Sequence record: MT133560.1 | Strand: one strand, 5' to 3' | Length of the DNA stretch: 64,000 nt | Part shown: one piece after another, positions 1-64,000 of the stretch | How positions within the stretch are numbered: the stretch's first letter is position 1 | How the letters are laid out: every line of letters begins with the position of its first letter | The notes under the pieces: generated by a model | Seen by the model: the letters and a program-made list of their open reading frames with translations, nothing else | Database searches by the model: none | Told to the model about the DNA's origin: nothing | Position numbers and translations under genes: made by a program

Positions 1-2
1 AC

Positions 3-1136
3 CATTACATGTGCAATGGTCAGCGTAAAATCATGTATGTGATCTGGTCACAGATTCACAATGAAATGGCTAAGCGTACTAAACGAGATCTGGATAATCG
101 ACCACACATTGAGTCATGTTTAGCTCATTATTTCTTCTGTCAGTTTGGAGTAACTCAAACTTTCAAACAATGGGCTAATGTAGATATTAAGTGTGGACTA
201 CTGTCTGATTTTCCTGAAGAAGAATATCCACGTGAAAAGTGGAATATTTATTCCAGTGCAACGTTAAAAGGCAAACATCCCACCGGTGAAATGGTTCTTG
301 TTATACCTCGTCATCAAGAATCTATTTTTGCTACACGACTTATCGCTGGTTTCTGGTATGTGGTCGATGCATTTCCAATGCGGTTTACTCGACCTGAATA
401 TGTAGATAGTACCAACTTATGGCGTGTTATCCTAGGTCACATGGTGTTTGGTGATTTTGAGCACCAAGGTAAAGTAGAGGAAAACATTGATTCACACCTA
501 CACAGTTTCTGTAATTCACTAGACGAAATGACTATTGAAGAACTTAAAACAGTTGGTGTCAATGTAAGTACTATTTGGGAACTTCTTTACGAGATCATGA
601 CTAGTTTGGCTCATCATCTTTATGCTACTGATATTGATGAAACTAGTATGTATGGTAAAAGGTTAACAGTACTACATTACTTGATGTCAGAGTTTAACTA
701 TGCTGTAAGTATGTTTGGCTATATGTTCCAGTCTAGGCGTGATCGTGAATGGACTGTGCAAGAGCTAAATGAAGGTTTAAAACGTTCCTTTAAACTACAG
801 ACAGCTATTAAACGATTAACAGTGGATCATGGTGAACTCGATACAATGAGTAATCCAAACTCCAGTATGTTGATTAAAGGGACATCTATCCTAGTTACAC
901 AGGATCGAGCTAAAACAGCTAAGGCGCATAATAAGTCTCTAATCAATGACTCATCTAGGATTATTCACGCATCTATCGCTGAGGTAGGTCAATATAAAAA
1001 CCAACCTAAGAATAACCCGGATGGTCGAGGTAGACTTAATATGTATACCAAAGTTGGTCCAACTGGACTAGTTGAACGTCGTGAAGAAGTACGTGAAATA
1101 ATTGACAATGCTCAGTTAATGTTCCGTGCAAAATAA
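3..1136 (+). CDS. gp123: Non-virion RNA polymerase beta-like subunit, N-terminal-half fragment (phiKZ gp123 equivalent), 5'-truncated by window
   Basis: Frame is open from the window edge. DSSRIIHASIAEVGQ...NPDGRGRLN resembles the RpoB R-x-x-H-x-S...G-R segment. Position fits the count back from gp131/gp144. Confidence 0.75.
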   Translation, partial: HYMCNGQRKIMYVIWSQIHNEMAKRTKRDLDNRPHIESCLAHYFFCQFGVTQTFKQWANVDIKCGLLSDFPEEEYPREKWNIYSSATLKGKHPTGEMVLVIPRHQESIFATRLIAGFWYVVDAFPMRFTRPEYVDSTNLWRVILGHMVFGDFEHQGKVEENIDSHLHSFCNSLDEMTIEELKTVGVNVSTIWELLYEIMTSLAHHLYATDIDETSMYGKRLTVLHYLMSEFNYAVSMFGYMFQSRRDREWTVQELNEGLKRSFKLQTAIKRLTVDHGELDTMSNPNSSMLIKGTSILVTQDRAKTAKAHNKSLINDSSRIIHASIAEVGQYKNQPKNNPDGRGRLNMYTKVGPTGLVERREEVREIIDNAQLMFRAK

Positions 1137-1171
1137 ATTAAATCTTTAACTACTTAATAGGTATTATTCAC

Positions 1172-3337
1172 ATGAACTATGCACAGTACAATCTACCTGT
1201 CGATTTTGAGAGTGTAGATACCAGTACTTTCGATCCTAACCTACCTAATGGGAATTATCTGTTTAGCCTACCGCTACAGTTATCACCACATCAACAACAT
1301 CCTCAACTACAACCATATTTCAATGGTGTAATTGGACTGTTCCGGCTGAATGCTCAAAATGCTGCTACTACCACCCAGCTTCATGCATTTGCGTATAATC
1401 TGCTATCTAGTAATGGTTTTCAGAATAACTATTATCAGCAGTGGGCTCAGAAAGTTATTGACTTTCTAGAGTTTCTATTTATTCATCGTCAAATGGTGAA
1501 CAACCCACAGCAGGCAATGCAGCAAGCTGCATCTCTAGTATGGTCTGGTTTTGTTGGTAAATGTGCTCAAACCTTCCCGCAGCTACAAAGTCTAGTTCAA
1601 CATCTAATGCCGAATATCCAACAGGCACTTGGTGTAATCGGACAGATTGAATCAGATATCCAAAAGATGCGTATGGGTGGCAACACCATGATGCAGGGTG
1701 GATATCAACAACCTGGTGTACAGCCTGGAGGTTTCCCTGGGATGGGTGCAGCAATGGGTCGTCCTGGCATGGGTTCACAACTACCTCCAATTAATGCAGG
1801 TATCCAACAGACCTATGGTCAACCGGCTACCATGACTAATCCACAGCTGAACATTCCAGGGGCATATACACCAACAACTAATCATGACACTGGTTCATCA
1901 ATTGCAAATGCCGCATATGACGTACCTGGTTCTTCTCCTTTCCTGGAAAATAAACCAGTCATGCAACCTAAAGACTCTTGGGGTGCCACTGTTGAAGTAT
2001 CTCCAAATAGTAGTTATGATACAATCCCTGGTGGAGGTGATGTAATGATTCTACCTGAACTACAACAAAATGCAAATACTGTAACTAATGATAATACGGA
2101 TCTACCCATCCCTCAAGATGTGAAAGAACTCGTATTCGATCCGAACTATTATGTACCCAATGGATTTGTAATTAATAAAGATCGTCCGATGGATGTTATC
2201 TATAATCCAGGTGGCATTGAAATCCGACCTGCTCATCTAGTTGCAGATAAACCTGATTGGGTACGTACTGCTAGTTCAGCTAATCCATACAGCATCCTAA
2301 TGGATCCGGCAGTATATTGTCGCTTCCTTGCTAAATGGCCTGATAACACTGTACATGAAGTATATCGTAAGTGGGAGAATCACATGGAAATGGATTATCT
2401 AAAGCATGAGCTTCAAGATGATCTCCGTCGTCAAGCACATCGTGGTGGTGGTGCGCGTACTGCAACCAGTTATAAGCTATCTACCATTATGGGTGATGCC
2501 AAACCGGTTAAAGAAGTAGCCGAAGAGTTTTCACCAAATGATGCTGGGTTAACTGATAATCGTGAACATGATCCAGTTATCCTAGAAGGTTATATTGCTT
2601 GTGCAAATAATCTTGAAGCAGAAGCTGGTGCACTCAATGCAGTTCGTGAAGCACTTGAGCTAAGCGAAGATGATGTAGTTCCAGCACATGAGTATCGCGC
2701 AGCATCATCCCATCCATTTGATGCTTCAACTGAAGTCATGTATGAGATCGAGGATATTCGAAAAGAACCCGATCCGCATCTAATTGCAAAGCGCCTTAAG
2801 CAACTAATGCTAGATGGTAAGCTGGCTCAACGCTACTATCGGTTCCTAGTTGAAAGGCTCACCAGTGCAGTTAATGAGTTCCTGGCTGATTCAATGAGTC
2901 AGAAGGTAACCATTGATGACTTCTGTGAAGATATCGGTGACCTTATCGCATATCTGATCGGTAAGAAGGGTAAGTCAGTAGCTGATAAATTTACCGCTAG
3001 TATTCCGTTTATTGTTGGACGGAGTATGTGTGTTAATATTGATCCAGAAGAAGGTAATTCTATTCTAGATCTATCAGTGCGTTTCCAAACTGGCTGGCGC
3101 CTTGAGGAACTATCCTGCCTAAATATTTATACCGAGAAAGCAGTGCTTATCAGTAAACTTACTGAACCTAAGATTACTCAAGTAATCATGGGAATGGCAA
3201 AGCGTCTAAATAGCTCTAAAGATTCAGATGATGCACGTACCCACAAAATGTACATTATCACTGCTGATGGATCTTATCTACAAGTTATTCGTGGCGCTCT
3301 TGTTGATAATGCTGTTCTACTTAAGCTTATCAAATAA
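1172..3337 (+). CDS. Hypothetical 721-aa protein with Q/G/P/M-rich low-complexity segment (gp124 position)
   Basis: Long ORF with upstream AGGT and a terminator right after the stop. Confidence 0.9.
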   Translation: MNYAQYNLPVDFESVDTSTFDPNLPNGNYLFSLPLQLSPHQQHPQLQPYFNGVIGLFRLNAQNAATTTQLHAFAYNLLSSNGFQNNYYQQWAQKVIDFLEFLFIHRQMVNNPQQAMQQAASLVWSGFVGKCAQTFPQLQSLVQHLMPNIQQALGVIGQIESDIQKMRMGGNTMMQGGYQQPGVQPGGFPGMGAAMGRPGMGSQLPPINAGIQQTYGQPATMTNPQLNIPGAYTPTTNHDTGSSIANAAYDVPGSSPFLENKPVMQPKDSWGATVEVSPNSSYDTIPGGGDVMILPELQQNANTVTNDNTDLPIPQDVKELVFDPNYYVPNGFVINKDRPMDVIYNPGGIEIRPAHLVADKPDWVRTASSANPYSILMDPAVYCRFLAKWPDNTVHEVYRKWENHMEMDYLKHELQDDLRRQAHRGGGARTATSYKLSTIMGDAKPVKEVAEEFSPNDAGLTDNREHDPVILEGYIACANNLEAEAGALNAVREALELSEDDVVPAHEYRAASSHPFDASTEVMYEIEDIRKEPDPHLIAKRLKQLMLDGKLAQRYYRFLVERLTSAVNEFLADSMSQKVTIDDFCEDIGDLIAYLIGKKGKSVADKFTASIPFIVGRSMCVNIDPEEGNSILDLSVRFQTGWRLEELSCLNIYTEKAVLISKLTEPKITQVIMGMAKRLNSSKDSDDARTHKMYIITADGSYLQVIRGALVDNAVLLKLIK

Positions 3338-3343
3338 GCATGA

Positions 3344-3365
3344 AAGCCCCTCTTCGGAGGGGCTT
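3344..3365 (+). terminator. Hairpin terminator with UUCG loop
   Basis: AAGCCCCTC-TTCG-GAGGGGCTT followed by ATTTATG, 7 nt after the stop. Confidence 0.85.
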
Positions 3366-3417
3366 ATTTATGAGTAATGTATAGTTTAATCAAATATTGT
3401 AAAAAAGGAGTAATACA

Positions 3418-4050
3418 ATGCTAGCTAAAATGAATAAATTCTTTAAAGAATTACTAAACAAAAATACGGTGAATATGGCAGGACTATTCGATGATGTGGT
3501 ATTGATGAATAGTTATAGTAACTATAAACCAGATTTTAATGACACTGTAGAAGTAAATACAAAATGTGATCTACCGGCAAATGGTAAAGTTCTAGTTCTA
3601 TATGTCGTTCAAGATACAATGGATATGTATATTTGGGATGGCCAACAATATCTTTCTTATAATCCATATTCCACTGAGCAATTAGCACCAATGATTGATG
3701 ACCCATCAGCATTTATTCCATCAACCAAAGCTAATACTTCTCTAAAAGTAACTTATGGTATCTGGGCGCTTAAGAAAGATCTAGAAACTATCCAGAAGTA
3801 TTCAATTGGAATGCACACTCTTCTTGATAAACATTCACTAGCACGAGTTAATGATAAGAATCCTATTAATAAGGTATTCTTCGAAACATGTCATAAAGCC
3901 CTATATACTGCACTTCGTGAATCATACAAAAACAATATGGTTAAACCACAAATCGCAGATGCAGTTACCAAGGAAGGATGTTGGTTTGGACGAGATCATC
4001 GATCTAATAAACTGTCATTTAAATGCGGTGAATTTAAGGTTGAATGGTAA
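3418..4050 (+). CDS. Hypothetical 210-aa protein (gp125 position)
   Basis: AAGGAG RBS upstream of ATG; ends at a convergent hairpin. Confidence 0.85.
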   Translation: MLAKMNKFFKELLNKNTVNMAGLFDDVVLMNSYSNYKPDFNDTVEVNTKCDLPANGKVLVLYVVQDTMDMYIWDGQQYLSYNPYSTEQLAPMIDDPSAFIPSTKANTSLKVTYGIWALKKDLETIQKYSIGMHTLLDKHSLARVNDKNPINKVFFETCHKALYTALRESYKNNMVKPQIADAVTKEGCWFGRDHRSNKLSFKCGEFKVEW

Positions 4051-4070
4051 TAATTAAGTAATGGCATAAA

Positions 4071-4092
4071 CCCCTCTCCGCATGGAGAGGGG
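4071..4092. terminator. Bidirectional hairpin terminator
   Basis: CCCCTCTCC-GCAT-GGAGAGGGG with GCATA/TATG flanks, between convergent genes. Confidence 0.85.
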
Positions 4093-4114
4093 CTATGTCT
4101 TTATTTTTTTTTAT

Positions 4115-4558
4115 TTAACTACTTTCAAATTCAAGAGTTACTGGTATTGTTGGTATCCACGACAAGTTATTAAAGTATGGATGTATCGTAACCGTATTCC
4201 CAGTAATAGGTTGCGGTTGTATCTCATCTATAATAAATGGAATACCGTAAACATCTCTTAATTTTTCAGCTACTTCTAAATTATCAGTATAGTCAGTTGG
4301 TTTACCCGGTACTTTTATACCAAGACAGTACTCTGGTAAAGAGCGTCTATTAAAGTAAATAACTGTCTCACCTTTAAAATAAAGTGAACTGGTCTTCGCT
4401 CTCATTGTTGTTTTGGCATTTGTACCAGTTGCTAAGAATGTATCAGTCCCTATAAATTCAACATCATCAACAGTTAAATCCCTAGGCTTACCATTATTAT
4501 CTTTAGGTTTATTAGCCACATTCCAAGCAGCTACTAATTCAGCTCTTGTATCAGCCAT
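4115..4558 (-). CDS. Virion structural protein (gp126 position), Y-x-R paralog family
   Basis: GAGG RBS; VIYFNRRSL motif shared with the neighbour; structural cluster. Confidence 0.7.
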   Translation of the reverse strand: MADTRAELVAAWNVANKPKDNNGKPRDLTVDDVEFIGTDTFLATGTNAKTTMRAKTSSLYFKGETVIYFNRRSLPEYCLGIKVPGKPTDYTDNLEVAEKLRDVYGIPFIIDEIQPQPITGNTVTIHPYFNNLSWIPTIPVTLEFESS

Positions 4559-4566
4559 TACACACC

Positions 4567-5442
<876 letters not shown>

Positions 5443-5449
5443 TCGCTCC

Positions 5450-7630
<2,181 letters not shown>

Positions 7631-7650
7631 TTACTCACTTTAAAATTTAG

Positions 7651-10341
<2,691 letters not shown>

Positions 10342-10361
10342 TAATTTCTAAACAACATAAT

Positions 10362-10382
10362 GCCCTCCCATTACGGGAGGGC
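10362..10382. terminator. Bidirectional hairpin terminator (GCCCTCCC family)
   Basis: GCCCTCCC-ATTAC-GGGAGGGC with CATAA/TTATG flanks; identical to copies at 50641 and 55149. Confidence 0.9.
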
Positions 10383-10390
10383 TTATGACG

Positions 10391-11674
<1,284 letters not shown>

Positions 11675-11706
11675 CTATTAGTCTCCATGGAATGATTGGA
11701 CAATCC

Positions 11707-11710
11707 TATG
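11707..11710 (+). promoter_or_regulatory. Candidate late (nvRNAP) promoter TATG
   Basis: TATG in the divergent intergenic region 62 nt upstream of gp131. A 4-mer is weak evidence by itself. Confidence 0.4.
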
Positions 11711-11771
11711 TGAATTTCACATCATTACGCTAACAAATTGCGCAATAGCGTTTTATTAAAGGAGGGCAACC

Positions 11772-14087
11772 ATGGCCCACGGTGAAACTGGGTTATATCC
11801 ATTCGACCTCAATGGAACAAATCCCCAGAACTTTATTAAAGGTGAGCGCCAAACTCTCCAGGTACCAGATGGTGATGATTATTATTTCATTATACCATTT
11901 GCTGCACCTTTCTTTGTAGATTCATTACGACTATTTAACCCACTGACCAATCAGACTTATGTAGAAGGTGTTGATTACCTTATTGGACATTGGTTTATTG
12001 AAGCTATGGAATCGATAGGTAGACCTATCGCTGGATCTATACGTATCATGAAGCGTTCGATAAACGCTATGATTGGTATGGATTATCGTACAATAGGTGG
12101 GCAATGGGGATTTAGTAATCAGCAGATCCTGGCTGAGCTTGCACGCAAACAGTATAACCCCTTGATTCGGTCATGGGGTGCAATTGGTCCATTACCTGCT
12201 TCTTTCCCACCTTTAGAACACAATCAACCTATTGATTCATTAGTAGGTAGTAAAGAGATTCTTGAAGGTATCGAAGGGATTATAGAAGCTATCCGTGCTG
12301 CGGCTGCCGGTACAACTGACCAACATATTCATGATTATAATAACCCACACAGGGTAACTAAAGCACAAGTTGGCTTGTCACTAGTTCCAAACTATGCAAT
12401 GGCAAGTGATCAACAGCATTTAGATGCTAATCGTAATGACCTATTTACGAACCCACGTGGTACATTAGCATTAGTTAATAAGTTTGCCGTAAATCCGCTT
12501 AATGACCACATAGCGGCTAGGGGTAACGTACACGGTCTAACAGCTACTGATATTAATTTAGGTAATGTTCCTAACTATCCAGCTGCAACACCAACTACCG
12601 CGGTAGATGTAACTAATGATTCGGTATTATTAACACCTTATACTGCATCTATTCTCTATAGTCAGATTGGTGATGCTTCTAGAATTAATGAACTAGAAGA
12701 GAAACTTAATCAACATATTAGTAATGAAAATAACCCACACGTTGTAACTGCCGACCAGGTTAATGCATATACTAAAACACAAGTTGATCAACTACTGGCA
12801 GGACTAGGTGGTGGTGATGCTTCTACCTTTGGTGGATTAACACCTGAGCAATGGAAAGATGAATTCCCATCATTCGGTGATATTGAAAGGATGGCAGCTG
12901 GATATAACGCTAACTGGGATGATGTACAATTAAAGATAGATACATTACCAGTTATTGTGGATGATACTAGTGAATATGACCGGATGGAATTAATTCAAGG
13001 TGTCATGGCAGGTTTCCATGCTTATGCTGGATTTAATAGTTGGTGGGATTGTACAATTGTCAGAGATGACTGTGTAGTCCATCCTAAATCGCCAGCTAAC
13101 CCTTATGCTGTTATACCAGAGCGTTTAGGATATGCTCAGGAATCTTGGGTGTCTCACCGATATGGTCAGTATTGGGTAGAAAATGGTGTAGTCAAGTCAG
13201 CATGTATCGATGAAACTAAAGTCGATGAGATGATACCAATTCCAGTAGAATGGACTGCACCTATAGATGGGAATATTCCTTCGAGTATCTGGGCGAATAA
13301 AACATCTCTGTATATGTTAACAGGTAAGTTCATCTTTAGTTCAACAGGCGAATCAGCTATCTTTGAGCACCAAGATCTTTATCGTTGTGTTAAAGGTGGT
13401 ACATCTGAACTATTAGTACCTGCTGCTAATAAACCATGGGCTCTATTTACCAATACTGAAGATACCTACCCTGGTGAAATGACAGTTGTTGTAAACATAG
13501 GTCCAGATAGCAGCGCTGATTATGTATATACAGCTTATGGTATCCCAAGCTTCGTTAGTGCTTTTAATGATTTTGTCAACAACACAATTAAACCATTGAA
13601 TCATGTTATTGATTCAATGTCAATTGGTTGCACCCACATCATCATGCATTCAATAGACCCATTAGTTGCTCCTGACGATTACACATCTGAATCTAGTAAA
13701 GTACATGTCATGGAAATCATCCGCAATGGTAATGATACATCCTTTACGGTTATCACGCCATTATGGTTCGATGGACGTGGTAACGATGTAACTGCTAATG
13801 TATATAGTAACCCAATTGGTGGTGTATCAGGATTGTATACACATTACACTGTGATGTATGGTAATGGCCAAATCGCTTTCTTTGGAAATAACGATGAAGG
13901 GCAATGTGACGTAGATGATCATGCTGGACCATATATTCAATTGGCAGCTGGGCATAATTTCACTGTGACGGTAAATACTTTGAATCAAGTCATGTTTTGG
14001 GGAGATTCACCTGATAACTCCTTATTATGGAATGGCAGGGGTACACGTGTGAAACATATTGAACCAACTCCACCCACTGGTCCATAA
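11772..14087 (+). CDS. gp131: Baseplate/tail-fibre-associated protein gp131 with C-terminal beta-propeller
   Basis: 771 aa as in phiKZ gp131; three H-x5-N-[PV]-H repeats; RCC1-like G-x-N-x-x-GQ and AAG-x-x-F-T strands at the C-terminus; AAGGAGG RBS. Confidence 0.85.
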   Translation: MAHGETGLYPFDLNGTNPQNFIKGERQTLQVPDGDDYYFIIPFAAPFFVDSLRLFNPLTNQTYVEGVDYLIGHWFIEAMESIGRPIAGSIRIMKRSINAMIGMDYRTIGGQWGFSNQQILAELARKQYNPLIRSWGAIGPLPASFPPLEHNQPIDSLVGSKEILEGIEGIIEAIRAAAAGTTDQHIHDYNNPHRVTKAQVGLSLVPNYAMASDQQHLDANRNDLFTNPRGTLALVNKFAVNPLNDHIAARGNVHGLTATDINLGNVPNYPAATPTTAVDVTNDSVLLTPYTASILYSQIGDASRINELEEKLNQHISNENNPHVVTADQVNAYTKTQVDQLLAGLGGGDASTFGGLTPEQWKDEFPSFGDIERMAAGYNANWDDVQLKIDTLPVIVDDTSEYDRMELIQGVMAGFHAYAGFNSWWDCTIVRDDCVVHPKSPANPYAVIPERLGYAQESWVSHRYGQYWVENGVVKSACIDETKVDEMIPIPVEWTAPIDGNIPSSIWANKTSLYMLTGKFIFSSTGESAIFEHQDLYRCVKGGTSELLVPAANKPWALFTNTEDTYPGEMTVVVNIGPDSSADYVYTAYGIPSFVSAFNDFVNNTIKPLNHVIDSMSIGCTHIIMHSIDPLVAPDDYTSESSKVHVMEIIRNGNDTSFTVITPLWFDGRGNDVTANVYSNPIGGVSGLYTHYTVMYGNGQIAFFGNNDEGQCDVDDHAGPYIQLAAGHNFTVTVNTLNQVMFWGDSPDNSLLWNGRGTRVKHIEPTPPTGP

Positions 14088-14099
14088 GAGGATTTAAAA

Positions 14100-14432
14100 A
14101 TGGCAGAAGTTACACGTCAAGAGATGGATGCTCAAATAAATGCTTCTATTAGTAATCAAGGCTTATTTACTAAGGCAGTCCTTAATAAATTCATAGCCGT
14201 TATTAATAGGATCAATGGGCATATTGCAGCTAGAGGTAACCCACATAATCTGCAACCATCAGATATTGGTCTTGGTAATGTGGCTAACTATCGTCCAGCT
14301 ACTAAGAAGCGTGCACAAGAAGGTTTCAATAACACTACGTACATGACTCCTAAACGGACAGATGATTATAATCGAGTGCACATATACGGTCCACTTGCGA
14401 AATTATTTAATGACGCAGCAGACCGTCTATAA
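14100..14432 (+). CDS. Small gp131-family paralog (gp132 position)
   Basis: HIAARGNPHNLQPSDIGLGNVANY repeat, nearly the same as gp131 repeat 2. Confidence 0.8.
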   Translation: MAEVTRQEMDAQINASISNQGLFTKAVLNKFIAVINRINGHIAARGNPHNLQPSDIGLGNVANYRPATKKRAQEGFNNTTYMTPKRTDDYNRVHIYGPLAKLFNDAADRL

Positions 14433-14448
14433 ACATCTGACCCGGCAT

Positions 14449-14477
14449 AAGAGACACAGCCAAAAGCTGTGTCTCTT
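14449..14477 (+). terminator. Intrinsic terminator
   Basis: AAGAGACACAGC-CAAAA-GCTGTGTCTCTT followed by TTT. Confidence 0.85.
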
Positions 14478-14506
14478 TTTGCTGTTTCAGTTAAAAGGTA
14501 TTTCTT

Positions 14507-15895
14507 ATGTATAATCCTATTTTACAATTACCATTTGATCCATTAGGTACAAATCCAGATTGTTTCATTGGTAGCGAACCACATACTCTAGTTCAGTATC
14601 AGGGATTCGACTATAGAATCATCAAGTTATATCATGGTGGATTCTATACAAAAGGGTTAGAAGTTTATGATGGTAAATATAATCGTTTAGTTAAAGATAT
14701 TGATTATATTGTTACTTATTATCACAAAGATGCTAGTGCGTATGTCGGTCAAGAAATATGTTCAGCAATTGTTTTCTTAAAAACACCTAGTACACCAATA
14801 GTGTATACTTCAGCTCACATGGTAGGCGGTGATCTAGCGTTTAGTTTCACAGTTATCGACGATTATATTAACTGGTGGAAAACAAATGGTAAGCCAAAGC
14901 CAAAAGATCTCGACTACACTGGTAACGAACCATATTGGAAAGACGGTGAGTTGGTTGGCGAACGATGGCATCTTGATACGTATCAGCCTTACAATAATGA
15001 GATGGAGTGGATAACACAAGCACTCATGGCTGGTGATACAAATGGTGAAGATGACTATCGTAGTAAAGTTAAAGAAATCTATGATGAATTCTTAAAGAAA
15101 TTTAATGATCGGCTAGAAAAGCATATTCAAGATAAAGCCAATCCGCACAAGATCACTCCAACCAATGTGGAACTAGGTTTAGTTAATAACTTCCCATTAG
15201 CTACTCCAGCCATTGCTCAACTAGGTCAATCCAATGCGCATTATCTAACACCACAATTAGCATATGGTGTATTAGATGAAATAGCTATAAAACCACTCAA
15301 TGCTCACATAGCACGTCGAGATAATCCACATAAAGTCAAAAATACACATGTACAGTCGTATTTGAAAAGTGATTTCGATGCACGAATTACTGGTAAGTAT
15401 TTAAAGACCGATACGGTAGCTAATACTAATATGGTTTATTATAAACCTAAAGGGCAACCTACTGCTACTTTAATGGGTTATAGCGATCTTATTTGGTGGA
15501 TGCGTAAGAACTTTGACACTGATGTGAACTTTACAGCTGGTGATGGCCAGAGTAATGTCATCAATATAAATCGGATTGGTTCCGGTACAATGGGACAATG
15601 GAAAGCACCACTCCGTGGGAATGGTATATTTACACATTTTGATCAATTAGCCACAGAGTATTCATTTCCGGTTAAGTTAAAGTTTTATGCACTAGGATTA
15701 CAACCATCCGTGCAAGCAGCATTAGATTTCTGTAGAACTAACTTTACTAATCTAGATACATGGCCTATTGGATCTACTGTATTCTTTACTATTAAAGAAC
15801 AGAAAATCCAGGCAGCTGGTAACGGATTGATTTTCGTTGATTATACTCCTAACTACGTGTGTTTCCGTTCACAAGGTGGCTGGGTAATTCCATAA
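14507..15895 (+). CDS. gp131-family tail fibre/baseplate protein (gp133 position)
   Basis: Shared N-terminal P-F-D-x-x-G...E-x-H domain and two NPH repeats. Confidence 0.8.
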   Translation: MYNPILQLPFDPLGTNPDCFIGSEPHTLVQYQGFDYRIIKLYHGGFYTKGLEVYDGKYNRLVKDIDYIVTYYHKDASAYVGQEICSAIVFLKTPSTPIVYTSAHMVGGDLAFSFTVIDDYINWWKTNGKPKPKDLDYTGNEPYWKDGELVGERWHLDTYQPYNNEMEWITQALMAGDTNGEDDYRSKVKEIYDEFLKKFNDRLEKHIQDKANPHKITPTNVELGLVNNFPLATPAIAQLGQSNAHYLTPQLAYGVLDEIAIKPLNAHIARRDNPHKVKNTHVQSYLKSDFDARITGKYLKTDTVANTNMVYYKPKGQPTATLMGYSDLIWWMRKNFDTDVNFTAGDGQSNVININRIGSGTMGQWKAPLRGNGIFTHFDQLATEYSFPVKLKFYALGLQPSVQAALDFCRTNFTNLDTWPIGSTVFFTIKEQKIQAAGNGLIFVDYTPNYVCFRSQGGWVIP

Positions 15896-15906
15896 GGATA
15901 GTTTAG

Positions 15907-17280
15907 ATGAATCCATTACTTTTACCTCTTCCATTTGATGAAACTGGAGAGAGTTATAGTAACCGAACAAAGGGTGAATACCATTCACTAGCAAAACAGA
16001 AAGGATTCCCCTATCGCATCATCGTGATGGATAAGGGTTACTTTTACACTAAAGGAATGGTTATCAGAGATGGTAGGCAGAATGAGTTAAATCCAGAAAT
16101 GGATTATCAGTGTACTGGTATTAATCCAGAAGTAATCGAGAAGACTGGACTTGAAGCGTGTTCAGTAATTGTTATTACAAAACAAGATGTCCACGAGGAT
16201 ATTTACATTGATGCTCAGATGTGCGGTGGTATATACTGTAACCTTGCCCCTTCCATATCTGAGCATGCTAACGCTCTTTTAAATAATACCCGTAAACCAC
16301 ATTGGTCTAATATTTTAGATATTCCTGACCAATTTAAACCTAATGGACATATGCATGCCTATTGGGAACTTTATGGTTTTACGCCTAGAGTTGTTAAGTT
16401 AAAAGAAATAACTGACTTATTAAAGAAAAGCTCATCAGACTCATATGACTCCATTTTAGATGAGTTTAAATATCAGTTAAGTCTAATAGAAGCTGATCTT
16501 AATACAATTGAAGCACGACTTACTACACACATCAATGATACCACCACTAACCCACACCAGACACGTAAAGGGCAAGTGGCATTAGGTAATGTTTATAATG
16601 CTGGCATTGCAACTGAAACACAAGCCAAACAGCCAAATGGCGCTATCATGAATGTCTATGCTACGCCATGGTCAATGAAGTTATCAGTTGATACCAATTA
16701 TACAGTTCAATATCTGGCACACGTTAATGATGTCACCACTAACCCACACAGGGTAACGGCTGAACAATTAAATACGTATACTGTTACTCAAGCTAATATT
16801 TTACTAAATCAAAAATTAGATAAAGGTAAAACAGCCAATACGTCTAAACTTTTATTTGGTCAAGATGTTTATAGCATGGGTGAAACAGTACGTGCTAAAA
16901 TGCCTTTAAGTGTATTGACGACTGGTCGACTAGCACCTGGTAGGATTGGTAATTCAGCTACCTGGCCAGGCCGTGATTGGACATTGATGCCTAATGGTCA
17001 ATGGACTCATTTCGGTTTTATATTTAATCGCTTCCAAAAAACAGGAACGATGGTCCACTGGAATAACACCAACTTTAAGTCTATTCAAGAAGCAATTGCT
17101 TTCCATAACACATACTTCTCAGATCCTGAACAATGGTGGCCTGGTTCGTTAGCTATTTGCCATTACGAACAAGAATTCGTTATTGGACATGGCAATGGTA
17201 CAACAGCTACTTCCTATAGGAATACTCTATTCCTACGTAAAGTTGGATCAACGTGGACTAATATAGGGGAACCGGCATAA
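15907..17280 (+). CDS. gp131-family tail fibre/baseplate protein (gp134 position)
   Basis: Same architecture as neighbours; two NPH repeats. Confidence 0.8.
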   Translation: MNPLLLPLPFDETGESYSNRTKGEYHSLAKQKGFPYRIIVMDKGYFYTKGMVIRDGRQNELNPEMDYQCTGINPEVIEKTGLEACSVIVITKQDVHEDIYIDAQMCGGIYCNLAPSISEHANALLNNTRKPHWSNILDIPDQFKPNGHMHAYWELYGFTPRVVKLKEITDLLKKSSSDSYDSILDEFKYQLSLIEADLNTIEARLTTHINDTTTNPHQTRKGQVALGNVYNAGIATETQAKQPNGAIMNVYATPWSMKLSVDTNYTVQYLAHVNDVTTNPHRVTAEQLNTYTVTQANILLNQKLDKGKTANTSKLLFGQDVYSMGETVRAKMPLSVLTTGRLAPGRIGNSATWPGRDWTLMPNGQWTHFGFIFNRFQKTGTMVHWNNTNFKSIQEAIAFHNTYFSDPEQWWPGSLAICHYEQEFVIGHGNGTTATSYRNTLFLRKVGSTWTNIGEPA

Positions 17281-18671
17281 TGATTACTTTTTTACCATTA
17301 GATCTAAAAGCTAAATTAGCATCTAATTACATTGTAGATGAGGATCACACACTTATTCAAGTCAATAATAAAACACATCGCGTACTTATGTGTACACATG
17401 GTGGTTTTTATACTAAGGACTTTAATCTACGTGATAAGAAGACTGGTTTATCTTTAAACAAAGATCAATATAAAACAACCTATCTTTATTCACAGTTATC
17501 TGAAATGACTGGCTTAGAAGTAATGGGTATTGTTGTAGTAACTGATCCTAATGTTAGTCCTAATGTCCAAGTTACATATAGAGCAGTTGGTGGTTTCTTT
17601 AGTATTTCAGCATTAGAACTTAAAGCTGTTTTTGATAAACTTGAATTAGATGAATTAAGTTTCACTTGGGATGATATTATTGGTAAACCCGATGCATATC
17701 CGCCTGCACCTCACGGCCATGAATATTGGCAGATTTATGGCACAGATACAATGGTAACTGAATTAAACCGAATAGCACATGCTTATCGGGTCGGTAGAAG
17801 TGCCATGGATAATGCTGCCGATGATTATTATAAAGTTTATCTCACTGATGCAAAAACCGCTGTGGACGATTATAGAGATCGAGTTACAGCACACTTAACT
17901 GATTATAATAATCCGCATGCTGATGATCGATTCAAGTTAATTCCACCGCTTGATAAGATATCCAACTGGGGTTTTGCTACTGAAGCTGAGTCAGTTAATA
18001 GAAACGTAAATAATAAATACATGCCAATTGGTGGTATTTATCGTATTCTTAATATTGATACGTTGGCTAAACTTGCAGCACATATTAAAAACTTTAATAA
18101 CCCACATGCTGTCACAGCTGACCAAGTTGGATCATATACCAAACCAGTGATGGATTCTAAAATAACTCCATTATTAGGTATTAATGAACAAGCTGCTAAT
18201 GCGACCACTATTGGTGCTACTACTAATAGTCAGGGTTATCCAGTTACTGGAACAGGTAAGGTATATCAGAATTTCTGGAATGATGTTCGAAAAGATATTC
18301 CAGCTGAAGAAGTAACTAGTGGCGTATTTAAATGGAATGCATTAGGTAAAGGTAATGCATCAATATTAAATGACCCTGAGAGATATTATCTAGCAAGCGA
18401 TGGTACTTGGCAAGACTGGGTTGAAGCTTTTAAAGAGTGGAACAAAGATAAGATTAAAGCCATTACCTTAGGTCAGGTAAATAGTGAAGCAGAAGCATTA
18501 AACACGTTAAATACGATGTTTACAGATAATACCAAATATCCTGAAGGCACTTACGCTGTTGTAGGTGTTAGAACTAATACCCCCTTTGAAGCCTATTATT
18601 ACCAGCAATATGTAGCAGTTAGAAATAATGGTACATGGCGTTGGATGATTCGAGCTGGAGCACTTGTATAA
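17280..18671 (+). CDS. gp131-family tail fibre/baseplate protein (gp135 position)
   Basis: TAATG coupling to the previous gene; two NPH repeats. Confidence 0.8.
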   Translation: MITFLPLDLKAKLASNYIVDEDHTLIQVNNKTHRVLMCTHGGFYTKDFNLRDKKTGLSLNKDQYKTTYLYSQLSEMTGLEVMGIVVVTDPNVSPNVQVTYRAVGGFFSISALELKAVFDKLELDELSFTWDDIIGKPDAYPPAPHGHEYWQIYGTDTMVTELNRIAHAYRVGRSAMDNAADDYYKVYLTDAKTAVDDYRDRVTAHLTDYNNPHADDRFKLIPPLDKISNWGFATEAESVNRNVNNKYMPIGGIYRILNIDTLAKLAAHIKNFNNPHAVTADQVGSYTKPVMDSKITPLLGINEQAANATTIGATTNSQGYPVTGTGKVYQNFWNDVRKDIPAEEVTSGVFKWNALGKGNASILNDPERYYLASDGTWQDWVEAFKEWNKDKIKAITLGQVNSEAEALNTLNTMFTDNTKYPEGTYAVVGVRTNTPFEAYYYQQYVAVRNNGTWRWMIRAGALV

Positions 18672-19273
18672 TGAATAATCCGTTATCACTCCAAGAACTA
18701 TCTTTAGCTACTGCGCCTACTGAAGATAAAGTAAAAGTACTATTAATGTTTAACCGTACTTCTGAGGTATTCCTACAAAGCGTAGGCTATCTACCTTTAG
18801 ATGCATTCGATGCTAAGTCACGTGAGCACACCATTTTTGTTGAAGCCGAAATGGGTACTTATGATGTAGTCGTAAGTAATACACCTGGTAAACAACCTAC
18901 ACTTTCTGATTGGAAGATTGTTCCTAAAGAAGAAGCGCCACAAGTAATTACTGAAGATCACTTAAATAGTAAAGTGGCCTACAAAATTACTGAACGCTAT
19001 CCAGTGACTGAGCAAATTAATATCCTTGCACGTGTAATTAAACAGCTAGCTGAAAAATATGGTCAAGAGTTAGATGAACTAGAAGAAATGCTTGATTATA
19101 TTGATCTTGTTAAACGAACTAATCGCGCGCATAAGGAGGCCCTAATTGAGAGCCCAGACGTTATCTATAAATCCAGGGAAGATCTCGACGCTGAGAAAGC
19201 ACATCGATATGCAGGTGGCCTGCATGAGCTTATCGGCCCACGAAAGATCGACCAAGGACGTGTTTTCAGCTGA
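18671..19273 (+). CDS. Hypothetical protein, possible tail-fibre assembly chaperone (gp136 position)
   Basis: Start moved to the ATG overlapping the gp135 stop (TAATG). ERYPVTEQINIL resembles the Y-P-x-x-x-Q-[LI] motif of proteins found after phage fibre genes. Confidence 0.55.
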   Translation: MNNPLSLQELSLATAPTEDKVKVLLMFNRTSEVFLQSVGYLPLDAFDAKSREHTIFVEAEMGTYDVVVSNTPGKQPTLSDWKIVPKEEAPQVITEDHLNSKVAYKITERYPVTEQINILARVIKQLAEKYGQELDELEEMLDYIDLVKRTNRAHKEALIESPDVIYKSREDLDAEKAHRYAGGLHELIGPRKIDQGRVFS

Positions 19274-19706
19274 ATTTGCAGCTGACCTTGTATCTTATCT
19301 GGATACACTGGGAGATTCCTGGTGGTTTAATCGGAAAAAAATTAATAGTATCCCAACTAAAGGTATCACTGAATGTGATTATTGGTTTTTAGGTCATAAC
19401 CAAATGCCAATGGAATTACGGGAATTACTATTTCATATTGCACCTAAGGTAGAAGGTGCTTGGTTAGGCGAAGTTCTAATCAACCGATATGAAATTGGTA
19501 CAGGTATGCCTGAACACATCGACCAAGCTGTTTATCGTTACAACATGGTTATTGCATTAAATGACAATGGCGATGGTATAACGATCAATGGTGAGTTTTA
19601 TCAGGATGTACCAGGTAGGGCTACTATTTTTCCAATCCGTTCAGAGCCACATGAAGTCCCTCCAGTTAAAAATAAAAGATACGTCCTTATATATCTCTAC
19701 GAGTAG
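19224..19706 (+). CDS. 2-oxoglutarate/Fe(II)-dependent dioxygenase (gp137 position)
   Basis: INRYEIGTGMPEHID (HxD), PGRATIFP, PHEVPPV (distal His) and KRY (2OG-binding Arg). Start chosen at the ATG with AGGTGG 7 nt upstream. Confidence 0.8.
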   Translation: MSLSAHERSTKDVFSAEFAADLVSYLDTLGDSWWFNRKKINSIPTKGITECDYWFLGHNQMPMELRELLFHIAPKVEGAWLGEVLINRYEIGTGMPEHIDQAVYRYNMVIALNDNGDGITINGEFYQDVPGRATIFPIRSEPHEVPPVKNKRYVLIYLYE

Positions 19707-19714
19707 GGTACAAC

Positions 19715-20203
19715 ATGGCAATTAAACTTAAGACTCTATCTAAGACAGAACTAAAAACATTAACAAAGCTTAAAGGCGAAGTTTCATTTAGAGACTCATA
19801 TGGCCACCGTATGCGAGTTGGCACTAATGGCCTTAAAGCATGTAGTGTTTATAATACTTCAAAATGGTTTAATTGGACTGCTAAACAGCGTAAAGAAATT
19901 AAACCAATTTTAGGCGAAGAACTATTTAACAAAGCACTACAAGTATGGTTTTTAGATTTCCCCAAAATAGATGGATTTCTAGATGAGATGAATTATTGGG
20001 TAGATAAACCCGAGTCCGGTACTATTCTTGCTTGGAATATTGGACCTGATGCTAAGTTCATTTTAGATGGTGAGGAACTATTAATTGGAAAAGGTGAAGG
20101 ATTAGTATTCCATCTATCCCAATTACATGAAGTAAAACGTTCCCATAATGGACAATCATGGATCTGTGTAATGGTACGTGGTGCTCCTGAAAAATTTGCT
20201 TAA
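19715..20203 (+). CDS. Degenerate 2OG-Fe(II) oxygenase/cupin-like protein (gp138 position)
   Basis: GEGLVFHLSQLHEV matches the distal part of the fold; the HxD is not retained (FLDEM). Confidence 0.5.
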   Translation: MAIKLKTLSKTELKTLTKLKGEVSFRDSYGHRMRVGTNGLKACSVYNTSKWFNWTAKQRKEIKPILGEELFNKALQVWFLDFPKIDGFLDEMNYWVDKPESGTILAWNIGPDAKFILDGEELLIGKGEGLVFHLSQLHEVKRSHNGQSWICVMVRGAPEKFA

Positions 20204-20212
20204 CAGCATAAA

Positions 20213-20232
20213 TCCCCTCCACATGGAGGGGA
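20213..20232 (+). terminator. Hairpin terminator
   Basis: TCCCCTCC-ACAT-GGAGGGGA just after the stop; no clear U tract. Confidence 0.65.
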
Positions 20233-20268
20233 ACTCTTACAAATTTACTCAATAGTACAGTGTACTAA

Positions 20269-21195
<927 letters not shown>

Positions 21196-21197
21196 AT

Positions 21198-21761
21198 ATG
21201 CTTAAGCTTCCAGCGAGTGATGAGCCATTTCGGGTACTAGCATTAGACCCTGGTTCACAAAACCTCGGCATAGCTATTCTGGAAGATAAGTTGGATGGAA
21301 GTAATAAGGTGGTACGTAATGCATTTACCTGCCACCTTAAAGATACAAATCCGGCATATGCTGCCATCTCCGAGGTTCATGGTAGTAGATTTACTAGAAT
21401 GCAGCAAATGAGTGATGTGGTACTAAATATACTACATACTGAAAAACCACATGCAGTTATTGTAGAGTCTAACTATCTTGGTAAGTTTGCCCAAAGCTTC
21501 GCTGTACTTGTAGAATGTGTGACCTATGTACATAGAGCATTATACGAGTATGATAGATTTATACCTTTATACATGATTGATCCTACTACAGTTAAAATCA
21601 ATGCGGGTATGAAAAAAGTAAAGGGTACTACTAAAGATGATGTTAAAGAAGCAATGCGTTCTCGTACTGACATCACATGGAACATCGATATAGATAGTCT
21701 AGATGACCACTCTATGGATGCTTGTGCGATAGCTTACTACTACCTTACTAGGATTGTTTAA
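21198..21761 (+). CDS. ruvC: RuvC-like Holliday junction resolvase
   Basis: VLALDPGSQNLGIA (catalytic D), VIVES (E), DHSMDACAIA (D-x-x-D): the RNase H-fold acidic tetrad of RuvC. Confidence 0.85.
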   Translation: MLKLPASDEPFRVLALDPGSQNLGIAILEDKLDGSNKVVRNAFTCHLKDTNPAYAAISEVHGSRFTRMQQMSDVVLNILHTEKPHAVIVESNYLGKFAQSFAVLVECVTYVHRALYEYDRFIPLYMIDPTTVKINAGMKKVKGTTKDDVKEAMRSRTDITWNIDIDSLDDHSMDACAIAYYYLTRIV

Positions 21762-21776
21762 CAATTCGAGGTAACA

Positions 21777-22283
21777 ATGTTCCTATTAGCAGGTATACGA
21801 AAAATAATTGGTAGCGTGCCATTGCATATATGGTTACTATTAGTTATTCTGATAGGTGCCTTAATTGGTATCATATATTACAAAAATAGTTATGAGACGG
21901 AACTTGTTCGCTCTACAGATTTAATTGGAAAAATTAAATCTTATGAAGCGGCAGAAAAGGTTAGGATTGAATCAGATCGTATCTCCGATAAAATTCAAGC
22001 TGAACTAATTACTAAAAAGAAAGAGATACAAAAAGAGCAGGCGCAATCACGCACTGAGGTGATTGATGAGTACATTAGTTTATCAGGTCGTGGATATACT
22101 CCACCTGTATGGCCTGAGGTTAAAGCTAAAACAACTAATGGGGAAAGCACCACTACTGAGATTAAACATGAAACTGACACAAAAAAAGATAACATTAATA
22201 AGTCTATTAATGCTATTGCTAAACGGATGTACGAGCACTACTGTGCCGCCTCCCGTGAAAATACCAGTTGCAATCCCAAGTAG
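21777..22283 (+). CDS. Putative inner-membrane spanin (Rz-like i-spanin)
   Basis: One N-terminal TM helix (IWLLLVILIGALIGIIYY), a long charged helical domain, two C-terminal Cys; overlaps a lipoprotein gene. Confidence 0.7.
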   Translation: MFLLAGIRKIIGSVPLHIWLLLVILIGALIGIIYYKNSYETELVRSTDLIGKIKSYEAAEKVRIESDRISDKIQAELITKKKEIQKEQAQSRTEVIDEYISLSGRGYTPPVWPEVKAKTTNGESTTTEIKHETDTKKDNINKSINAIAKRMYEHYCAASRENTSCNPK

Positions 22284-22530
22284 TTTACTTCTCCCTTGCG
22301 ATGTGGAAGCCCCACCTACAGCTAATGAGATCATCAATGCATTAGATAGATATAAAGCTGTTGGGGTTACTGATGAGAATGAAGCACGTTTCTTACTTAT
22401 GACCGAACATTGGCTTTTACAAACTGATGCACTTGGACTATGTAATATCCAAGTAGACAAATTGCGTGAATGGAACGAACGTCAACGTAATTTGGAGAAT
22501 AGTCATGACCCTAGAGGACGTTCTGATTGA
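22168..22530 (+). CDS. Putative outer-membrane spanin (Rz1-like lipoprotein)
   Basis: From ATG 22168: MKLTQKKITLISLLMLLLNG|C lipobox, Pro-rich linker TVPPPVKIPVAIPSSLLLPC, C-terminal helix; +1 frame overlap of 116 nt with the i-spanin. Confidence 0.75.
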   Translation: MKLTQKKITLISLLMLLLNGCTSTTVPPPVKIPVAIPSSLLLPCDVEAPPTANEIINALDRYKAVGVTDENEARFLLMTEHWLLQTDALGLCNIQVDKLREWNERQRNLENSHDPRGRSD

Positions 22531-22900
22531 GATCGATGGTAATCCTTTATCTTCTTCTAAAGACTATGGAAAGAAGATACGTACCTATTTGAATAGTGTA
22601 TTGGAAAAGGAACAACGTATAAATCTAAGTATAACTGGTGAGGAAGTACTTAGTCTAATTTATGCTATTACCGATTCAGATCTTCAATATAAAATTCTCA
22701 GCCGGGAAATTGCTGAAGTGAAGGCTAAAGATTCTTACCGTAATGCGGTATTGGTATTAGCTGGTGGCGTTACTCTTATTGGGGCATCAGTATCTACTAT
22801 GGTAGTTTTATCTGGTGCACCTATGTCAGAAGAAAGTGCCAATGTGTTAAAGACTATTGTGCAAGGTACCTTTGAATTAATAAAGATGCTTATGCAATAA
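22505..22900 (+). CDS. Membrane protein, holin candidate
   Basis: GGAGA RBS before ATG 22505; soluble N-terminus, hydrophobic AVLVLAGGVTLIGASVSTMVVLSG, amphipathic C-terminal helix. Confidence 0.5.
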   Translation: MTLEDVLIEIDGNPLSSSKDYGKKIRTYLNSVLEKEQRINLSITGEEVLSLIYAITDSDLQYKILSREIAEVKAKDSYRNAVLVLAGGVTLIGASVSTMVVLSGAPMSEESANVLKTIVQGTFELIKMLMQ

Positions 22901-22910
22901 AAACTATAAT

Positions 22911-22935
22911 AGCCTTCCTCTTCAAGAGGAAGGCT
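22911..22935 (+). terminator. Intrinsic terminator
   Basis: AGCCTTCCTCT-TCA-AGAGGAAGGCT followed by TTATA. Confidence 0.85.
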
Positions 22936-22982
22936 TTATAATGCTATGTGGATTAAACATTTTACCACTATAGAGGTTTGAC

Positions 22983-23516
22983 ATGCAGGATATCTTTCCG
23001 TATGACATGGCATCGAGGGACGCGCTAGTAAAACTTGCGCGGGATGATTTAAAAATAAACTTCAAACCAGAAACAGTTACATTTGAAGATATGTTTTTTA
23101 GTCCAACCACGATTGAGCCTGGGCGTACATTTATTGAAATGATCGACATTACTACTGACATTAAGTACATGTTAACTTACCGTCGGTTAGATTTTGCTGA
23201 TCCACGAGCTATTGGTGAAGGATCTATCCTTAAGATAGTTGGTACTTTAACACCTAAAGCAATTGCTGAAGAAATCAACCGTTCACGGGGTTGGAAGCTT
23301 GGACCAGATGATGTTTCATTTGATACAACACCAATCAATGCAACTACGGATGTTGTTCCATACACGATAGTAGCTATGTCGAGTAGTTATGCTTACTATG
23401 GCGAATGTAATATACTAATTCAACGTATTGATGATACATCAGATACTATCCGGCTATTAGAGAATGGCGCAGCACGTTATCTAGAAAATGGTCAAATCCG
23501 TTATCTAGAAAGTTAA
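22983..23516 (+). CDS. Virion structural protein (gp143 position)
   Basis: AGAGG RBS; LTYRRLDF motif; C-terminal R-x-L-E-N-G repeats. Confidence 0.7.
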   Translation: MQDIFPYDMASRDALVKLARDDLKINFKPETVTFEDMFFSPTTIEPGRTFIEMIDITTDIKYMLTYRRLDFADPRAIGEGSILKIVGTLTPKAIAEEINRSRGWKLGPDDVSFDTTPINATTDVVPYTIVAMSSSYAYYGECNILIQRIDDTSDTIRLLENGAARYLENGQIRYLES

Positions 23517-23538
23517 GTAATACCCTCAATGAACCTAA

Positions 23539-24360
<822 letters not shown>

Positions 24361-24443
24361 GATGTAGCAATAGAATGGAGTCTATGGTATCATGTGAAAC
24401 TTCCCCTCATGATAAACCACATCTTTTGCTAATGTAACTTTTT

Positions 24444-24463
24444 GAGAGTCCTTCGGGACTCTC
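24444..24463 (+). terminator. Intrinsic terminator with UUCG loop
   Basis: GAGAGTCC-TTCG-GGACTCTC followed by TTATGTT. Confidence 0.85.
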
Positions 24464-24565
24464 TTATGTTGTTGAAATATTACTCATTGGCAATAGTACA
24501 TTACTGTATGAGTCTTCTTCGAAAGACTAACATGTTAGTGTTTCTTATACAGCAAGGAAATAAAA

Positions 24566-26935
24566 ATGGCAAATGCTACAGACAAAGGCAAGATCAGTCA
24601 ACTGCCGGATCTAGCTACTCTTAATGATAGCGAGTATATTGAATTAATTCATACCGATGCAGCTGGTCAAGTCGATAACTATAAGTTTCTGCTGTCAAAA
24701 CTACAGACTGGGGCACCCGGTCTTAGTGCGTACGAGATTGCCGTTAAAAATGGTTTCCAGGGAACTGAAACCGAATGGCTTGATTCGCTTAAAGGTAAAT
24801 CTTCTTATCAAATCGCAGTCGATCTAGGCTTCGTTGGTACTGAAGAAGAGTTTATAGCATCCCTTAAAGGTGATGCTGGTAAGAGTGCATATGAAGTAGC
24901 TGTGGAAAATGGTTTCCAAGGTACTGAACAGGAATGGTTAACATCACTGCATGCAACCATGACTGCTGAACTACTCCAGACACTCTTAAATCAACAAGGC
25001 TATACAGTTAAAGATGTACTGCGTGTAACTGGTAAGAATGGTGGATTATCATCCAACGCTGCTTTCCATAACTTTGCTTTCCTGTTTGATAAGCGTCTAA
25101 ATCAAGACGACTTAACTGCTGGTGATAAAGTACCTCAGCGTATGATGGAACAAGGTCGTATGGAGGCAGAAGGTTATTCTTATCTAAAGAACGCCTCTGC
25201 ACCCACTACGCAAGGTGCATTACCCGAATTACCTGAGTCTGAAATTCGTATTTATGACAATGGTGAATTCCAGATTGGTAGTTTAACTGATTACATTGCA
25301 TTCAAGAATGACGGCAATATCCGTATTGTTGAAGGCGTTGATGAAACAATTGTTGATCTTAAGAACCTTCCTAAAAACGAAGGTATTAGTGGCGGTGTAT
25401 TCGTCAAAGATGTACAAGCAACTGATCCCAGTCAGAACGTAGGTAGTATTGTGCGTACCCCTGATGGACACAGCGTACAGTCATGCCTATCGACTACTAG
25501 TAATGTTCGGGTTATCGTTGATGCAATAACTGGACATTCTAGTTATGTACCTAGTGTTAAAATCAATAACGTAGATGCAGTTGTAACTCCTGGCGTTAAT
25601 CCACCTATGTGGATTGCTACCGCCGATATTGATCTTGGTGCACCTACTACTGAAGGTTATGCTGATATTGTTGTAGAACACGCCGATGGGGCTAAATTCA
25701 CTACTAAGGTATTAGCCGATACTCCCGCTAATATTACCAGTGCTGTATTTACTGGCGGTTATCCGTTAGGTCAAACAGAACTTAAAGAAGATGACCTTGT
25801 TGCAATTAAAGTTGTTACTGATGAAAATATAGTAGCATACGAAATTGCTGACTTTGGTGCACTGAAAGAAAGTAGTGGCACTGTTGCACCTACTAAAGAA
25901 CTAGAGGTTACTGGTCTTTACGTAGCTGATCGTGGTAATACTACTAAGGCATATGGTTTCCGTGTACGTGTTCAGAAATCAACTGGTTCATGGTCAGAAT
26001 GGTTTACTTCCAGTGATGCTGGTTCCGAAGATAAAATTAACACCATGCAGTTAAACGATCTTCGCCCAGTTGTTAATATTGGTCAAGTAACTTATCCGTC
26101 TGGTCAAAGTGCTATTAAAATAGGTGAAACTGCTACTGTTGCCAATACAGTATCTAATGCTGATAGTGTGGTTTATTCCTCACCAAATGATCAGCTCACT
26201 ATAACCAGTGCAAATGAAGCAGAAATTGCTAAGGTAGTTACTTATAAGTCAGGTACTTATAACGACAGCACTAATAACCTATTAATTACTGCTAAACGTG
26301 CAGCTAACGGTAGTATAGCTACTGCTACTACTGTTGTAGCTATTGCAAATGCGGCTCCTACTGCAACGGTTACCTATCCAGCAGCTCGCCTTCGCTCAGG
26401 TGGTAACTTTGGAACCCAAGTACAAAGTCATGTCATTACTTTAACCTCTACTCAGAAACTAAGTGCAGCTCCGGCCATGAATGCGCCTGGCGGTAAGTGG
26501 GCTACTGAGGATTGGAAATCTGATGCCACTGGTAAGGTATGGACACGTGCATTACTAGTACATGACGATGATCCTAAAGGAACCTACGATTTTAACAGTG
26601 TGGTTCTAAAAGGTTTAGCTGGTGTTGAAGCTAATAGTGTAAATGGTGGTACTTATGTACTAGGTGGATTTGTATTCCGCACTCTAAGTGTGGCTGCTTG
26701 GCCGAACCGTGAAACTGATATTGGTACTGAAGTAACCAATACTGGTAAACTACGTTGCAGTAACCTATCTAAAGGTTCTACTGGTAGCTTAAACTTCACT
26801 TATAAGGCGGATGATGCAAATCAAGTTGACACCTACACCATCAAGGATGGCAATAAGTGGTATAACTGTGACTCAGCAAACGCTGTGTCCAACACCACTG
26901 GACTGATGAAAATCGAACTTGAGGAAGTAGTATAA
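24566..26935 (+). CDS. Fibre-like structural protein (gp145 position) with three SAY-x-x-A-x-x-x-GF-x-G-x-x-x-EW repeats
   Basis: KISQLP N-terminus, three collagen-associated repeats, T/V/A-rich beta-sandwich-like C-terminal half. Confidence 0.75.
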   Translation: MANATDKGKISQLPDLATLNDSEYIELIHTDAAGQVDNYKFLLSKLQTGAPGLSAYEIAVKNGFQGTETEWLDSLKGKSSYQIAVDLGFVGTEEEFIASLKGDAGKSAYEVAVENGFQGTEQEWLTSLHATMTAELLQTLLNQQGYTVKDVLRVTGKNGGLSSNAAFHNFAFLFDKRLNQDDLTAGDKVPQRMMEQGRMEAEGYSYLKNASAPTTQGALPELPESEIRIYDNGEFQIGSLTDYIAFKNDGNIRIVEGVDETIVDLKNLPKNEGISGGVFVKDVQATDPSQNVGSIVRTPDGHSVQSCLSTTSNVRVIVDAITGHSSYVPSVKINNVDAVVTPGVNPPMWIATADIDLGAPTTEGYADIVVEHADGAKFTTKVLADTPANITSAVFTGGYPLGQTELKEDDLVAIKVVTDENIVAYEIADFGALKESSGTVAPTKELEVTGLYVADRGNTTKAYGFRVRVQKSTGSWSEWFTSSDAGSEDKINTMQLNDLRPVVNIGQVTYPSGQSAIKIGETATVANTVSNADSVVYSSPNDQLTITSANEAEIAKVVTYKSGTYNDSTNNLLITAKRAANGSIATATTVVAIANAAPTATVTYPAARLRSGGNFGTQVQSHVITLTSTQKLSAAPAMNAPGGKWATEDWKSDATGKVWTRALLVHDDDPKGTYDFNSVVLKGLAGVEANSVNGGTYVLGGFVFRTLSVAAWPNRETDIGTEVTNTGKLRCSNLSKGSTGSLNFTYKADDANQVDTYTIKDGNKWYNCDSANAVSNTTGLMKIELEEVV

Positions 26936-29900
26936 TGGCTTCTGCATTTGAAGATTATGTAAACGGGGAACTCCCCAAACGGGTATCATCAATTGATGAG
27001 CCCACTTCTGTAGTTAATGGACACATCCCGGTTTCTACCGGGGTGGGTCTTAATACTACTTTCGTTGATCCTGTTACTATACCTGGATTAAAGGGTGAAG
27101 ATGGTCAGCCGGGTAAAGATGGCGAACAAGGCCCTCCTGGCCCAGTTGGTCCGGCTATTAACATTATCGCTAATGTTGATCTAGCAACATTCGAACAAGA
27201 TATTAAACCATTAGATACGCATAATGTCGGTGATGCTTGGTTCGTTGAAGATCGGCTATGGGTGTGGGAATCACCGCTAGGTAATGAAGACCCCCCTGTA
27301 AAAGGTCGTTGGGTTGAAACAGGTTCACTTCGTGGTCCAGATGGTACTGGTCTAGTTATCCGTGGTCGTTGGCCTAATAACTTAGAATTACCTAAGACTG
27401 AAAGTAATAAACCTGGAGATGCTTATTCATGGAATAATCAACTCTGGGCGTGGATGCTTATCTCAGGTAATAATCCGCCAGAGAATCCAACTATTGATGA
27501 CTATGATTGGTTCCCAGTTACACCACAGGGTGAACCAGCAATGCCGTTTACCATTAAGGATTCACTACCATCACCAGCTGATTTACCTGATCCATCTGTA
27601 GCTAAAGAATCAGAAGCATACTTAGTTACTATGGAAGCTGGTAAACCAGAACATCTATTCATCTTTGTAAAAGGGGCATGGTCAGACCTAGGTACTTTCC
27701 AAGGCCCTGAGGGCCCACAAGGTAAACCAGGTAATACAGGTGATCCGGGTCCCGATGGTAAACAAGGTGAACCTGGTCCACAAGGTCGTAACTTAGAAGT
27801 AGTTAAAGCAGTTGAAACTGCTGATGATCTATTAACCACCACTGGTGTAGAACAATACCAAGGTGTTTCAGTACGTTCCACCAATACGGTTTATGTACTG
27901 ACTGGCCAAGATCCGACTGTTGATATCTCATGGACAGCCATGGGTTCATTCCGTGGCCCGCAGGGCCCTGAAGGTCCGCAAGGTGAAGATGGCGAACAAG
28001 GTCTACCTGGTGAACCAGGGGCACAAGGTAAATCGGCTTTCCAAGTAGCATTGGACAATGGCTTCACTGGTACTGAGGGTGAATGGTTAATCAGTCTACA
28101 TGGTAAGAACGTAGTTATTACTGGTGCTGTTGCCAATGAGGCAGCCCTGCCGGCAGATGCTCCTGATCAGGCAGCGTACTTCACACAAGACACATCTACC
28201 TTATTTGTTAAGATAGATGGTAATTGGGTAAATAGTGGTACACATCGAGGTCCTAAAGGTGAAGATGGCGCACCTGGTAAAGACGGTGATCAGGGACCAG
28301 AAGGACCCGAGGGACCAGAAGGCCCACAAGGTCCCGCTGGTGAACCTATCCAGATCATCGCAGCGATTGACACTCCTGAAGATACCCCACCAGAAGCACT
28401 TGCCGATAACCAATGGAAAGCATATACTGTTAAGTCCACGGGCGAAGTATTTGTTAACATGGACGGTAGTCGCTGGACTAGCATTGGTATTATGGCAGGT
28501 CCGCAAGGTAAACCGGGTGAAGGTTTAAACATTAAAGGTGTTTTAACCGATGCTTCACAACTACCAAAGAAAGACACTGATCCTGACTTAGTAACTGGTG
28601 ATTCATACTGGGTTGAAACTAACGAAGGTACAATGCTCTATACTTACCAAGGTCAGGAAATTGATGGCTATATCGGCCCAATTAATCTAAATGGTGAGCA
28701 GGGTATCCAGGGTGTCGAAGGCCCACAAGGTCCTGAAGGTAAACAAGGTGGTGGTCTATTAATTATCTATGTTGGTGATGATGCTGGTAAACCAGTAGCA
28801 TCTGCTGATAACGTAGGTAAAGGTATTGCCATTCGCACCAATACTGAAGGACAAGTAGAAGTATTTGTAAGTATCGATACTGAAGGTACATTTACTTGGG
28901 AAAGCCTAGGTGTCTTAGCCATGGGTCCGCAGGGTCCTGAAGGTCCTGAGGGCAAACAAGGTGTTCCAGGTATCCCTGGTAAAACCGGTCAGAAAGGTGA
29001 ACGTGGATCCTCTTGGGTAATTCTACCTGAAGGTCAAACTGCACCCACTTCTATCGATGGTAATCGTGGTGACTGGTGTATCGACAAAACTGGTACCGTT
29101 TGGTATAAAGATGCTAACTGGGTTGTATTCTACAAATTAATGTCAGTTCCAGTTAGTGAAGTCGATCCAGAAGATGTCGATAAGAAAATGGTTCGGTACA
29201 AACTCGGTTGGACTGAACTACCTGTTGATGAGGTGGTAGATGCTGAAGTAGGTGTCTTCTATGGTCGCCGTAAAGCAACCGCTGACGGGGCTGTTGAATG
29301 GACTGCTATTGAATTACCAACACCTGCCATTGATGCTGTACCTAGTCCAGTTGTTAATGCACAATACGTTCGTAAAGGTATTGCAGGGGGTGAAACTGAA
29401 TGGGCTACCATTACATTCCCAGAAATTCCTTCAGATGTAGTACGCGATACTGCACAAGCTACTAAGCCTCAAGGTCGTGTAGCTGGTAACTGGGTTGATG
29501 TAGCACCTCTGCAAACCGATGATACTCTAATGGGTATGCAAAATGGTGAATGGGTAGCTGTACCAGCCGCAGTTATTGGCGAAGTACCTAGTGAAGGCGC
29601 TAATGGCACTAACTATGTACGTGAGAAAACAGCTAGTGGTTCTAAATGGACACCTGTAACTATTATAGTTGATCAAGCTGATGCTACTAGTGGACAACTA
29701 TTCCTACGTAACGCTGCGGCTAAATCATGGACTCTATTCCAAGGTCCGAATAATGATGTAACCGCTGATGGTGATTGGGTACGTAGCCGTACTGGTACTA
29801 ATATTACTTGGAAGAAGCTAGATAAATCATTCGATGTATATAGTCTGAAATCAAGTACATTCACTGGTACAGCTTTAACTCTAACACCTGCTAACCAGCA

Positions 29901-30144
29901 GTGCTATAGGGTTCAAACTACTGCTAACCAAACCATTACACTAGAGAATGGACCTGTTGATCGCATGATCACAGCTGTTCTTGTATTGCTTGGTAAGGTA
30001 GCTATGCCAACACTGTCTAGTGCAGTGCTACAGTGGAACAATGGTACTCCAGTAATAGTAGATGACCTAGGTGATACTAAAACAGTTCTCACCCTCTTAT
30101 GGGATGGTACTAACTGGATAGTTTCCAAAGGTGCTGTTATTTAA
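26935..30144 (+). CDS. Collagen-like fibre protein (gp146 position)
   Basis: Multiple (G-X-Y)n blocks separated by Trp-containing globular modules; TAATG coupling with the previous gene. Confidence 0.85.
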   Translation: MASAFEDYVNGELPKRVSSIDEPTSVVNGHIPVSTGVGLNTTFVDPVTIPGLKGEDGQPGKDGEQGPPGPVGPAINIIANVDLATFEQDIKPLDTHNVGDAWFVEDRLWVWESPLGNEDPPVKGRWVETGSLRGPDGTGLVIRGRWPNNLELPKTESNKPGDAYSWNNQLWAWMLISGNNPPENPTIDDYDWFPVTPQGEPAMPFTIKDSLPSPADLPDPSVAKESEAYLVTMEAGKPEHLFIFVKGAWSDLGTFQGPEGPQGKPGNTGDPGPDGKQGEPGPQGRNLEVVKAVETADDLLTTTGVEQYQGVSVRSTNTVYVLTGQDPTVDISWTAMGSFRGPQGPEGPQGEDGEQGLPGEPGAQGKSAFQVALDNGFTGTEGEWLISLHGKNVVITGAVANEAALPADAPDQAAYFTQDTSTLFVKIDGNWVNSGTHRGPKGEDGAPGKDGDQGPEGPEGPEGPQGPAGEPIQIIAAIDTPEDTPPEALADNQWKAYTVKSTGEVFVNMDGSRWTSIGIMAGPQGKPGEGLNIKGVLTDASQLPKKDTDPDLVTGDSYWVETNEGTMLYTYQGQEIDGYIGPINLNGEQGIQGVEGPQGPEGKQGGGLLIIYVGDDAGKPVASADNVGKGIAIRTNTEGQVEVFVSIDTEGTFTWESLGVLAMGPQGPEGPEGKQGVPGIPGKTGQKGERGSSWVILPEGQTAPTSIDGNRGDWCIDKTGTVWYKDANWVVFYKLMSVPVSEVDPEDVDKKMVRYKLGWTELPVDEVVDAEVGVFYGRRKATADGAVEWTAIELPTPAIDAVPSPVVNAQYVRKGIAGGETEWATITFPEIPSDVVRDTAQATKPQGRVAGNWVDVAPLQTDDTLMGMQNGEWVAVPAAVIGEVPSEGANGTNYVREKTASGSKWTPVTIIVDQADATSGQLFLRNAAAKSWTLFQGPNNDVTADGDWVRSRTGTNITWKKLDKSFDVYSLKSSTFTGTALTLTPANQQCYRVQTTANQTITLENGPVDRMITAVLVLLGKVAMPTLSSAVLQWNNGTPVIVDDLGDTKTVLTLLWDGTNWIVSKGAVI
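27085..29008 (+). repeat. Interrupted collagen G-X-Y coding repeats
   Basis: Examples: GPEGPQGKPGNTGDPGPDGKQGEPGPQG and GPKGEDGAPGKDGDQGPEGPEGPEGPQGPAGEP. Boundaries approximate. Confidence 0.9.
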
Positions 30145-30155
30145 AATGACATATT

Positions 30156-30175
30156 GCCCTCCCTTCGGGGAGGGC
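30156..30175 (+). terminator. Hairpin terminator (GCCCTCCC family, UUCG loop)
   Basis: GCCCTCCC-TTCG-GGGAGGGC followed by TTTATTTT. Confidence 0.9.
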
Positions 30176-30244
30176 TTTATTTTGTCTTTTAAGATTGATT
30201 CATTATTAACCATACCATCGTACCAGTTATATCTAAAAAAAAGC

Positions 30245-30271
30245 ATAGAAAGCCCTATTAGGGCTTTCTAT
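30245..30271 (-). terminator. Terminator of the leftward operon
   Basis: ATAGAAAGCCCT-ATT-AGGGCTTTCTAT 12-bp stem; A-run at about 30235-30242 gives a U tract on the minus strand. Confidence 0.85.
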
Positions 30272-30277
30272 TGGGTA

Positions 30278-30994
30278 TCATGGCTTAAACATGGAAAAGT
30301 ATTCAGCATCGATGAAATCAAAGTCGATATTAAGTTTATGCTTTAACTGGAAATCCATGATAATAAACTGTTTATCTTCAACAGCTAATTCACTTACATC
30401 TTTCTCAAATAGTTTTGGACCAATAATAGTAAAGTCAGGCATCAACACTTGTCCTAATTCAAGAACATGGGTTTTACACCATTCTCCAAAATTATACATA
30501 ATCGCCATTGAATAGATAGAGTTTAATCTAGAACAAGTAAGGTCTGTTAATGGAGTATTAATCAGGGTGATCTGAATATGATCACCAATGTACTTATGTA
30601 AGCAGTATAGTAATTCATCTTGAGCATCTGGTGTCAATTCATATGGCCAGATATTGACTTCAAGACATGTTTCAAAATTAGCATTAACTATACCATCTAA
30701 TCTATTCAAATCTGATTGGGCTATTAATTGAATAATAAATGGAATGATACCAGTGAATATAGAACTATTGATAGTGTCAGCAGTATTTTCACCACCACGT
30801 TTAGAATAAGCTTCGACAAATTGTTCATTAGTTACTAAACCATCTGTTAGTTTAGTCCAATCATCCATTTCCCTATGCCAGTAAATTTGACCATTGGTAA
30901 CAAGCTTATTAGCTGCATCTTTATTTAGTAACCTAATGGTTCCTAATCGTGTATCTAATAGTGAGTCAAGATCAATTAAGATTTTACGAAACAT
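30278..30994 (-). CDS. Hypothetical protein with HAD-like N-terminal motif (gp147 position)
   Basis: KILIDLDSLLDTR resembles HAD motif I (hhhDxD). Confidence 0.55.
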   Translation of the reverse strand: MFRKILIDLDSLLDTRLGTIRLLNKDAANKLVTNGQIYWHREMDDWTKLTDGLVTNEQFVEAYSKRGGENTADTINSSIFTGIIPFIIQLIAQSDLNRLDGIVNANFETCLEVNIWPYELTPDAQDELLYCLHKYIGDHIQITLINTPLTDLTCSRLNSIYSMAIMYNFGEWCKTHVLELGQVLMPDFTIIGPKLFEKDVSELAVEDKQFIIMDFQLKHKLNIDFDFIDAEYFSMFKP

Positions 30995-31490
30995 TATTAT
31001 TTACCGCCTTCTTTTTAGATGGCTTAGCTTGAACTGGGATAGATTCAACTAGATTAGTAATATAACGGATATTTAAACATTGGCAAATAATCCAAACTAA
31101 CCAATCATTTTGGTATAAAATGTCAGTTAATTCTTTTCGTGGAATTAATCGCGCTAACATTTCTTGGTCAACAATAGTTGAATTAGGTTGATAAGGATAA
31201 ATAGAATTAGCTAGTAATTCCACCACACCATCCCAATCATTAACAGCCATTTTAAATCGACTAACTAAACTTAAGATGGGTTGAAGACGATTACCTTTGT
31301 TACGGAATAAATTCCAGATATCCCTAATAACTGTTTTATCAGCAATGTGATACCAATGGGTATTAGTACTCCAGTTATTTAGTAAATCCAAAATATCCGC
31401 AATGATTTCAGCACTGTATCCATTTACTAACTCAGTATTAGATACAATTAAAGCTTCACACATATCTTCGTAAATCTGGCGATTATTCAT
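30984..31490 (-). CDS. Hypothetical protein (gp148 position)
   Basis: Tightly packed in the operon; 11-nt overlap with the downstream gene. Confidence 0.8.
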   Translation of the reverse strand: MNNRQIYEDMCEALIVSNTELVNGYSAEIIADILDLLNNWSTNTHWYHIADKTVIRDIWNLFRNKGNRLQPILSLVSRFKMAVNDWDGVVELLANSIYPYQPNSTIVDQEMLARLIPRKELTDILYQNDWLVWIICQCLNIRYITNLVESIPVQAKPSKKKAVNNNVS

Positions 31491-31492
31491 AG

Positions 31493-32167
31493 TTACACCA
31501 AGTTATTTTGTAACATCATGCCTTTTAGATAACATGCAAATGTTTTATTAGATTGCACAGTAGTATCATAAGTAGACATGATGGAATCAACAGAAGCACT
31601 ACCAGTTTCGATAATAGAGCGGTTCATTGCATTATATGCTTTCTGGTCACCACCACGTAGTTTCATGAATTCAATCATGGAATAACGGAGACCTTTTGAA
31701 GCGTTAACCTGAATCTCTGGTGCAGACATACGTGATCCTTTAGAATCACCAGTTACTTGCCCTGACCTCTGGTCAATCACATGACTAGAACCTGGAATAC
31801 TTTTCTTTTTCTCAAGCATTTGTACTTGACGACGAATTGGTATTAAACCAACTAAATGTTTATTAGCAGTTCGATATACCTGGCCAGTACCTGGATCAGT
31901 TAAAATGATGTGTTGGAATAAATTATGACCAATCGCTTTAGCAACTTTATAATTTTGCTTAATAGTTAATTTAGGCTTAGTGCATAAGTTAGGAGCATAT
32001 AATGCCAACATCTCTTCACCAGAATCTAACTTATTAATCCACTCCTCAAATTCCTCATCATTCATTCGTGCAAACATTTCTTTATAGATATCAACATTAC
32101 TACTACCAGGTAGAAACATGTCAATAATCCATAGGCATTCTTTTTCTACCAATTCTCGTTTAGTCAT
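31493..32167 (-). CDS. gp149: Virion RNA polymerase beta C-terminal fragment
   Basis: RRQVQMLEKK...DQRSGQVTGDSKGSRMSAPE...EFMKLRGGD aligns by eye with RpoB KLNHLVDDK...VTQQPLGG...GGQRFGEME...EMLTVKSDD. Confidence 0.88.
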   Translation of the reverse strand: MTKRELVEKECLWIIDMFLPGSSNVDIYKEMFARMNDEEFEEWINKLDSGEEMLALYAPNLCTKPKLTIKQNYKVAKAIGHNLFQHIILTDPGTGQVYRTANKHLVGLIPIRRQVQMLEKKKSIPGSSHVIDQRSGQVTGDSKGSRMSAPEIQVNASKGLRYSMIEFMKLRGGDQKAYNAMNRSIIETGSASVDSIMSTYDTTVQSNKTFACYLKGMMLQNNLV

Positions 32168-32199
32168 GGTAATTTCCTCTAAGGTTGTTTAACATACCA

Positions 32200-32520
32200 T
32201 TAGCTTGAGCGAGATACCCCTTGATAGACAGGTATTGAATTCTGGTCAGTACATGGTGGTAACCTATGCCTCTTAAGAATTGGTAATATATTGGCTAGAA
32301 AATTAGCATACCATACTTCAAAGGTGACTGAATCATCAATGGTGGTTCTAGCTGTCAATGTCTGACTAGGGTATTGAGCTAATAGTTGCTGAAAGCAAGC
32401 TGATAAAGTGGGTACGTCTGTACACACTGGTAATCGACGTAATAGATCTTCTGATAGTTCAACATCAAACATTCGTAGACGTTGACAAAGTGTTAAACGA
32501 TAATCTTCTGTAGTTTTCAT
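32200..32520 (-). CDS. Hypothetical protein (gp150 position)
   Basis: AAGGA-like RBS; in operon. Confidence 0.75.
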   Translation of the reverse strand: MKTTEDYRLTLCQRLRMFDVELSEDLLRRLPVCTDVPTLSACFQQLLAQYPSQTLTARTTIDDSVTFEVWYANFLANILPILKRHRLPPCTDQNSIPVYQGVSRSS

Positions 32521-32543
32521 TATAGTTCCTTAGGGTCTTTATT

Positions 32544-32894
32544 TTACTTTGATATCTCACCACAGTAAATGACCTCTGTTTTTGTTTCAAGCCATTCTAC
32601 TAATAAATGCCGGTGACAGAAATTACCAGCGCGACAATAACAACCTAATGCTACTTCCTCTAATTGGAAGAACCATTTAAAGAATTCTGGATTATCAATC
32701 AATGATTGCTCTAATATACTGAGATATGCTTCAGTGTATTCATCACTTGATATAATTCCTTTCTTATGTCCCATAACCATTAACCACGTAGGCGCGAGTT
32801 GATATGCACCTGATTTAACAGTTATGTCTAGCGGTTTTATTCCTTTCTCTATAACTAACTTATATTTAGCTATCTGATAAGTGTAAACATTCAT
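32544..32894 (-). CDS. DUF488/YeaO-like protein (gp151 position)
   Basis: LAPT...EY...Y...L and ALGCYC-x4-CHRHLL pattern. Confidence 0.65.
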   Translation of the reverse strand: MNVYTYQIAKYKLVIEKGIKPLDITVKSGAYQLAPTWLMVMGHKKGIISSDEYTEAYLSILEQSLIDNPEFFKWFFQLEEVALGCYCRAGNFCHRHLLVEWLETKTEVIYCGEISK

Positions 32895-32909
32895 ATATCA
32901 AACCTGACA

Positions 32910-32938
32910 TAACTAGGGATCTTATTGACCCCTAGTTA
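32910..32938 (-). terminator. Terminator downstream of uvsX
   Basis: TAACTAGGG...CCCTAGTTA stem; the minus strand continues TTATGTC. Confidence 0.7.
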
Positions 32939-32970
32939 TTTTAAAACTGGCGATAACATCTATACTAACA

Positions 32971-34410
32971 TTAAGCTTTTGCTTTAGCTAGTTCAAGAGG
33001 TACAATTTTAGCTTTTTCTTCGTCAGTCATCCAGTATGGTTTATATTCACTTTTACGCATGCGTAGTAGGTCATACGTTGATAGGAATTTTTTATCACTA
33101 AACTGTTCGTCTTCTTCGAACATCCAATAGCCACGAGTATTATTAAGAATGATATCCCAATCATAACCCATTACTTTAAGATCAGCATACAGTTCAGCTG
33201 GAGTTACTACATAATCTCCAAGATTCCAACGTTGGAATTGAATTAATTGTAGCATTTCAGATTGGATTTCAACAGCTCGTTGTAGAGCAGGGTTATCCAT
33301 CAATTTCTTACGAACAGTGGTTCGGCTTAGTTTGATATCAGGACATAGCTCAACGAAGTAGTTAATGTTATTACCACCAATCCCCCAATCATTTTCACGG
33401 CAATAATGGAATTCTGATAGTGATGGAAGAATACCTTCAGTTTGTGAAACAATGAGATGGAATGGTAGACCAGTAATTCCACCTTTACCACGTAAGTTAA
33501 TAACTTCTAGAATACGTAGATCTGTATCGCCTTCAATAGCAGTTGAATTGTCAATTGGATATAAAGGCATTTTTTCTTTATTGACTAACGGTTTATTAGA
33601 TTCAATAGAAAACACATTATTCGGCAGAGAGTAGAAACCACCTGATACCCCTTTAAGAACCGTATCCTTCTTCATATGCGATAGATTACGTTTATCAGTA
33701 GGGTACATCTCAATTTGAATGATATCTCCAACGTGTGCAGTGAGAATCATGTATGTACTGGTTTTAGCACAGATCTGCGGTAGCTGGTTAAATAACTGAT
33801 TCTTAGCTTTACCATTAGTCATTGCATCAGTGTTTACTTTAGAATCACCGATAGCATTTTTAGCATACATTTCAGACACAGCTGAGACAATGAACTTTGA
33901 GAAACTATCAATGAACCCGCCAGTTGGGTACAGTGCTTTCTTATTATTACCATTCACATCAAGAAATGGGGTAGTACGTAGATAATCTTTTTCAGCCTTT
34001 TCTTTTTCAGATAATGCATCGCGGAAGATTTTGAACCACTCATCCCCAGTATAACGAGATAAGTCAGTAAACATGTATTGCTCATCATTTTCCCAATCGA
34101 TAGCAGCTAGCTCAGGATAAGCTTGTGCTAAAGATGTAAATCGAGCACCTGGGTTTAATGTACCTTCTGTATCGTAAGTCATTGCATGTGCACCGGGGAA
34201 AGCACGGCGCATCATTGCCATAAGGTAGATACCTAATGCAGTTTTAAAATTATTAGGTCGTGAAGCAATACCAGTTAGTGATCCCATACCACCATTTAGA
34301 ATCATTTCACCATGCTTACCTTGTTCATACTTACCAGTTGAAATGTCCATAAGGCATCCGATGTTAAGAGCCGGTCGGAAAGCTGGACGTTCGAAATGTT
34401 TACCAAACAT
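32971..34410 (-). CDS. uvsX: UvsX/RecA-like recombinase (gp152)
   Basis: LNIGCLMDISTG...G start, variant P-loop GIASRPNNFKTA, YDTEG, Walker B GFIDS, YMILTAH...GG: RecA-fold order of motifs. Confidence 0.85.
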   Translation of the reverse strand: MFGKHFERPAFRPALNIGCLMDISTGKYEQGKHGEMILNGGMGSLTGIASRPNNFKTALGIYLMAMMRRAFPGAHAMTYDTEGTLNPGARFTSLAQAYPELAAIDWENDEQYMFTDLSRYTGDEWFKIFRDALSEKEKAEKDYLRTTPFLDVNGNNKKALYPTGGFIDSFSKFIVSAVSEMYAKNAIGDSKVNTDAMTNGKAKNQLFNQLPQICAKTSTYMILTAHVGDIIQIEMYPTDKRNLSHMKKDTVLKGVSGGFYSLPNNVFSIESNKPLVNKEKMPLYPIDNSTAIEGDTDLRILEVINLRGKGGITGLPFHLIVSQTEGILPSLSEFHYCRENDWGIGGNNINYFVELCPDIKLSRTTVRKKLMDNPALQRAVEIQSEMLQLIQFQRWNLGDYVVTPAELYADLKVMGYDWDIILNNTRGYWMFEEDEQFSDKKFLSTYDLLRMRKSEYKPYWMTDEEKAKIVPLELAKAKA

Positions 34411-34457
34411 GTTGACTCCATTTTTTAAGTTAAACAGTCAATTAATTGATTTGGAGA

Positions 34458-34468
34458 GTAATTTTATG
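34458..34468. promoter_or_regulatory. Candidate back-to-back promoters: AAAATTAC (minus, middle-type) and TATG (plus, late-type)
   Basis: GTAATTTTATG in the divergent uvsX/gp153 gap; resemblance to recalled phiKZ consensus only. Confidence 0.3.
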
Positions 34469-34507
34469 TCTACATATTCAACAATCCTTGCGCAAGGAAA
34501 TTAAGAC

Positions 34508-35422
34508 ATGTTTAACATCCATAAATACGCTAAAAGTATTTCACTAGAAAATGATTGTCAGGATCTAATTGAATCTGACAATATTGTTAATGATGATATT
34601 AGTTTAGTACAAGTTGATCCAAAACAACAGCTTGTAGATATTACTGAGACTATTTCTCAAGAAGCTAATTTCGCAACAAACGCTATTAACATTATCAATA
34701 AACGCGGTGCTAATTTTGCTATCGCTGCTCGTAATGCATTTACGTCGATGACTAACTGGAGTAATCAAATTATTCCTGAGTTCCATCCAGCGCAGATGCG
34801 CCATTTAGTTTCACACATTGATTATTTAGAAGTAGCAAATACAATCGTGCCACAACCAGTTGGTTTTAATGGTGAGATTCCAGACTATGTTGATTATCTA
34901 TTAACAGAAGCTAAGGAAATGGCCACTATTATTCCAGCGGTATTAGACCCGGTTAAAGCACAACTTGGATATTATCTACAACAGCGTGCTGATCGAATGG
35001 ATAAGCGTGGCTTTGCTAATTCATTTGCAATGGCATCGATCAATGATCTTGCTAAAGATGCTTCTTTCTATGACAGTGACAACCGGTCAAGTACAGCTGA
35101 GTTTGGTAAGCTTTACCCATCATTAAATTCATTTGTTGACGCAACAAAGAAAATGAACGATATTCGTAGCATTTTATCACGGGTTCGTCCAAATGATGTA
35201 AAACGTGCTTCAGAAGCGCTTAGTCAATTAATTGATAGCTTTATGGAGGATGTTAAGGATAGTAACTCTGACACCTCTCCAGAGCTGTTACAGACATTAA
35301 TTGAAGGGGTTACATGGGCAGCAGACCATGTTGAACGTTATTCAACACTCTTTACTAAGATTGTTGAGACTGCGAACACAATGAAAGCCACTGAAGATAT
35401 TCTTCGTGAAATCATTGGATAA
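34508..35422 (+). CDS. Head (virion) protein with N-terminal propeptide (gp153 position)
   Basis: SISLE|N matches the S-x-E prohead-protease motif; AAGGA RBS. Confidence 0.7.
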   Translation: MFNIHKYAKSISLENDCQDLIESDNIVNDDISLVQVDPKQQLVDITETISQEANFATNAINIINKRGANFAIAARNAFTSMTNWSNQIIPEFHPAQMRHLVSHIDYLEVANTIVPQPVGFNGEIPDYVDYLLTEAKEMATIIPAVLDPVKAQLGYYLQQRADRMDKRGFANSFAMASINDLAKDASFYDSDNRSSTAEFGKLYPSLNSFVDATKKMNDIRSILSRVRPNDVKRASEALSQLIDSFMEDVKDSNSDTSPELLQTLIEGVTWAADHVERYSTLFTKIVETANTMKATEDILREIIG

Positions 35423-35430
35423 CAGCATAA

Positions 35431-35453
35431 GCCCTCTCCCAAAAGGAGAGGGC
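35431..35453. terminator. Bidirectional hairpin terminator
   Basis: CATAA-GCCCTCTCC-CAAAA-GGAGAGGGC-ATTATG between convergent genes. Confidence 0.88.
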
Positions 35454-35468
35454 ATTATGTCGTACCAA

Positions 35469-35888
35469 TCAATTTGGAATACACTTCTCATGTAAACTTA
35501 ATTTAAAGAGAGTTTTCAAATCCTTTAAAAAAGTTGCATCATCAGCATATTTCATCCAACACGGAGTCTTACGAATAAGCCTCATGAAAAATTGATCAGT
35601 GGTTAGATCTGCTTTATCAATCTTATCGATTGCTATCACGCCTTTCCATACGTACGGCCCATAATGAATTGGGAGTCGTAAGGCAGCTTCATCGCGTACT
35701 AGTTTCATGTTAGAATTCAAATGAGAGATCTTTTCACACTCATTTGTCTTACACTGTACTATAACGGAGTACAGTGACGCCATGACGCACATCCGCTTTA
35801 GTTCGGGATCAGCATAGTCCCAGAGCTTAATCCAAATTGCCCTGAAACCATTCTTAACCGACTTTTTGAATCTGCTAATAAGGTTCAT
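35469..35888 (-). CDS. Hypothetical protein (gp154 position)
   Basis: Start moved to MNLISRF, 11 nt after the RNase H stop, avoiding overlap. Confidence 0.7.
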   Translation of the reverse strand: MNLISRFKKSVKNGFRAIWIKLWDYADPELKRMCVMASLYSVIVQCKTNECEKISHLNSNMKLVRDEAALRLPIHYGPYVWKGVIAIDKIDKADLTTDQFFMRLIRKTPCWMKYADDATFLKDLKTLFKLSLHEKCIPN

Positions 35889-35898
35889 GGAATACCCA

Positions 35899-37347
35899 CT
35901 ATTTTGGGAGAATAAATTGTGTATAGGGTGATTGATAGATAGCTGAACCATCATCCGTCACGAACACAATTGAATATGAATAAGAATATGGGCCTTCAGC
36001 TACTACAAGAATTTCCATTTTAACTTTATTAGCTCCAATACGAGCTAATTGGTTTCTACTTGGAATATCGATATTTAATACAAGCTTTAATTTTATCTTA
36101 CGATCTTTAAATGTGATCGGAACTTCTACAAAGCCTGTATTAGATGTAATCGTCTTAAGTAGTTGATAGCCAACTTTCTTACCCTTTGCGACTTCCTCGA
36201 AGAAGTGCTCGGTAATATCAATAATACCAACCGACTCTCCAAGTTTACCAGCCAAGTAATCTTCAAGACGACTGCGCATAACATTAAATGTAGCTACAGC
36301 ATCATTTGCCATACGTGGTGGATTAAGAGTCCGACTAATGAGTTCATCTGTTGGCGTCGACAAAACATTGATATCTTTCCATACGACTAGAGCAGGTAGC
36401 CCCATGGATTCAATTTTCTGTCGAATGGTTGCACGATATGCGTTTGCCAAATTGATGATACCCAGTTCTGGATTTTCAGTACCCAGTGCTTCTGTATGCA
36501 TATTAATTAGTAACTGGAGATACTCATCTGGTTCATTTGCCTTATATACACTGAAGGTTGCTTCAGAGATACGACGCCCTAAAATTAAATCAGCTTTAGC
36601 TAATTTATCTTTAGCAGTGTCTTTTGGTTTATGACCATAGTTATGCATACGACCTAAGTTATAGGTGTAATAGAACCCATCTGGTTCTTCTCCAGAGTTA
36701 ATGGCGAAGAGTAACCTACTTTCGAGGATAAGTGGATTAACAACTTGTTTTTTAAGTTTGTTAATTTCTTCGCCTTTAACCGAAACCATCACTGGCTTAT
36801 CATTATTCTGTCCCGAACCAAGCTTAGCATTAGCATCAGCTTTTTCATTACCAATGTCTCCGTTATGACCGCGGACCCATTGGATGCTTAATGGTTTATT
36901 AGTTTCTTCCCATTTAGCTTTTAGTTCGACCATCTGTTTCCATAGGTCCTGGTTTGCTACCGGTGTACCGTCTGATTTAATCCAATTGGACTTAATCCAT
37001 TTGGGTAAATATGCGGTCATACCTTTTCTAACGTATTCACTATCCATGAGCATCGTTAGTCTAGGTGCATCTGCTTCATGGGCTATTTTGAAAGCCTCAA
37101 TTGCAGCGGTTAGCTCACCTGTATTATTAGTAGGGTTATTAGTTACACTACCAAATGCATCAATATAATTTAAAACAGTGCATGTCTCATCTGCACCTAC
37201 ATCTAAGTATCCCTTAGCTGTTGGTTGCTGTTTGGTGGCTGCTTTAGATTTCATTGCAACATTTTCATAGGTATAACCATGAATACCCCAACCAGCTTTA
37301 CCCTGTCGGAATGATCCGTCAGTGTATAAAACCATACCGTCTGACAT
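35899..37347 (-). CDS. rnhA: RNase HI domain fused to a large C-terminal domain (gp155)
   Basis: LYTDGS, TNNTGEL, MDSEYV, NQDLW, WVRGHNG-x-x-GNEKADANA: the full D-E-D-D set of RNase HI. Confidence 0.92.
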   Translation of the reverse strand: MSDGMVLYTDGSFRQGKAGWGIHGYTYENVAMKSKAATKQQPTAKGYLDVGADETCTVLNYIDAFGSVTNNPTNNTGELTAAIEAFKIAHEADAPRLTMLMDSEYVRKGMTAYLPKWIKSNWIKSDGTPVANQDLWKQMVELKAKWEETNKPLSIQWVRGHNGDIGNEKADANAKLGSGQNNDKPVMVSVKGEEINKLKKQVVNPLILESRLLFAINSGEEPDGFYYTYNLGRMHNYGHKPKDTAKDKLAKADLILGRRISEATFSVYKANEPDEYLQLLINMHTEALGTENPELGIINLANAYRATIRQKIESMGLPALVVWKDINVLSTPTDELISRTLNPPRMANDAVATFNVMRSRLEDYLAGKLGESVGIIDITEHFFEEVAKGKKVGYQLLKTITSNTGFVEVPITFKDRKIKLKLVLNIDIPSRNQLARIGANKVKMEILVVAEGPYSYSYSIVFVTDDGSAIYQSPYTQFILPK

Positions 37348-37402
37348 TATTGTTTCCTCATGTGATCGATTACTAAACTAGATAATAATTCTAGCAAGTA
37401 AA

Positions 37403-37804
37403 TTACTCATCACACTTTGCACGCCATTCTTCATATGCTTGCTCAATTTTAGCGCGCTCAGATACAATATGTGACTTTAATTCTTTTATATAGTCAGTCA
37501 ACAAGATATCGATTTGTTCCGGAGTTTCTATAAACTCTGTAATAATCGGTGTTGGCGGTACCGGTTTCTTTCTTGGTAGTTCGAAAACCATACACTTCTT
37601 ACTAGTATCCTTACTATATTTTTTAGGTGTAGGCAGAACTTTTTGTATTACCTCTTCTTTAGTTGTAACAACAGATGTATGATCATCTGTAGAAGAGGAG
37701 TGCTCATATTGGACCACAGTCGTGTTGTGCGTGTGGTACTCATGTGGCGTATAAACACAGCCACTGATAAGTGGTAGGAGTATTAGAAAGAACTTTCTTG
37801 ACAT
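37403..37804 (-). CDS. Lipoprotein, o-spanin-like architecture (gp156 position)
   Basis: MSRKFFLILLPLISG|C lipobox from ATG 37804 (GGTGGA RBS), Pro-rich segment, C-terminal helix, two further Cys. Confidence 0.7.
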   Translation of the reverse strand: MSRKFFLILLPLISGCVYTPHEYHTHNTTVVQYEHSSSTDDHTSVVTTKEEVIQKVLPTPKKYSKDTSKKCMVFELPRKKPVPPTPIITEFIETPEQIDILLTDYIKELKSHIVSERAKIEQAYEEWRAKCDE

Positions 37805-37824
37805 GTGATCCACCAATTTGGTAC

Positions 37825-38115
37825 TTACTTTAGCAAGTCATTTAAACGACGGCGGCGCTCAAGCATTTCAGCCTTCTCAGGCGTCATTTTCTTGAGTCGA
37901 TCCATTTCGGCTTTAACGGCCCAGTTGCTTGCTTTAACTGACTTCAACTCACTAGTCACTATGAATAAGGTACCTAGTAATATTACAACTAGGATTAACA
38001 TTGCCGTGACATGTTTGTTTTCCAGCAACACTTCCTTAATAGTCCTATCACCAAAGATAGCCCTCTTAAGGAATGGCCAAACGAAGAGCAAGGCTTTAAT
38101 AGTCAAACCGAGCAT
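37825..38115 (-). CDS. Small membrane protein (holin- or i-spanin-like)
   Basis: AGAGG RBS; TM helix VTAMLILVVILLGTLFIVT and a charged coiled-coil C-terminus. Confidence 0.65.
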   Translation of the reverse strand: MLGLTIKALLFVWPFLKRAIFGDRTIKEVLLENKHVTAMLILVVILLGTLFIVTSELKSVKASNWAVKAEMDRLKKMTPEKAEMLERRRRLNDLLK

Positions 38116-38290
38116 GATGACCTCTGTTAGTACTATGCCTACCCATAAAAGCCAGTATTGGCATTTCTATCAATAGACTGTTACAAGGGTATTACGTAAA
38201 GCTCATAATACCAGACTTTTTATTTTAACACAACTAGAACAGACTGATTTTATAGATGGAAACCCATCGCGCTCTAATTATGAGGATTAA

Positions 38291-39631
<1,341 letters not shown>

Positions 39632-39640
39632 TGCATAAAT

Positions 39641-39664
39641 GAGAGAGGGCAAAGGCCCTCTCTT
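39641..39664 (+). terminator. Hairpin terminator
   Basis: GAGAGAGGGC-AAAG-GCCCTCTCTT. Confidence 0.8.
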
Positions 39665-39686
39665 ATATTAATCTAAAGGTGGCGCA

Positions 39687-40637
39687 ATGCGTAGATTCAC
39701 TCTTAATCTGGCGGATAACCCGCGTGGACAAGATCCACGAATAGGTTTCTTCAAAGCAGTTACAACAGCATATCCGGATTTAGGTTTATCTGAAGATAAG
39801 TCCATTATCGTAATGGTAATGGATAGTGCAACTATCGATGAGCCTAATAGGGCATTTGTTCGTATTCAAAAAGATGCAACTAATAGTGCTGTTTATTACG
39901 ACTTTCTTTATAATCGTTTTAATGTTAATGATTATATTAAAAATCCATATTGGACAGCATCGGAAGTAACGGTTGTTCAAGGATTAAAAAATAGCGAAGC
40001 TTTAGTTGCGTATGTTGCTAATAAAGCTAAATTAAATTTTACTGCTAGTGACATATGGTTAGAAATATCTAATATAACGTATACCGGTGGTAAGAAACAA
40101 CCAAACTTTTTATTTAAAGCTATTGATTCATCACTATGGTGGAGAGGATGGTTAAATCTATGGTTACATTCAGGTGGTGATGTTGACCCTGATCCGCCGG
40201 ACCCAGATCCAGATCCTGATCCAGAACCAACAGATGGCTATCAGATATTCCCGCAATTGCTTGTACCATTTACAATTACAGTTGATAATGAAACAGGTAA
40301 ATTTGGTAATTGGATTTGTCCGCCTTATGATCAAGCTATAGGTAGGCTATTGGTACTAATGCCTAAACCAGATGGTGCTCAAATAGCAGAGTCACCTAAA
40401 GGTGTTATACTACCTTCTGGCAATAGCGAGAAACTTAAGGCTGGTGCTGAATATCGAATACTGAATTTAACTAATGAAGATGTTGATATAGCTACTGCTT
40501 ATCAACAGAGTATCATTAGGCCAATGTATACAAGTACTGGTTTCTTACCTAATAATGGCTATACTCGATTTATCTGTTATAATGAAACAACTAAAGCGAT
40601 GTATACACTTGGTCTGTCATGGTGGATGCAATCATGA
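39687..40637 (+). CDS. Two-domain protein with (PD)n linker, probably virion-associated (gp158 position)
   Basis: N-domain with FLYNRFN motif; linker DVDPDPPDPDPDPDPEPTD; separate C-domain. Confidence 0.7.
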   Translation: MRRFTLNLADNPRGQDPRIGFFKAVTTAYPDLGLSEDKSIIVMVMDSATIDEPNRAFVRIQKDATNSAVYYDFLYNRFNVNDYIKNPYWTASEVTVVQGLKNSEALVAYVANKAKLNFTASDIWLEISNITYTGGKKQPNFLFKAIDSSLWWRGWLNLWLHSGGDVDPDPPDPDPDPDPEPTDGYQIFPQLLVPFTITVDNETGKFGNWICPPYDQAIGRLLVLMPKPDGAQIAESPKGVILPSGNSEKLKAGAEYRILNLTNEDVDIATAYQQSIIRPMYTSTGFLPNNGYTRFICYNETTKAMYTLGLSWWMQS

Positions 40638-41038
40638 GCGAATTCTGTTATATCTACCCACCTATGAAAGTAATTGACACGTCTAAAGCAACTGGACGTA
40701 AGTTTGATATTGACTCAACTTATCTTAATGCGCACATTATCGTTGAAGATCCTAATTATACTGATAATGATAATTCAGATAGTCCATTTATAGTAAATTT
40801 ACCAGCTACTGCCTATGATACTAAAAAAGGTAAATATGTATTTACTATTGCTAATAAGACAAATGGATTATTGGTGATTCGTGCTTATGGTAATCGTTTA
40901 GTTGGTAACCGTGTATTCAAAGTTGACTGTCAATTAAACAAAGGTGAGGCATGTGAATATAGAACGGTTTATGATTCATTAGAAAATGAATTATACTGGT
41001 CTATCGAAGGACGTGTAATGACGGATGTACAGGAGTAA
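40634..41038 (+). CDS. Hypothetical protein similar to the C-domain of the upstream gene
   Basis: ATGA overlap with the upstream stop; GGTGGA RBS. Confidence 0.75.
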   Translation: MSEFCYIYPPMKVIDTSKATGRKFDIDSTYLNAHIIVEDPNYTDNDNSDSPFIVNLPATAYDTKKGKYVFTIANKTNGLLVIRAYGNRLVGNRVFKVDCQLNKGEACEYRTVYDSLENELYWSIEGRVMTDVQE

Positions 41039-41041
41039 ATC

Positions 41042-41515
41042 ATGGCAGATACATCAAAATGTGATAATTTCATTCCTGGTGCATTTTACACAACAATAAA
41101 TAAATATCCATTAAAAATGAAACACCCTCTTTATGGAGATGATGTTATTTATAATCTGTTAGATGTTAAAGATTATTTTGATACTAACATTATCTTTAAA
41201 GAAGAAGATGGATATGTATCATCACCAACAACACCTACATTTATTGGCACTGTTATTAAATACAATGCATCATTGCCGAATGGATTTACTTTCGTATTAA
41301 GTTTCTATGAAAAAGATCCTATTAATGGCGCAGAGACTAGGCACTCATTAAGTTTTTGGGCACAAGACAAAGATGGTAAATTAGTTATACCTAGAGGTTT
41401 TCCATTTGAAGATGCTTCTGTGCGCGGTACGGTTGGACAAAGATTTATATTAGTCAGACCTAATGGCCAAACAACTGGCGATTATATTTGGGTTTGTCCT
41501 GGTCAAGCATTTTAA
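41042..41515 (+). CDS. Hypothetical protein
   Basis: AGGAG RBS; ends at a hairpin. Confidence 0.8.
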   Translation: MADTSKCDNFIPGAFYTTINKYPLKMKHPLYGDDVIYNLLDVKDYFDTNIIFKEEDGYVSSPTTPTFIGTVIKYNASLPNGFTFVLSFYEKDPINGAETRHSLSFWAQDKDGKLVIPRGFPFEDASVRGTVGQRFILVRPNGQTTGDYIWVCPGQAF

Positions 41516-41520
41516 TTTAA

Positions 41521-41548
41521 AGCGGATCTGCTTTAAAGCGGATCCGCT
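41521..41548 (+). terminator. Long hairpin, probable terminator
   Basis: AGCGGATC-TGCTTTAAAGCG-GATCCGCT near-perfect palindrome followed by ATTATTT. Confidence 0.7.
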
Positions 41549-41589
41549 ATTATTTCGTCTTAAAGTAACTATAGTGCTCAATTGAATGA

Positions 41590-42249
<660 letters not shown>

Positions 42250-42284
42250 CAACCTTATGAACTTTAATACTCCGGAGTTTTAAA

Positions 42285-43853
42285 ATGGCTAAGAAAAAAA
42301 CAGTTCCCGCAATGGATTTCTTTGCAAGTCTTGAGCGCGTTTCTGATGCTGAAGATAAGAATGTCAATCTTGATGTTGGTAAAGAATTACCAGAACAATT
42401 AAAAGATGATGAAGATGGTAAAGTAAATCCATGTGATGAAGTTACCAATGTCGTTACCAATACCCCAATTGACGTATGCAAAGGTCCAGATGTTGATGGA
42501 ACTGCTGATAAGATCAATGATAAGAAGATTCATGTTAGTCAAGGGCTAAAAGAATTCCAAGTAGCTAAAGGTGATCGTGTTGAAAACGAAATCACTGAAA
42601 CAGCTGATGAAATGATCACTAAAGTAAGTGATACTAAAGATCTTAATGTTAGTACCAAAAAACCACACCAAATTGCAGATGTCCCATCGAATGAAGACAT
42701 TTCTATTATGGAAGCCAATGAGACTGAGCAGCTAGACCATGGCTATGATGCCACCGCACTACTGGAAACTACTGAAGATATCATCACTGGTGAACTAGAT
42801 GATCATCTAGAATCATTATCAGTTGAAATGTTTACAATTGTAAATGAACTGACTAAAGTAGAATCTGTTCAAACTGCATTAGAAAACTATATTGGTTTAG
42901 TTAGTAACCGCCATCATCGCGGGCATGATGTCGATCATGATCTAGCTAAAGCTATTAGCATCGCGCTAGAGTCATTTGACTATAAATATTTTAATAACAC
43001 TGTGCCATCAATGGAATCCTTTATATCACCGCTAACTCGGCCTAAAGCTTCTATTGAAGTATTAGATAATCTACAAGCTAAAGCAAAAGAAGTATCTACT
43101 GTTGCATTAGATTTCATTAAGAAGCTAATTCGCATTGTTGTAGAAACTTATCAACGTATTCGCCAGAATGTCAGTAATCAAATAGAACGCGTTAATAAGA
43201 TCATGAAACGCGTTAAAGAGAATGAACTACCCGATGAAGTTCGTACTATCGCAATTCCACGCGATCTGATTCTAGGTGACACTGGTGAGAGTTGGGTTGG
43301 TGTAGACCCTGTTCAGGGGGTTACTGTAATCCGTAATCTATTTGACAGCATTGAAAAGAATGGACTGCGTGCTCTTAAAGCAGCCTTAGCTGGAAAAACA
43401 ACTGATGATAAAGCACTGGCTTTAGCTAAAGGTATGTTTGGAACAGCTACCAAAATTAATGCTAATGGTGTCCGATATGCTAGCCCGGTTGTGCCCGGTA
43501 ATCGTGTTTATACCTTTGGTAAAGACAAAGCTGCGGTAGACTTCTCCATTCTTGATGCACCGGGTAAACCCAACTATGGAATTACTGTTGAACTATTAGT
43601 TGATAAGAATGTTGTTATGGCTCAGCTAAAAGCAGTTCATAACCTCCTAAATCATCTAAATAATATTCGCGGTATCTCTAAAGAGTCAACTGCTGAAATC
43701 ATTGCACAGATGACTGATAAAGAAGCAACCAATGTTGGTAAGGCTTATCTAACTGGCACCACTGAAGCTAGTAATGATCTGTTTAAATGTGTGATGATCT
43801 GGATCACCGTACTTGAGAAACTAGTTGATAGTGAAATCAAGGAAACTGAATAG
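42285..43853 (+). CDS. gp162: Inner-head protein of the gp93/gp162 paralog family with acidic propeptide
   Basis: 522 aa; acidic N-half; SVE, ALE, SME, SIE cleavage motifs; SPVVPGNR; TATG at 42256 and GGAG RBS. Confidence 0.8.
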   Translation: MAKKKTVPAMDFFASLERVSDAEDKNVNLDVGKELPEQLKDDEDGKVNPCDEVTNVVTNTPIDVCKGPDVDGTADKINDKKIHVSQGLKEFQVAKGDRVENEITETADEMITKVSDTKDLNVSTKKPHQIADVPSNEDISIMEANETEQLDHGYDATALLETTEDIITGELDDHLESLSVEMFTIVNELTKVESVQTALENYIGLVSNRHHRGHDVDHDLAKAISIALESFDYKYFNNTVPSMESFISPLTRPKASIEVLDNLQAKAKEVSTVALDFIKKLIRIVVETYQRIRQNVSNQIERVNKIMKRVKENELPDEVRTIAIPRDLILGDTGESWVGVDPVQGVTVIRNLFDSIEKNGLRALKAALAGKTTDDKALALAKGMFGTATKINANGVRYASPVVPGNRVYTFGKDKAAVDFSILDAPGKPNYGITVELLVDKNVVMAQLKAVHNLLNHLNNIRGISKESTAEIIAQMTDKEATNVGKAYLTGTTEASNDLFKCVMIWITVLEKLVDSEIKETE

Positions 43854-43862
43854 GTAAACATA

Positions 43863-44669
43863 ATGTCCACATATGCAGAACTATTAATTACCAATAATGA
43901 ACTCAAAGAGGCTATTGTTTCTGTTGAAGCATATCGCCATCGATTAGCTCGTTATCAAGATCTGCTAGATGGACGTGACGTAGCATCTGAAGACTTATCT
44001 AAAGCAATGTCATTTGCTTTAGAAAGTATCGATCCCGCCTTCTCCATAAAAGAAGGCGGTATAATTACACTACGTGCTTTAAAAGATGCATTAGTTCGAG
44101 CTGCTAAGGCTGCACGTGATATTGTGCGGATGGTAATCGAAACACTTACGGCATTCTACGTCAAGTTTACTGGCAGTATTTCACATGTGCGTAAAACACA
44201 GCAAAAGTTATCTAGGCGACTTGCAAAACTAGGTAATCGTACGACTAATACCCGATTGACTGTTTCTGGTTTACAGCGGCTATCTATTAATGGTGAATTC
44301 ATTGGCGATCGACCAGATAATCTTTTAGATATCAAAGAAGTCACTAATTATATTTTAATGACTTACCCTAAAATGACTTCTAATATTGCTCGAAATATTA
44401 GTAGACAAGCATTGAATATCTTAGATAATCAAGGCGAAGTAGAATATAAAACAGTTAAGGTAGTTGTAGATGATTCAATTCGACAGCTAGCTGAACGTAG
44501 TGAGTTATTGGGAAGGGCAAATGGCGAGGCAATTAATATGCTCGCTGAGATATCCCGAAAATTAGCAGAACCTGTTGGTAACTACACCCATTGGTTAGCA
44601 GTAACTCTTAAAGTCTGGTTAACATTTGTTAGTCACTGCATTACTCATTATGAGAATGAAGGTATTTAA
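43863..44669 (+). CDS. Inner-head paralog (gp163 position)
   Basis: SVE and FALES motifs as in the upstream paralog; helical. Confidence 0.7.
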   Translation: MSTYAELLITNNELKEAIVSVEAYRHRLARYQDLLDGRDVASEDLSKAMSFALESIDPAFSIKEGGIITLRALKDALVRAAKAARDIVRMVIETLTAFYVKFTGSISHVRKTQQKLSRRLAKLGNRTTNTRLTVSGLQRLSINGEFIGDRPDNLLDIKEVTNYILMTYPKMTSNIARNISRQALNILDNQGEVEYKTVKVVVDDSIRQLAERSELLGRANGEAINMLAEISRKLAEPVGNYTHWLAVTLKVWLTFVSHCITHYENEGI

Positions 44670-44677
44670 CAGCATAA

Positions 44678-44698
44678 GCCCTCCCATAGTGGGAGGGC
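44678..44698. terminator. Bidirectional hairpin terminator
   Basis: CATAA-GCCCTCCCA-TAG-TGGGAGGGC-ATTATG. Confidence 0.9.
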
Positions 44699-44708
44699 AT
44701 TATGTTCT

Positions 44709-45881
<1,173 letters not shown>

Positions 45882-45930
45882 TTACTAGGGTTATTAACTC
45901 TATAGAGTAAGACATTATTAAGGGTTAATC

Positions 45931-48423
45931 ATGCAGATCAAGCTACTTAAGCTAATTGGCTATACTAGGTTGATGGCCAATAATACACATTATTTTGAAT
46001 GGACTCCAAGCAAACAGATGATGGTTATACTTGGTAGTAATGGTTCTGGCAAATCATCTATTATTAGTGAACTGACACCTGTTGTATCTAGCAGTTCAAA
46101 CTTCAAGCAAGGTGGCGAGAAACATTTCCATTGTCATGCAAATGGTAAAGACTATAAATTAATTTCTAAATATAACCGTGGCACTGGACATCATTCCTTT
46201 TTATGTAATGATGAAGAATTAAATAGTGGTCATACCTTTAAAGAACAAGAAGAACTTGTAATGGCGCATTTCGGGTTAAACCGAGAACTGCATGAAATGT
46301 TGACAGGTAAGATGCGTTTTACAAAGTTAAAACCTAATGAACGTAAAGCATGGTTAACTAGAATGTCTGTAGTTAACCTTGATTATGCATTTAATGTTTA
46401 TAACAAAGTACGTAAAGAATTATCTAACCAGCAAGGTACTGTTAAAACAATTAATAAGCGATTGGTCACAGAACACCATGGGGTATTGAATGATTCAGAA
46501 ATGACACAGTTGAAAGAAGTGAAACAACGGTTAGTTAGTCGTATTGATTTACTTTATAAAACACGTGATAAGAAAGGTGTCCTTCATTTTAGAGATGAAA
46601 CCACTGCACGTAAAGAATTAGATTCTATCTTAGATGAAGCTCGTTCATTGTTAATGTCATTTCCAATGTTACCTATTCAAGTTAAAGTAGATGGGTATGA
46701 ATCTTTCTTAGAACTAAATAATAAGAAGATTGAAGAATATAAATCTATACAAGCAGTTATTGCACGTTTAGTTGAAGAATTAGAAGAATTAAAAAGCTCT
46801 AATCCGAATACAGCTGAACGTATGTCTCCAGAAGAAATACAAGAACTTAAGGACAGACATGAACATCATACACGCATTGCTGAAGAAGCTATTAGTAAAT
46901 ATAAGAAGTATACCGGTAGATTTCCTTTGGTTGACATTTCTGTTAACGGTGATCCATCTGGTAAACTTACTGATCTCTCAGATCGTTGGATCAAACTTCT
47001 CACTACATTTCCTAATAATGAGAATGGTTACTTAAGTAAAGAAACTGCTATTAAAAATGCAGAAAGGCTAAAAGAATTAAAAAGTAAATACTCAACCATG
47101 GAAGGCATGTATTTACAAATTAATCAACGCCTAAATTCATTTAAGGAATGCGCATCTATTACTTGCCCATCATGCACTCATTCATTTAAACCTGGTGTTA
47201 GTGAACAAGATATCACAATAGCAGAAGAGCGCAAAGCTAAGTTAGATGAAGCGATGGATAGCTGTTCAAATGAGATCAAGGTTCTTGAACAGTACATGAC
47301 TGACTTCAATGAATATGTAAGTTATGTACATGGCTACGTTCAATTAACGAAAGAGTATAACGAATTTGATACATTATGGAACTATGTAGCTGAACATGTC
47401 GTAATGTATCGCACACCAGCAAAATATATAAATGATGCATTAGACTGGCGAGATGCAATGCAGCAACTCATTGTCTCTAAGCAAGCTCATGCGGAAGCTA
47501 CTTTATTAGCTCAACGACTACGTGTTATTGCTGAGATGGATCAAGATGCATTAGGGTTCATTAAGGCACGTACAACTGCACTAGAAACTGAAATTAATAA
47601 TAAAACACATGTAGCAGCTGACTTACAAAGAAAAGCATCTCATTTCAATAAAGCTGGTAATGCTATTCGTGAATGGGAAGATAAGTATCATTCTTTTATT
47701 GAACGATGGGAGCAGTTTATTAAAAAGATAGTGGATACAGCTGATAACTTTGTAGATAAGGCATACCAAGCAGAGATTGATGCTGTTAACTTAGAACTAT
47801 CTAGTGTGCATAGTCGTTTAAGTGAAATGGAACGTCATGAAGAACGTATTAAAGTTTTAGAATCAGAAGTTAACCATGCACAACAAATGGCTACTGATTT
47901 AGCTATTCTTGAAAAAGCATTATCACCAAAAAGTGGTATTCTTGGTCGCTATTTATTAGGTTTCTTACAAGGAGTAGTTAAACTAGTAAATGCATACATC
48001 AATGAGATTTGGACTTATAGGTTAGAAGTATTACCTTCTAATGTTGACAAAGATGGCATGGATTATAAGTTCCCAATGCATATTGCAGGTGGTGACGTTC
48101 AGCCACCGGACATTGAATACGGGTCTGACTCACAATTAGAGATTGTTGATTTTGCTTTTAGAATGGCTATCTTGAAATTTTTACATCTAGATGACATGCC
48201 CCTTTTCTTAGATGAATTTAGCAGGACTTTTGATGAACAACATCGAGCCAATGCTATTCCATTCATTAACAGGTTAATTGAAAATGGCATTGTTAATCAA
48301 GTGTTCTTCATCAGCCACTTTGAATCAACACACGGTGCATTTAACCAAGCTGAATTTATTGTACTTGATCCAGCTAATATTAGTACTCCAGAAGTATTTA
48401 ATAAAAATCTAGTATTAAAATAA
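45931..48423 (+). CDS. sbcC: SbcC/Rad50-like SMC-family ATPase (gp165)
   Basis: Walker A GSNGSGKSS, long coiled coils, central CPSC zinc hook, Walker B PLFLDE, H-loop FISH. Confidence 0.9.
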   Translation: MQIKLLKLIGYTRLMANNTHYFEWTPSKQMMVILGSNGSGKSSIISELTPVVSSSSNFKQGGEKHFHCHANGKDYKLISKYNRGTGHHSFLCNDEELNSGHTFKEQEELVMAHFGLNRELHEMLTGKMRFTKLKPNERKAWLTRMSVVNLDYAFNVYNKVRKELSNQQGTVKTINKRLVTEHHGVLNDSEMTQLKEVKQRLVSRIDLLYKTRDKKGVLHFRDETTARKELDSILDEARSLLMSFPMLPIQVKVDGYESFLELNNKKIEEYKSIQAVIARLVEELEELKSSNPNTAERMSPEEIQELKDRHEHHTRIAEEAISKYKKYTGRFPLVDISVNGDPSGKLTDLSDRWIKLLTTFPNNENGYLSKETAIKNAERLKELKSKYSTMEGMYLQINQRLNSFKECASITCPSCTHSFKPGVSEQDITIAEERKAKLDEAMDSCSNEIKVLEQYMTDFNEYVSYVHGYVQLTKEYNEFDTLWNYVAEHVVMYRTPAKYINDALDWRDAMQQLIVSKQAHAEATLLAQRLRVIAEMDQDALGFIKARTTALETEINNKTHVAADLQRKASHFNKAGNAIREWEDKYHSFIERWEQFIKKIVDTADNFVDKAYQAEIDAVNLELSSVHSRLSEMERHEERIKVLESEVNHAQQMATDLAILEKALSPKSGILGRYLLGFLQGVVKLVNAYINEIWTYRLEVLPSNVDKDGMDYKFPMHIAGGDVQPPDIEYGSDSQLEIVDFAFRMAILKFLHLDDMPLFLDEFSRTFDEQHRANAIPFINRLIENGIVNQVFFISHFESTHGAFNQAEFIVLDPANISTPEVFNKNLVLK

Positions 48424-48438
48424 TTATAAGCAACATAA

Positions 48439-48459
48439 GCCCTCCCGCAATGGGAGGGC
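48439..48459. terminator. Bidirectional hairpin terminator
   Basis: CATAA-GCCCTCCC-GCAAT-GGGAGGGC-ATTATA. Confidence 0.88.
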
Positions 48460-48465
48460 ATTATA

Positions 48466-48642
48466 TTAGTAACTATCTTTATAAGTGCTATTAAGTGAAA
48501 CACTTTCAAAACTCTTTTTATTTTTATCAGCCTCAACAAAGTCTTTACCAACTGATTGTGGTACACCAACTTTCTTAGCAAACTTCTTATCATTGGCTAC
48601 AGCAGCCATGAAGTTATGTTGTTTTTTACTTTTACTAGGCAT
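48466..48642 (-). CDS. Small basic 58-aa protein absent from the ORF track
   Basis: Manual translation MPSKSKKQHNFMAAVANDKKFAKKVGVPQSVGKDFVEADKNKKSFESVSLNSTYKDSY; AGAGGA RBS; stop 7 nt from the bidirectional terminator. Confidence 0.85.
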   Translation of the reverse strand: MPSKSKKQHNFMAAVANDKKFAKKVGVPQSVGKDFVEADKNKKSFESVSLNSTYKDSY

Positions 48643-48668
48643 CGTATATTCCTCTAAGTTTTCACAAC

Positions 48669-48699
48669 TACACTAAAAAATAATTAAGATATATATTAC
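48669..48699 (+). promoter_or_regulatory. Early (vRNAP) promoter, TATATTAC core
   Basis: TACACTAAAAAATAATTAAGATATATATTAC; TATATTAC is the reported phiKZ early consensus. Confidence 0.85.
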
Positions 48700-48733
48700 T
48701 ACTATGCATACAATATCTTAAGAGGTTAATGAC

Positions 48734-49129
48734 ATGTTTAATCAACAATATAATCCAAATAGTTCAGCTAAGGTAATGGAGACATTACATGCCTGTGCTA
48801 AACTTATTAAGGAAATGTTTTATTATAATGATCAATATGTTCAAGTAGAATCGGCTTATACAGATGATCCAATCCAAGCATCCATTGAAACAGTAAATGA
48901 TGGGTATTACAGATTAGTTATTCAAGACACCACACCAGATAGTACGTGGCCAGTGTGGGCAGTTGTTTTTATCAGACAACGTGGTGGAGATATTAAGTGT
49001 CTCCATATTATCAATCGTATTACTGGAGTATCTGCAAATATAGATACGCAATTCAACTGTGATTCTTTTTACTCTGTTATTGATTTACTATTAGATCATT
49101 ATCGAGTATTAACTTCGATGGAATACTGA
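48734..49129 (+). CDS. Early hypothetical protein
   Basis: AGAGG RBS; own early promoter and terminator. Confidence 0.85.
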   Translation: MFNQQYNPNSSAKVMETLHACAKLIKEMFYYNDQYVQVESAYTDDPIQASIETVNDGYYRLVIQDTTPDSTWPVWAVVFIRQRGGDIKCLHIINRITGVSANIDTQFNCDSFYSVIDLLLDHYRVLTSMEY

Positions 49130-49139
49130 TATACATATT

Positions 49140-49161
49140 ACCCTCTCCTTCGGGAGGGGGT
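49140..49161 (+). terminator. Intrinsic terminator with UUCG loop
   Basis: ACCCTCTCC-TTCG-GGAGGGGGT followed by TTAT. Confidence 0.8.
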
Positions 49162-49184
49162 TTATATCGCATTAATTTTTTTAT

Positions 49185-49215
49185 TACACTAAAAAAAGTT
49201 TAAGATCTATATTAC
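49185..49215 (+). promoter_or_regulatory. Early (vRNAP) promoter, TATATTAC core
   Basis: TACACTAAAAAAAGTTTAAGATCTATATTAC; 27/31 identical to the copy at 48669. Confidence 0.85.
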
Positions 49216-49271
49216 AGACATGTATCTATATTGGATACTTATTAAAACTTAATGATTAGGAAAAATAGAAA

Positions 49272-49478
49272 ATGAAAGTACTAAAGATCGCAGCTGCAAT
49301 TATCTCAACTGGTGCCCTCGCTGTTGCCGCTATTAATCTATATAAGGCCGTTTCTAAATCAACCGTTATTGATGACATCGTAGCTGATGATGATACGGTA
49401 CTAGACAGTGAAGTAGATATTCTAACTGATGAGCTAGATAAAATCGATATTGATGATAGTGCTCAACAAGTCGATTAA
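49272..49478 (+). CDS. Early small protein, N-terminal membrane anchor and acidic tail
   Basis: AGGA RBS; IAAAIISTGALAVAAINLY followed by a D-rich tail. Confidence 0.75.
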   Translation: MKVLKIAAAIISTGALAVAAINLYKAVSKSTVIDDIVADDDTVLDSEVDILTDELDKIDIDDSAQQVD

Positions 49479-49496
49479 ATAATAGGGTTATCGCTA

Positions 49497-49925
49497 ATGG
49501 CGGCATTCACTTTAGCAAACTTAATGGGTGAGCTAAAGAAGAGTTCCGTCATTGACTTATTCAACGATGGAAAGGTCAAGGCAGAACTCTATCCAGCTCA
49601 TATGACATATATGGGTAGTGTGGTTGACTTACATCGTGTAGGCGATACATTCAGCTTCTATGTTGCAGATGGACATGGAGGCGTCACACGCTATCCATGT
49701 AGTAATCAGATTCTTGAATCGATAACATTAGAACCAGATGTTTATTATAAGTTAACTGGTAAAAAAGTTATTGAGAAAAGAATTGAATTACCAGCTGTTA
49801 CAGTACCAATTGAAGAACCCGCTAAGCGCATGCCGCTGGAAACAATCACATCAGTTGCTGTTATTGGCGGGTTTATTTTGTACGTTGGTACACGGTTTTA
49901 TAAAGCATGTAAAAAATTAAAATAA
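49497..49925 (+). CDS. Early protein with C-terminal membrane anchor
   Basis: ITSVAVIGGFILYVG followed by a basic tail. Confidence 0.8.
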   Translation: MAAFTLANLMGELKKSSVIDLFNDGKVKAELYPAHMTYMGSVVDLHRVGDTFSFYVADGHGGVTRYPCSNQILESITLEPDVYYKLTGKKVIEKRIELPAVTVPIEEPAKRMPLETITSVAVIGGFILYVGTRFYKACKKLK

Positions 49926-49932
49926 TACGGTC

Positions 49933-50631
49933 ATGCAGTATACTTTAGGTACAATAACCCTAGAGGAAACTGCAATGGCCGTATTAGACCGTCAATTTAA
50001 TATTCGTTTAAATGGTGCTGATTTAGATAAACAAAAGCGAATTATTAAAGAAATTTATACCAGGATTGCAAATGTGAATAACACAGTAATCAATGGTACT
50101 ACTGTAAGACTGATTTTATTTGTTAAAGCTAATGGCCAAGTGGCTACTGGAAGCGATGCTATTAAACTAATCAACGATGCAGAAACTAATCTACAGGCGT
50201 GGGTTCTTTCTAATCGCTTTATCTTTAAATGGATGTTTAGCCATGCTAGTGATTTTGGTGCAATCTCTTCCAATTTTGAAGAAGTTTCACCAGGTGTTTA
50301 TGATTGGAGTAAACGCCGTAGCTTTAATAAAGAATTTGATGATGAGCTAGCTAAAGCAAAAGAACGAAAACTAATTCGTCAAAATAAACCTACTCTATTT
50401 AAAACTATTAAGAAAGTAGGTAAAGCTGCATATGAAACTATTTCAGATAACTCAACTGCAATCGTAAGTTTAACTGCTATTGGACTATTAGCTCTTAAAG
50501 TAACATCTGATCATAATCAAGTTATTAACCAAATGAATGTTATTAAGAAATCAATTGGTAATATTGAGCTACCACCTGTTGAAGTAATCGTAAATACAGT
50601 TGGTGATGTATTAGATATCGATTTGTATTAA
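49933..50631 (+). CDS. Early protein with a hydrophobic segment near the C-terminus
   Basis: TAIVSLTAIGLLAL; last gene before the terminator. Confidence 0.8.
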   Translation: MQYTLGTITLEETAMAVLDRQFNIRLNGADLDKQKRIIKEIYTRIANVNNTVINGTTVRLILFVKANGQVATGSDAIKLINDAETNLQAWVLSNRFIFKWMFSHASDFGAISSNFEEVSPGVYDWSKRRSFNKEFDDELAKAKERKLIRQNKPTLFKTIKKVGKAAYETISDNSTAIVSLTAIGLLALKVTSDHNQVINQMNVIKKSIGNIELPPVEVIVNTVGDVLDIDLY

Positions 50632-50640
50632 GTGCATAAC

Positions 50641-50661
50641 GCCCTCCCATTACGGGAGGGC
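50641..50661. terminator. Bidirectional hairpin terminator
   Basis: GCCCTCCC-ATTAC-GGGAGGGC. Confidence 0.9.
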
Positions 50662-50676
50662 TATATGTCGTTAATA

Positions 50677-51192
50677 TCAATCGTTTTCTAATTCTTTTTC
50701 TCGTGCAGCATCCATCCGCTCCATAAATGCATTGGATTCCTCCATGATGATACCGATTTCAGTTTCACCTTCTTCAATAGTGTAATTCTCAAATTCCTCA
50801 TCAGGAATATCTGGAATCTCACGTGGTGTTGCAGGGACATCATTCGGATCACGTATTAATGGATTACGGTTCATTTGCATCTTAACGAATTCAGCAAAGC
50901 CTTCAGCAAGTTCACGGTTAGAGCGTGCACCCTCAGAATCAACTTGAATACGACGGTTAGCAATTGTTGTCTTATCCATTGAATCTGTTAATTTAAGAAT
51001 CATATCAACTGATTCTTTATCAGTAGGTACTTTACCAGTTGTATTTTCTAATACAGCTTTTAGTACTTTCTCTTTAACTGATTGTGTATACCGTATCTGC
51101 TGCTCATATTCTAGATCAGCATATACCTTTTCTTCTGTAGTTGATGATTTCTTTTCTAAAGGCTCATCAGATAAATCTGCACCATGGAACAT
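50677..51192 (-). CDS. Helical acidic hypothetical protein (gp170 region)
   Basis: AGAGGA RBS; 171 aa. Confidence 0.8.
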   Translation of the reverse strand: MFHGADLSDEPLEKKSSTTEEKVYADLEYEQQIRYTQSVKEKVLKAVLENTTGKVPTDKESVDMILKLTDSMDKTTIANRRIQVDSEGARSNRELAEGFAEFVKMQMNRNPLIRDPNDVPATPREIPDIPDEEFENYTIEEGETEIGIIMEESNAFMERMDAAREKELEND

Positions 51193-51228
51193 TTTATTAT
51201 CCTCTAATTAGTAATAGTAATACCTAAC

Positions 51229-51250
51229 ATACTTACCATATGCTAAGTAT
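51229..51250. promoter_or_regulatory. Palindrome centred on CATATG between divergent genes
   Basis: ATACTTA-C-CATATG-C-TAAGTAT; TATG on both strands. Confidence 0.5.
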
Positions 51251-51271
51251 CTGAAAAATAGGTCCTATATC

Positions 51272-51796
51272 ATGTTTAAGAAACTTATTCAATATTTCCG
51301 GGGCTTCCAAAAGGAAGTTGGTAAAGAACAACTTCTAACTGAATTAGAACGGATAGATAAAGATATTATTTCAGGTGAAGAACGATTAAAAGCTATTAAT
51401 AATTTCTGGCAATTAATTAATCTGGATGAATTAAAAACTCTGACCATCAGGAAGATGATAGGTGTTCCTGTCTATCTAAGACATTACAGTATTGGTTATT
51501 TATTAGATGCTCTAACTAGGTTAAATGATCATATTGCAAATGAAGATGATCTAAAGATTAGTGAAATGTGTCGTACTGAGTTTATCGACAGGAAATCAAT
51601 TGACCTTGATGAATATTTTATAAACAGTAATGATAGTTTTATTGATGTATGTAAATCTATTGAAACTATGCGTGACTTAATTTGGCAACAAACTGAATAT
51701 CTTGAACAGATTAACCATCAAGCATATCAGCGCCAGATGGATAGAATGTACTATGATATTATTGAACTATCAAGAGCAATTATTAAGTTACTATGA
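51272..51796 (+). CDS. Hypothetical protein
   Basis: AGGT RBS; helical. Confidence 0.8.
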   Translation: MFKKLIQYFRGFQKEVGKEQLLTELERIDKDIISGEERLKAINNFWQLINLDELKTLTIRKMIGVPVYLRHYSIGYLLDALTRLNDHIANEDDLKISEMCRTEFIDRKSIDLDEYFINSNDSFIDVCKSIETMRDLIWQQTEYLEQINHQAYQRQMDRMYYDIIELSRAIIKLL

Positions 51797-51866
51797 GGTG
51801 CAGACTATACAAGTATAAATTAATATAAAGTGTGTTTATTATCAATTCACCGTAGGTGTAAAAAAG

Positions 51867-52628
51867 ATGGAATCTGTAAAAGACTTATTAAGCGATCCTC
51901 AAAAAGGATTAAGGCAGGCAGAAGGGGTTTTGTGTTATGTTTTCCGGGAAGTACTACTGTGGCGTAATATGACACAGTTTGCTTGGGATAAACGTTTGAA
52001 TGCGTACTTTCAAAAACCACATAACAAGAATAACCCAGATAAAGGTAATCTTAATAAAGCACTTAAAGCTGATACAATGAGTTGGGATGGCTTTAAGAAA
52101 GCTATTGATTTCTTATCACCTGTTAAAGCAACATTAGAGGTACGTCTGATTTGGGGTACATCAAAACCTGATTCAGTTTATACGATCAATATCGATCCAA
52201 CTGAAGATGAGGTAACTTGCTCTGCAAATGATTTCCCCTATGAAGAATGTGAAATTTTTAAGAATCAAAAACCAGCTACAACTACAATGGCCCATCTGTA
52301 TAGGCATATTCTCTGGAAAGAAGGAATTAACCAGGAGAAGTGGGATAAGCTATGGGAAGAGTTTTTAAATAATCCAGTCAACCTTGTAGGATTGGATAAA
52401 AAGAAACTTACCTCATTGGCTAATACACAAAGGCGTGGTTTACTATCGCCCAATATGTCTTGGAATACATTAAGACGTGGATTCCTACTACTACGGCCTA
52501 AAGAGGAGAGATACACTCTTTCTCTACAATGGACTGATGATCCTAATCTTCGAGATAAACTAGAGGACAGTGTGCATATTGTTCCTGTACCTGATCCTCA
52601 TTGGGTGGAGCCTAATTCAAATGAATAA
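51867..52628 (+). CDS. Hypothetical protein with internal two-fold repeat
   Basis: Two segments share the pattern R-x-x-L...W-D-K...P-x-N...M-S-W...L-x-P...L-x-W. Confidence 0.8.
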   Translation: MESVKDLLSDPQKGLRQAEGVLCYVFREVLLWRNMTQFAWDKRLNAYFQKPHNKNNPDKGNLNKALKADTMSWDGFKKAIDFLSPVKATLEVRLIWGTSKPDSVYTINIDPTEDEVTCSANDFPYEECEIFKNQKPATTTMAHLYRHILWKEGINQEKWDKLWEEFLNNPVNLVGLDKKKLTSLANTQRRGLLSPNMSWNTLRRGFLLLRPKEERYTLSLQWTDDPNLRDKLEDSVHIVPVPDPHWVEPNSNE

Positions 52629-53061
52629 TCCAGAAACCCCATGGGTACAAAATAATTATCCTGTAGATAGCATCATTGTAGATCAGAGCGGTAATACACC
52701 GCTCCCTGATCTATTTCAGTTTAATGGAAAAGAGAAGAAGACCACACTTGATAATGAGAATTTCTTTTCATTCAAAGGTCTTCGGATGTATCTCATCACT
52801 GGTAAAAAAGAAAAGGCTTTTCTTCAACCAGAGGTTAATTCCCATTATAAATTAGACTATGGTTTAAAGTATCAATACGTAGATGGACTTACCAATATCC
52901 TTCGTGATACCCTATTATTAAATCTTAATAGTCGACCATTCGTTTTATTTAAAGCAAAAAGTTTTGGTCCATTAGTTTTATCAGGAGCAAACCTAACCAT
53001 TCAAGAAAAAGAATGGTTTGAAATTGTTTGTGATGTTATTAAATCAATCAAACAGAGATAA
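52621..53061 (+). CDS. Hypothetical protein
   Basis: Start moved to ATG 52621 (GGTGGAG RBS), overlapping the upstream stop. Confidence 0.75.
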   Translation: MNNPETPWVQNNYPVDSIIVDQSGNTPLPDLFQFNGKEKKTTLDNENFFSFKGLRMYLITGKKEKAFLQPEVNSHYKLDYGLKYQYVDGLTNILRDTLLLNLNSRPFVLFKAKSFGPLVLSGANLTIQEKEWFEIVCDVIKSIKQR

Positions 53062-53065
53062 CTTA

Positions 53066-53992
53066 ATGCATACTGAACATAGCCTTAAAATCAGTAAAAA
53101 GATTAACTTCCTTGTGCAAGTAGAAGCACGTATTAATGAACTATATCAGCAAAGACAAAATATGTCAATTGATCAATTCTCAAAAGAATTTTTCAATGAA
53201 TCACCTGATGTAGTTAAACAAGCTATCACTGAGCTATATACAACATATCCATTCCAAGATGAAACTAATCCAAAACGGCAAAACCTTCGTTTAGCTATAT
53301 TTATCCACGATAATGATGTTAGTTGGATTAGTTCAATTCTAGGCGTAGATGAATTTAATAATGTTTTAAGGCACGCAGATATTTTTTATAATTATGTTAG
53401 TAGTTGCGAGACTGTTGTTCAGCGTAATTATTATGCGTCTTTACCAGATTACCGTGGCTACATGTATGCTATCTATGAAGAGGCATTCAACCGCGTTGCC
53501 CCACTAGTCAATAAGTATTTAGATATTGATGCACATGACAGTGTTTCATTTTTAGAAACACCCCATGTTCTACCAAAAAAGAGTGTATCTATTAAAGATA
53601 TTATTGATCCATTTGGTCCATATAAACCTAATTACTGTATTAGTGATATTTATAGTGCACAAGCTACACAAGTAACAGAAAATACATATATCGCAGTTAA
53701 TACATTTATCCGTACTGAGGTATATGAAAGACTATGTGCTGAAGGCGATACTGTAGATAAGATTGTTATTTCAGATAAACAAAGTATTATTAATGATGAG
53801 GATTATATTAAACTAGTCCAAGATAAGATTAATGCATTCCATAAAGAAATGGTAGATAATGATTTTATACTTTATGCGCCGTTTAATATGTCCAGGTTAA
53901 TTTATGTAATGAAGGCTAAATATCCGATTAAAGTTACTATTAGTTGTAAGGGATTCAAGCATATTGGAAAATTTATTGCTTATAAAAAATAG
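53066..53992 (+). CDS. Hypothetical protein
   Basis: ATG 4 nt after the upstream stop. Confidence 0.78.
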   Translation: MHTEHSLKISKKINFLVQVEARINELYQQRQNMSIDQFSKEFFNESPDVVKQAITELYTTYPFQDETNPKRQNLRLAIFIHDNDVSWISSILGVDEFNNVLRHADIFYNYVSSCETVVQRNYYASLPDYRGYMYAIYEEAFNRVAPLVNKYLDIDAHDSVSFLETPHVLPKKSVSIKDIIDPFGPYKPNYCISDIYSAQATQVTENTYIAVNTFIRTEVYERLCAEGDTVDKIVISDKQSIINDEDYIKLVQDKINAFHKEMVDNDFILYAPFNMSRLIYVMKAKYPIKVTISCKGFKHIGKFIAYKK

Positions 53993-54002
53993 TAGTTTTT
54001 AA

Positions 54003-55140
<1,138 letters not shown>

Positions 55141-55148
55141 CAGCATAA

Positions 55149-55169
55149 GCCCTCCCATTACGGGAGGGC
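55149..55169. terminator. Bidirectional hairpin terminator
   Basis: CATAA-GCCCTCCC-ATTAC-GGGAGGGC-ATTATG. Confidence 0.9.
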
Positions 55170-55190
55170 ATTATGTCTTTTTTTTTATTT

Positions 55191-56003
55191 TTAACGCATG
55201 AAGCCAGGGCGCCTATGTTTAACTGGTGAAATATCCCAGCCAAGACTTTTCGCTAGATCTGTCACATTGGTGATATCAGAACATTCAAAACCCATGTTAA
55301 TTTGACGTTCACGTTCACGCTGTACCTGATATAGAGTATCAGGCGTGATAACCATTAATTGATCTTCATAGTTCTCTAATGCAGGGGAATTCCATTTATT
55401 AGCACCGTAAATACCACCTTCCCCAACCATATCCCAAGTTGAAATCTCACGGGTATATTTGATACCGCGCATAGGATCATCTTGAGTTATTGACCTTACC
55501 GAGCAATAAGTATTCTGAGAAGGATTGGTAATAGATGCTTCGAAGTACTTACCAAAAGGACCGTATGGTTTGCATTTGCCAAGTACTAGTTTAATAGGAA
55601 GACCTTTCTCATCTGTAGAATCAACCAGAATAAGTTCCTTAATATGCGCACACACACGATCATCATCGATTTGACGAATTCGCATTAGGTACTCATGTTC
55701 ATTCATCCGTGTGCCATCTTTACGATAGGGTTCAGGGTGTTTGTATTCCATGAATAGAACACCCTTTTTAACACGGCGCATTAAAGGTGAGTCTGGATTA
55801 AACATAGATACGCCGGATGCCATTTCATAGAACATACCAGCTGAATTTCGGGTACCATAAGCTCCTAGTGGAGTTAGATAGTAACCATCCGCATCAGGTA
55901 CTAATACACCTTTTTTATTAGTACCGGCTAACATATCACTGCCGATAACTACTTGGTTATTAGTACGCTGTTGCAAACCAGAAAAATTAGAATATGGTTG
56001 CAT
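55191..56003 (-). CDS. gp175: Prohead (morphogenetic) serine protease, T4 gp21-like
   Basis: 270 aa; N-x-x-G-x-x-Y, E-Y-K-H-P (H89), C-S-V-R-S with Ser at 168 (the reported catalytic position); ALE210 autocleavage-type site. Confidence 0.9.
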   Translation of the reverse strand: MQPYSNFSGLQQRTNNQVVIGSDMLAGTNKKGVLVPDADGYYLTPLGAYGTRNSAGMFYEMASGVSMFNPDSPLMRRVKKGVLFMEYKHPEPYRKDGTRMNEHEYLMRIRQIDDDRVCAHIKELILVDSTDEKGLPIKLVLGKCKPYGPFGKYFEASITNPSQNTYCSVRSITQDDPMRGIKYTREISTWDMVGEGGIYGANKWNSPALENYEDQLMVITPDTLYQVQRERERQINMGFECSDITNVTDLAKSLGWDISPVKHRRPGFMR

Positions 56004-56014
56004 AACGCAACTCC

Positions 56015-56743
56015 TTAGGTCCTGAGGAGTTCTTCAATAAGCTCTACTGACTCAGATGGGTTAACAAGTGCTGATGTGATACCTTGATCAAAATAAGCCC
56101 CATTGAGTTTTGATGTTGTGTCTGAAGTATTCCAGATAACTGAACGGAATGGTACGTCGACTGGTGGATTATCCACGATATCACTGTGTCTAGTTAACAC
56201 ATGTCGATATAGTTGTGATATATCATCCGAGGCACGCTGAGTGGTTGAAATAATAAGTTGTAATGTAGGCCATCCACCAAGGTTAACACCAGCGTGTAAA
56301 TTAGCTGTCTCAAATAATTTGGCTTTGTCATAATAGTTAATATACCAAGGGAAGTTTCCTTTGTTAATTAACTCATCATAGACATAGTAAGTTAATGTAT
56401 CATTAACAACTAAGTAAGTATTCTGGAAAATCTTACTACCTTTATCAAAATGAAATTCTAGATAAACTTCACCATTGATGTGGACGCGTTCAGTAGAGAT
56501 TGGATTTATCCGCATCATTGCAATGGTATTATTTACTGCGTAATATTCATCATTAAAAATAATAGGAAATATACCAATAGTGAATACTTCACTACCAATA
56601 ACAGCTAGATGTCTTCCTGTAAATCTTTCTGGAATCTGTATTTTACATGGGGCATTAGTTACTACTGAATTATCTTCTAAATCAGTTAGATGACTGTGGA
56701 CCCGTTCTGGATCCCGTCGAAGAGAACGTACGTCCATTATCAT
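56015..56743 (-). CDS. Probable virion RNAP beta-prime C-terminal fragment (gp176 position)
   Basis: C-terminus DTTSKLNGAYFDQGITSAL...EELLR resembles RpoC SFISAASFQETTRVLTEAA...ENVIVG; position beside the protease as in related phages. Confidence 0.55.
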   Translation of the reverse strand: MIMDVRSLRRDPERVHSHLTDLEDNSVVTNAPCKIQIPERFTGRHLAVIGSEVFTIGIFPIIFNDEYYAVNNTIAMMRINPISTERVHINGEVYLEFHFDKGSKIFQNTYLVVNDTLTYYVYDELINKGNFPWYINYYDKAKLFETANLHAGVNLGGWPTLQLIISTTQRASDDISQLYRHVLTRHSDIVDNPPVDVPFRSVIWNTSDTTSKLNGAYFDQGITSALVNPSESVELIEELLRT

Positions 56744-56816
56744 GTCCTAATTGTTCATTTATGTAAAGATTAAAATACTTAATCAAAATCATGCACCTTT
56801 AAATATTCGCTGTATT

Positions 56817-56844
56817 ACTCCGGTATCCTTCCAAATACCGGAGT
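56817..56844 (-). terminator. Hairpin, probable terminator
   Basis: ACTCCGGTAT-CCTTCCAA-ATACCGGAGT. Confidence 0.65.
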
Positions 56845-56890
56845 TTATCATCGATTGCATGTTTTAATGATTATTAACCATTAAGATAAT

Positions 56891-58450
56891 TTAATTAGAA
56901 ACTTCTTCTTCGATTTCAACATCATCTAAAGTTTCAGTGCTATCATCTTCTACAGTTTCAATAACTTCTTTTACTGGTAGTTTTGCATAAGGATCAACAA
57001 CACCAGTGAACCGCTCAACTTTAATCTGTTGAGACAGCCATGCTGCCATTAGTGAAATTAGTGATTGTGTATTGAGTTCACGTAGAGTGGCCTCAGGATA
57101 CATTTGACTAAATTCATCAACTGCTAGCAGATATTGCCAGTAAACATTTTCTGTAAAGAATGTTTTACAGATAAGTTTACCAAAGGTGATATAAGGATTC
57201 TTAAGATCTTCAGTCGTCATCGTACTCATTGCTTCTTTAATACGATATTCGAGTTCATTAACATGGCGATCTTTAAGTTCAGTATTAATGACACCATCCA
57301 TAAATGATTCATGAATGTCATTGCGTAGTTTACGTAAACCTTTATCCATAGCCGATTGTTTAATCAGCGGATATACTGATAGCCAACGTTGAATAAACTG
57401 TTCTGAGTTATTAAGAATCTGTTCTAGGTAAATGTTATTACTACCTGCTACAGCTGCACCAAGGATAGCTTGGATGTCACCACCGGCTAATTCAAATTGA
57501 GGTGCAACATCACCATTAATGATTACTTTGCAACGAGAATTAGCAACTACATTATTAGCTTCTGAGGCTAGGATGAGTAGACCTGCATCACGATCAGCTT
57601 GACGACGTTCATAAGCACGCTTGAGATAGAATCCAAACATCTCATGTAGTTTACGAATAGTTAGTGACCATGTTTCTAGGTCAACATCACTCTCGCCAAT
57701 AACTTCAACCGGGTTATCGATGTAGTGACCGCAAATCATGTAAGCCAGAGCTAGTGCATCAACAGTGAATGGGAAGGACCTACCCACAACATATTCAAGT
57801 TCACCTGGAATGAGAAGACGACCATCATTGAAGATAGAATTCCACACACCTTCAATAACAGCGGCACTATTAGGAATAGATAGTAGCCATTCTTCAACTT
57901 CAGTTTGATCTAGATGCGAATTACCCATTGACACTAACCGAATAATTTCATTAGCATCAATTGATTCTAGAATAAAGGTACGATACTCAGGTAGCGGCTG
58001 TAAATTATTGTATCGTGTACTAACGTGTGCAGTTAAGCGGGGATCACTATGAACTGCATTATAGTGGTAGAATGTAGCGCTTACATCTGGTTGACAACTA
58101 ATGCTTTGACGCTCATTAAAAACACGTACCATATATTCAATTGCAGGGCAAATAACATTCTGCGTATTGAATTGGATCTTTTGTAATGATGAGCAGACAT
58201 GTGCAATCAGAGCTTCTTGCTCTTCTTCTACACTAACAGGTTGCTCTTGGTTAGCTTCCTCGAAGAACTCTTCTACAGATGCTTCCAGCTCTTCAGAGAG
58301 GGCAACTTTATTAGAGTTGCCATCTACACTGAAACCATCTGCAAAGACCGCAAGGGGATATGTTTCATTAGGGATAACTAGAACAAGGTTATCCTCAGTT
58401 AGACTACGTGCTGAGCCAACAATCGCAGCTTGGGTTTCTTTACAGAACAT
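56891..58450 (-). CDS. Head/virion protein with acidic N- and C-terminal segments (gp177 position)
   Basis: AAGGAG RBS; ASVE and VSVE cleavage-type motifs in an E-rich N-terminus. Confidence 0.7.
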   Translation of the reverse strand: MFCKETQAAIVGSARSLTEDNLVLVIPNETYPLAVFADGFSVDGNSNKVALSEELEASVEEFFEEANQEQPVSVEEEQEALIAHVCSSLQKIQFNTQNVICPAIEYMVRVFNERQSISCQPDVSATFYHYNAVHSDPRLTAHVSTRYNNLQPLPEYRTFILESIDANEIIRLVSMGNSHLDQTEVEEWLLSIPNSAAVIEGVWNSIFNDGRLLIPGELEYVVGRSFPFTVDALALAYMICGHYIDNPVEVIGESDVDLETWSLTIRKLHEMFGFYLKRAYERRQADRDAGLLILASEANNVVANSRCKVIINGDVAPQFELAGGDIQAILGAAVAGSNNIYLEQILNNSEQFIQRWLSVYPLIKQSAMDKGLRKLRNDIHESFMDGVINTELKDRHVNELEYRIKEAMSTMTTEDLKNPYITFGKLICKTFFTENVYWQYLLAVDEFSQMYPEATLRELNTQSLISLMAAWLSQQIKVERFTGVVDPYAKLPVKEVIETVEDDSTETLDDVEIEEEVSN

Positions 58451-58461
58451 TTTAACACTCC

Positions 58462-58659
58462 TTAGATATTGAGGTTCTTCATTAAGCGAGCGTTTAAAGC
58501 TGCTGCAATATCAGCCTCAGTTAAAAACTCCCCATTCAGAGATGGGGAGCTGGTGGTGCCACCAAGCGATTGTAGAATTGCTTGAGTACCTAGTTTAACA
58601 GCAGCATGAAGAACAGCAATGTTCTGACCATGTGCTACATTATTACTTAGCTTTTGCAT
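58462..58659 (-). CDS. Small 65-aa protein between RNAP beta and gp177
   Basis: AGAGGA RBS 8 nt upstream; fills the gap exactly; 17-nt overlap with the RNAP stop. Confidence 0.7.
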   Translation of the reverse strand: MQKLSNNVAHGQNIAVLHAAVKLGTQAILQSLGGTTSSPSLNGEFLTEADIAAALNARLMKNLNI

Positions 58660-61600
58660 TAGTGTTTCCTCTATATACAGCTACAAGATGTTTTCCAGCT
58701 GCCCACAAGATACCAGTTGTTGTAGCAATGATTTTAGGAGATAGAACCATTCGTTCTTCTACCGATGTATTACCGAATAGTAGATCAATATTACGGCCAT
58801 CTTCAGTTTCATTACGTCCAGTCATTACACGGGAGAATACCGTTTTCATCTGGTTAGCTACTACGCCTTTATCTCCAACACCACATGGGATATCATGATC
58901 GATATACACTCGAATAATCATGTGGTCATATTCTAAGGCTCGTCCTTTCACTCGATAGTTAGCATCTACTTGTCCAGTGAAAGTAGGTTCTTTCAATGAT
59001 TTAGCTCGTTCAGCGCGTTGTTTATCTGACGTATTAGCTAATGCTTGTAAACTTGGTGTCATATCGTCTATTTCACCATGATAGAAGCATTCAATCTTTG
59101 ATACTGTACCTACGAGCTTAGCACGTGGCGAATATGCTGATAGTTTGCGTAATGTCTCAATAGATGCCTCGTCATATAGTGAGTGAGCAGCTGTTTCAGG
59201 ATCTTCAATTATACATAGAATTGAATTTAAGTCGACGTGATCCCCAACTTTCACCATATCTCGAATAGTCTGATCAAACCTAACATCGATATTCTTGATT
59301 GCAGTTGTTTGAGTATTTAACCTTTTAGCTAGGTCTTCAGAAATAACTGAACCGTCTTCTAAAGTGTCAAGGTTATCATCAAATGCTACAACAGCCATAC
59401 AACCGGCTTTCCATAATACTTGCCCAGGCGTATACCTATCTTCAGAGAAATAACGTTTGTTATATGTGATAGTATCTCCACGTTTAAACTTATCACCTTT
59501 CTTTAATGAGGTAACAAGAATGTGTGGATAGTTAACACCAGCTGCTGTGCCATGAACTGTACCTAATTGATATCCAAATACATTACCATCGGCATATTTA
59601 ACTTGGATACCATATTCATCAATAGCTACAACCTCACCATCTTGTTCTGCTGCTACAGCAAAGATAGAACTAGTCCTTTGGGCTATGATTTGTTCATAGC
59701 CTGTACGAACTGGTGTAACTGTATACCCATCAGCATAAATACCTTGCTGCTGCTGAATTGAGATAAAGTTAATTCGCTTAGGGTCATCATGTTCGGTTGC
59801 AACACCAAGCAGTGCACTAGTTGAGAGTAGTCTAGCTGGCCCATCTGTCTTTGGATCAAACATACGCGTAACACCACGCATGTTTACAAAGTTAGCATCA
59901 GGTACTAAGTAAGCAATAACACCAACGTCACCTGAGTCCACAGTTGATTCACTGACCACACCAACATCCGCTTCACCGTAAATACGTGTACGTGCAACCA
60001 TTGAAGTTGGACCGCGTCCACCATCTCCACGATAAGTCATCGCTTCTTGTTCACGGATATTTGCAATGGGGTTAGAATCTTCAATAGTGGCTACTGTCGG
60101 ATCTTGTACAATCTTGCGCCAGATCACGTGTGGATCTAACTCGACAGTTTGCACTGACCCACCATTACGCATATTAAATACACGTACCGCTCTATTGAGT
60201 TCATTAAAAATAGCCCCTGCCATGCGCTCATAACCACGATAGCGCATATATGCACCATCTACTTCTGCTGGACTCCAGTCGTTCGTTAATAACTCGACAG
60301 ACCGATAAAGCAATCCTTCAAAAGTAGTTGGTTCACCCATCTCCTTGAGTAGACCCTCAGTGATTGGATCGACCCATGCTGAGAAGAGTGTATCAATATC
60401 ACGTGTAAATCTGTTACTTAATCCAGCTTCTTCAAGAACCCTGAAGTAAACATCTCGTTTATTGAAATCATAAACAGAATAACGCCGCAGTGATTTATGA
60501 TAACGTTTGAGTCCACTTAATACAAGCATTGCTTTATAATCAGCTCGATCAAATACTAGGATCTCATCAGCGAACGCTAATGTATAATCCGTACTATTGA
60601 CAACAATCCTAGTGCCACGCTGATGACGCTGATAATTAACATTCAACTTCTTAAGTAGATTGTTTAAGCCATGGTGATAAGCTAAAATGAAACCTAATGG
60701 TAGCTCTTTACCACCAATTGACATTAGAATAGCTTCTAACGGTGCTTTGGTTAAATCTAAGCCAAGTATATCTGTAATAGTACCAATAGGTTCTAGCTCA
60801 TTACCTGTTTTCATGTAAAAGATGGAATTCTTATCTAACAAGATAGCATCAGTGCCATTGAACCCCACCATTATCAAATCATCAGTTTCATAATCTTCGA
60901 TATGTAGTCCTTGCTTTGCAAAGAATTCATTACGATCTTTGAAATTAAAATAGAACACATTACGATAATTATGGAAGCCTTTAAAAGCTGTTCCTAAAGT
61001 AGTGTACACCCTTGGTAGAACATAGTTGGATTGATCTAATTCAGCATAGGTAACTGAATGTACAGACATATCACTTCCATCTAATGCACGGTTGGTAATC
61101 GCTCTGATTAACCAGTTATCAAAGTTGTTTTCAGCACGTTCAGATCTAGTCACAAAGGTCTTATTGTAATAAGAGGTCAATGCAACTTTACGTGGATTAA
61201 CTTTACGAATTGGAATATCAGCACGTTGTAAACGTTGGCGATATGTTACTCCATTAGACATGAACCTACCGTCATTATCAATGACGGGGATACGGAACAT
61301 CACTTGTGAACTTCTACCACGAATAGGCTTTAATGTAACTTTGTGGATTTGGTAATGGTTACCAGAATCGCGAACAGTTTCAATTTTATAATTAGTTACT
61401 GATACGCCTTGTTTCTGAACAGATAAAACACTGTTTAAAATATCTTTCTTTAATAAGACCTTGTTATATTTGCGTTGGATAGCTTTTAACTTACTACCCA
61501 ACATTGATTTATCAACAATGGTTGGCTTATCTTCAAAAGTGGTGTCTTCTGGAATCTTAAGATCATCTGGATGATATTCCATCGCCTCAGCGATCGTCAT

Positions 61601-62998
61601 CGGCTCTACTGATTCATCATTAGGATCGGTAAATGGATCAGGTAGACGACGATACATAATCGAATCTTCTTGAGCTTGCTCGAATGTATTCGCAGAAATC
61701 ATATTTACGCGATACATGTCGTATGCTTTAGCTCTAATAGCATCGATTAGTTTATCTTCTTCATCAACTTCGGTATTGATAAATAACTCATCTTCTGGTA
61801 CATCTGTTACAATGAGTTCCTTCTCTTCTTTAATTTGGCGAGAAGGTGAAGATTCCAGTGGATCTTTTTCAATGATAAGCTTTGTTACCTCAAGATCACT
61901 TTCTGGTGGTGGGGTATATGTTACCTCAATTGCGCCAATATCAATTAAGTTAGTTAAGTTGGTTGGGTCAAATTGAACATCATCAATAACATCAACTTCA
62001 GTTACTTCTTCTTCAACGTTATTAGACTCAACATCCTCAACCTCTTCTGCTTCACCTTCTTCATAACTAACCGGAGTTTCTTCATCAACAATAATATCTT
62101 CATTAAAGATAGGCGTATCTTCTTTAATTAATGAAGTATTACCTTGGTTATATTCAACCATCGCTGATACTAGTGAAATAAGGCGCCTAGCTATTTGCTG
62201 GGTATCATAACCTTTATCATCTTTAATTTCTGGATCACGACGCCATTGATCAAGCATCCCTAAGTTAATAACAAAGAATGAACTTTGTACACGGAATAAA
62301 AGATTAATGTTACCGTAATACTTAGCATCGATGACATTCATGAAAGAACTTTCACGATCATCAGAAACCCAGCGAACTAAATCAAATATATTTAGAATAT
62401 CAGGTGTATTGAATTGATTAGCTAGATCTTGAGTTAAACCCCCTCGTAGTTTATTAAAAGAAGAAGGAGGTGGAACTAACTCAGGTAAGTGTACATCAAT
62501 GAACTGGTTCCAACCAGGAAAACGTTCACATGCAGCCGCTACGCCACTCCAGAATGTACGCATGTCATTTGACCAACGGAACCATGTAGCTTTATAAGAA
62601 GCCATATAATTCCATTGAGGGTTAATTAAATTATAATTCATTACCAGAATGTTCTGGTTTGATAATTTAAAACCGGTATCACTGCGTAAAGGTTTAAAGA
62701 AACGGTTCTGGCGGCGAAACTCTTGAATCATTGTTGCTGGGATATTTGAAGTCCTACGTGGATTACCTTCAAATGTAAGCATATCAGTAACATGCTCAAT
62801 ATATACTTTACCTTGATGTTTGGAGAATAATGGGTCTGTTTGACTAGGACCCATTACTGCATTATTACCATCGAAGAACTGATAAATGGATTCGAAAGGT
62901 AGATCAAGTTTATTTAGAGCATGCAACTTAGGTGACTGAAGTTTAGCATATTCGCGTACACTATAATTTTTCAGAAACTGTGTAATATTTAAGCGCAT
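58643..62998 (-). CDS. gp178: Virion RNA polymerase beta subunit, N-terminal/main fragment
   Basis: 1451 aa; DPKRINFISIQQQQG (RpoB DANRALMGANMQRQA), GVGDKGVVANQMKTV (GDK...GNKGV), IDLLFG...ERM. Confidence 0.92.
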   Translation of the reverse strand: MRLNITQFLKNYSVREYAKLQSPKLHALNKLDLPFESIYQFFDGNNAVMGPSQTDPLFSKHQGKVYIEHVTDMLTFEGNPRRTSNIPATMIQEFRRQNRFFKPLRSDTGFKLSNQNILVMNYNLINPQWNYMASYKATWFRWSNDMRTFWSGVAAACERFPGWNQFIDVHLPELVPPPSSFNKLRGGLTQDLANQFNTPDILNIFDLVRWVSDDRESSFMNVIDAKYYGNINLLFRVQSSFFVINLGMLDQWRRDPEIKDDKGYDTQQIARRLISLVSAMVEYNQGNTSLIKEDTPIFNEDIIVDEETPVSYEEGEAEEVEDVESNNVEEEVTEVDVIDDVQFDPTNLTNLIDIGAIEVTYTPPPESDLEVTKLIIEKDPLESSPSRQIKEEKELIVTDVPEDELFINTEVDEEDKLIDAIRAKAYDMYRVNMISANTFEQAQEDSIMYRRLPDPFTDPNDESVEPMTIAEAMEYHPDDLKIPEDTTFEDKPTIVDKSMLGSKLKAIQRKYNKVLLKKDILNSVLSVQKQGVSVTNYKIETVRDSGNHYQIHKVTLKPIRGRSSQVMFRIPVIDNDGRFMSNGVTYRQRLQRADIPIRKVNPRKVALTSYYNKTFVTRSERAENNFDNWLIRAITNRALDGSDMSVHSVTYAELDQSNYVLPRVYTTLGTAFKGFHNYRNVFYFNFKDRNEFFAKQGLHIEDYETDDLIMVGFNGTDAILLDKNSIFYMKTGNELEPIGTITDILGLDLTKAPLEAILMSIGGKELPLGFILAYHHGLNNLLKKLNVNYQRHQRGTRIVVNSTDYTLAFADEILVFDRADYKAMLVLSGLKRYHKSLRRYSVYDFNKRDVYFRVLEEAGLSNRFTRDIDTLFSAWVDPITEGLLKEMGEPTTFEGLLYRSVELLTNDWSPAEVDGAYMRYRGYERMAGAIFNELNRAVRVFNMRNGGSVQTVELDPHVIWRKIVQDPTVATIEDSNPIANIREQEAMTYRGDGGRGPTSMVARTRIYGEADVGVVSESTVDSGDVGVIAYLVPDANFVNMRGVTRMFDPKTDGPARLLSTSALLGVATEHDDPKRINFISIQQQQGIYADGYTVTPVRTGYEQIIAQRTSSIFAVAAEQDGEVVAIDEYGIQVKYADGNVFGYQLGTVHGTAAGVNYPHILVTSLKKGDKFKRGDTITYNKRYFSEDRYTPGQVLWKAGCMAVVAFDDNLDTLEDGSVISEDLAKRLNTQTTAIKNIDVRFDQTIRDMVKVGDHVDLNSILCIIEDPETAAHSLYDEASIETLRKLSAYSPRAKLVGTVSKIECFYHGEIDDMTPSLQALANTSDKQRAERAKSLKEPTFTGQVDANYRVKGRALEYDHMIIRVYIDHDIPCGVGDKGVVANQMKTVFSRVMTGRNETEDGRNIDLLFGNTSVEERMVLSPKIIATTTGILWAAGKHLVAVYRGNTNAKAK

Positions 62999-63000
62999 GA

Positions 63001-64000
63001 TTAATCCCTTTGTTTGGGTTCCCCAGTCATGTACCGAAGAGTTAAATTGAGTGTATGGACACCAACACTAAATGCCAGTCGACCATCGGCATGTATATAT
63101 GCAATACGTTTCTTAAAAAAAGCATCTGTTTCAGCGATAGCTTCCTCTGAATAAACTGCGTTAAATGATACAGTGTCCCCGTCGAAATCCGCCCCCAATG
63201 GCGCGAGAATAGAAGGAGAGATGGATACTGAGTCATGCCACTGGGCTGGTTTATTTAATTCAAACACAGGGAATTCTAAGGCTGGTTCCAACGTATCATC
63301 ACGTTCCCATTGATCATTTAACGGATAACGTAATTCACCCACTACGGTTGTTTTAACATACATCTTACAGGGGATAGAGCTATTGTAGTTTTCTACAGGA
63401 TATCGTGTAACAAACGCTGAGTTTGTTCGCCACATACTTAATCCACTAAGGTAAACTAATTCGGCATAAGTAATAGGTCTAACAAATTTCTTATTTAGAT
63501 TAGTAGGTAACTCATCGATGTTGCGGAATATTTTAAAATTCTGTTTATCATCAACGTAAATAAGGGCTAGATAATGATCAGCAATTTCAATTGCACGTGA
63601 ACGTTTTTCAATGACATCTAACTCATTGATGATTTGTTCTTGCCCTTCAGGAGTTCCCCATAAATCCATATCTTCGTTAGAGATATCGACCCATTCTAAA
63701 CGTAGTGTTTTCTTATTGATGAGCTGTACAGTGTTAGTAACTGTATCAAACACTTCACCAACTACACCTTGCCTTAGTGCAAAGATTGTACGCGGTGCAA
63801 CTGAACGAGCTGCTTGATGTAAGCCAACTACGGCATCTTTGAATGTTGGTCGATTAGGTGAATCAAGATCAGCAGCATTAGTATCTAGCGAACTAATGAC
63901 GTTACGTGTACCATTGGCAATACGACGGGATGCCCATTTAGATTGAATGTATCCACGTTTACCGGATAGCAGTCGTTCATAATGTTCATAAATAGCTAAT
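63001..64000 (-). CDS. gp180: Virion RNA polymerase beta-prime catalytic fragment, 5'-truncated by window
   Basis: I read the frame as open to the window edge (LSGKRGYIQSKWASRRIANGTRNVI, like RpoC [25 protein letters not shown]). Catalytic GADFDGD is present. The track's start at 63753 is an internal GTG. Confidence 0.93.
   Translation of the reverse strand, partial: LAIYEHYERLLSGKRGYIQSKWASRRIANGTRNVISSLDTNAADLDSPNRPTFKDAVVGLHQAARSVAPRTIFALRQGVVGEVFDTVTNTVQLINKKTLRLEWVDISNEDMDLWGTPEGQEQIINELDVIEKRSRAIEIADHYLALIYVDDKQNFKIFRNIDELPTNLNKKFVRPITYAELVYLSGLSMWRTNSAFVTRYPVENYNSSIPCKMYVKTTVVGELRYPLNDQWERDDTLEPALEFPVFELNKPAQWHDSVSISPSILAPLGADFDGDTVSFNAVYSEEAIAETDAFFKKRIAYIHADGRLAFSVGVHTLNLTLRYMTGEPKQRD

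Follow-up and report, generated by a model that had tools for sequence, protein, structure and literature searches.

A three-gene module with a predicted Fe(II)/2-oxoglutarate oxygenase adjoins tail-fibre genes in phiKZ and unrelated phages and may serve fibre maturation

Three small genes that follow the tail-fibre gene gp135 in a 64,000-nt window of sequence record MT133560.1 (the whole stretch of DNA that was analyzed, to which all coordinates refer) form a module, gp136/gp137/ORF138, whose homologues always lie beside tail-fibre genes in unrelated phages, and the module is therefore most likely concerned with fibre maturation and not with collagen hydroxylation. We give a probability of roughly 0.45, a little short of even odds, to the fuller reading that the products are a non-virion accessory module serving fibres with one C-terminal tip domain, and that gp137 oxidizes a fibre side chain. 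The window comes from a phiKZ-type phage: positions 18600-20300 match Pseudomonas phage fnug at 100% identity and phiKZ at 99.5%, and in phiKZ the three ORFs are named PHIKZ136, PHIKZ137 and PHIKZ138.

The middle gene, gp137 (19224..19706, + strand), encodes a 160-aa protein that is predicted, from Pfam, an AlphaFold2 model, Foldseek and its conserved residues, to be a catalytically competent, prolyl/lysyl-hydroxylase-like Fe(II)/2-oxoglutarate (2OG) oxygenase with a double-stranded beta-helix. A preliminary description of this DNA had seen in the gene a full HxD...H...R set in a prolyl-4-hydroxylase-like layout, and re-reading of the motifs (Y89-x-x-G92-x5-H98-x-D100, G131-x-A-x-x-F and H143-E-V-x-P-V-x-x-x-R152) bore this out. 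The predicted metal triad consists of H98, D100 and H143 (codons 19515-19517, 19521-19523 and 19650-19652) and the predicted 2OG-binding residue is R152 (19677-19679); all four are kept in 47 of 47 non-identical relatives. The match of gp137 to the Pfam family 2OG-FeII_Oxy_3 (PF13640) has an E-value of 2.1e-5 and a score of 25.8 bits, just below the cut-off of 27 bits, and the family was matched by 23 of 28 orthologues at E<=0.1 (best 7.4e-6). No NCBIfam match was found for gp137, and a sequence search of the PDB with the single sequence returned chance kinase matches only. At E<=1e-3 the gp137 family has just 96 representatives in a set of 1.84 billion proteins.

In the AlphaFold2 model (pLDDT 91.8, pTM 0.87) the oxygenase fold spans the whole 160 aa. 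Foldseek matched this model to 179 PDB chains at E<=0.001, the best 50 of which are all 2OG oxygenases, and gave a probability of 1.00 for many solved 2OG oxygenases. The nearest solved structures (E 1e-6 to 1e-4) are PiuC/YbiX-type hydroxylases, LH3, mimivirus lysyl hydroxylases, the PBCV-1 and Pseudomonas prolyl hydroxylases, PHD2 and AspH, and these fold matches do not separate prolyl, lysyl, aspartyl and small-molecule hydroxylases. The best structural matches, PiuC/YbiX-type PKHD hydroxylases (3dkq, 9qn4, 9ghl) and Burkholderia 6n1f (E 1.2e-6 to 3e-5, TM up to 0.67), are unlike gp137 in being cellular proteins of ~210-230 aa with an unrelated genomic context and 18-19% identity. Viral and bacterial prolyl 4-hydroxylases (PBCV-1 vCPH 5c5t; Pseudomonas putida PPHD 4j25/4iw3; PHD2) have in common with gp137 the double-stranded beta-helix, HxD...H, 2OG-FeII_Oxy_3 and a basic residue ~9 positions past the distal His (Foldseek E 7e-6 to 4e-5, TM 0.54-0.61). 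Their identity to gp137 is, however, 13-19%; these larger enzymes have additional substrate-binding elements that are missing from gp137, no conserved proline-rich or collagen substrate co-occurs with gp137, and a degenerate paralogue and a helper gene accompany it. Collagen lysyl hydroxylases (LH3 6tex/6fxr; mimivirus L230 6ax7/9nev) resemble it in the fold of the catalytic domain (E 6e-6 to 6e-5, TM up to 0.69), and L230 provides a precedent for a virus that modifies its own fibre-like proteins, but gp137 has neither a glycosyltransferase domain nor a dependence on collagen-like genes. Cyanophages and uncultured phages have small stand-alone 2OG oxygenases (BFVD: S-RIM50 A0A127KLH9, S-T4, S-CAM8 and others), likewise without an assigned function, which resemble gp137 in fold (E 2e-7 to 1e-6, TM up to 0.71) and, at ~150-180 aa, in length, but share 14-19% identity with it and fall outside its family.

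The first gene, gp136 (18671..19273, + strand), encodes 200 aa, in which a helical C-terminal part comes after a small N-terminal domain; its last 50 nt are shared with gp137. It belongs to PHROG 13209, which is annotated as of unknown function, and its profile found no relative in Pfam or the PDB. The earlier suggestion that gp136 is a fibre chaperone is plausible in that it always precedes or pairs with the enzyme and has not been reported in virions, but neither gp136 nor ORF138 matched a known chaperone family in Pfam, NCBIfam, the PDB or PHROG functions. Homologues of gp136 adjoin the oxygenase in 58/58 loci and, in addition, in a two-gene variant of the module.

The third gene, ORF138 (19715..20203, + strand; 162 aa), is, as family alignment and modelling indicate, a divergent, degenerate paralogue of gp137 with the same fold, a kinship that the preliminary description had missed. 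Aligned by hhalign, the gp137 and ORF138 families gave a probability of 90.5% (E 1.3e-6, 136 columns), compared with 0.1-0.2% for controls against gp136, and the BFVD model of the PhiPA3 orthologue, gp157, matched the gp137 model with a TM of 0.68 (E 4.9e-6); the fold assignment is based on these two comparisons and not on the single-sequence model of ORF138, which has a pLDDT of 39.6. Residue mapping showed that the Asp (D90) and the distal His (H138) are kept, and because the proximal His and the Arg are absent, ORF138 is probably not an oxygenase. Weak Cupin_2 matches were also seen. A word-based protein search for distant homologues of ORF138 returned its own cluster only, and its homologues were collected from ORFs neighbouring the module in the fetched loci.

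Homologues of the three genes are adjacent to one another in 58/58 loci, always next to tail-fibre genes; in the main set they are co-oriented and adjacent in 55/55 loci, to which three more distant loci were added, and reading frames of the module overlap by 4-50 nt. The carriers include the nucleus-forming jumbo phages phiKZ, 201phi2-1 and PhiPA3, the 115-kb phage QdP_Psa3, the T4-like phages Milchi and L061, and environmental contigs. Flanking tail-fibre proteins were found in every lineage with the module, which was never seen in replication or repair gene blocks in the lineages examined, and the tie between oxygenase and fibre genes is thus much stronger than the preliminary description, confined to one stretch of DNA, could see. 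In T4-like phages the module is placed, together with a 176-181-aa tip-domain protein, between gp11 and gp13. In the two-gene variant the ORF138-like gene has been lost, whereas the gp136-like gene and the oxygenase remain; the oxygenase of this variant retains the metal triad and has Lys at the R152 column. A scan of genome contigs found no bacterial copy, which is a weak negative because the patterns used were narrow and of jumbo-phage type.

The fibre genes upstream of the module provide a second line of evidence. The tail-fibre subunits gp133 (14507..15895), gp134 (15907..17280) and gp135 (17280..18671), all on the + strand and the last directly upstream of the module, have a C-terminal tip domain in common, which is also found in the fibres upstream of the module across lineages. 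A tip-domain HMM made from gp135-type C-termini detected it at residues ~341-461 of gp133 (15527-15889; E 1.6e-13), ~327-453 of gp134 (16885-17265; E 2e-12) and ~331-457 of gp135 (18270-18650; E 1e-41). According to the phiKZ cryo-EM atlas, the fibre is built from gp131, gp133, gp134 and gp135, with the N-terminus of gp133 placed in it (PMC13250141). The C-termini of non-jumbo fibres aligned with residues 346-460 of the gp135 family (hhalign probability 83.7%, E 8e-6), and an HMM built from jumbo phages only picked up the QdP_Psa3 fibre at E 3e-14. When we searched from the fibre C-terminus, the full module lay downstream in 16/16 loci with the tip core and in 0/58 loci without it, the latter being an internal negative set from a single-protein query that mostly retrieved a generic fibre-shaft motif. 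The tip domain was undetected upstream of the module in 5 of the 54 loci having upstream sequence (L049-L052, L059). Two glycines are nearly invariant in the tip-domain alignment, and the Pro of a P-x-G-T/S motif is common, though not universal; the alignment contains no invariant hydroxylatable residue, and a search with an alignment-derived pattern failed, no stretch being sufficiently conserved.

The genes from gp133 to ORF138 share one strand and leave little space between them. Between gp132 and gp133 lies a terminator-like hairpin (14449..14477, + strand; a 12-bp stem and then a T-rich tail), the likely upstream border of this unit, and a G+C-rich hairpin directly after ORF138 (20213..20232, no strand assigned), with a palindromic stem and a T-run on the - strand, could mark its end. 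A published transcription start site is located upstream of orf139. On this arrangement of the sequence, it is plausible that the module closes a gp133-to-ORF138 operon.

If the module does serve the fibre, its clients in phiKZ would be gp133, gp134 and gp135. The trio would bind newly made fibre subunits in the cytoplasm late in infection, and while the fibre protein folds or trimerizes gp137 would hydroxylate one of the fibre's side chains. ORF138 would most likely be a non-catalytic partner that binds substrate or enzyme. For gp136, which is partly helical and whose frame overlaps that of gp137 in a way that would couple their translation, we propose the role of an adaptor or chaperone. We infer the fibre as substrate, the side chain and chemistry involved, and the association of the three proteins in a complex. 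Tail fibres determine which bacteria a phage attaches to, and the tail-fibre helpers known to us are non-enzymatic chaperones. That a conserved oxygenase module accompanies a fibre tip domain in jumbo phages, T4-like phages and others suggests that receptor-binding proteins undergo a hitherto undescribed chemical maturation. If true, this would amount to an enzymatic post-translational maturation system for these proteins, and fibre properties could be tied to the physiological state of the host, since the chemistry requires O2, Fe(II) and 2OG. A bolder form of the proposal, in which the trio of enzyme, pseudo-enzyme and adaptor puts an O2-dependent hydroxyl mark on the receptor-binding tips and moves with the tip domain between unrelated phages, is possible but doubtful. 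The literature that we searched contained no biochemical results on 2OG-dependent oxidation by gp137, and nothing specific on phiKZ gp136 or gp137 or on phage 2OG oxygenases tied to tail fibres.

Tail-fibre assembly genes, such as gp38 and gp57A of T4 and the Tfa genes of Mu, P2 and lambda, are sited after a fibre gene. The module likewise lies directly downstream of a fibre gene and is co-inherited with a C-terminal tip, which would also fit a trio acting mainly as folding or assembly chaperones of the tip, with oxygenase chemistry that is secondary or conditional (in some hosts or conditions, or on a partner protein and not on the fibre). Its products are also not reported in virions: gp136 and gp137 go unmentioned in the phiKZ cryo-EM atlas (PMC13250141), and in the 201phi2-1 record gp221-223 are without the note 'identified by mass spectrometry' that gp216-220 and gp224 carry. 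Moreover, in published phiKZ TnSeq data orf137 tolerates insertions (577 reads at 2 sites) and there are none in orf136 or orf138, which look fitness-conferring; catalysis by gp137 therefore seems dispensable for growth on the laboratory host, and what is essential about the module may be non-enzymatic. We nevertheless regard mainly chaperone action as unlikely. The triad and 2OG-binding residue are invariant among the 47 relatives, and the triad persists even in the two-gene variant (with Lys for Arg), which argues for selection on catalysis. Comparisons of sequences and families also linked the module to none of the known tail-fibre assembly genes, and it differs from these in having an enzyme with invariant catalytic residues and a pseudo-enzyme paralogue.

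Action of gp137 on a non-protein substrate related to adsorption, such as a component of the host envelope or a small molecule, with the fibre link reflecting a shared host-surface theme, is in our judgement quite unlikely. The top fold matches do include PiuC/YbiX-type and small-molecule hydroxylases (3dkq, 9qn4, PolD 9blq, HalB/HalD), there is a weak Pfam match to an Asp/Asn hydroxylase family, and all 72 records of homologues in isolated phages are from phages of Pseudomonas, which hints at a host-specific target. The linkage, however, is to one fibre tip domain and not to hosts or to fibres in general; gp137 is not reported in virions and so would not be expected to act at adsorption, and we noticed neither transport nor membrane signals in its 160 aa.

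The preliminary description had proposed that the phage hydroxylates its own collagen fibres or other tail proteins; on the collagen reading, gp137 would be a prolyl (or lysyl) hydroxylase for collagen and would stabilize the collagen-like segments of gp146, the fibre that lies 7 kb downstream. The collagen-like nature of that fibre was confirmed: the gp146-like ORF (26935-30144) has six G-X-Y runs with 54 triplets, and its prolines occupy 21 X-positions and 11 Y-positions. Nucleus-forming Pseudomonas jumbo phages usually carry both genes, and among the fold neighbours of gp137 are collagen or prolyl hydroxylases from viruses and bacteria, as well as lysyl hydroxylases (5c5t, 4j25, 6ax7, 6tex); vCPH, though, ranks 4th among the fold matches (TM 0.55) and is indistinguishable from lysyl, aspartyl, PKHD-type and small-molecule hydroxylases. 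A lack of co-occurrence with collagen fibres, which the preliminary description had itself named as a refutation, is what the comparison across phages showed. In the complete genome of QdP_Psa3, which carries the module, no G-X-Y run of >=5 triplets is coding, the one G-X-Y run found being antisense to a Pro/Thr/Asp-rich linker, and within 10 kb of the module none of the 32 loci without a gp135-/gp139-type neighbourhood (a subset of the 55-locus set) has a run of >=6 triplets. In the other jumbo phages that bear the module, orthologues of the collagen-like fibre each contain 0-2 prolines at Y-positions (1 in 47 triplets in 201phi2-1, 1 in 70 in Psa21 and 0 in 46 in Noxifer) while the catalytic residues of gp137 are invariant. 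Conversely, gp146-like collagen fibres are common in phages without a gp137 homologue (PVP-SE1-like phages, EL and PhiEaH1), and the module always adjoins a fibre of another type. Collagen hydroxylation as the conserved function of gp137 is thus largely refuted, and stabilization of the gp146 fibre by gp137 is very improbable; an attractive idea about phages is corrected here as unsupported.

Scarcely credible is a nucleic-acid enzyme, whether the 'DNA endonuclease' of the PHROG 2297 label or an AlkB-like DNA/RNA demethylase, as might be read from a weak PF13532 match in 12 of 28 orthologues, ALKBH6 among the fold matches (7vjs) and ALKBH8 (3thp) as the sole match of the gp137 profile to PDB sequences (E 0.0066, 34 residues around the HxD motif), since gp137 has no nuclease fold and matches no nuclease family in Pfam or NCBIfam, protein hydroxylases are its best matches by family and by fold, PF13532 scores 13 bits on gp137 itself (E 0.1) against a cut-off of 31 bits, R152 is the only conserved Arg after the distal His (six columns further on, 47/47 relatives have Leu), and the gene lies within tail-fibre modules in every lineage. 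The AlkB family shares the superfamily fold and a local similarity around the N-x-Y-x-x-G...H-x-D strand, and we took the ALKBH8 match, weak and local, as a superfamily motif and not as family membership; unlike AlkB enzymes, gp137 has no second conserved Arg, its 160 aa leave no room for a nucleotide-recognition lid, and its context is virion morphogenesis. Our reading offers a concrete role for three phiKZ genes whose present labels are 'hypothetical' or, in error, 'DNA endonuclease', and the case of gp137 illustrates how a mislabel spreads from PHROG into RefSeq.

The window carries three consecutive genes on the + strand, PHIKZ136 (gp136; 18671-19273), PHIKZ137 (gp137; 19224-19706) and PHIKZ138 (ORF138; 19715-20203), which come directly 3′ of the paralogous tail genes gp131-gp135. 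The region 18600-20300 matches Pseudomonas phage fnug at 100% identity and phiKZ at 99.5%. A strong, terminator-like hairpin (14449-14477) separates gp132 from gp133 and a G+C hairpin (20213-20232) follows right after ORF138; the genes from gp133 to ORF138, bracketed by these two hairpins, likely constitute one transcription unit. A TSS has been reported upstream of orf139 (bioRxiv 10.1101/2025.11.23.690004).

The preliminary description read gp137 as a 2-oxoglutarate (2OG) oxygenase, and all the motifs it quoted are present in the sequence (Y89..G92..H98-x-D100, G131-x-A-x-x-F and H143-E-V-x-P-V-x-x-x-R152). The Pfam model 2OG-FeII_Oxy_3 matches gp137 with an E-value of 2.1e-5 (25.8 bits, slightly below the 27-bit cut-off) and also 23 of 28 orthologues, while H98, D100, H143 and R152 are kept in 47/47 non-identical relatives. 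A confident AlphaFold2 model (pLDDT 91.8; 28 orthologues in the alignment) found 179 solved chains at E ≤ 0.001 in Foldseek. The best matches include PiuC/YbiX-type hydroxylases, human and mimivirus lysyl hydroxylases, the PBCV-1 collagen prolyl hydroxylase, Pseudomonas PPHD, PHD2 and AspH. From these matches, the fold is certainly that of a 2OG oxygenase; the substrate class is not certain. This identity is already in databases, as a precomputed PF13640 match, the UniProt name of the Psa21 orthologue and one GenBank record. We found nothing in support of the RefSeq name “DNA endonuclease”, which derives from PHROG 2297. The RefSeq name “tail sheath” for gp145 (24566-26935), judged by its translation only, also looks like a propagated PHROG label.

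The gp137 family is small and viral. HMMER searches of 1.84 billion representative proteins returned only 96 proteins at E ≤ 1e-3, nearly all of 150-190 aa; the 72 records of isolated phages with a homologue are all Pseudomonas phages, and traceable cluster members lie on large phage-like or marine contigs. A pattern scan of bacterial genomes with narrow patterns found no homologue. Small 2OG oxygenases of cyanophages are structural neighbours of gp137 outside this family. A 362-aa protein of Synechococcus phage ACG-2014f with two domains, annotated as “ferrochelatase” (P0140), matches the family weakly (E 1.2e-5) in its C-terminal half, where an oxygenase domain may have been fused.

The gp137 oxygenase has a degenerate paralogue in ORF138. 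Pairwise comparison of the two proteins was not significant; family against family, hhalign gave 57.9% with small alignments and 90.5% with all loci included (E 1.3e-6, 136 columns), against 0.1-0.2% for controls with gp136. A structural comparison agrees independently: the BFVD model of the PhiPA3 orthologue gp157 superposes on the gp137 model with a TM-score of 0.68 (E 4.9e-6). Of 44 ORF138-family sequences, 41 retain the Asp (D90) and 41 the distal His (H138); Leu or Phe replaces the proximal His, and the Arg column lacks a conserved basic residue. From these residues, ORF138 is probably not an oxygenase.

The three genes form a conserved module. BLAST detected homologues of all three genes, with gene order preserved, in 201phi2-1 (gp221-223), the 115 kb phage QdP_Psa3 and the T4-like phage Milchi. 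Family HMMs applied to 51 IMG/VR loci and four phage records hit one ORF per family, and the three ORFs are neighbours on a common strand in 55/55 loci. Their order is 136-137-138 except in four environmental loci, where it is 136-138-137 (L049-L052; e.g., L050 5758-7343). Exact protein look-up added three more remote family members, which have the same trio. The overlap of the gp136 and gp137 frames is 50 nt long in phiKZ and 201phi2-1, against 35 nt in QdP_Psa3 and 4 nt in the T4-like phages. In a two-gene variant, found in five loci (L108 4422-5421; L113 4428-5429; L109, L110 and L122), the oxygenase precedes a gp136-like gene and an ORF138-like gene is missing; this oxygenase keeps the H-x-D and His residues with Lys at the Arg column, and fibre genes of ~600 aa flank the pair on both sides.

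Tail-fibre genes, identified by annotation and PHROG matches, flank the module in every lineage. The module-linked fibres are otherwise dissimilar, and their homology lies in the last ~110 residues, a tip domain that phiKZ has in gp133, gp134 and gp135. An HMM of environmental fibres finds proteins of QdP_Psa3 (3.6e-7) and Milchi (6.6e-5); a second HMM, restricted to gp135-type C-termini of jumbo phages, finds the QdP_Psa3 fibre (3e-14), phiKZ gp133 (1.6e-13) and gp134 (2e-12), and does not find gp131. hhalign joins the environmental and jumbo gp135-type sets at 83.7% (E 8e-6). The tip domain was found upstream of the module in 49 of the 54 loci with upstream sequence, and was not detectable in the ~800-aa fibre upstream of the permuted modules (L049-L052). 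In a reverse test, limited in reach, 80 loci were retrieved by a fibre C-terminus: the tip core was present in 16, all with the full trio downstream (16/16), and 58 with a generic shaft motif only had neither. tblastn with the gp135 tip found only phages that also carry the module. We conclude that the module goes with tail fibres that share a single tip domain. T4-like Pseudomonas phages carry a very short tip-domain protein (176-181 aa) and the trio between gp11 and gp13 (Milchi, L004 7844-9938; L061 4889-6968), the slot that in T4 holds the genes for the short tail fibre and fibritin. The literature searched gave no account of the three-gene module, of its pseudo-enzyme paralogue or of a link with a transferable fibre tip domain.

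The best-supported reading, to which we assign a probability of roughly 0.45, is that the trio matures the fibre tip without being part of the virion. The three proteins would be made together with gp133-135 and act on these fibres in the cytoplasm, possibly as a complex in which gp137 would be the active hydroxylase of a fibre residue, ORF138 its inactive paralogue and gp136 an adaptor. The 201phi2-1 record marks gp216-220 and gp224 as virion proteins by mass spectrometry and leaves gp221-223 unmarked. The 2026 phiKZ cryo-EM atlas builds the fibre base from three copies of gp131 with gp133, gp134 and gp135, leaves the distal fibre unresolved and makes no mention of gp136 or gp137 (PMC13250141). 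Two observations count against fibre maturation: the tip-domain alignment has no invariant hydroxylatable residue, and insertions in orf137 are tolerated. Transposon sequencing of phiKZ gave 577 reads at two sites in orf137 and zero reads in orf135, 136, 138, 139 and 140 (bioRxiv 10.1101/2025.11.23.690004, Table S2); the authors list gp131-135 among insertion-free tail genes. Growth on the laboratory host therefore seems to need gp136 and ORF138 but not their partner gp137, a contrast that rests on two sites whose positions were not seen and that polarity could affect. A trio that serves mainly as a chaperone would fit this insertion pattern but not the invariant catalytic residues of gp137, and is unlikely. 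A non-protein substrate we regard as rather improbable.

The preliminary description had proposed that this phage hydroxylates its own collagen fibres or other tail proteins. The gp146-type ORF 7 kb downstream (26935-30144) is indeed collagen-like, with six G-X-Y runs that add up to 54 triplets and Pro in the Y position of 11. As a conserved function, collagen hydroxylation fails. Across all six frames of QdP_Psa3 (114,794 bp) there is no coding G-X-Y run; the sole run, of 12 triplets, is antisense to the long Pro/Thr/Asp/Glu-rich linker of CDS0110 (L057 19321-20499), and such antisense strands are a trap for collagen-repeat scans of raw DNA. The 32 module loci without a gp135-/gp139-type neighbourhood have zero runs of at least six triplets within 10 kb. 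gp146 orthologues in other module-bearing jumbo phages have only 0-2 Y-position Pro per protein (201phi2-1, 1 in 47 triplets; Psa21, 1/70; Noxifer, 0/46). Conversely, PVP-SE1-like phages, EL and PhiEaH1 have gp146-like collagen fibres and no gp137 homologue. Collagen hydroxylation is thus a very doubtful explanation of the enzyme; a side activity on gp146 in phiKZ alone is conceivable. Nucleic-acid chemistry by gp137 is most improbable of all; ALKBH6 does appear among its Foldseek matches, but lower down.

The gp146-type ORF encodes 1069 aa in the window and 1093 aa in phiKZ (L001 20336-23617), at ~97% identity. This 24-residue difference, in a protein that consists partly of G-X-Y runs, suggests that the repeats expand or contract between close strains.

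Follow-up and report, generated by a model that had tools for sequence, protein, structure and literature searches.

The overlapped two-component spanin genes 141 and 141.1 in the lysis cassette of Pseudomonas phage phiKZ and the start of the o-spanin gene

Locus and lysis cassette

We have analysed two overlapping genes, 141 and 141.1, in a 64,000-nt stretch of phage DNA from record MT133560.1 (the window). The positions of these genes, of the features inside them and of the neighbouring genes are collected in Table 1. Positions 21700-22600 of the window are 100% identical to the phiKZ sequences AF399011.1 and NC_004629.1 (901 nt compared), and the same 901 nt show 100% identity to about twenty other Phikzvirus isolates as well. 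The window comes from Pseudomonas phage phiKZ or from an isolate almost identical to it. A record coordinate is the window coordinate plus 122,710; record positions 144487-144993 are window positions 21777-22283, and record positions 144878-145240 are window positions 22168-22530.

Table 1. Spanin genes, their features and neighbouring genes (window coordinates)
Feature	Position	Strand	Evidence or remark
Gene 141, i-spanin, 168 aa	21777..22283	+	Identical to PHIKZ141; PHROG 7584
Predicted i-spanin transmembrane helix, about residues 16-35, N-in/C-out	21822..21881	+	Hydropathy, flanking charges, model helix
Alternative o-spanin start, GAGGTGAT then ATG 22066	22056..22068	+	Inside conserved i-spanin motif EVIDE; 154-aa precursor
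Weak Shine-Dalgarno core, GAG	22158..22160	+	7 nt before ATG 22168; anti-SD duplex -2.7 kcal/mol
Gene 141.1, o-spanin, corrected start, 120 aa	22168..22530	+	+1 frame; Pfam LysC, PHROG 456, literature coordinates
Dual-coding overlap, 116 nt	22168..22283	+	Both frames read
Predicted lipoprotein signal peptide with lipobox L18-N19-G20-C21	22168..22230	+	Lipobox codons 22219-22230
i-Spanin C-terminal Cys pair, Cys156/Cys165	22242..22271	+	Encoded within the overlap
PHIKZ141.1 as in AF399011.1/NC_004629.1	22243..22530	+	GTG start, 95 aa
Gene 142	22505..22900	+	Record annotation; class III holin according to PMC12894885
Gene 143, reported lysis regulator	22983..23516	+	Annotation and PMC12894885
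Gene 144, endolysin (lytic transglycosylase)	23578..24360	+	ORF list and annotation
Terminator-like hairpin at cassette end	24444..24463	+	8-bp stem, 5 G-C pairs, then T-rich tail
gp156.1 / gp156	38115-37825 / 37816-37403	-	Membrane-protein and lipoprotein ORFs

Immediately downstream of the pair come the genes for the holin, the lysis regulator and the endolysin, and the start of gene 142 overlaps the end of gene 141.1 by 26 nt. Databases label both the holin gene 142 and the lysis regulator gene 143 as 'virion structural protein', and a Pfam scan yielded no match for gene 142. The assignment of gp142 as the holin and of gp143 as the lysis regulator is due to Manohar et al. (PMC12894885). Tn-seq data cited in that paper suggest that 143 is the only non-essential gene of the cassette. 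In the searched part of the text of a Tn-seq preprint (10.64898/2025.12.19.695335), a passage on the essentiality of 141/141.1 was not found. Matches to a sigma-70-like promoter around the cassette were fewer (9) than in shuffled sequence (14.1) and were set aside.

The i-spanin gene 141

The product of gene 141 is annotated in the record (PHIKZ141) as 'Rz-like spanin'. It matches the PHROG 7584 family of that name with an E-value of 8.6e-70, residues 10-168 aligning to positions 3-166 of the 166-position profile; a scan against Pfam gave no match for gp141.

The 168-aa protein was originally predicted to be a type II membrane protein, and its sequence bears this out. It has a single strongly hydrophobic stretch, the best 19-residue Kyte-Doolittle window starting at residue 16 with a mean of 2.61. 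R8 and K9 stand on the N-terminal side of this stretch and the flank that follows it is net acidic. By the positive-inside rule such a charge distribution fits an N-in/C-out, type II topology of gp141. The protein contains exactly two Cys residues, Cys156 and Cys165.

In a single-sequence AF2 model of gp141 the predicted membrane helix continues as a long helix (residues 16-103, pLDDT up to 95). It is followed by a low-confidence or disordered segment (residues 112-132, pLDDT below 50) and by a further helix (residues 133-158) that takes in Cys156. The helix-linker-helix layout given by the model is the usual plan of an i-spanin. A coiled coil was predicted for gp141 by Manohar et al. (PMC12894885).

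The o-spanin gene 141.1 and the overlap

From ATG 22168 to position 22530 the +1 frame relative to gene 141 encodes a protein of 120 aa. The 116-nt overlap with a +1-frame lipoprotein gene, claimed in the original prediction, is thus present, and the two genes share positions 22168-22283. In the shared segment frame 0 encodes the C-terminal helix and the Cys pair of the i-spanin, and frame +1 encodes the signal peptide, the lipobox and the Pro-rich linker of the o-spanin. The o-spanin gene then runs for 247 nt past the i-spanin stop codon.

The N-terminus of the o-spanin reads MKLTQKKITLISLLMLLLNG followed by C21. Its predicted signal peptide has three Lys residues in the n-region and the h-region ITLISLLMLLL (11-residue Kyte-Doolittle mean 2.93). 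The lipobox LNGC agrees with the broader o-spanin pattern, the only one under which it qualifies; it fails a strict PROSITE-like rule at position -2, which is occupied by Asn. Kongari et al. 2018 (PMC6139136) mention LNGC as a deviant form of the o-spanin lipobox, and Manohar et al. (PMC12894885) report that LipoP calls the 120-codon gp141.1 a lipoprotein, with the lipobox LNGCT.

Six Pro residues fall within residues 22-43, followed by LLLPC44 and, further on, by Cys92. The mature protein would be 100 aa long, with two Cys residues (C44 and C92) besides the predicted acylation site Cys21. The sequence elements on which the original prediction relied (LLLNG before C21, a Pro-rich linker, LLLPC, and two periplasmic Cys in each subunit) are therefore all in place. 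Periplasmic Cys residues are predicted to be available in both subunits for intermolecular disulfides.

The 120-aa protein matches the Pfam family LysC (PF23793, Rz1-like) with 40.1 bits and E = 3.6e-10, the gathering threshold being 27 bits for the whole-protein score; a 155-aa form scores 38.9 bits. The LysC match spans the lipobox, the Pro-rich region and the C-terminal stretch. The 120-aa protein also matches PHROG 456, 'Rz-like spanin', at 1.6e-11. A single-sequence AF2 model of low confidence (mean pLDDT 52.7) places helices at residues 52-64, 70-85 and 88-112 and leaves the Pro-rich part unstructured. The model lends weak support to a helical C-terminal half; the terminal helix claimed in the original prediction agrees, weakly, with this.

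Conservation and selection

A tblastn search detected diverged homologues in seven relatives, PhiPA3, Psa21, PA1C, Phabio, 201phi2-1, Noxifer and Viktualia, which together with phiKZ make eight lineages. Identity over the C-terminal part was 34-59%. In all seven relatives a hydrophobic stretch and a lipobox are encoded in the +1 frame across the 3'-terminal part of the i-spanin gene, in the same overlapped arrangement: LHGC in PhiPA3, LSGC in Psa21, LIGC in PA1C, LSAC in Phabio and in Viktualia, LAAC in 201phi2-1 and LTGC in Noxifer. The aligned sequences of the eight lineages show no change at C21, C44 or C92 of the o-spanin, nor at Y155, C156 or C165 of the i-spanin. A +1-frame lipobox ORF with invariant Cys residues, found in seven diverged relatives, points to more than chance.

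Variants within the phiKZ species (SL2, OMKO1, 124.01 and KEN49) allow the two frames to be viewed separately. All three substitutions in the part that encodes the o-spanin only are synonymous, as are six of the seven in the part that encodes the i-spanin only. Mostly synonymous substitutions in both non-overlapped parts argue that both frames are under purifying selection.

Annotation of gene 141.1 in databases

The original prediction, counting one more ORF than gene numbers, supposed that one gene of the region might be unannotated. The extra ORF indeed has no whole number in the gene series; it is nevertheless annotated, under the decimal number PHIKZ141.1 and with a start that is too late. 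A wholly unannotated gene is ruled out by the presence of PHIKZ141.1 in AF399011.1 and NC_004629.1. The proposed comparison with the phiKZ GenBank record thus returned an identical locus in which the gene begins at GTG 22243.

The annotated 95-aa protein has neither the signal peptide nor the lipobox Cys. Its score against Pfam LysC is 26.0 bits, just under the cut-off of 27; the difference from the 40.1 bits of the 120-aa form measures how far the o-spanin identity is concealed by the wrong start. In near-identical genomes the annotated product is 106 aa (from ATG 22210) in KEN19 and KEN49, 95 aa in OMKO1 and 81 aa in SL2, and 124.01 and several other such genomes have no 141.1 CDS. Differences in the start among records of nearly the same sequence point to artefacts of gene callers. 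All near-identical phiKZ-like records listed lack an o-spanin name for 141.1, and with the starts so discordant the original description of the outer subunit as easily missed is a fair one. The relatives fare no better, the o-spanin CDS being absent or cut to 43-84 aa in the records of all seven; with phiKZ included, it is missing or N-terminally truncated in eight of eight genus-level records.

Two of the annotated starts were considered as candidates. ATG 22210 was rejected, since a start there would put just six residues in front of the Cys, and SL2 carries Thr at this position. If the database start at GTG 22243 were right, 141.1 would be a soluble 95-aa protein with no signal peptide, and the lipobox would be a chance by-product of coding for the i-spanin. 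This start is common to AF399011.1, NC_004629.1 and OMKO1, and the region upstream of it has a moderate anti-SD duplex energy (-4.0 kcal/mol). Set against this, the hydrophobic stretch and the lipobox Cys upstream of GTG 22243 are kept in eight lineages even though the overlapping i-spanin sequence has diverged, the 95-aa form falls below the LysC cut-off, the annotated length varies among near-identical records, and the gene used in published complementation was the 120-codon version (Manohar et al., PMC12894885). We find a soluble 95-aa product scarcely credible and have rejected GTG 22243, which drops the conserved lipobox Cys.

In GenBank and RefSeq the start of PHIKZ141.1 still cuts off the signal peptide, and the practical value of the present analysis is in annotation. 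Corrections to the records would matter for work with phiKZ-like therapeutic phages.

ATG 22168 or ATG 22066 as the start of the o-spanin gene

The remaining choice of start lies upstream of the lipobox. The ORF list begins the gene at TTG 22063, which the original prediction held to be 35 codons too early. The count is right, TTG 22063 being 35 codons upstream of ATG 22168, but the dismissal of an upstream start is less secure. One codon after TTG 22063 is ATG 22066, which has the strongest Shine-Dalgarno site among the candidate starts. The sequence GAGGTGAT stands 2 nt before this ATG, with its GAGG core 6 nt upstream, and its duplex with the anti-SD has an energy of -6.9 kcal/mol for the short and -11.0 kcal/mol for the extended form of the anti-SD. 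The weak site at ATG 22168 (Table 1), compared with the far better one at ATG 22066, makes the 120-codon start less secure. Manohar et al. (PMC12894885) favour the 120-codon start, judging it to be the only one with a well-placed SD.

A different account of the same spanin would be that the o-spanin precursor is made, solely or additionally, from ATG 22066, as a 154-aa protein with a 54-residue signal peptide. The upstream ATG, within the i-spanin motif EVIDE(Y), would then be ancestral and ATG 22168 secondary or unused. We hold this to be unlikely. When the i-spanin is recoded synonymously, only 1.7% of the recodings for phiKZ and 3.6% for PhiPA3 retain the ATG with an SD this strong; in five of the seven lineages, however, the recoding test is not significant (8-27%), and the lineages are not independent. 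The SD and the ATG are themselves made of the conserved i-spanin codons E-V-I-D, and their presence may be a by-product of that conservation.

In Phabio the homologous ATG could plausibly serve as the o-spanin start; in 201phi2-1 it is the start already chosen by Kongari et al. 2018 (PMC6139136), and Viktualia has the counterpart of this 201phi2-1 start. In these three relatives, which have a short i-spanin linker, it lies 32-34 residues before the lipid-bearing Cys. Noxifer, on the other hand, has no ATG at the homologous place and has a strong SD of its own 37 residues before the Cys. A lipoprotein signal peptide of 54 residues, as ATG 22066 would require in phiKZ, is unusually long, and this counts against the upstream start.

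Between the homologous ATG and the lipobox the +1 frame contains no stop codon in phiKZ, PhiPA3 and Psa21, and none in PA1C. Under synonymous resampling given the i-spanin protein, the chance of an open frame in each of the first three is about 0.25, which is too weak to decide the matter. No stop codon occurs at 22066-22167 in the four phiKZ-species variants SL2, OMKO1, 124.01 and KEN49. Against the upstream start, the peptide encoded between ATG 22066 and ATG 22168 shows no conservation across genera, and three of the five within-species substitutions between them are synonymous for the i-spanin and change the +1 frame.

A broader proposal, which we put forward tentatively and consider improbable, is that phiKZ-like o-spanins start at the conserved ATG with its SD inside EVIDE(Y) (22056-22068). 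An insertion in the linker in the lineages of phiKZ, PhiPA3, Psa21 and PA1C would have stretched the signal peptide to >50 residues, giving a precursor with a long leader or two precursors. If this were true, the two starts could perhaps set the ratio of i-spanin to o-spanin, and the published 120-codon annotation would be incomplete. The mature o-spanin lipoprotein would be identical whichever of the two starts is used, and below we refer to the product of ATG 22168.

Function of the pair and a rival pair of genes

Family matches, conservation, the context of the lysis cassette and published complementation support the reading of 141/141.1 as a pair of the Rz/Rz1 type, the architecture named in the original prediction. 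The supporting observations are the matches of gp141 to PHROG 7584 and of gp141.1 to PHROG 456 and Pfam LysC, the conservation across eight lineages and the replacement of the lambda genes. We are highly confident that 141/141.1 is the overlapped two-component spanin of phiKZ and disrupts the host outer membrane.

Complementation of a lambda Rz/Rz1 defect had been suggested as a check on the original prediction, and the experiment is already in the literature. According to Manohar et al. (PMC12894885), 141/141.1 fully complements lambda Rzam Rz1am, which without complementation ends as spherical cells. Single-gene constructs were tested alongside, and both genes are needed. The system used was E. 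coli with lambda, not a phiKZ knockout.

The following course of events is consistent with these data. The product of gene 141 would be a type II i-spanin of the inner membrane, whose membrane helix passes into a long periplasmic helix and which, beyond a flexible linker, ends in a C-terminal helix carrying two Cys residues. The gp141.1 precursor would be cut by signal peptidase II before Cys21 and lipid-modified at this residue, and the lipidated protein would be delivered to the outer membrane and occupy its inner leaflet, with an extended Pro-rich linker leading to a helical C-terminal domain with two Cys residues. By analogy with lambda Rz/Rz1 and P2 LysB/LysC, gp141 and gp141.1 are expected to join across the periplasm in a complex stabilised by disulfides. 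Peptidoglycan would restrain such complexes until holin and endolysin act. The gp142 holin would release the gp144 endolysin, the wall would be degraded, and the freed complexes would destroy the outer membrane, probably through fusion of the two membranes.

Another pair of genes in the window, gp156.1/gp156 on the opposite strand, has some features of a spanin and could in principle be the functional, or a second, disruptor of the outer membrane in phiKZ, with 141/141.1 redundant or in some other role. The 96-aa gp156.1 has a hydrophobic segment, and 8 nt further on begins the 137-aa gp156, with a signal-like N-terminus and the lipobox LISGC; the arrangement resembles that of separated spanins. 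Both proteins, however, match only PHROG families of unknown function and no Pfam spanin family, and the pair adjoins an RNase H gene, far from the endolysin gene. The lambda spanin defect, moreover, is complemented by 141/141.1 alone (PMC12894885). We therefore regard a role of gp156.1/gp156 as the phiKZ spanin as very improbable and retain 141/141.1 in that function.

Comparison with published work and known spanins

The spanin pair of phiKZ, including the 120-codon start, is already known: it was catalogued in 2018 and experimentally confirmed in 2025/26. In the survey by Kongari et al. 2018 (PMC6139136) phiKZ is one of the phages with overlapped two-component spanins. Their supplementary tables give it the type 'ovl' and the coordinates 144486-144993 / 144877-145240, with the overlap as 116 and the proteins as 168 and 120 aa long, and both proteins were singletons in their BLAST clustering. 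The new annotation of 141.1, with 120 codons, came from Manohar, Wan, Ganser, Sharp and Young (bioRxiv November 2025, PMC12642527; Sci Rep January 2026, PMC12894885). The published gp141/gp141.1 is the object described here, as the coordinates, the 116-nt overlap, the two protein lengths (168 and 120 aa) and the lipobox LNGC(T) all match. The present analysis goes beyond the published work in three points: the fall of the 95-aa form below the LysC cut-off, the retention of the Cys residues and the lipobox in eight lineages, and the stronger SD at ATG 22066.

Among known systems, T4 PseT.3/PseT.2 has the same two-protein topology and a role in lysis (PMC6139136). Its two genes do not overlap, unlike those of phiKZ, and we found no sequence relationship between the T4 and the phiKZ spanins.

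P2 LysB/LysC is closer to phiKZ in gene arrangement, the o-spanin gene beginning inside the i-spanin gene and extending past its end. The phiKZ o-spanin passes the threshold of the P2 LysC family (PF23793), as described above. It is longer than P2 LysC, with a mature protein of 100 aa and a C-terminal domain that is probably helical.

With lambda Rz/Rz1 the phiKZ pair shares a type II helix-linker-helix protein, as predicted for gp141, combined with a Pro-rich +1-frame lipoprotein that is probably likewise sorted to the outer membrane, and periplasmic Cys residues in each subunit. According to Manohar et al. (PMC12894885), the sequence of gp141 has no detectable similarity to that of any established i-spanin. 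Lambda Rz1 lies wholly within Rz, whereas the phiKZ o-spanin gene extends well past the i-spanin stop codon, and both Cys residues of the phiKZ i-spanin, unlike those of lambda, are at the extreme C-terminus. In function, 141/141.1 replaces lambda Rz/Rz1 (PMC12894885).

Genes 142 and 143 of the lysis cassette

Genes 142 and 143 are annotated as 'virion structural protein' both in RefSeq and in PHROGs. Manohar et al. 2026 (PMC12894885) give gene 142 as the holin and gene 143 as the lysis regulator. In phage 201phi2-1 the same label is attached to the homologues of these two genes and to the i-spanin gp226, and it derives from virion mass spectrometry. Carry-over of membrane in virion preparations may be the source of the structural label.

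The 82-nt spacer between the holin gene and the regulator gene contains a perfect inverted repeat. This repeat could form a terminator, an attenuator or an RNA-processing hairpin; were it to act in such a way, the lysis cassette would be divided into a spanin-holin part and a regulator-endolysin part.

Features in the window
Feature	Position	Strand	Description
Gene 142	22505-22900	+	reported holin
Inverted repeat	22911-22935		AGCCTTCCTCT-TCA-AGAGGAAGGCT; perfect 11-bp arms, 3-nt loop
Gene 143	22983-23516	+	reported lysis regulator
gp156	37816-37403	minus	137-aa ORF with lipobox LISGC
gp156.1	38115-37825	minus	96-aa ORF with hydrophobic segment

A second membrane protein and lipoprotein-like pair

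Another small membrane protein paired with a lipoprotein-like protein is encoded at 37403-38115 (phiKZ gp156.1 and gp156); gp155, which encodes RNase H, is adjacent. The two ORFs are separated by 8 nt, with gp156 downstream. Both match PHROG families of unknown function only, and Pfam yields no above-threshold family for either.

The offset between the window and the phiKZ reference record NC_004629.1 is 122,710 at gene 141 (the i-spanin gene) vs 122,781 at gene 156; therefore, the genome of the window is 71 nt shorter between these genes, with the shortfall located somewhere from ~24400 to ~37400. This genome does not match NC_004629.1 letter-for-letter; it represents either an isolate nearly identical to the reference or another assembly.

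Open +1 frame in Noxifer

In the diverged relative Noxifer (positions 1015-1755 of locus L009), the +1 reading frame that overlaps the i-spanin gene is open for 143 codons upstream of the lipobox Cys, far more than an o-spanin requires. Synonymous resampling with the i-spanin protein held fixed gives such openness a chance of 0.005.
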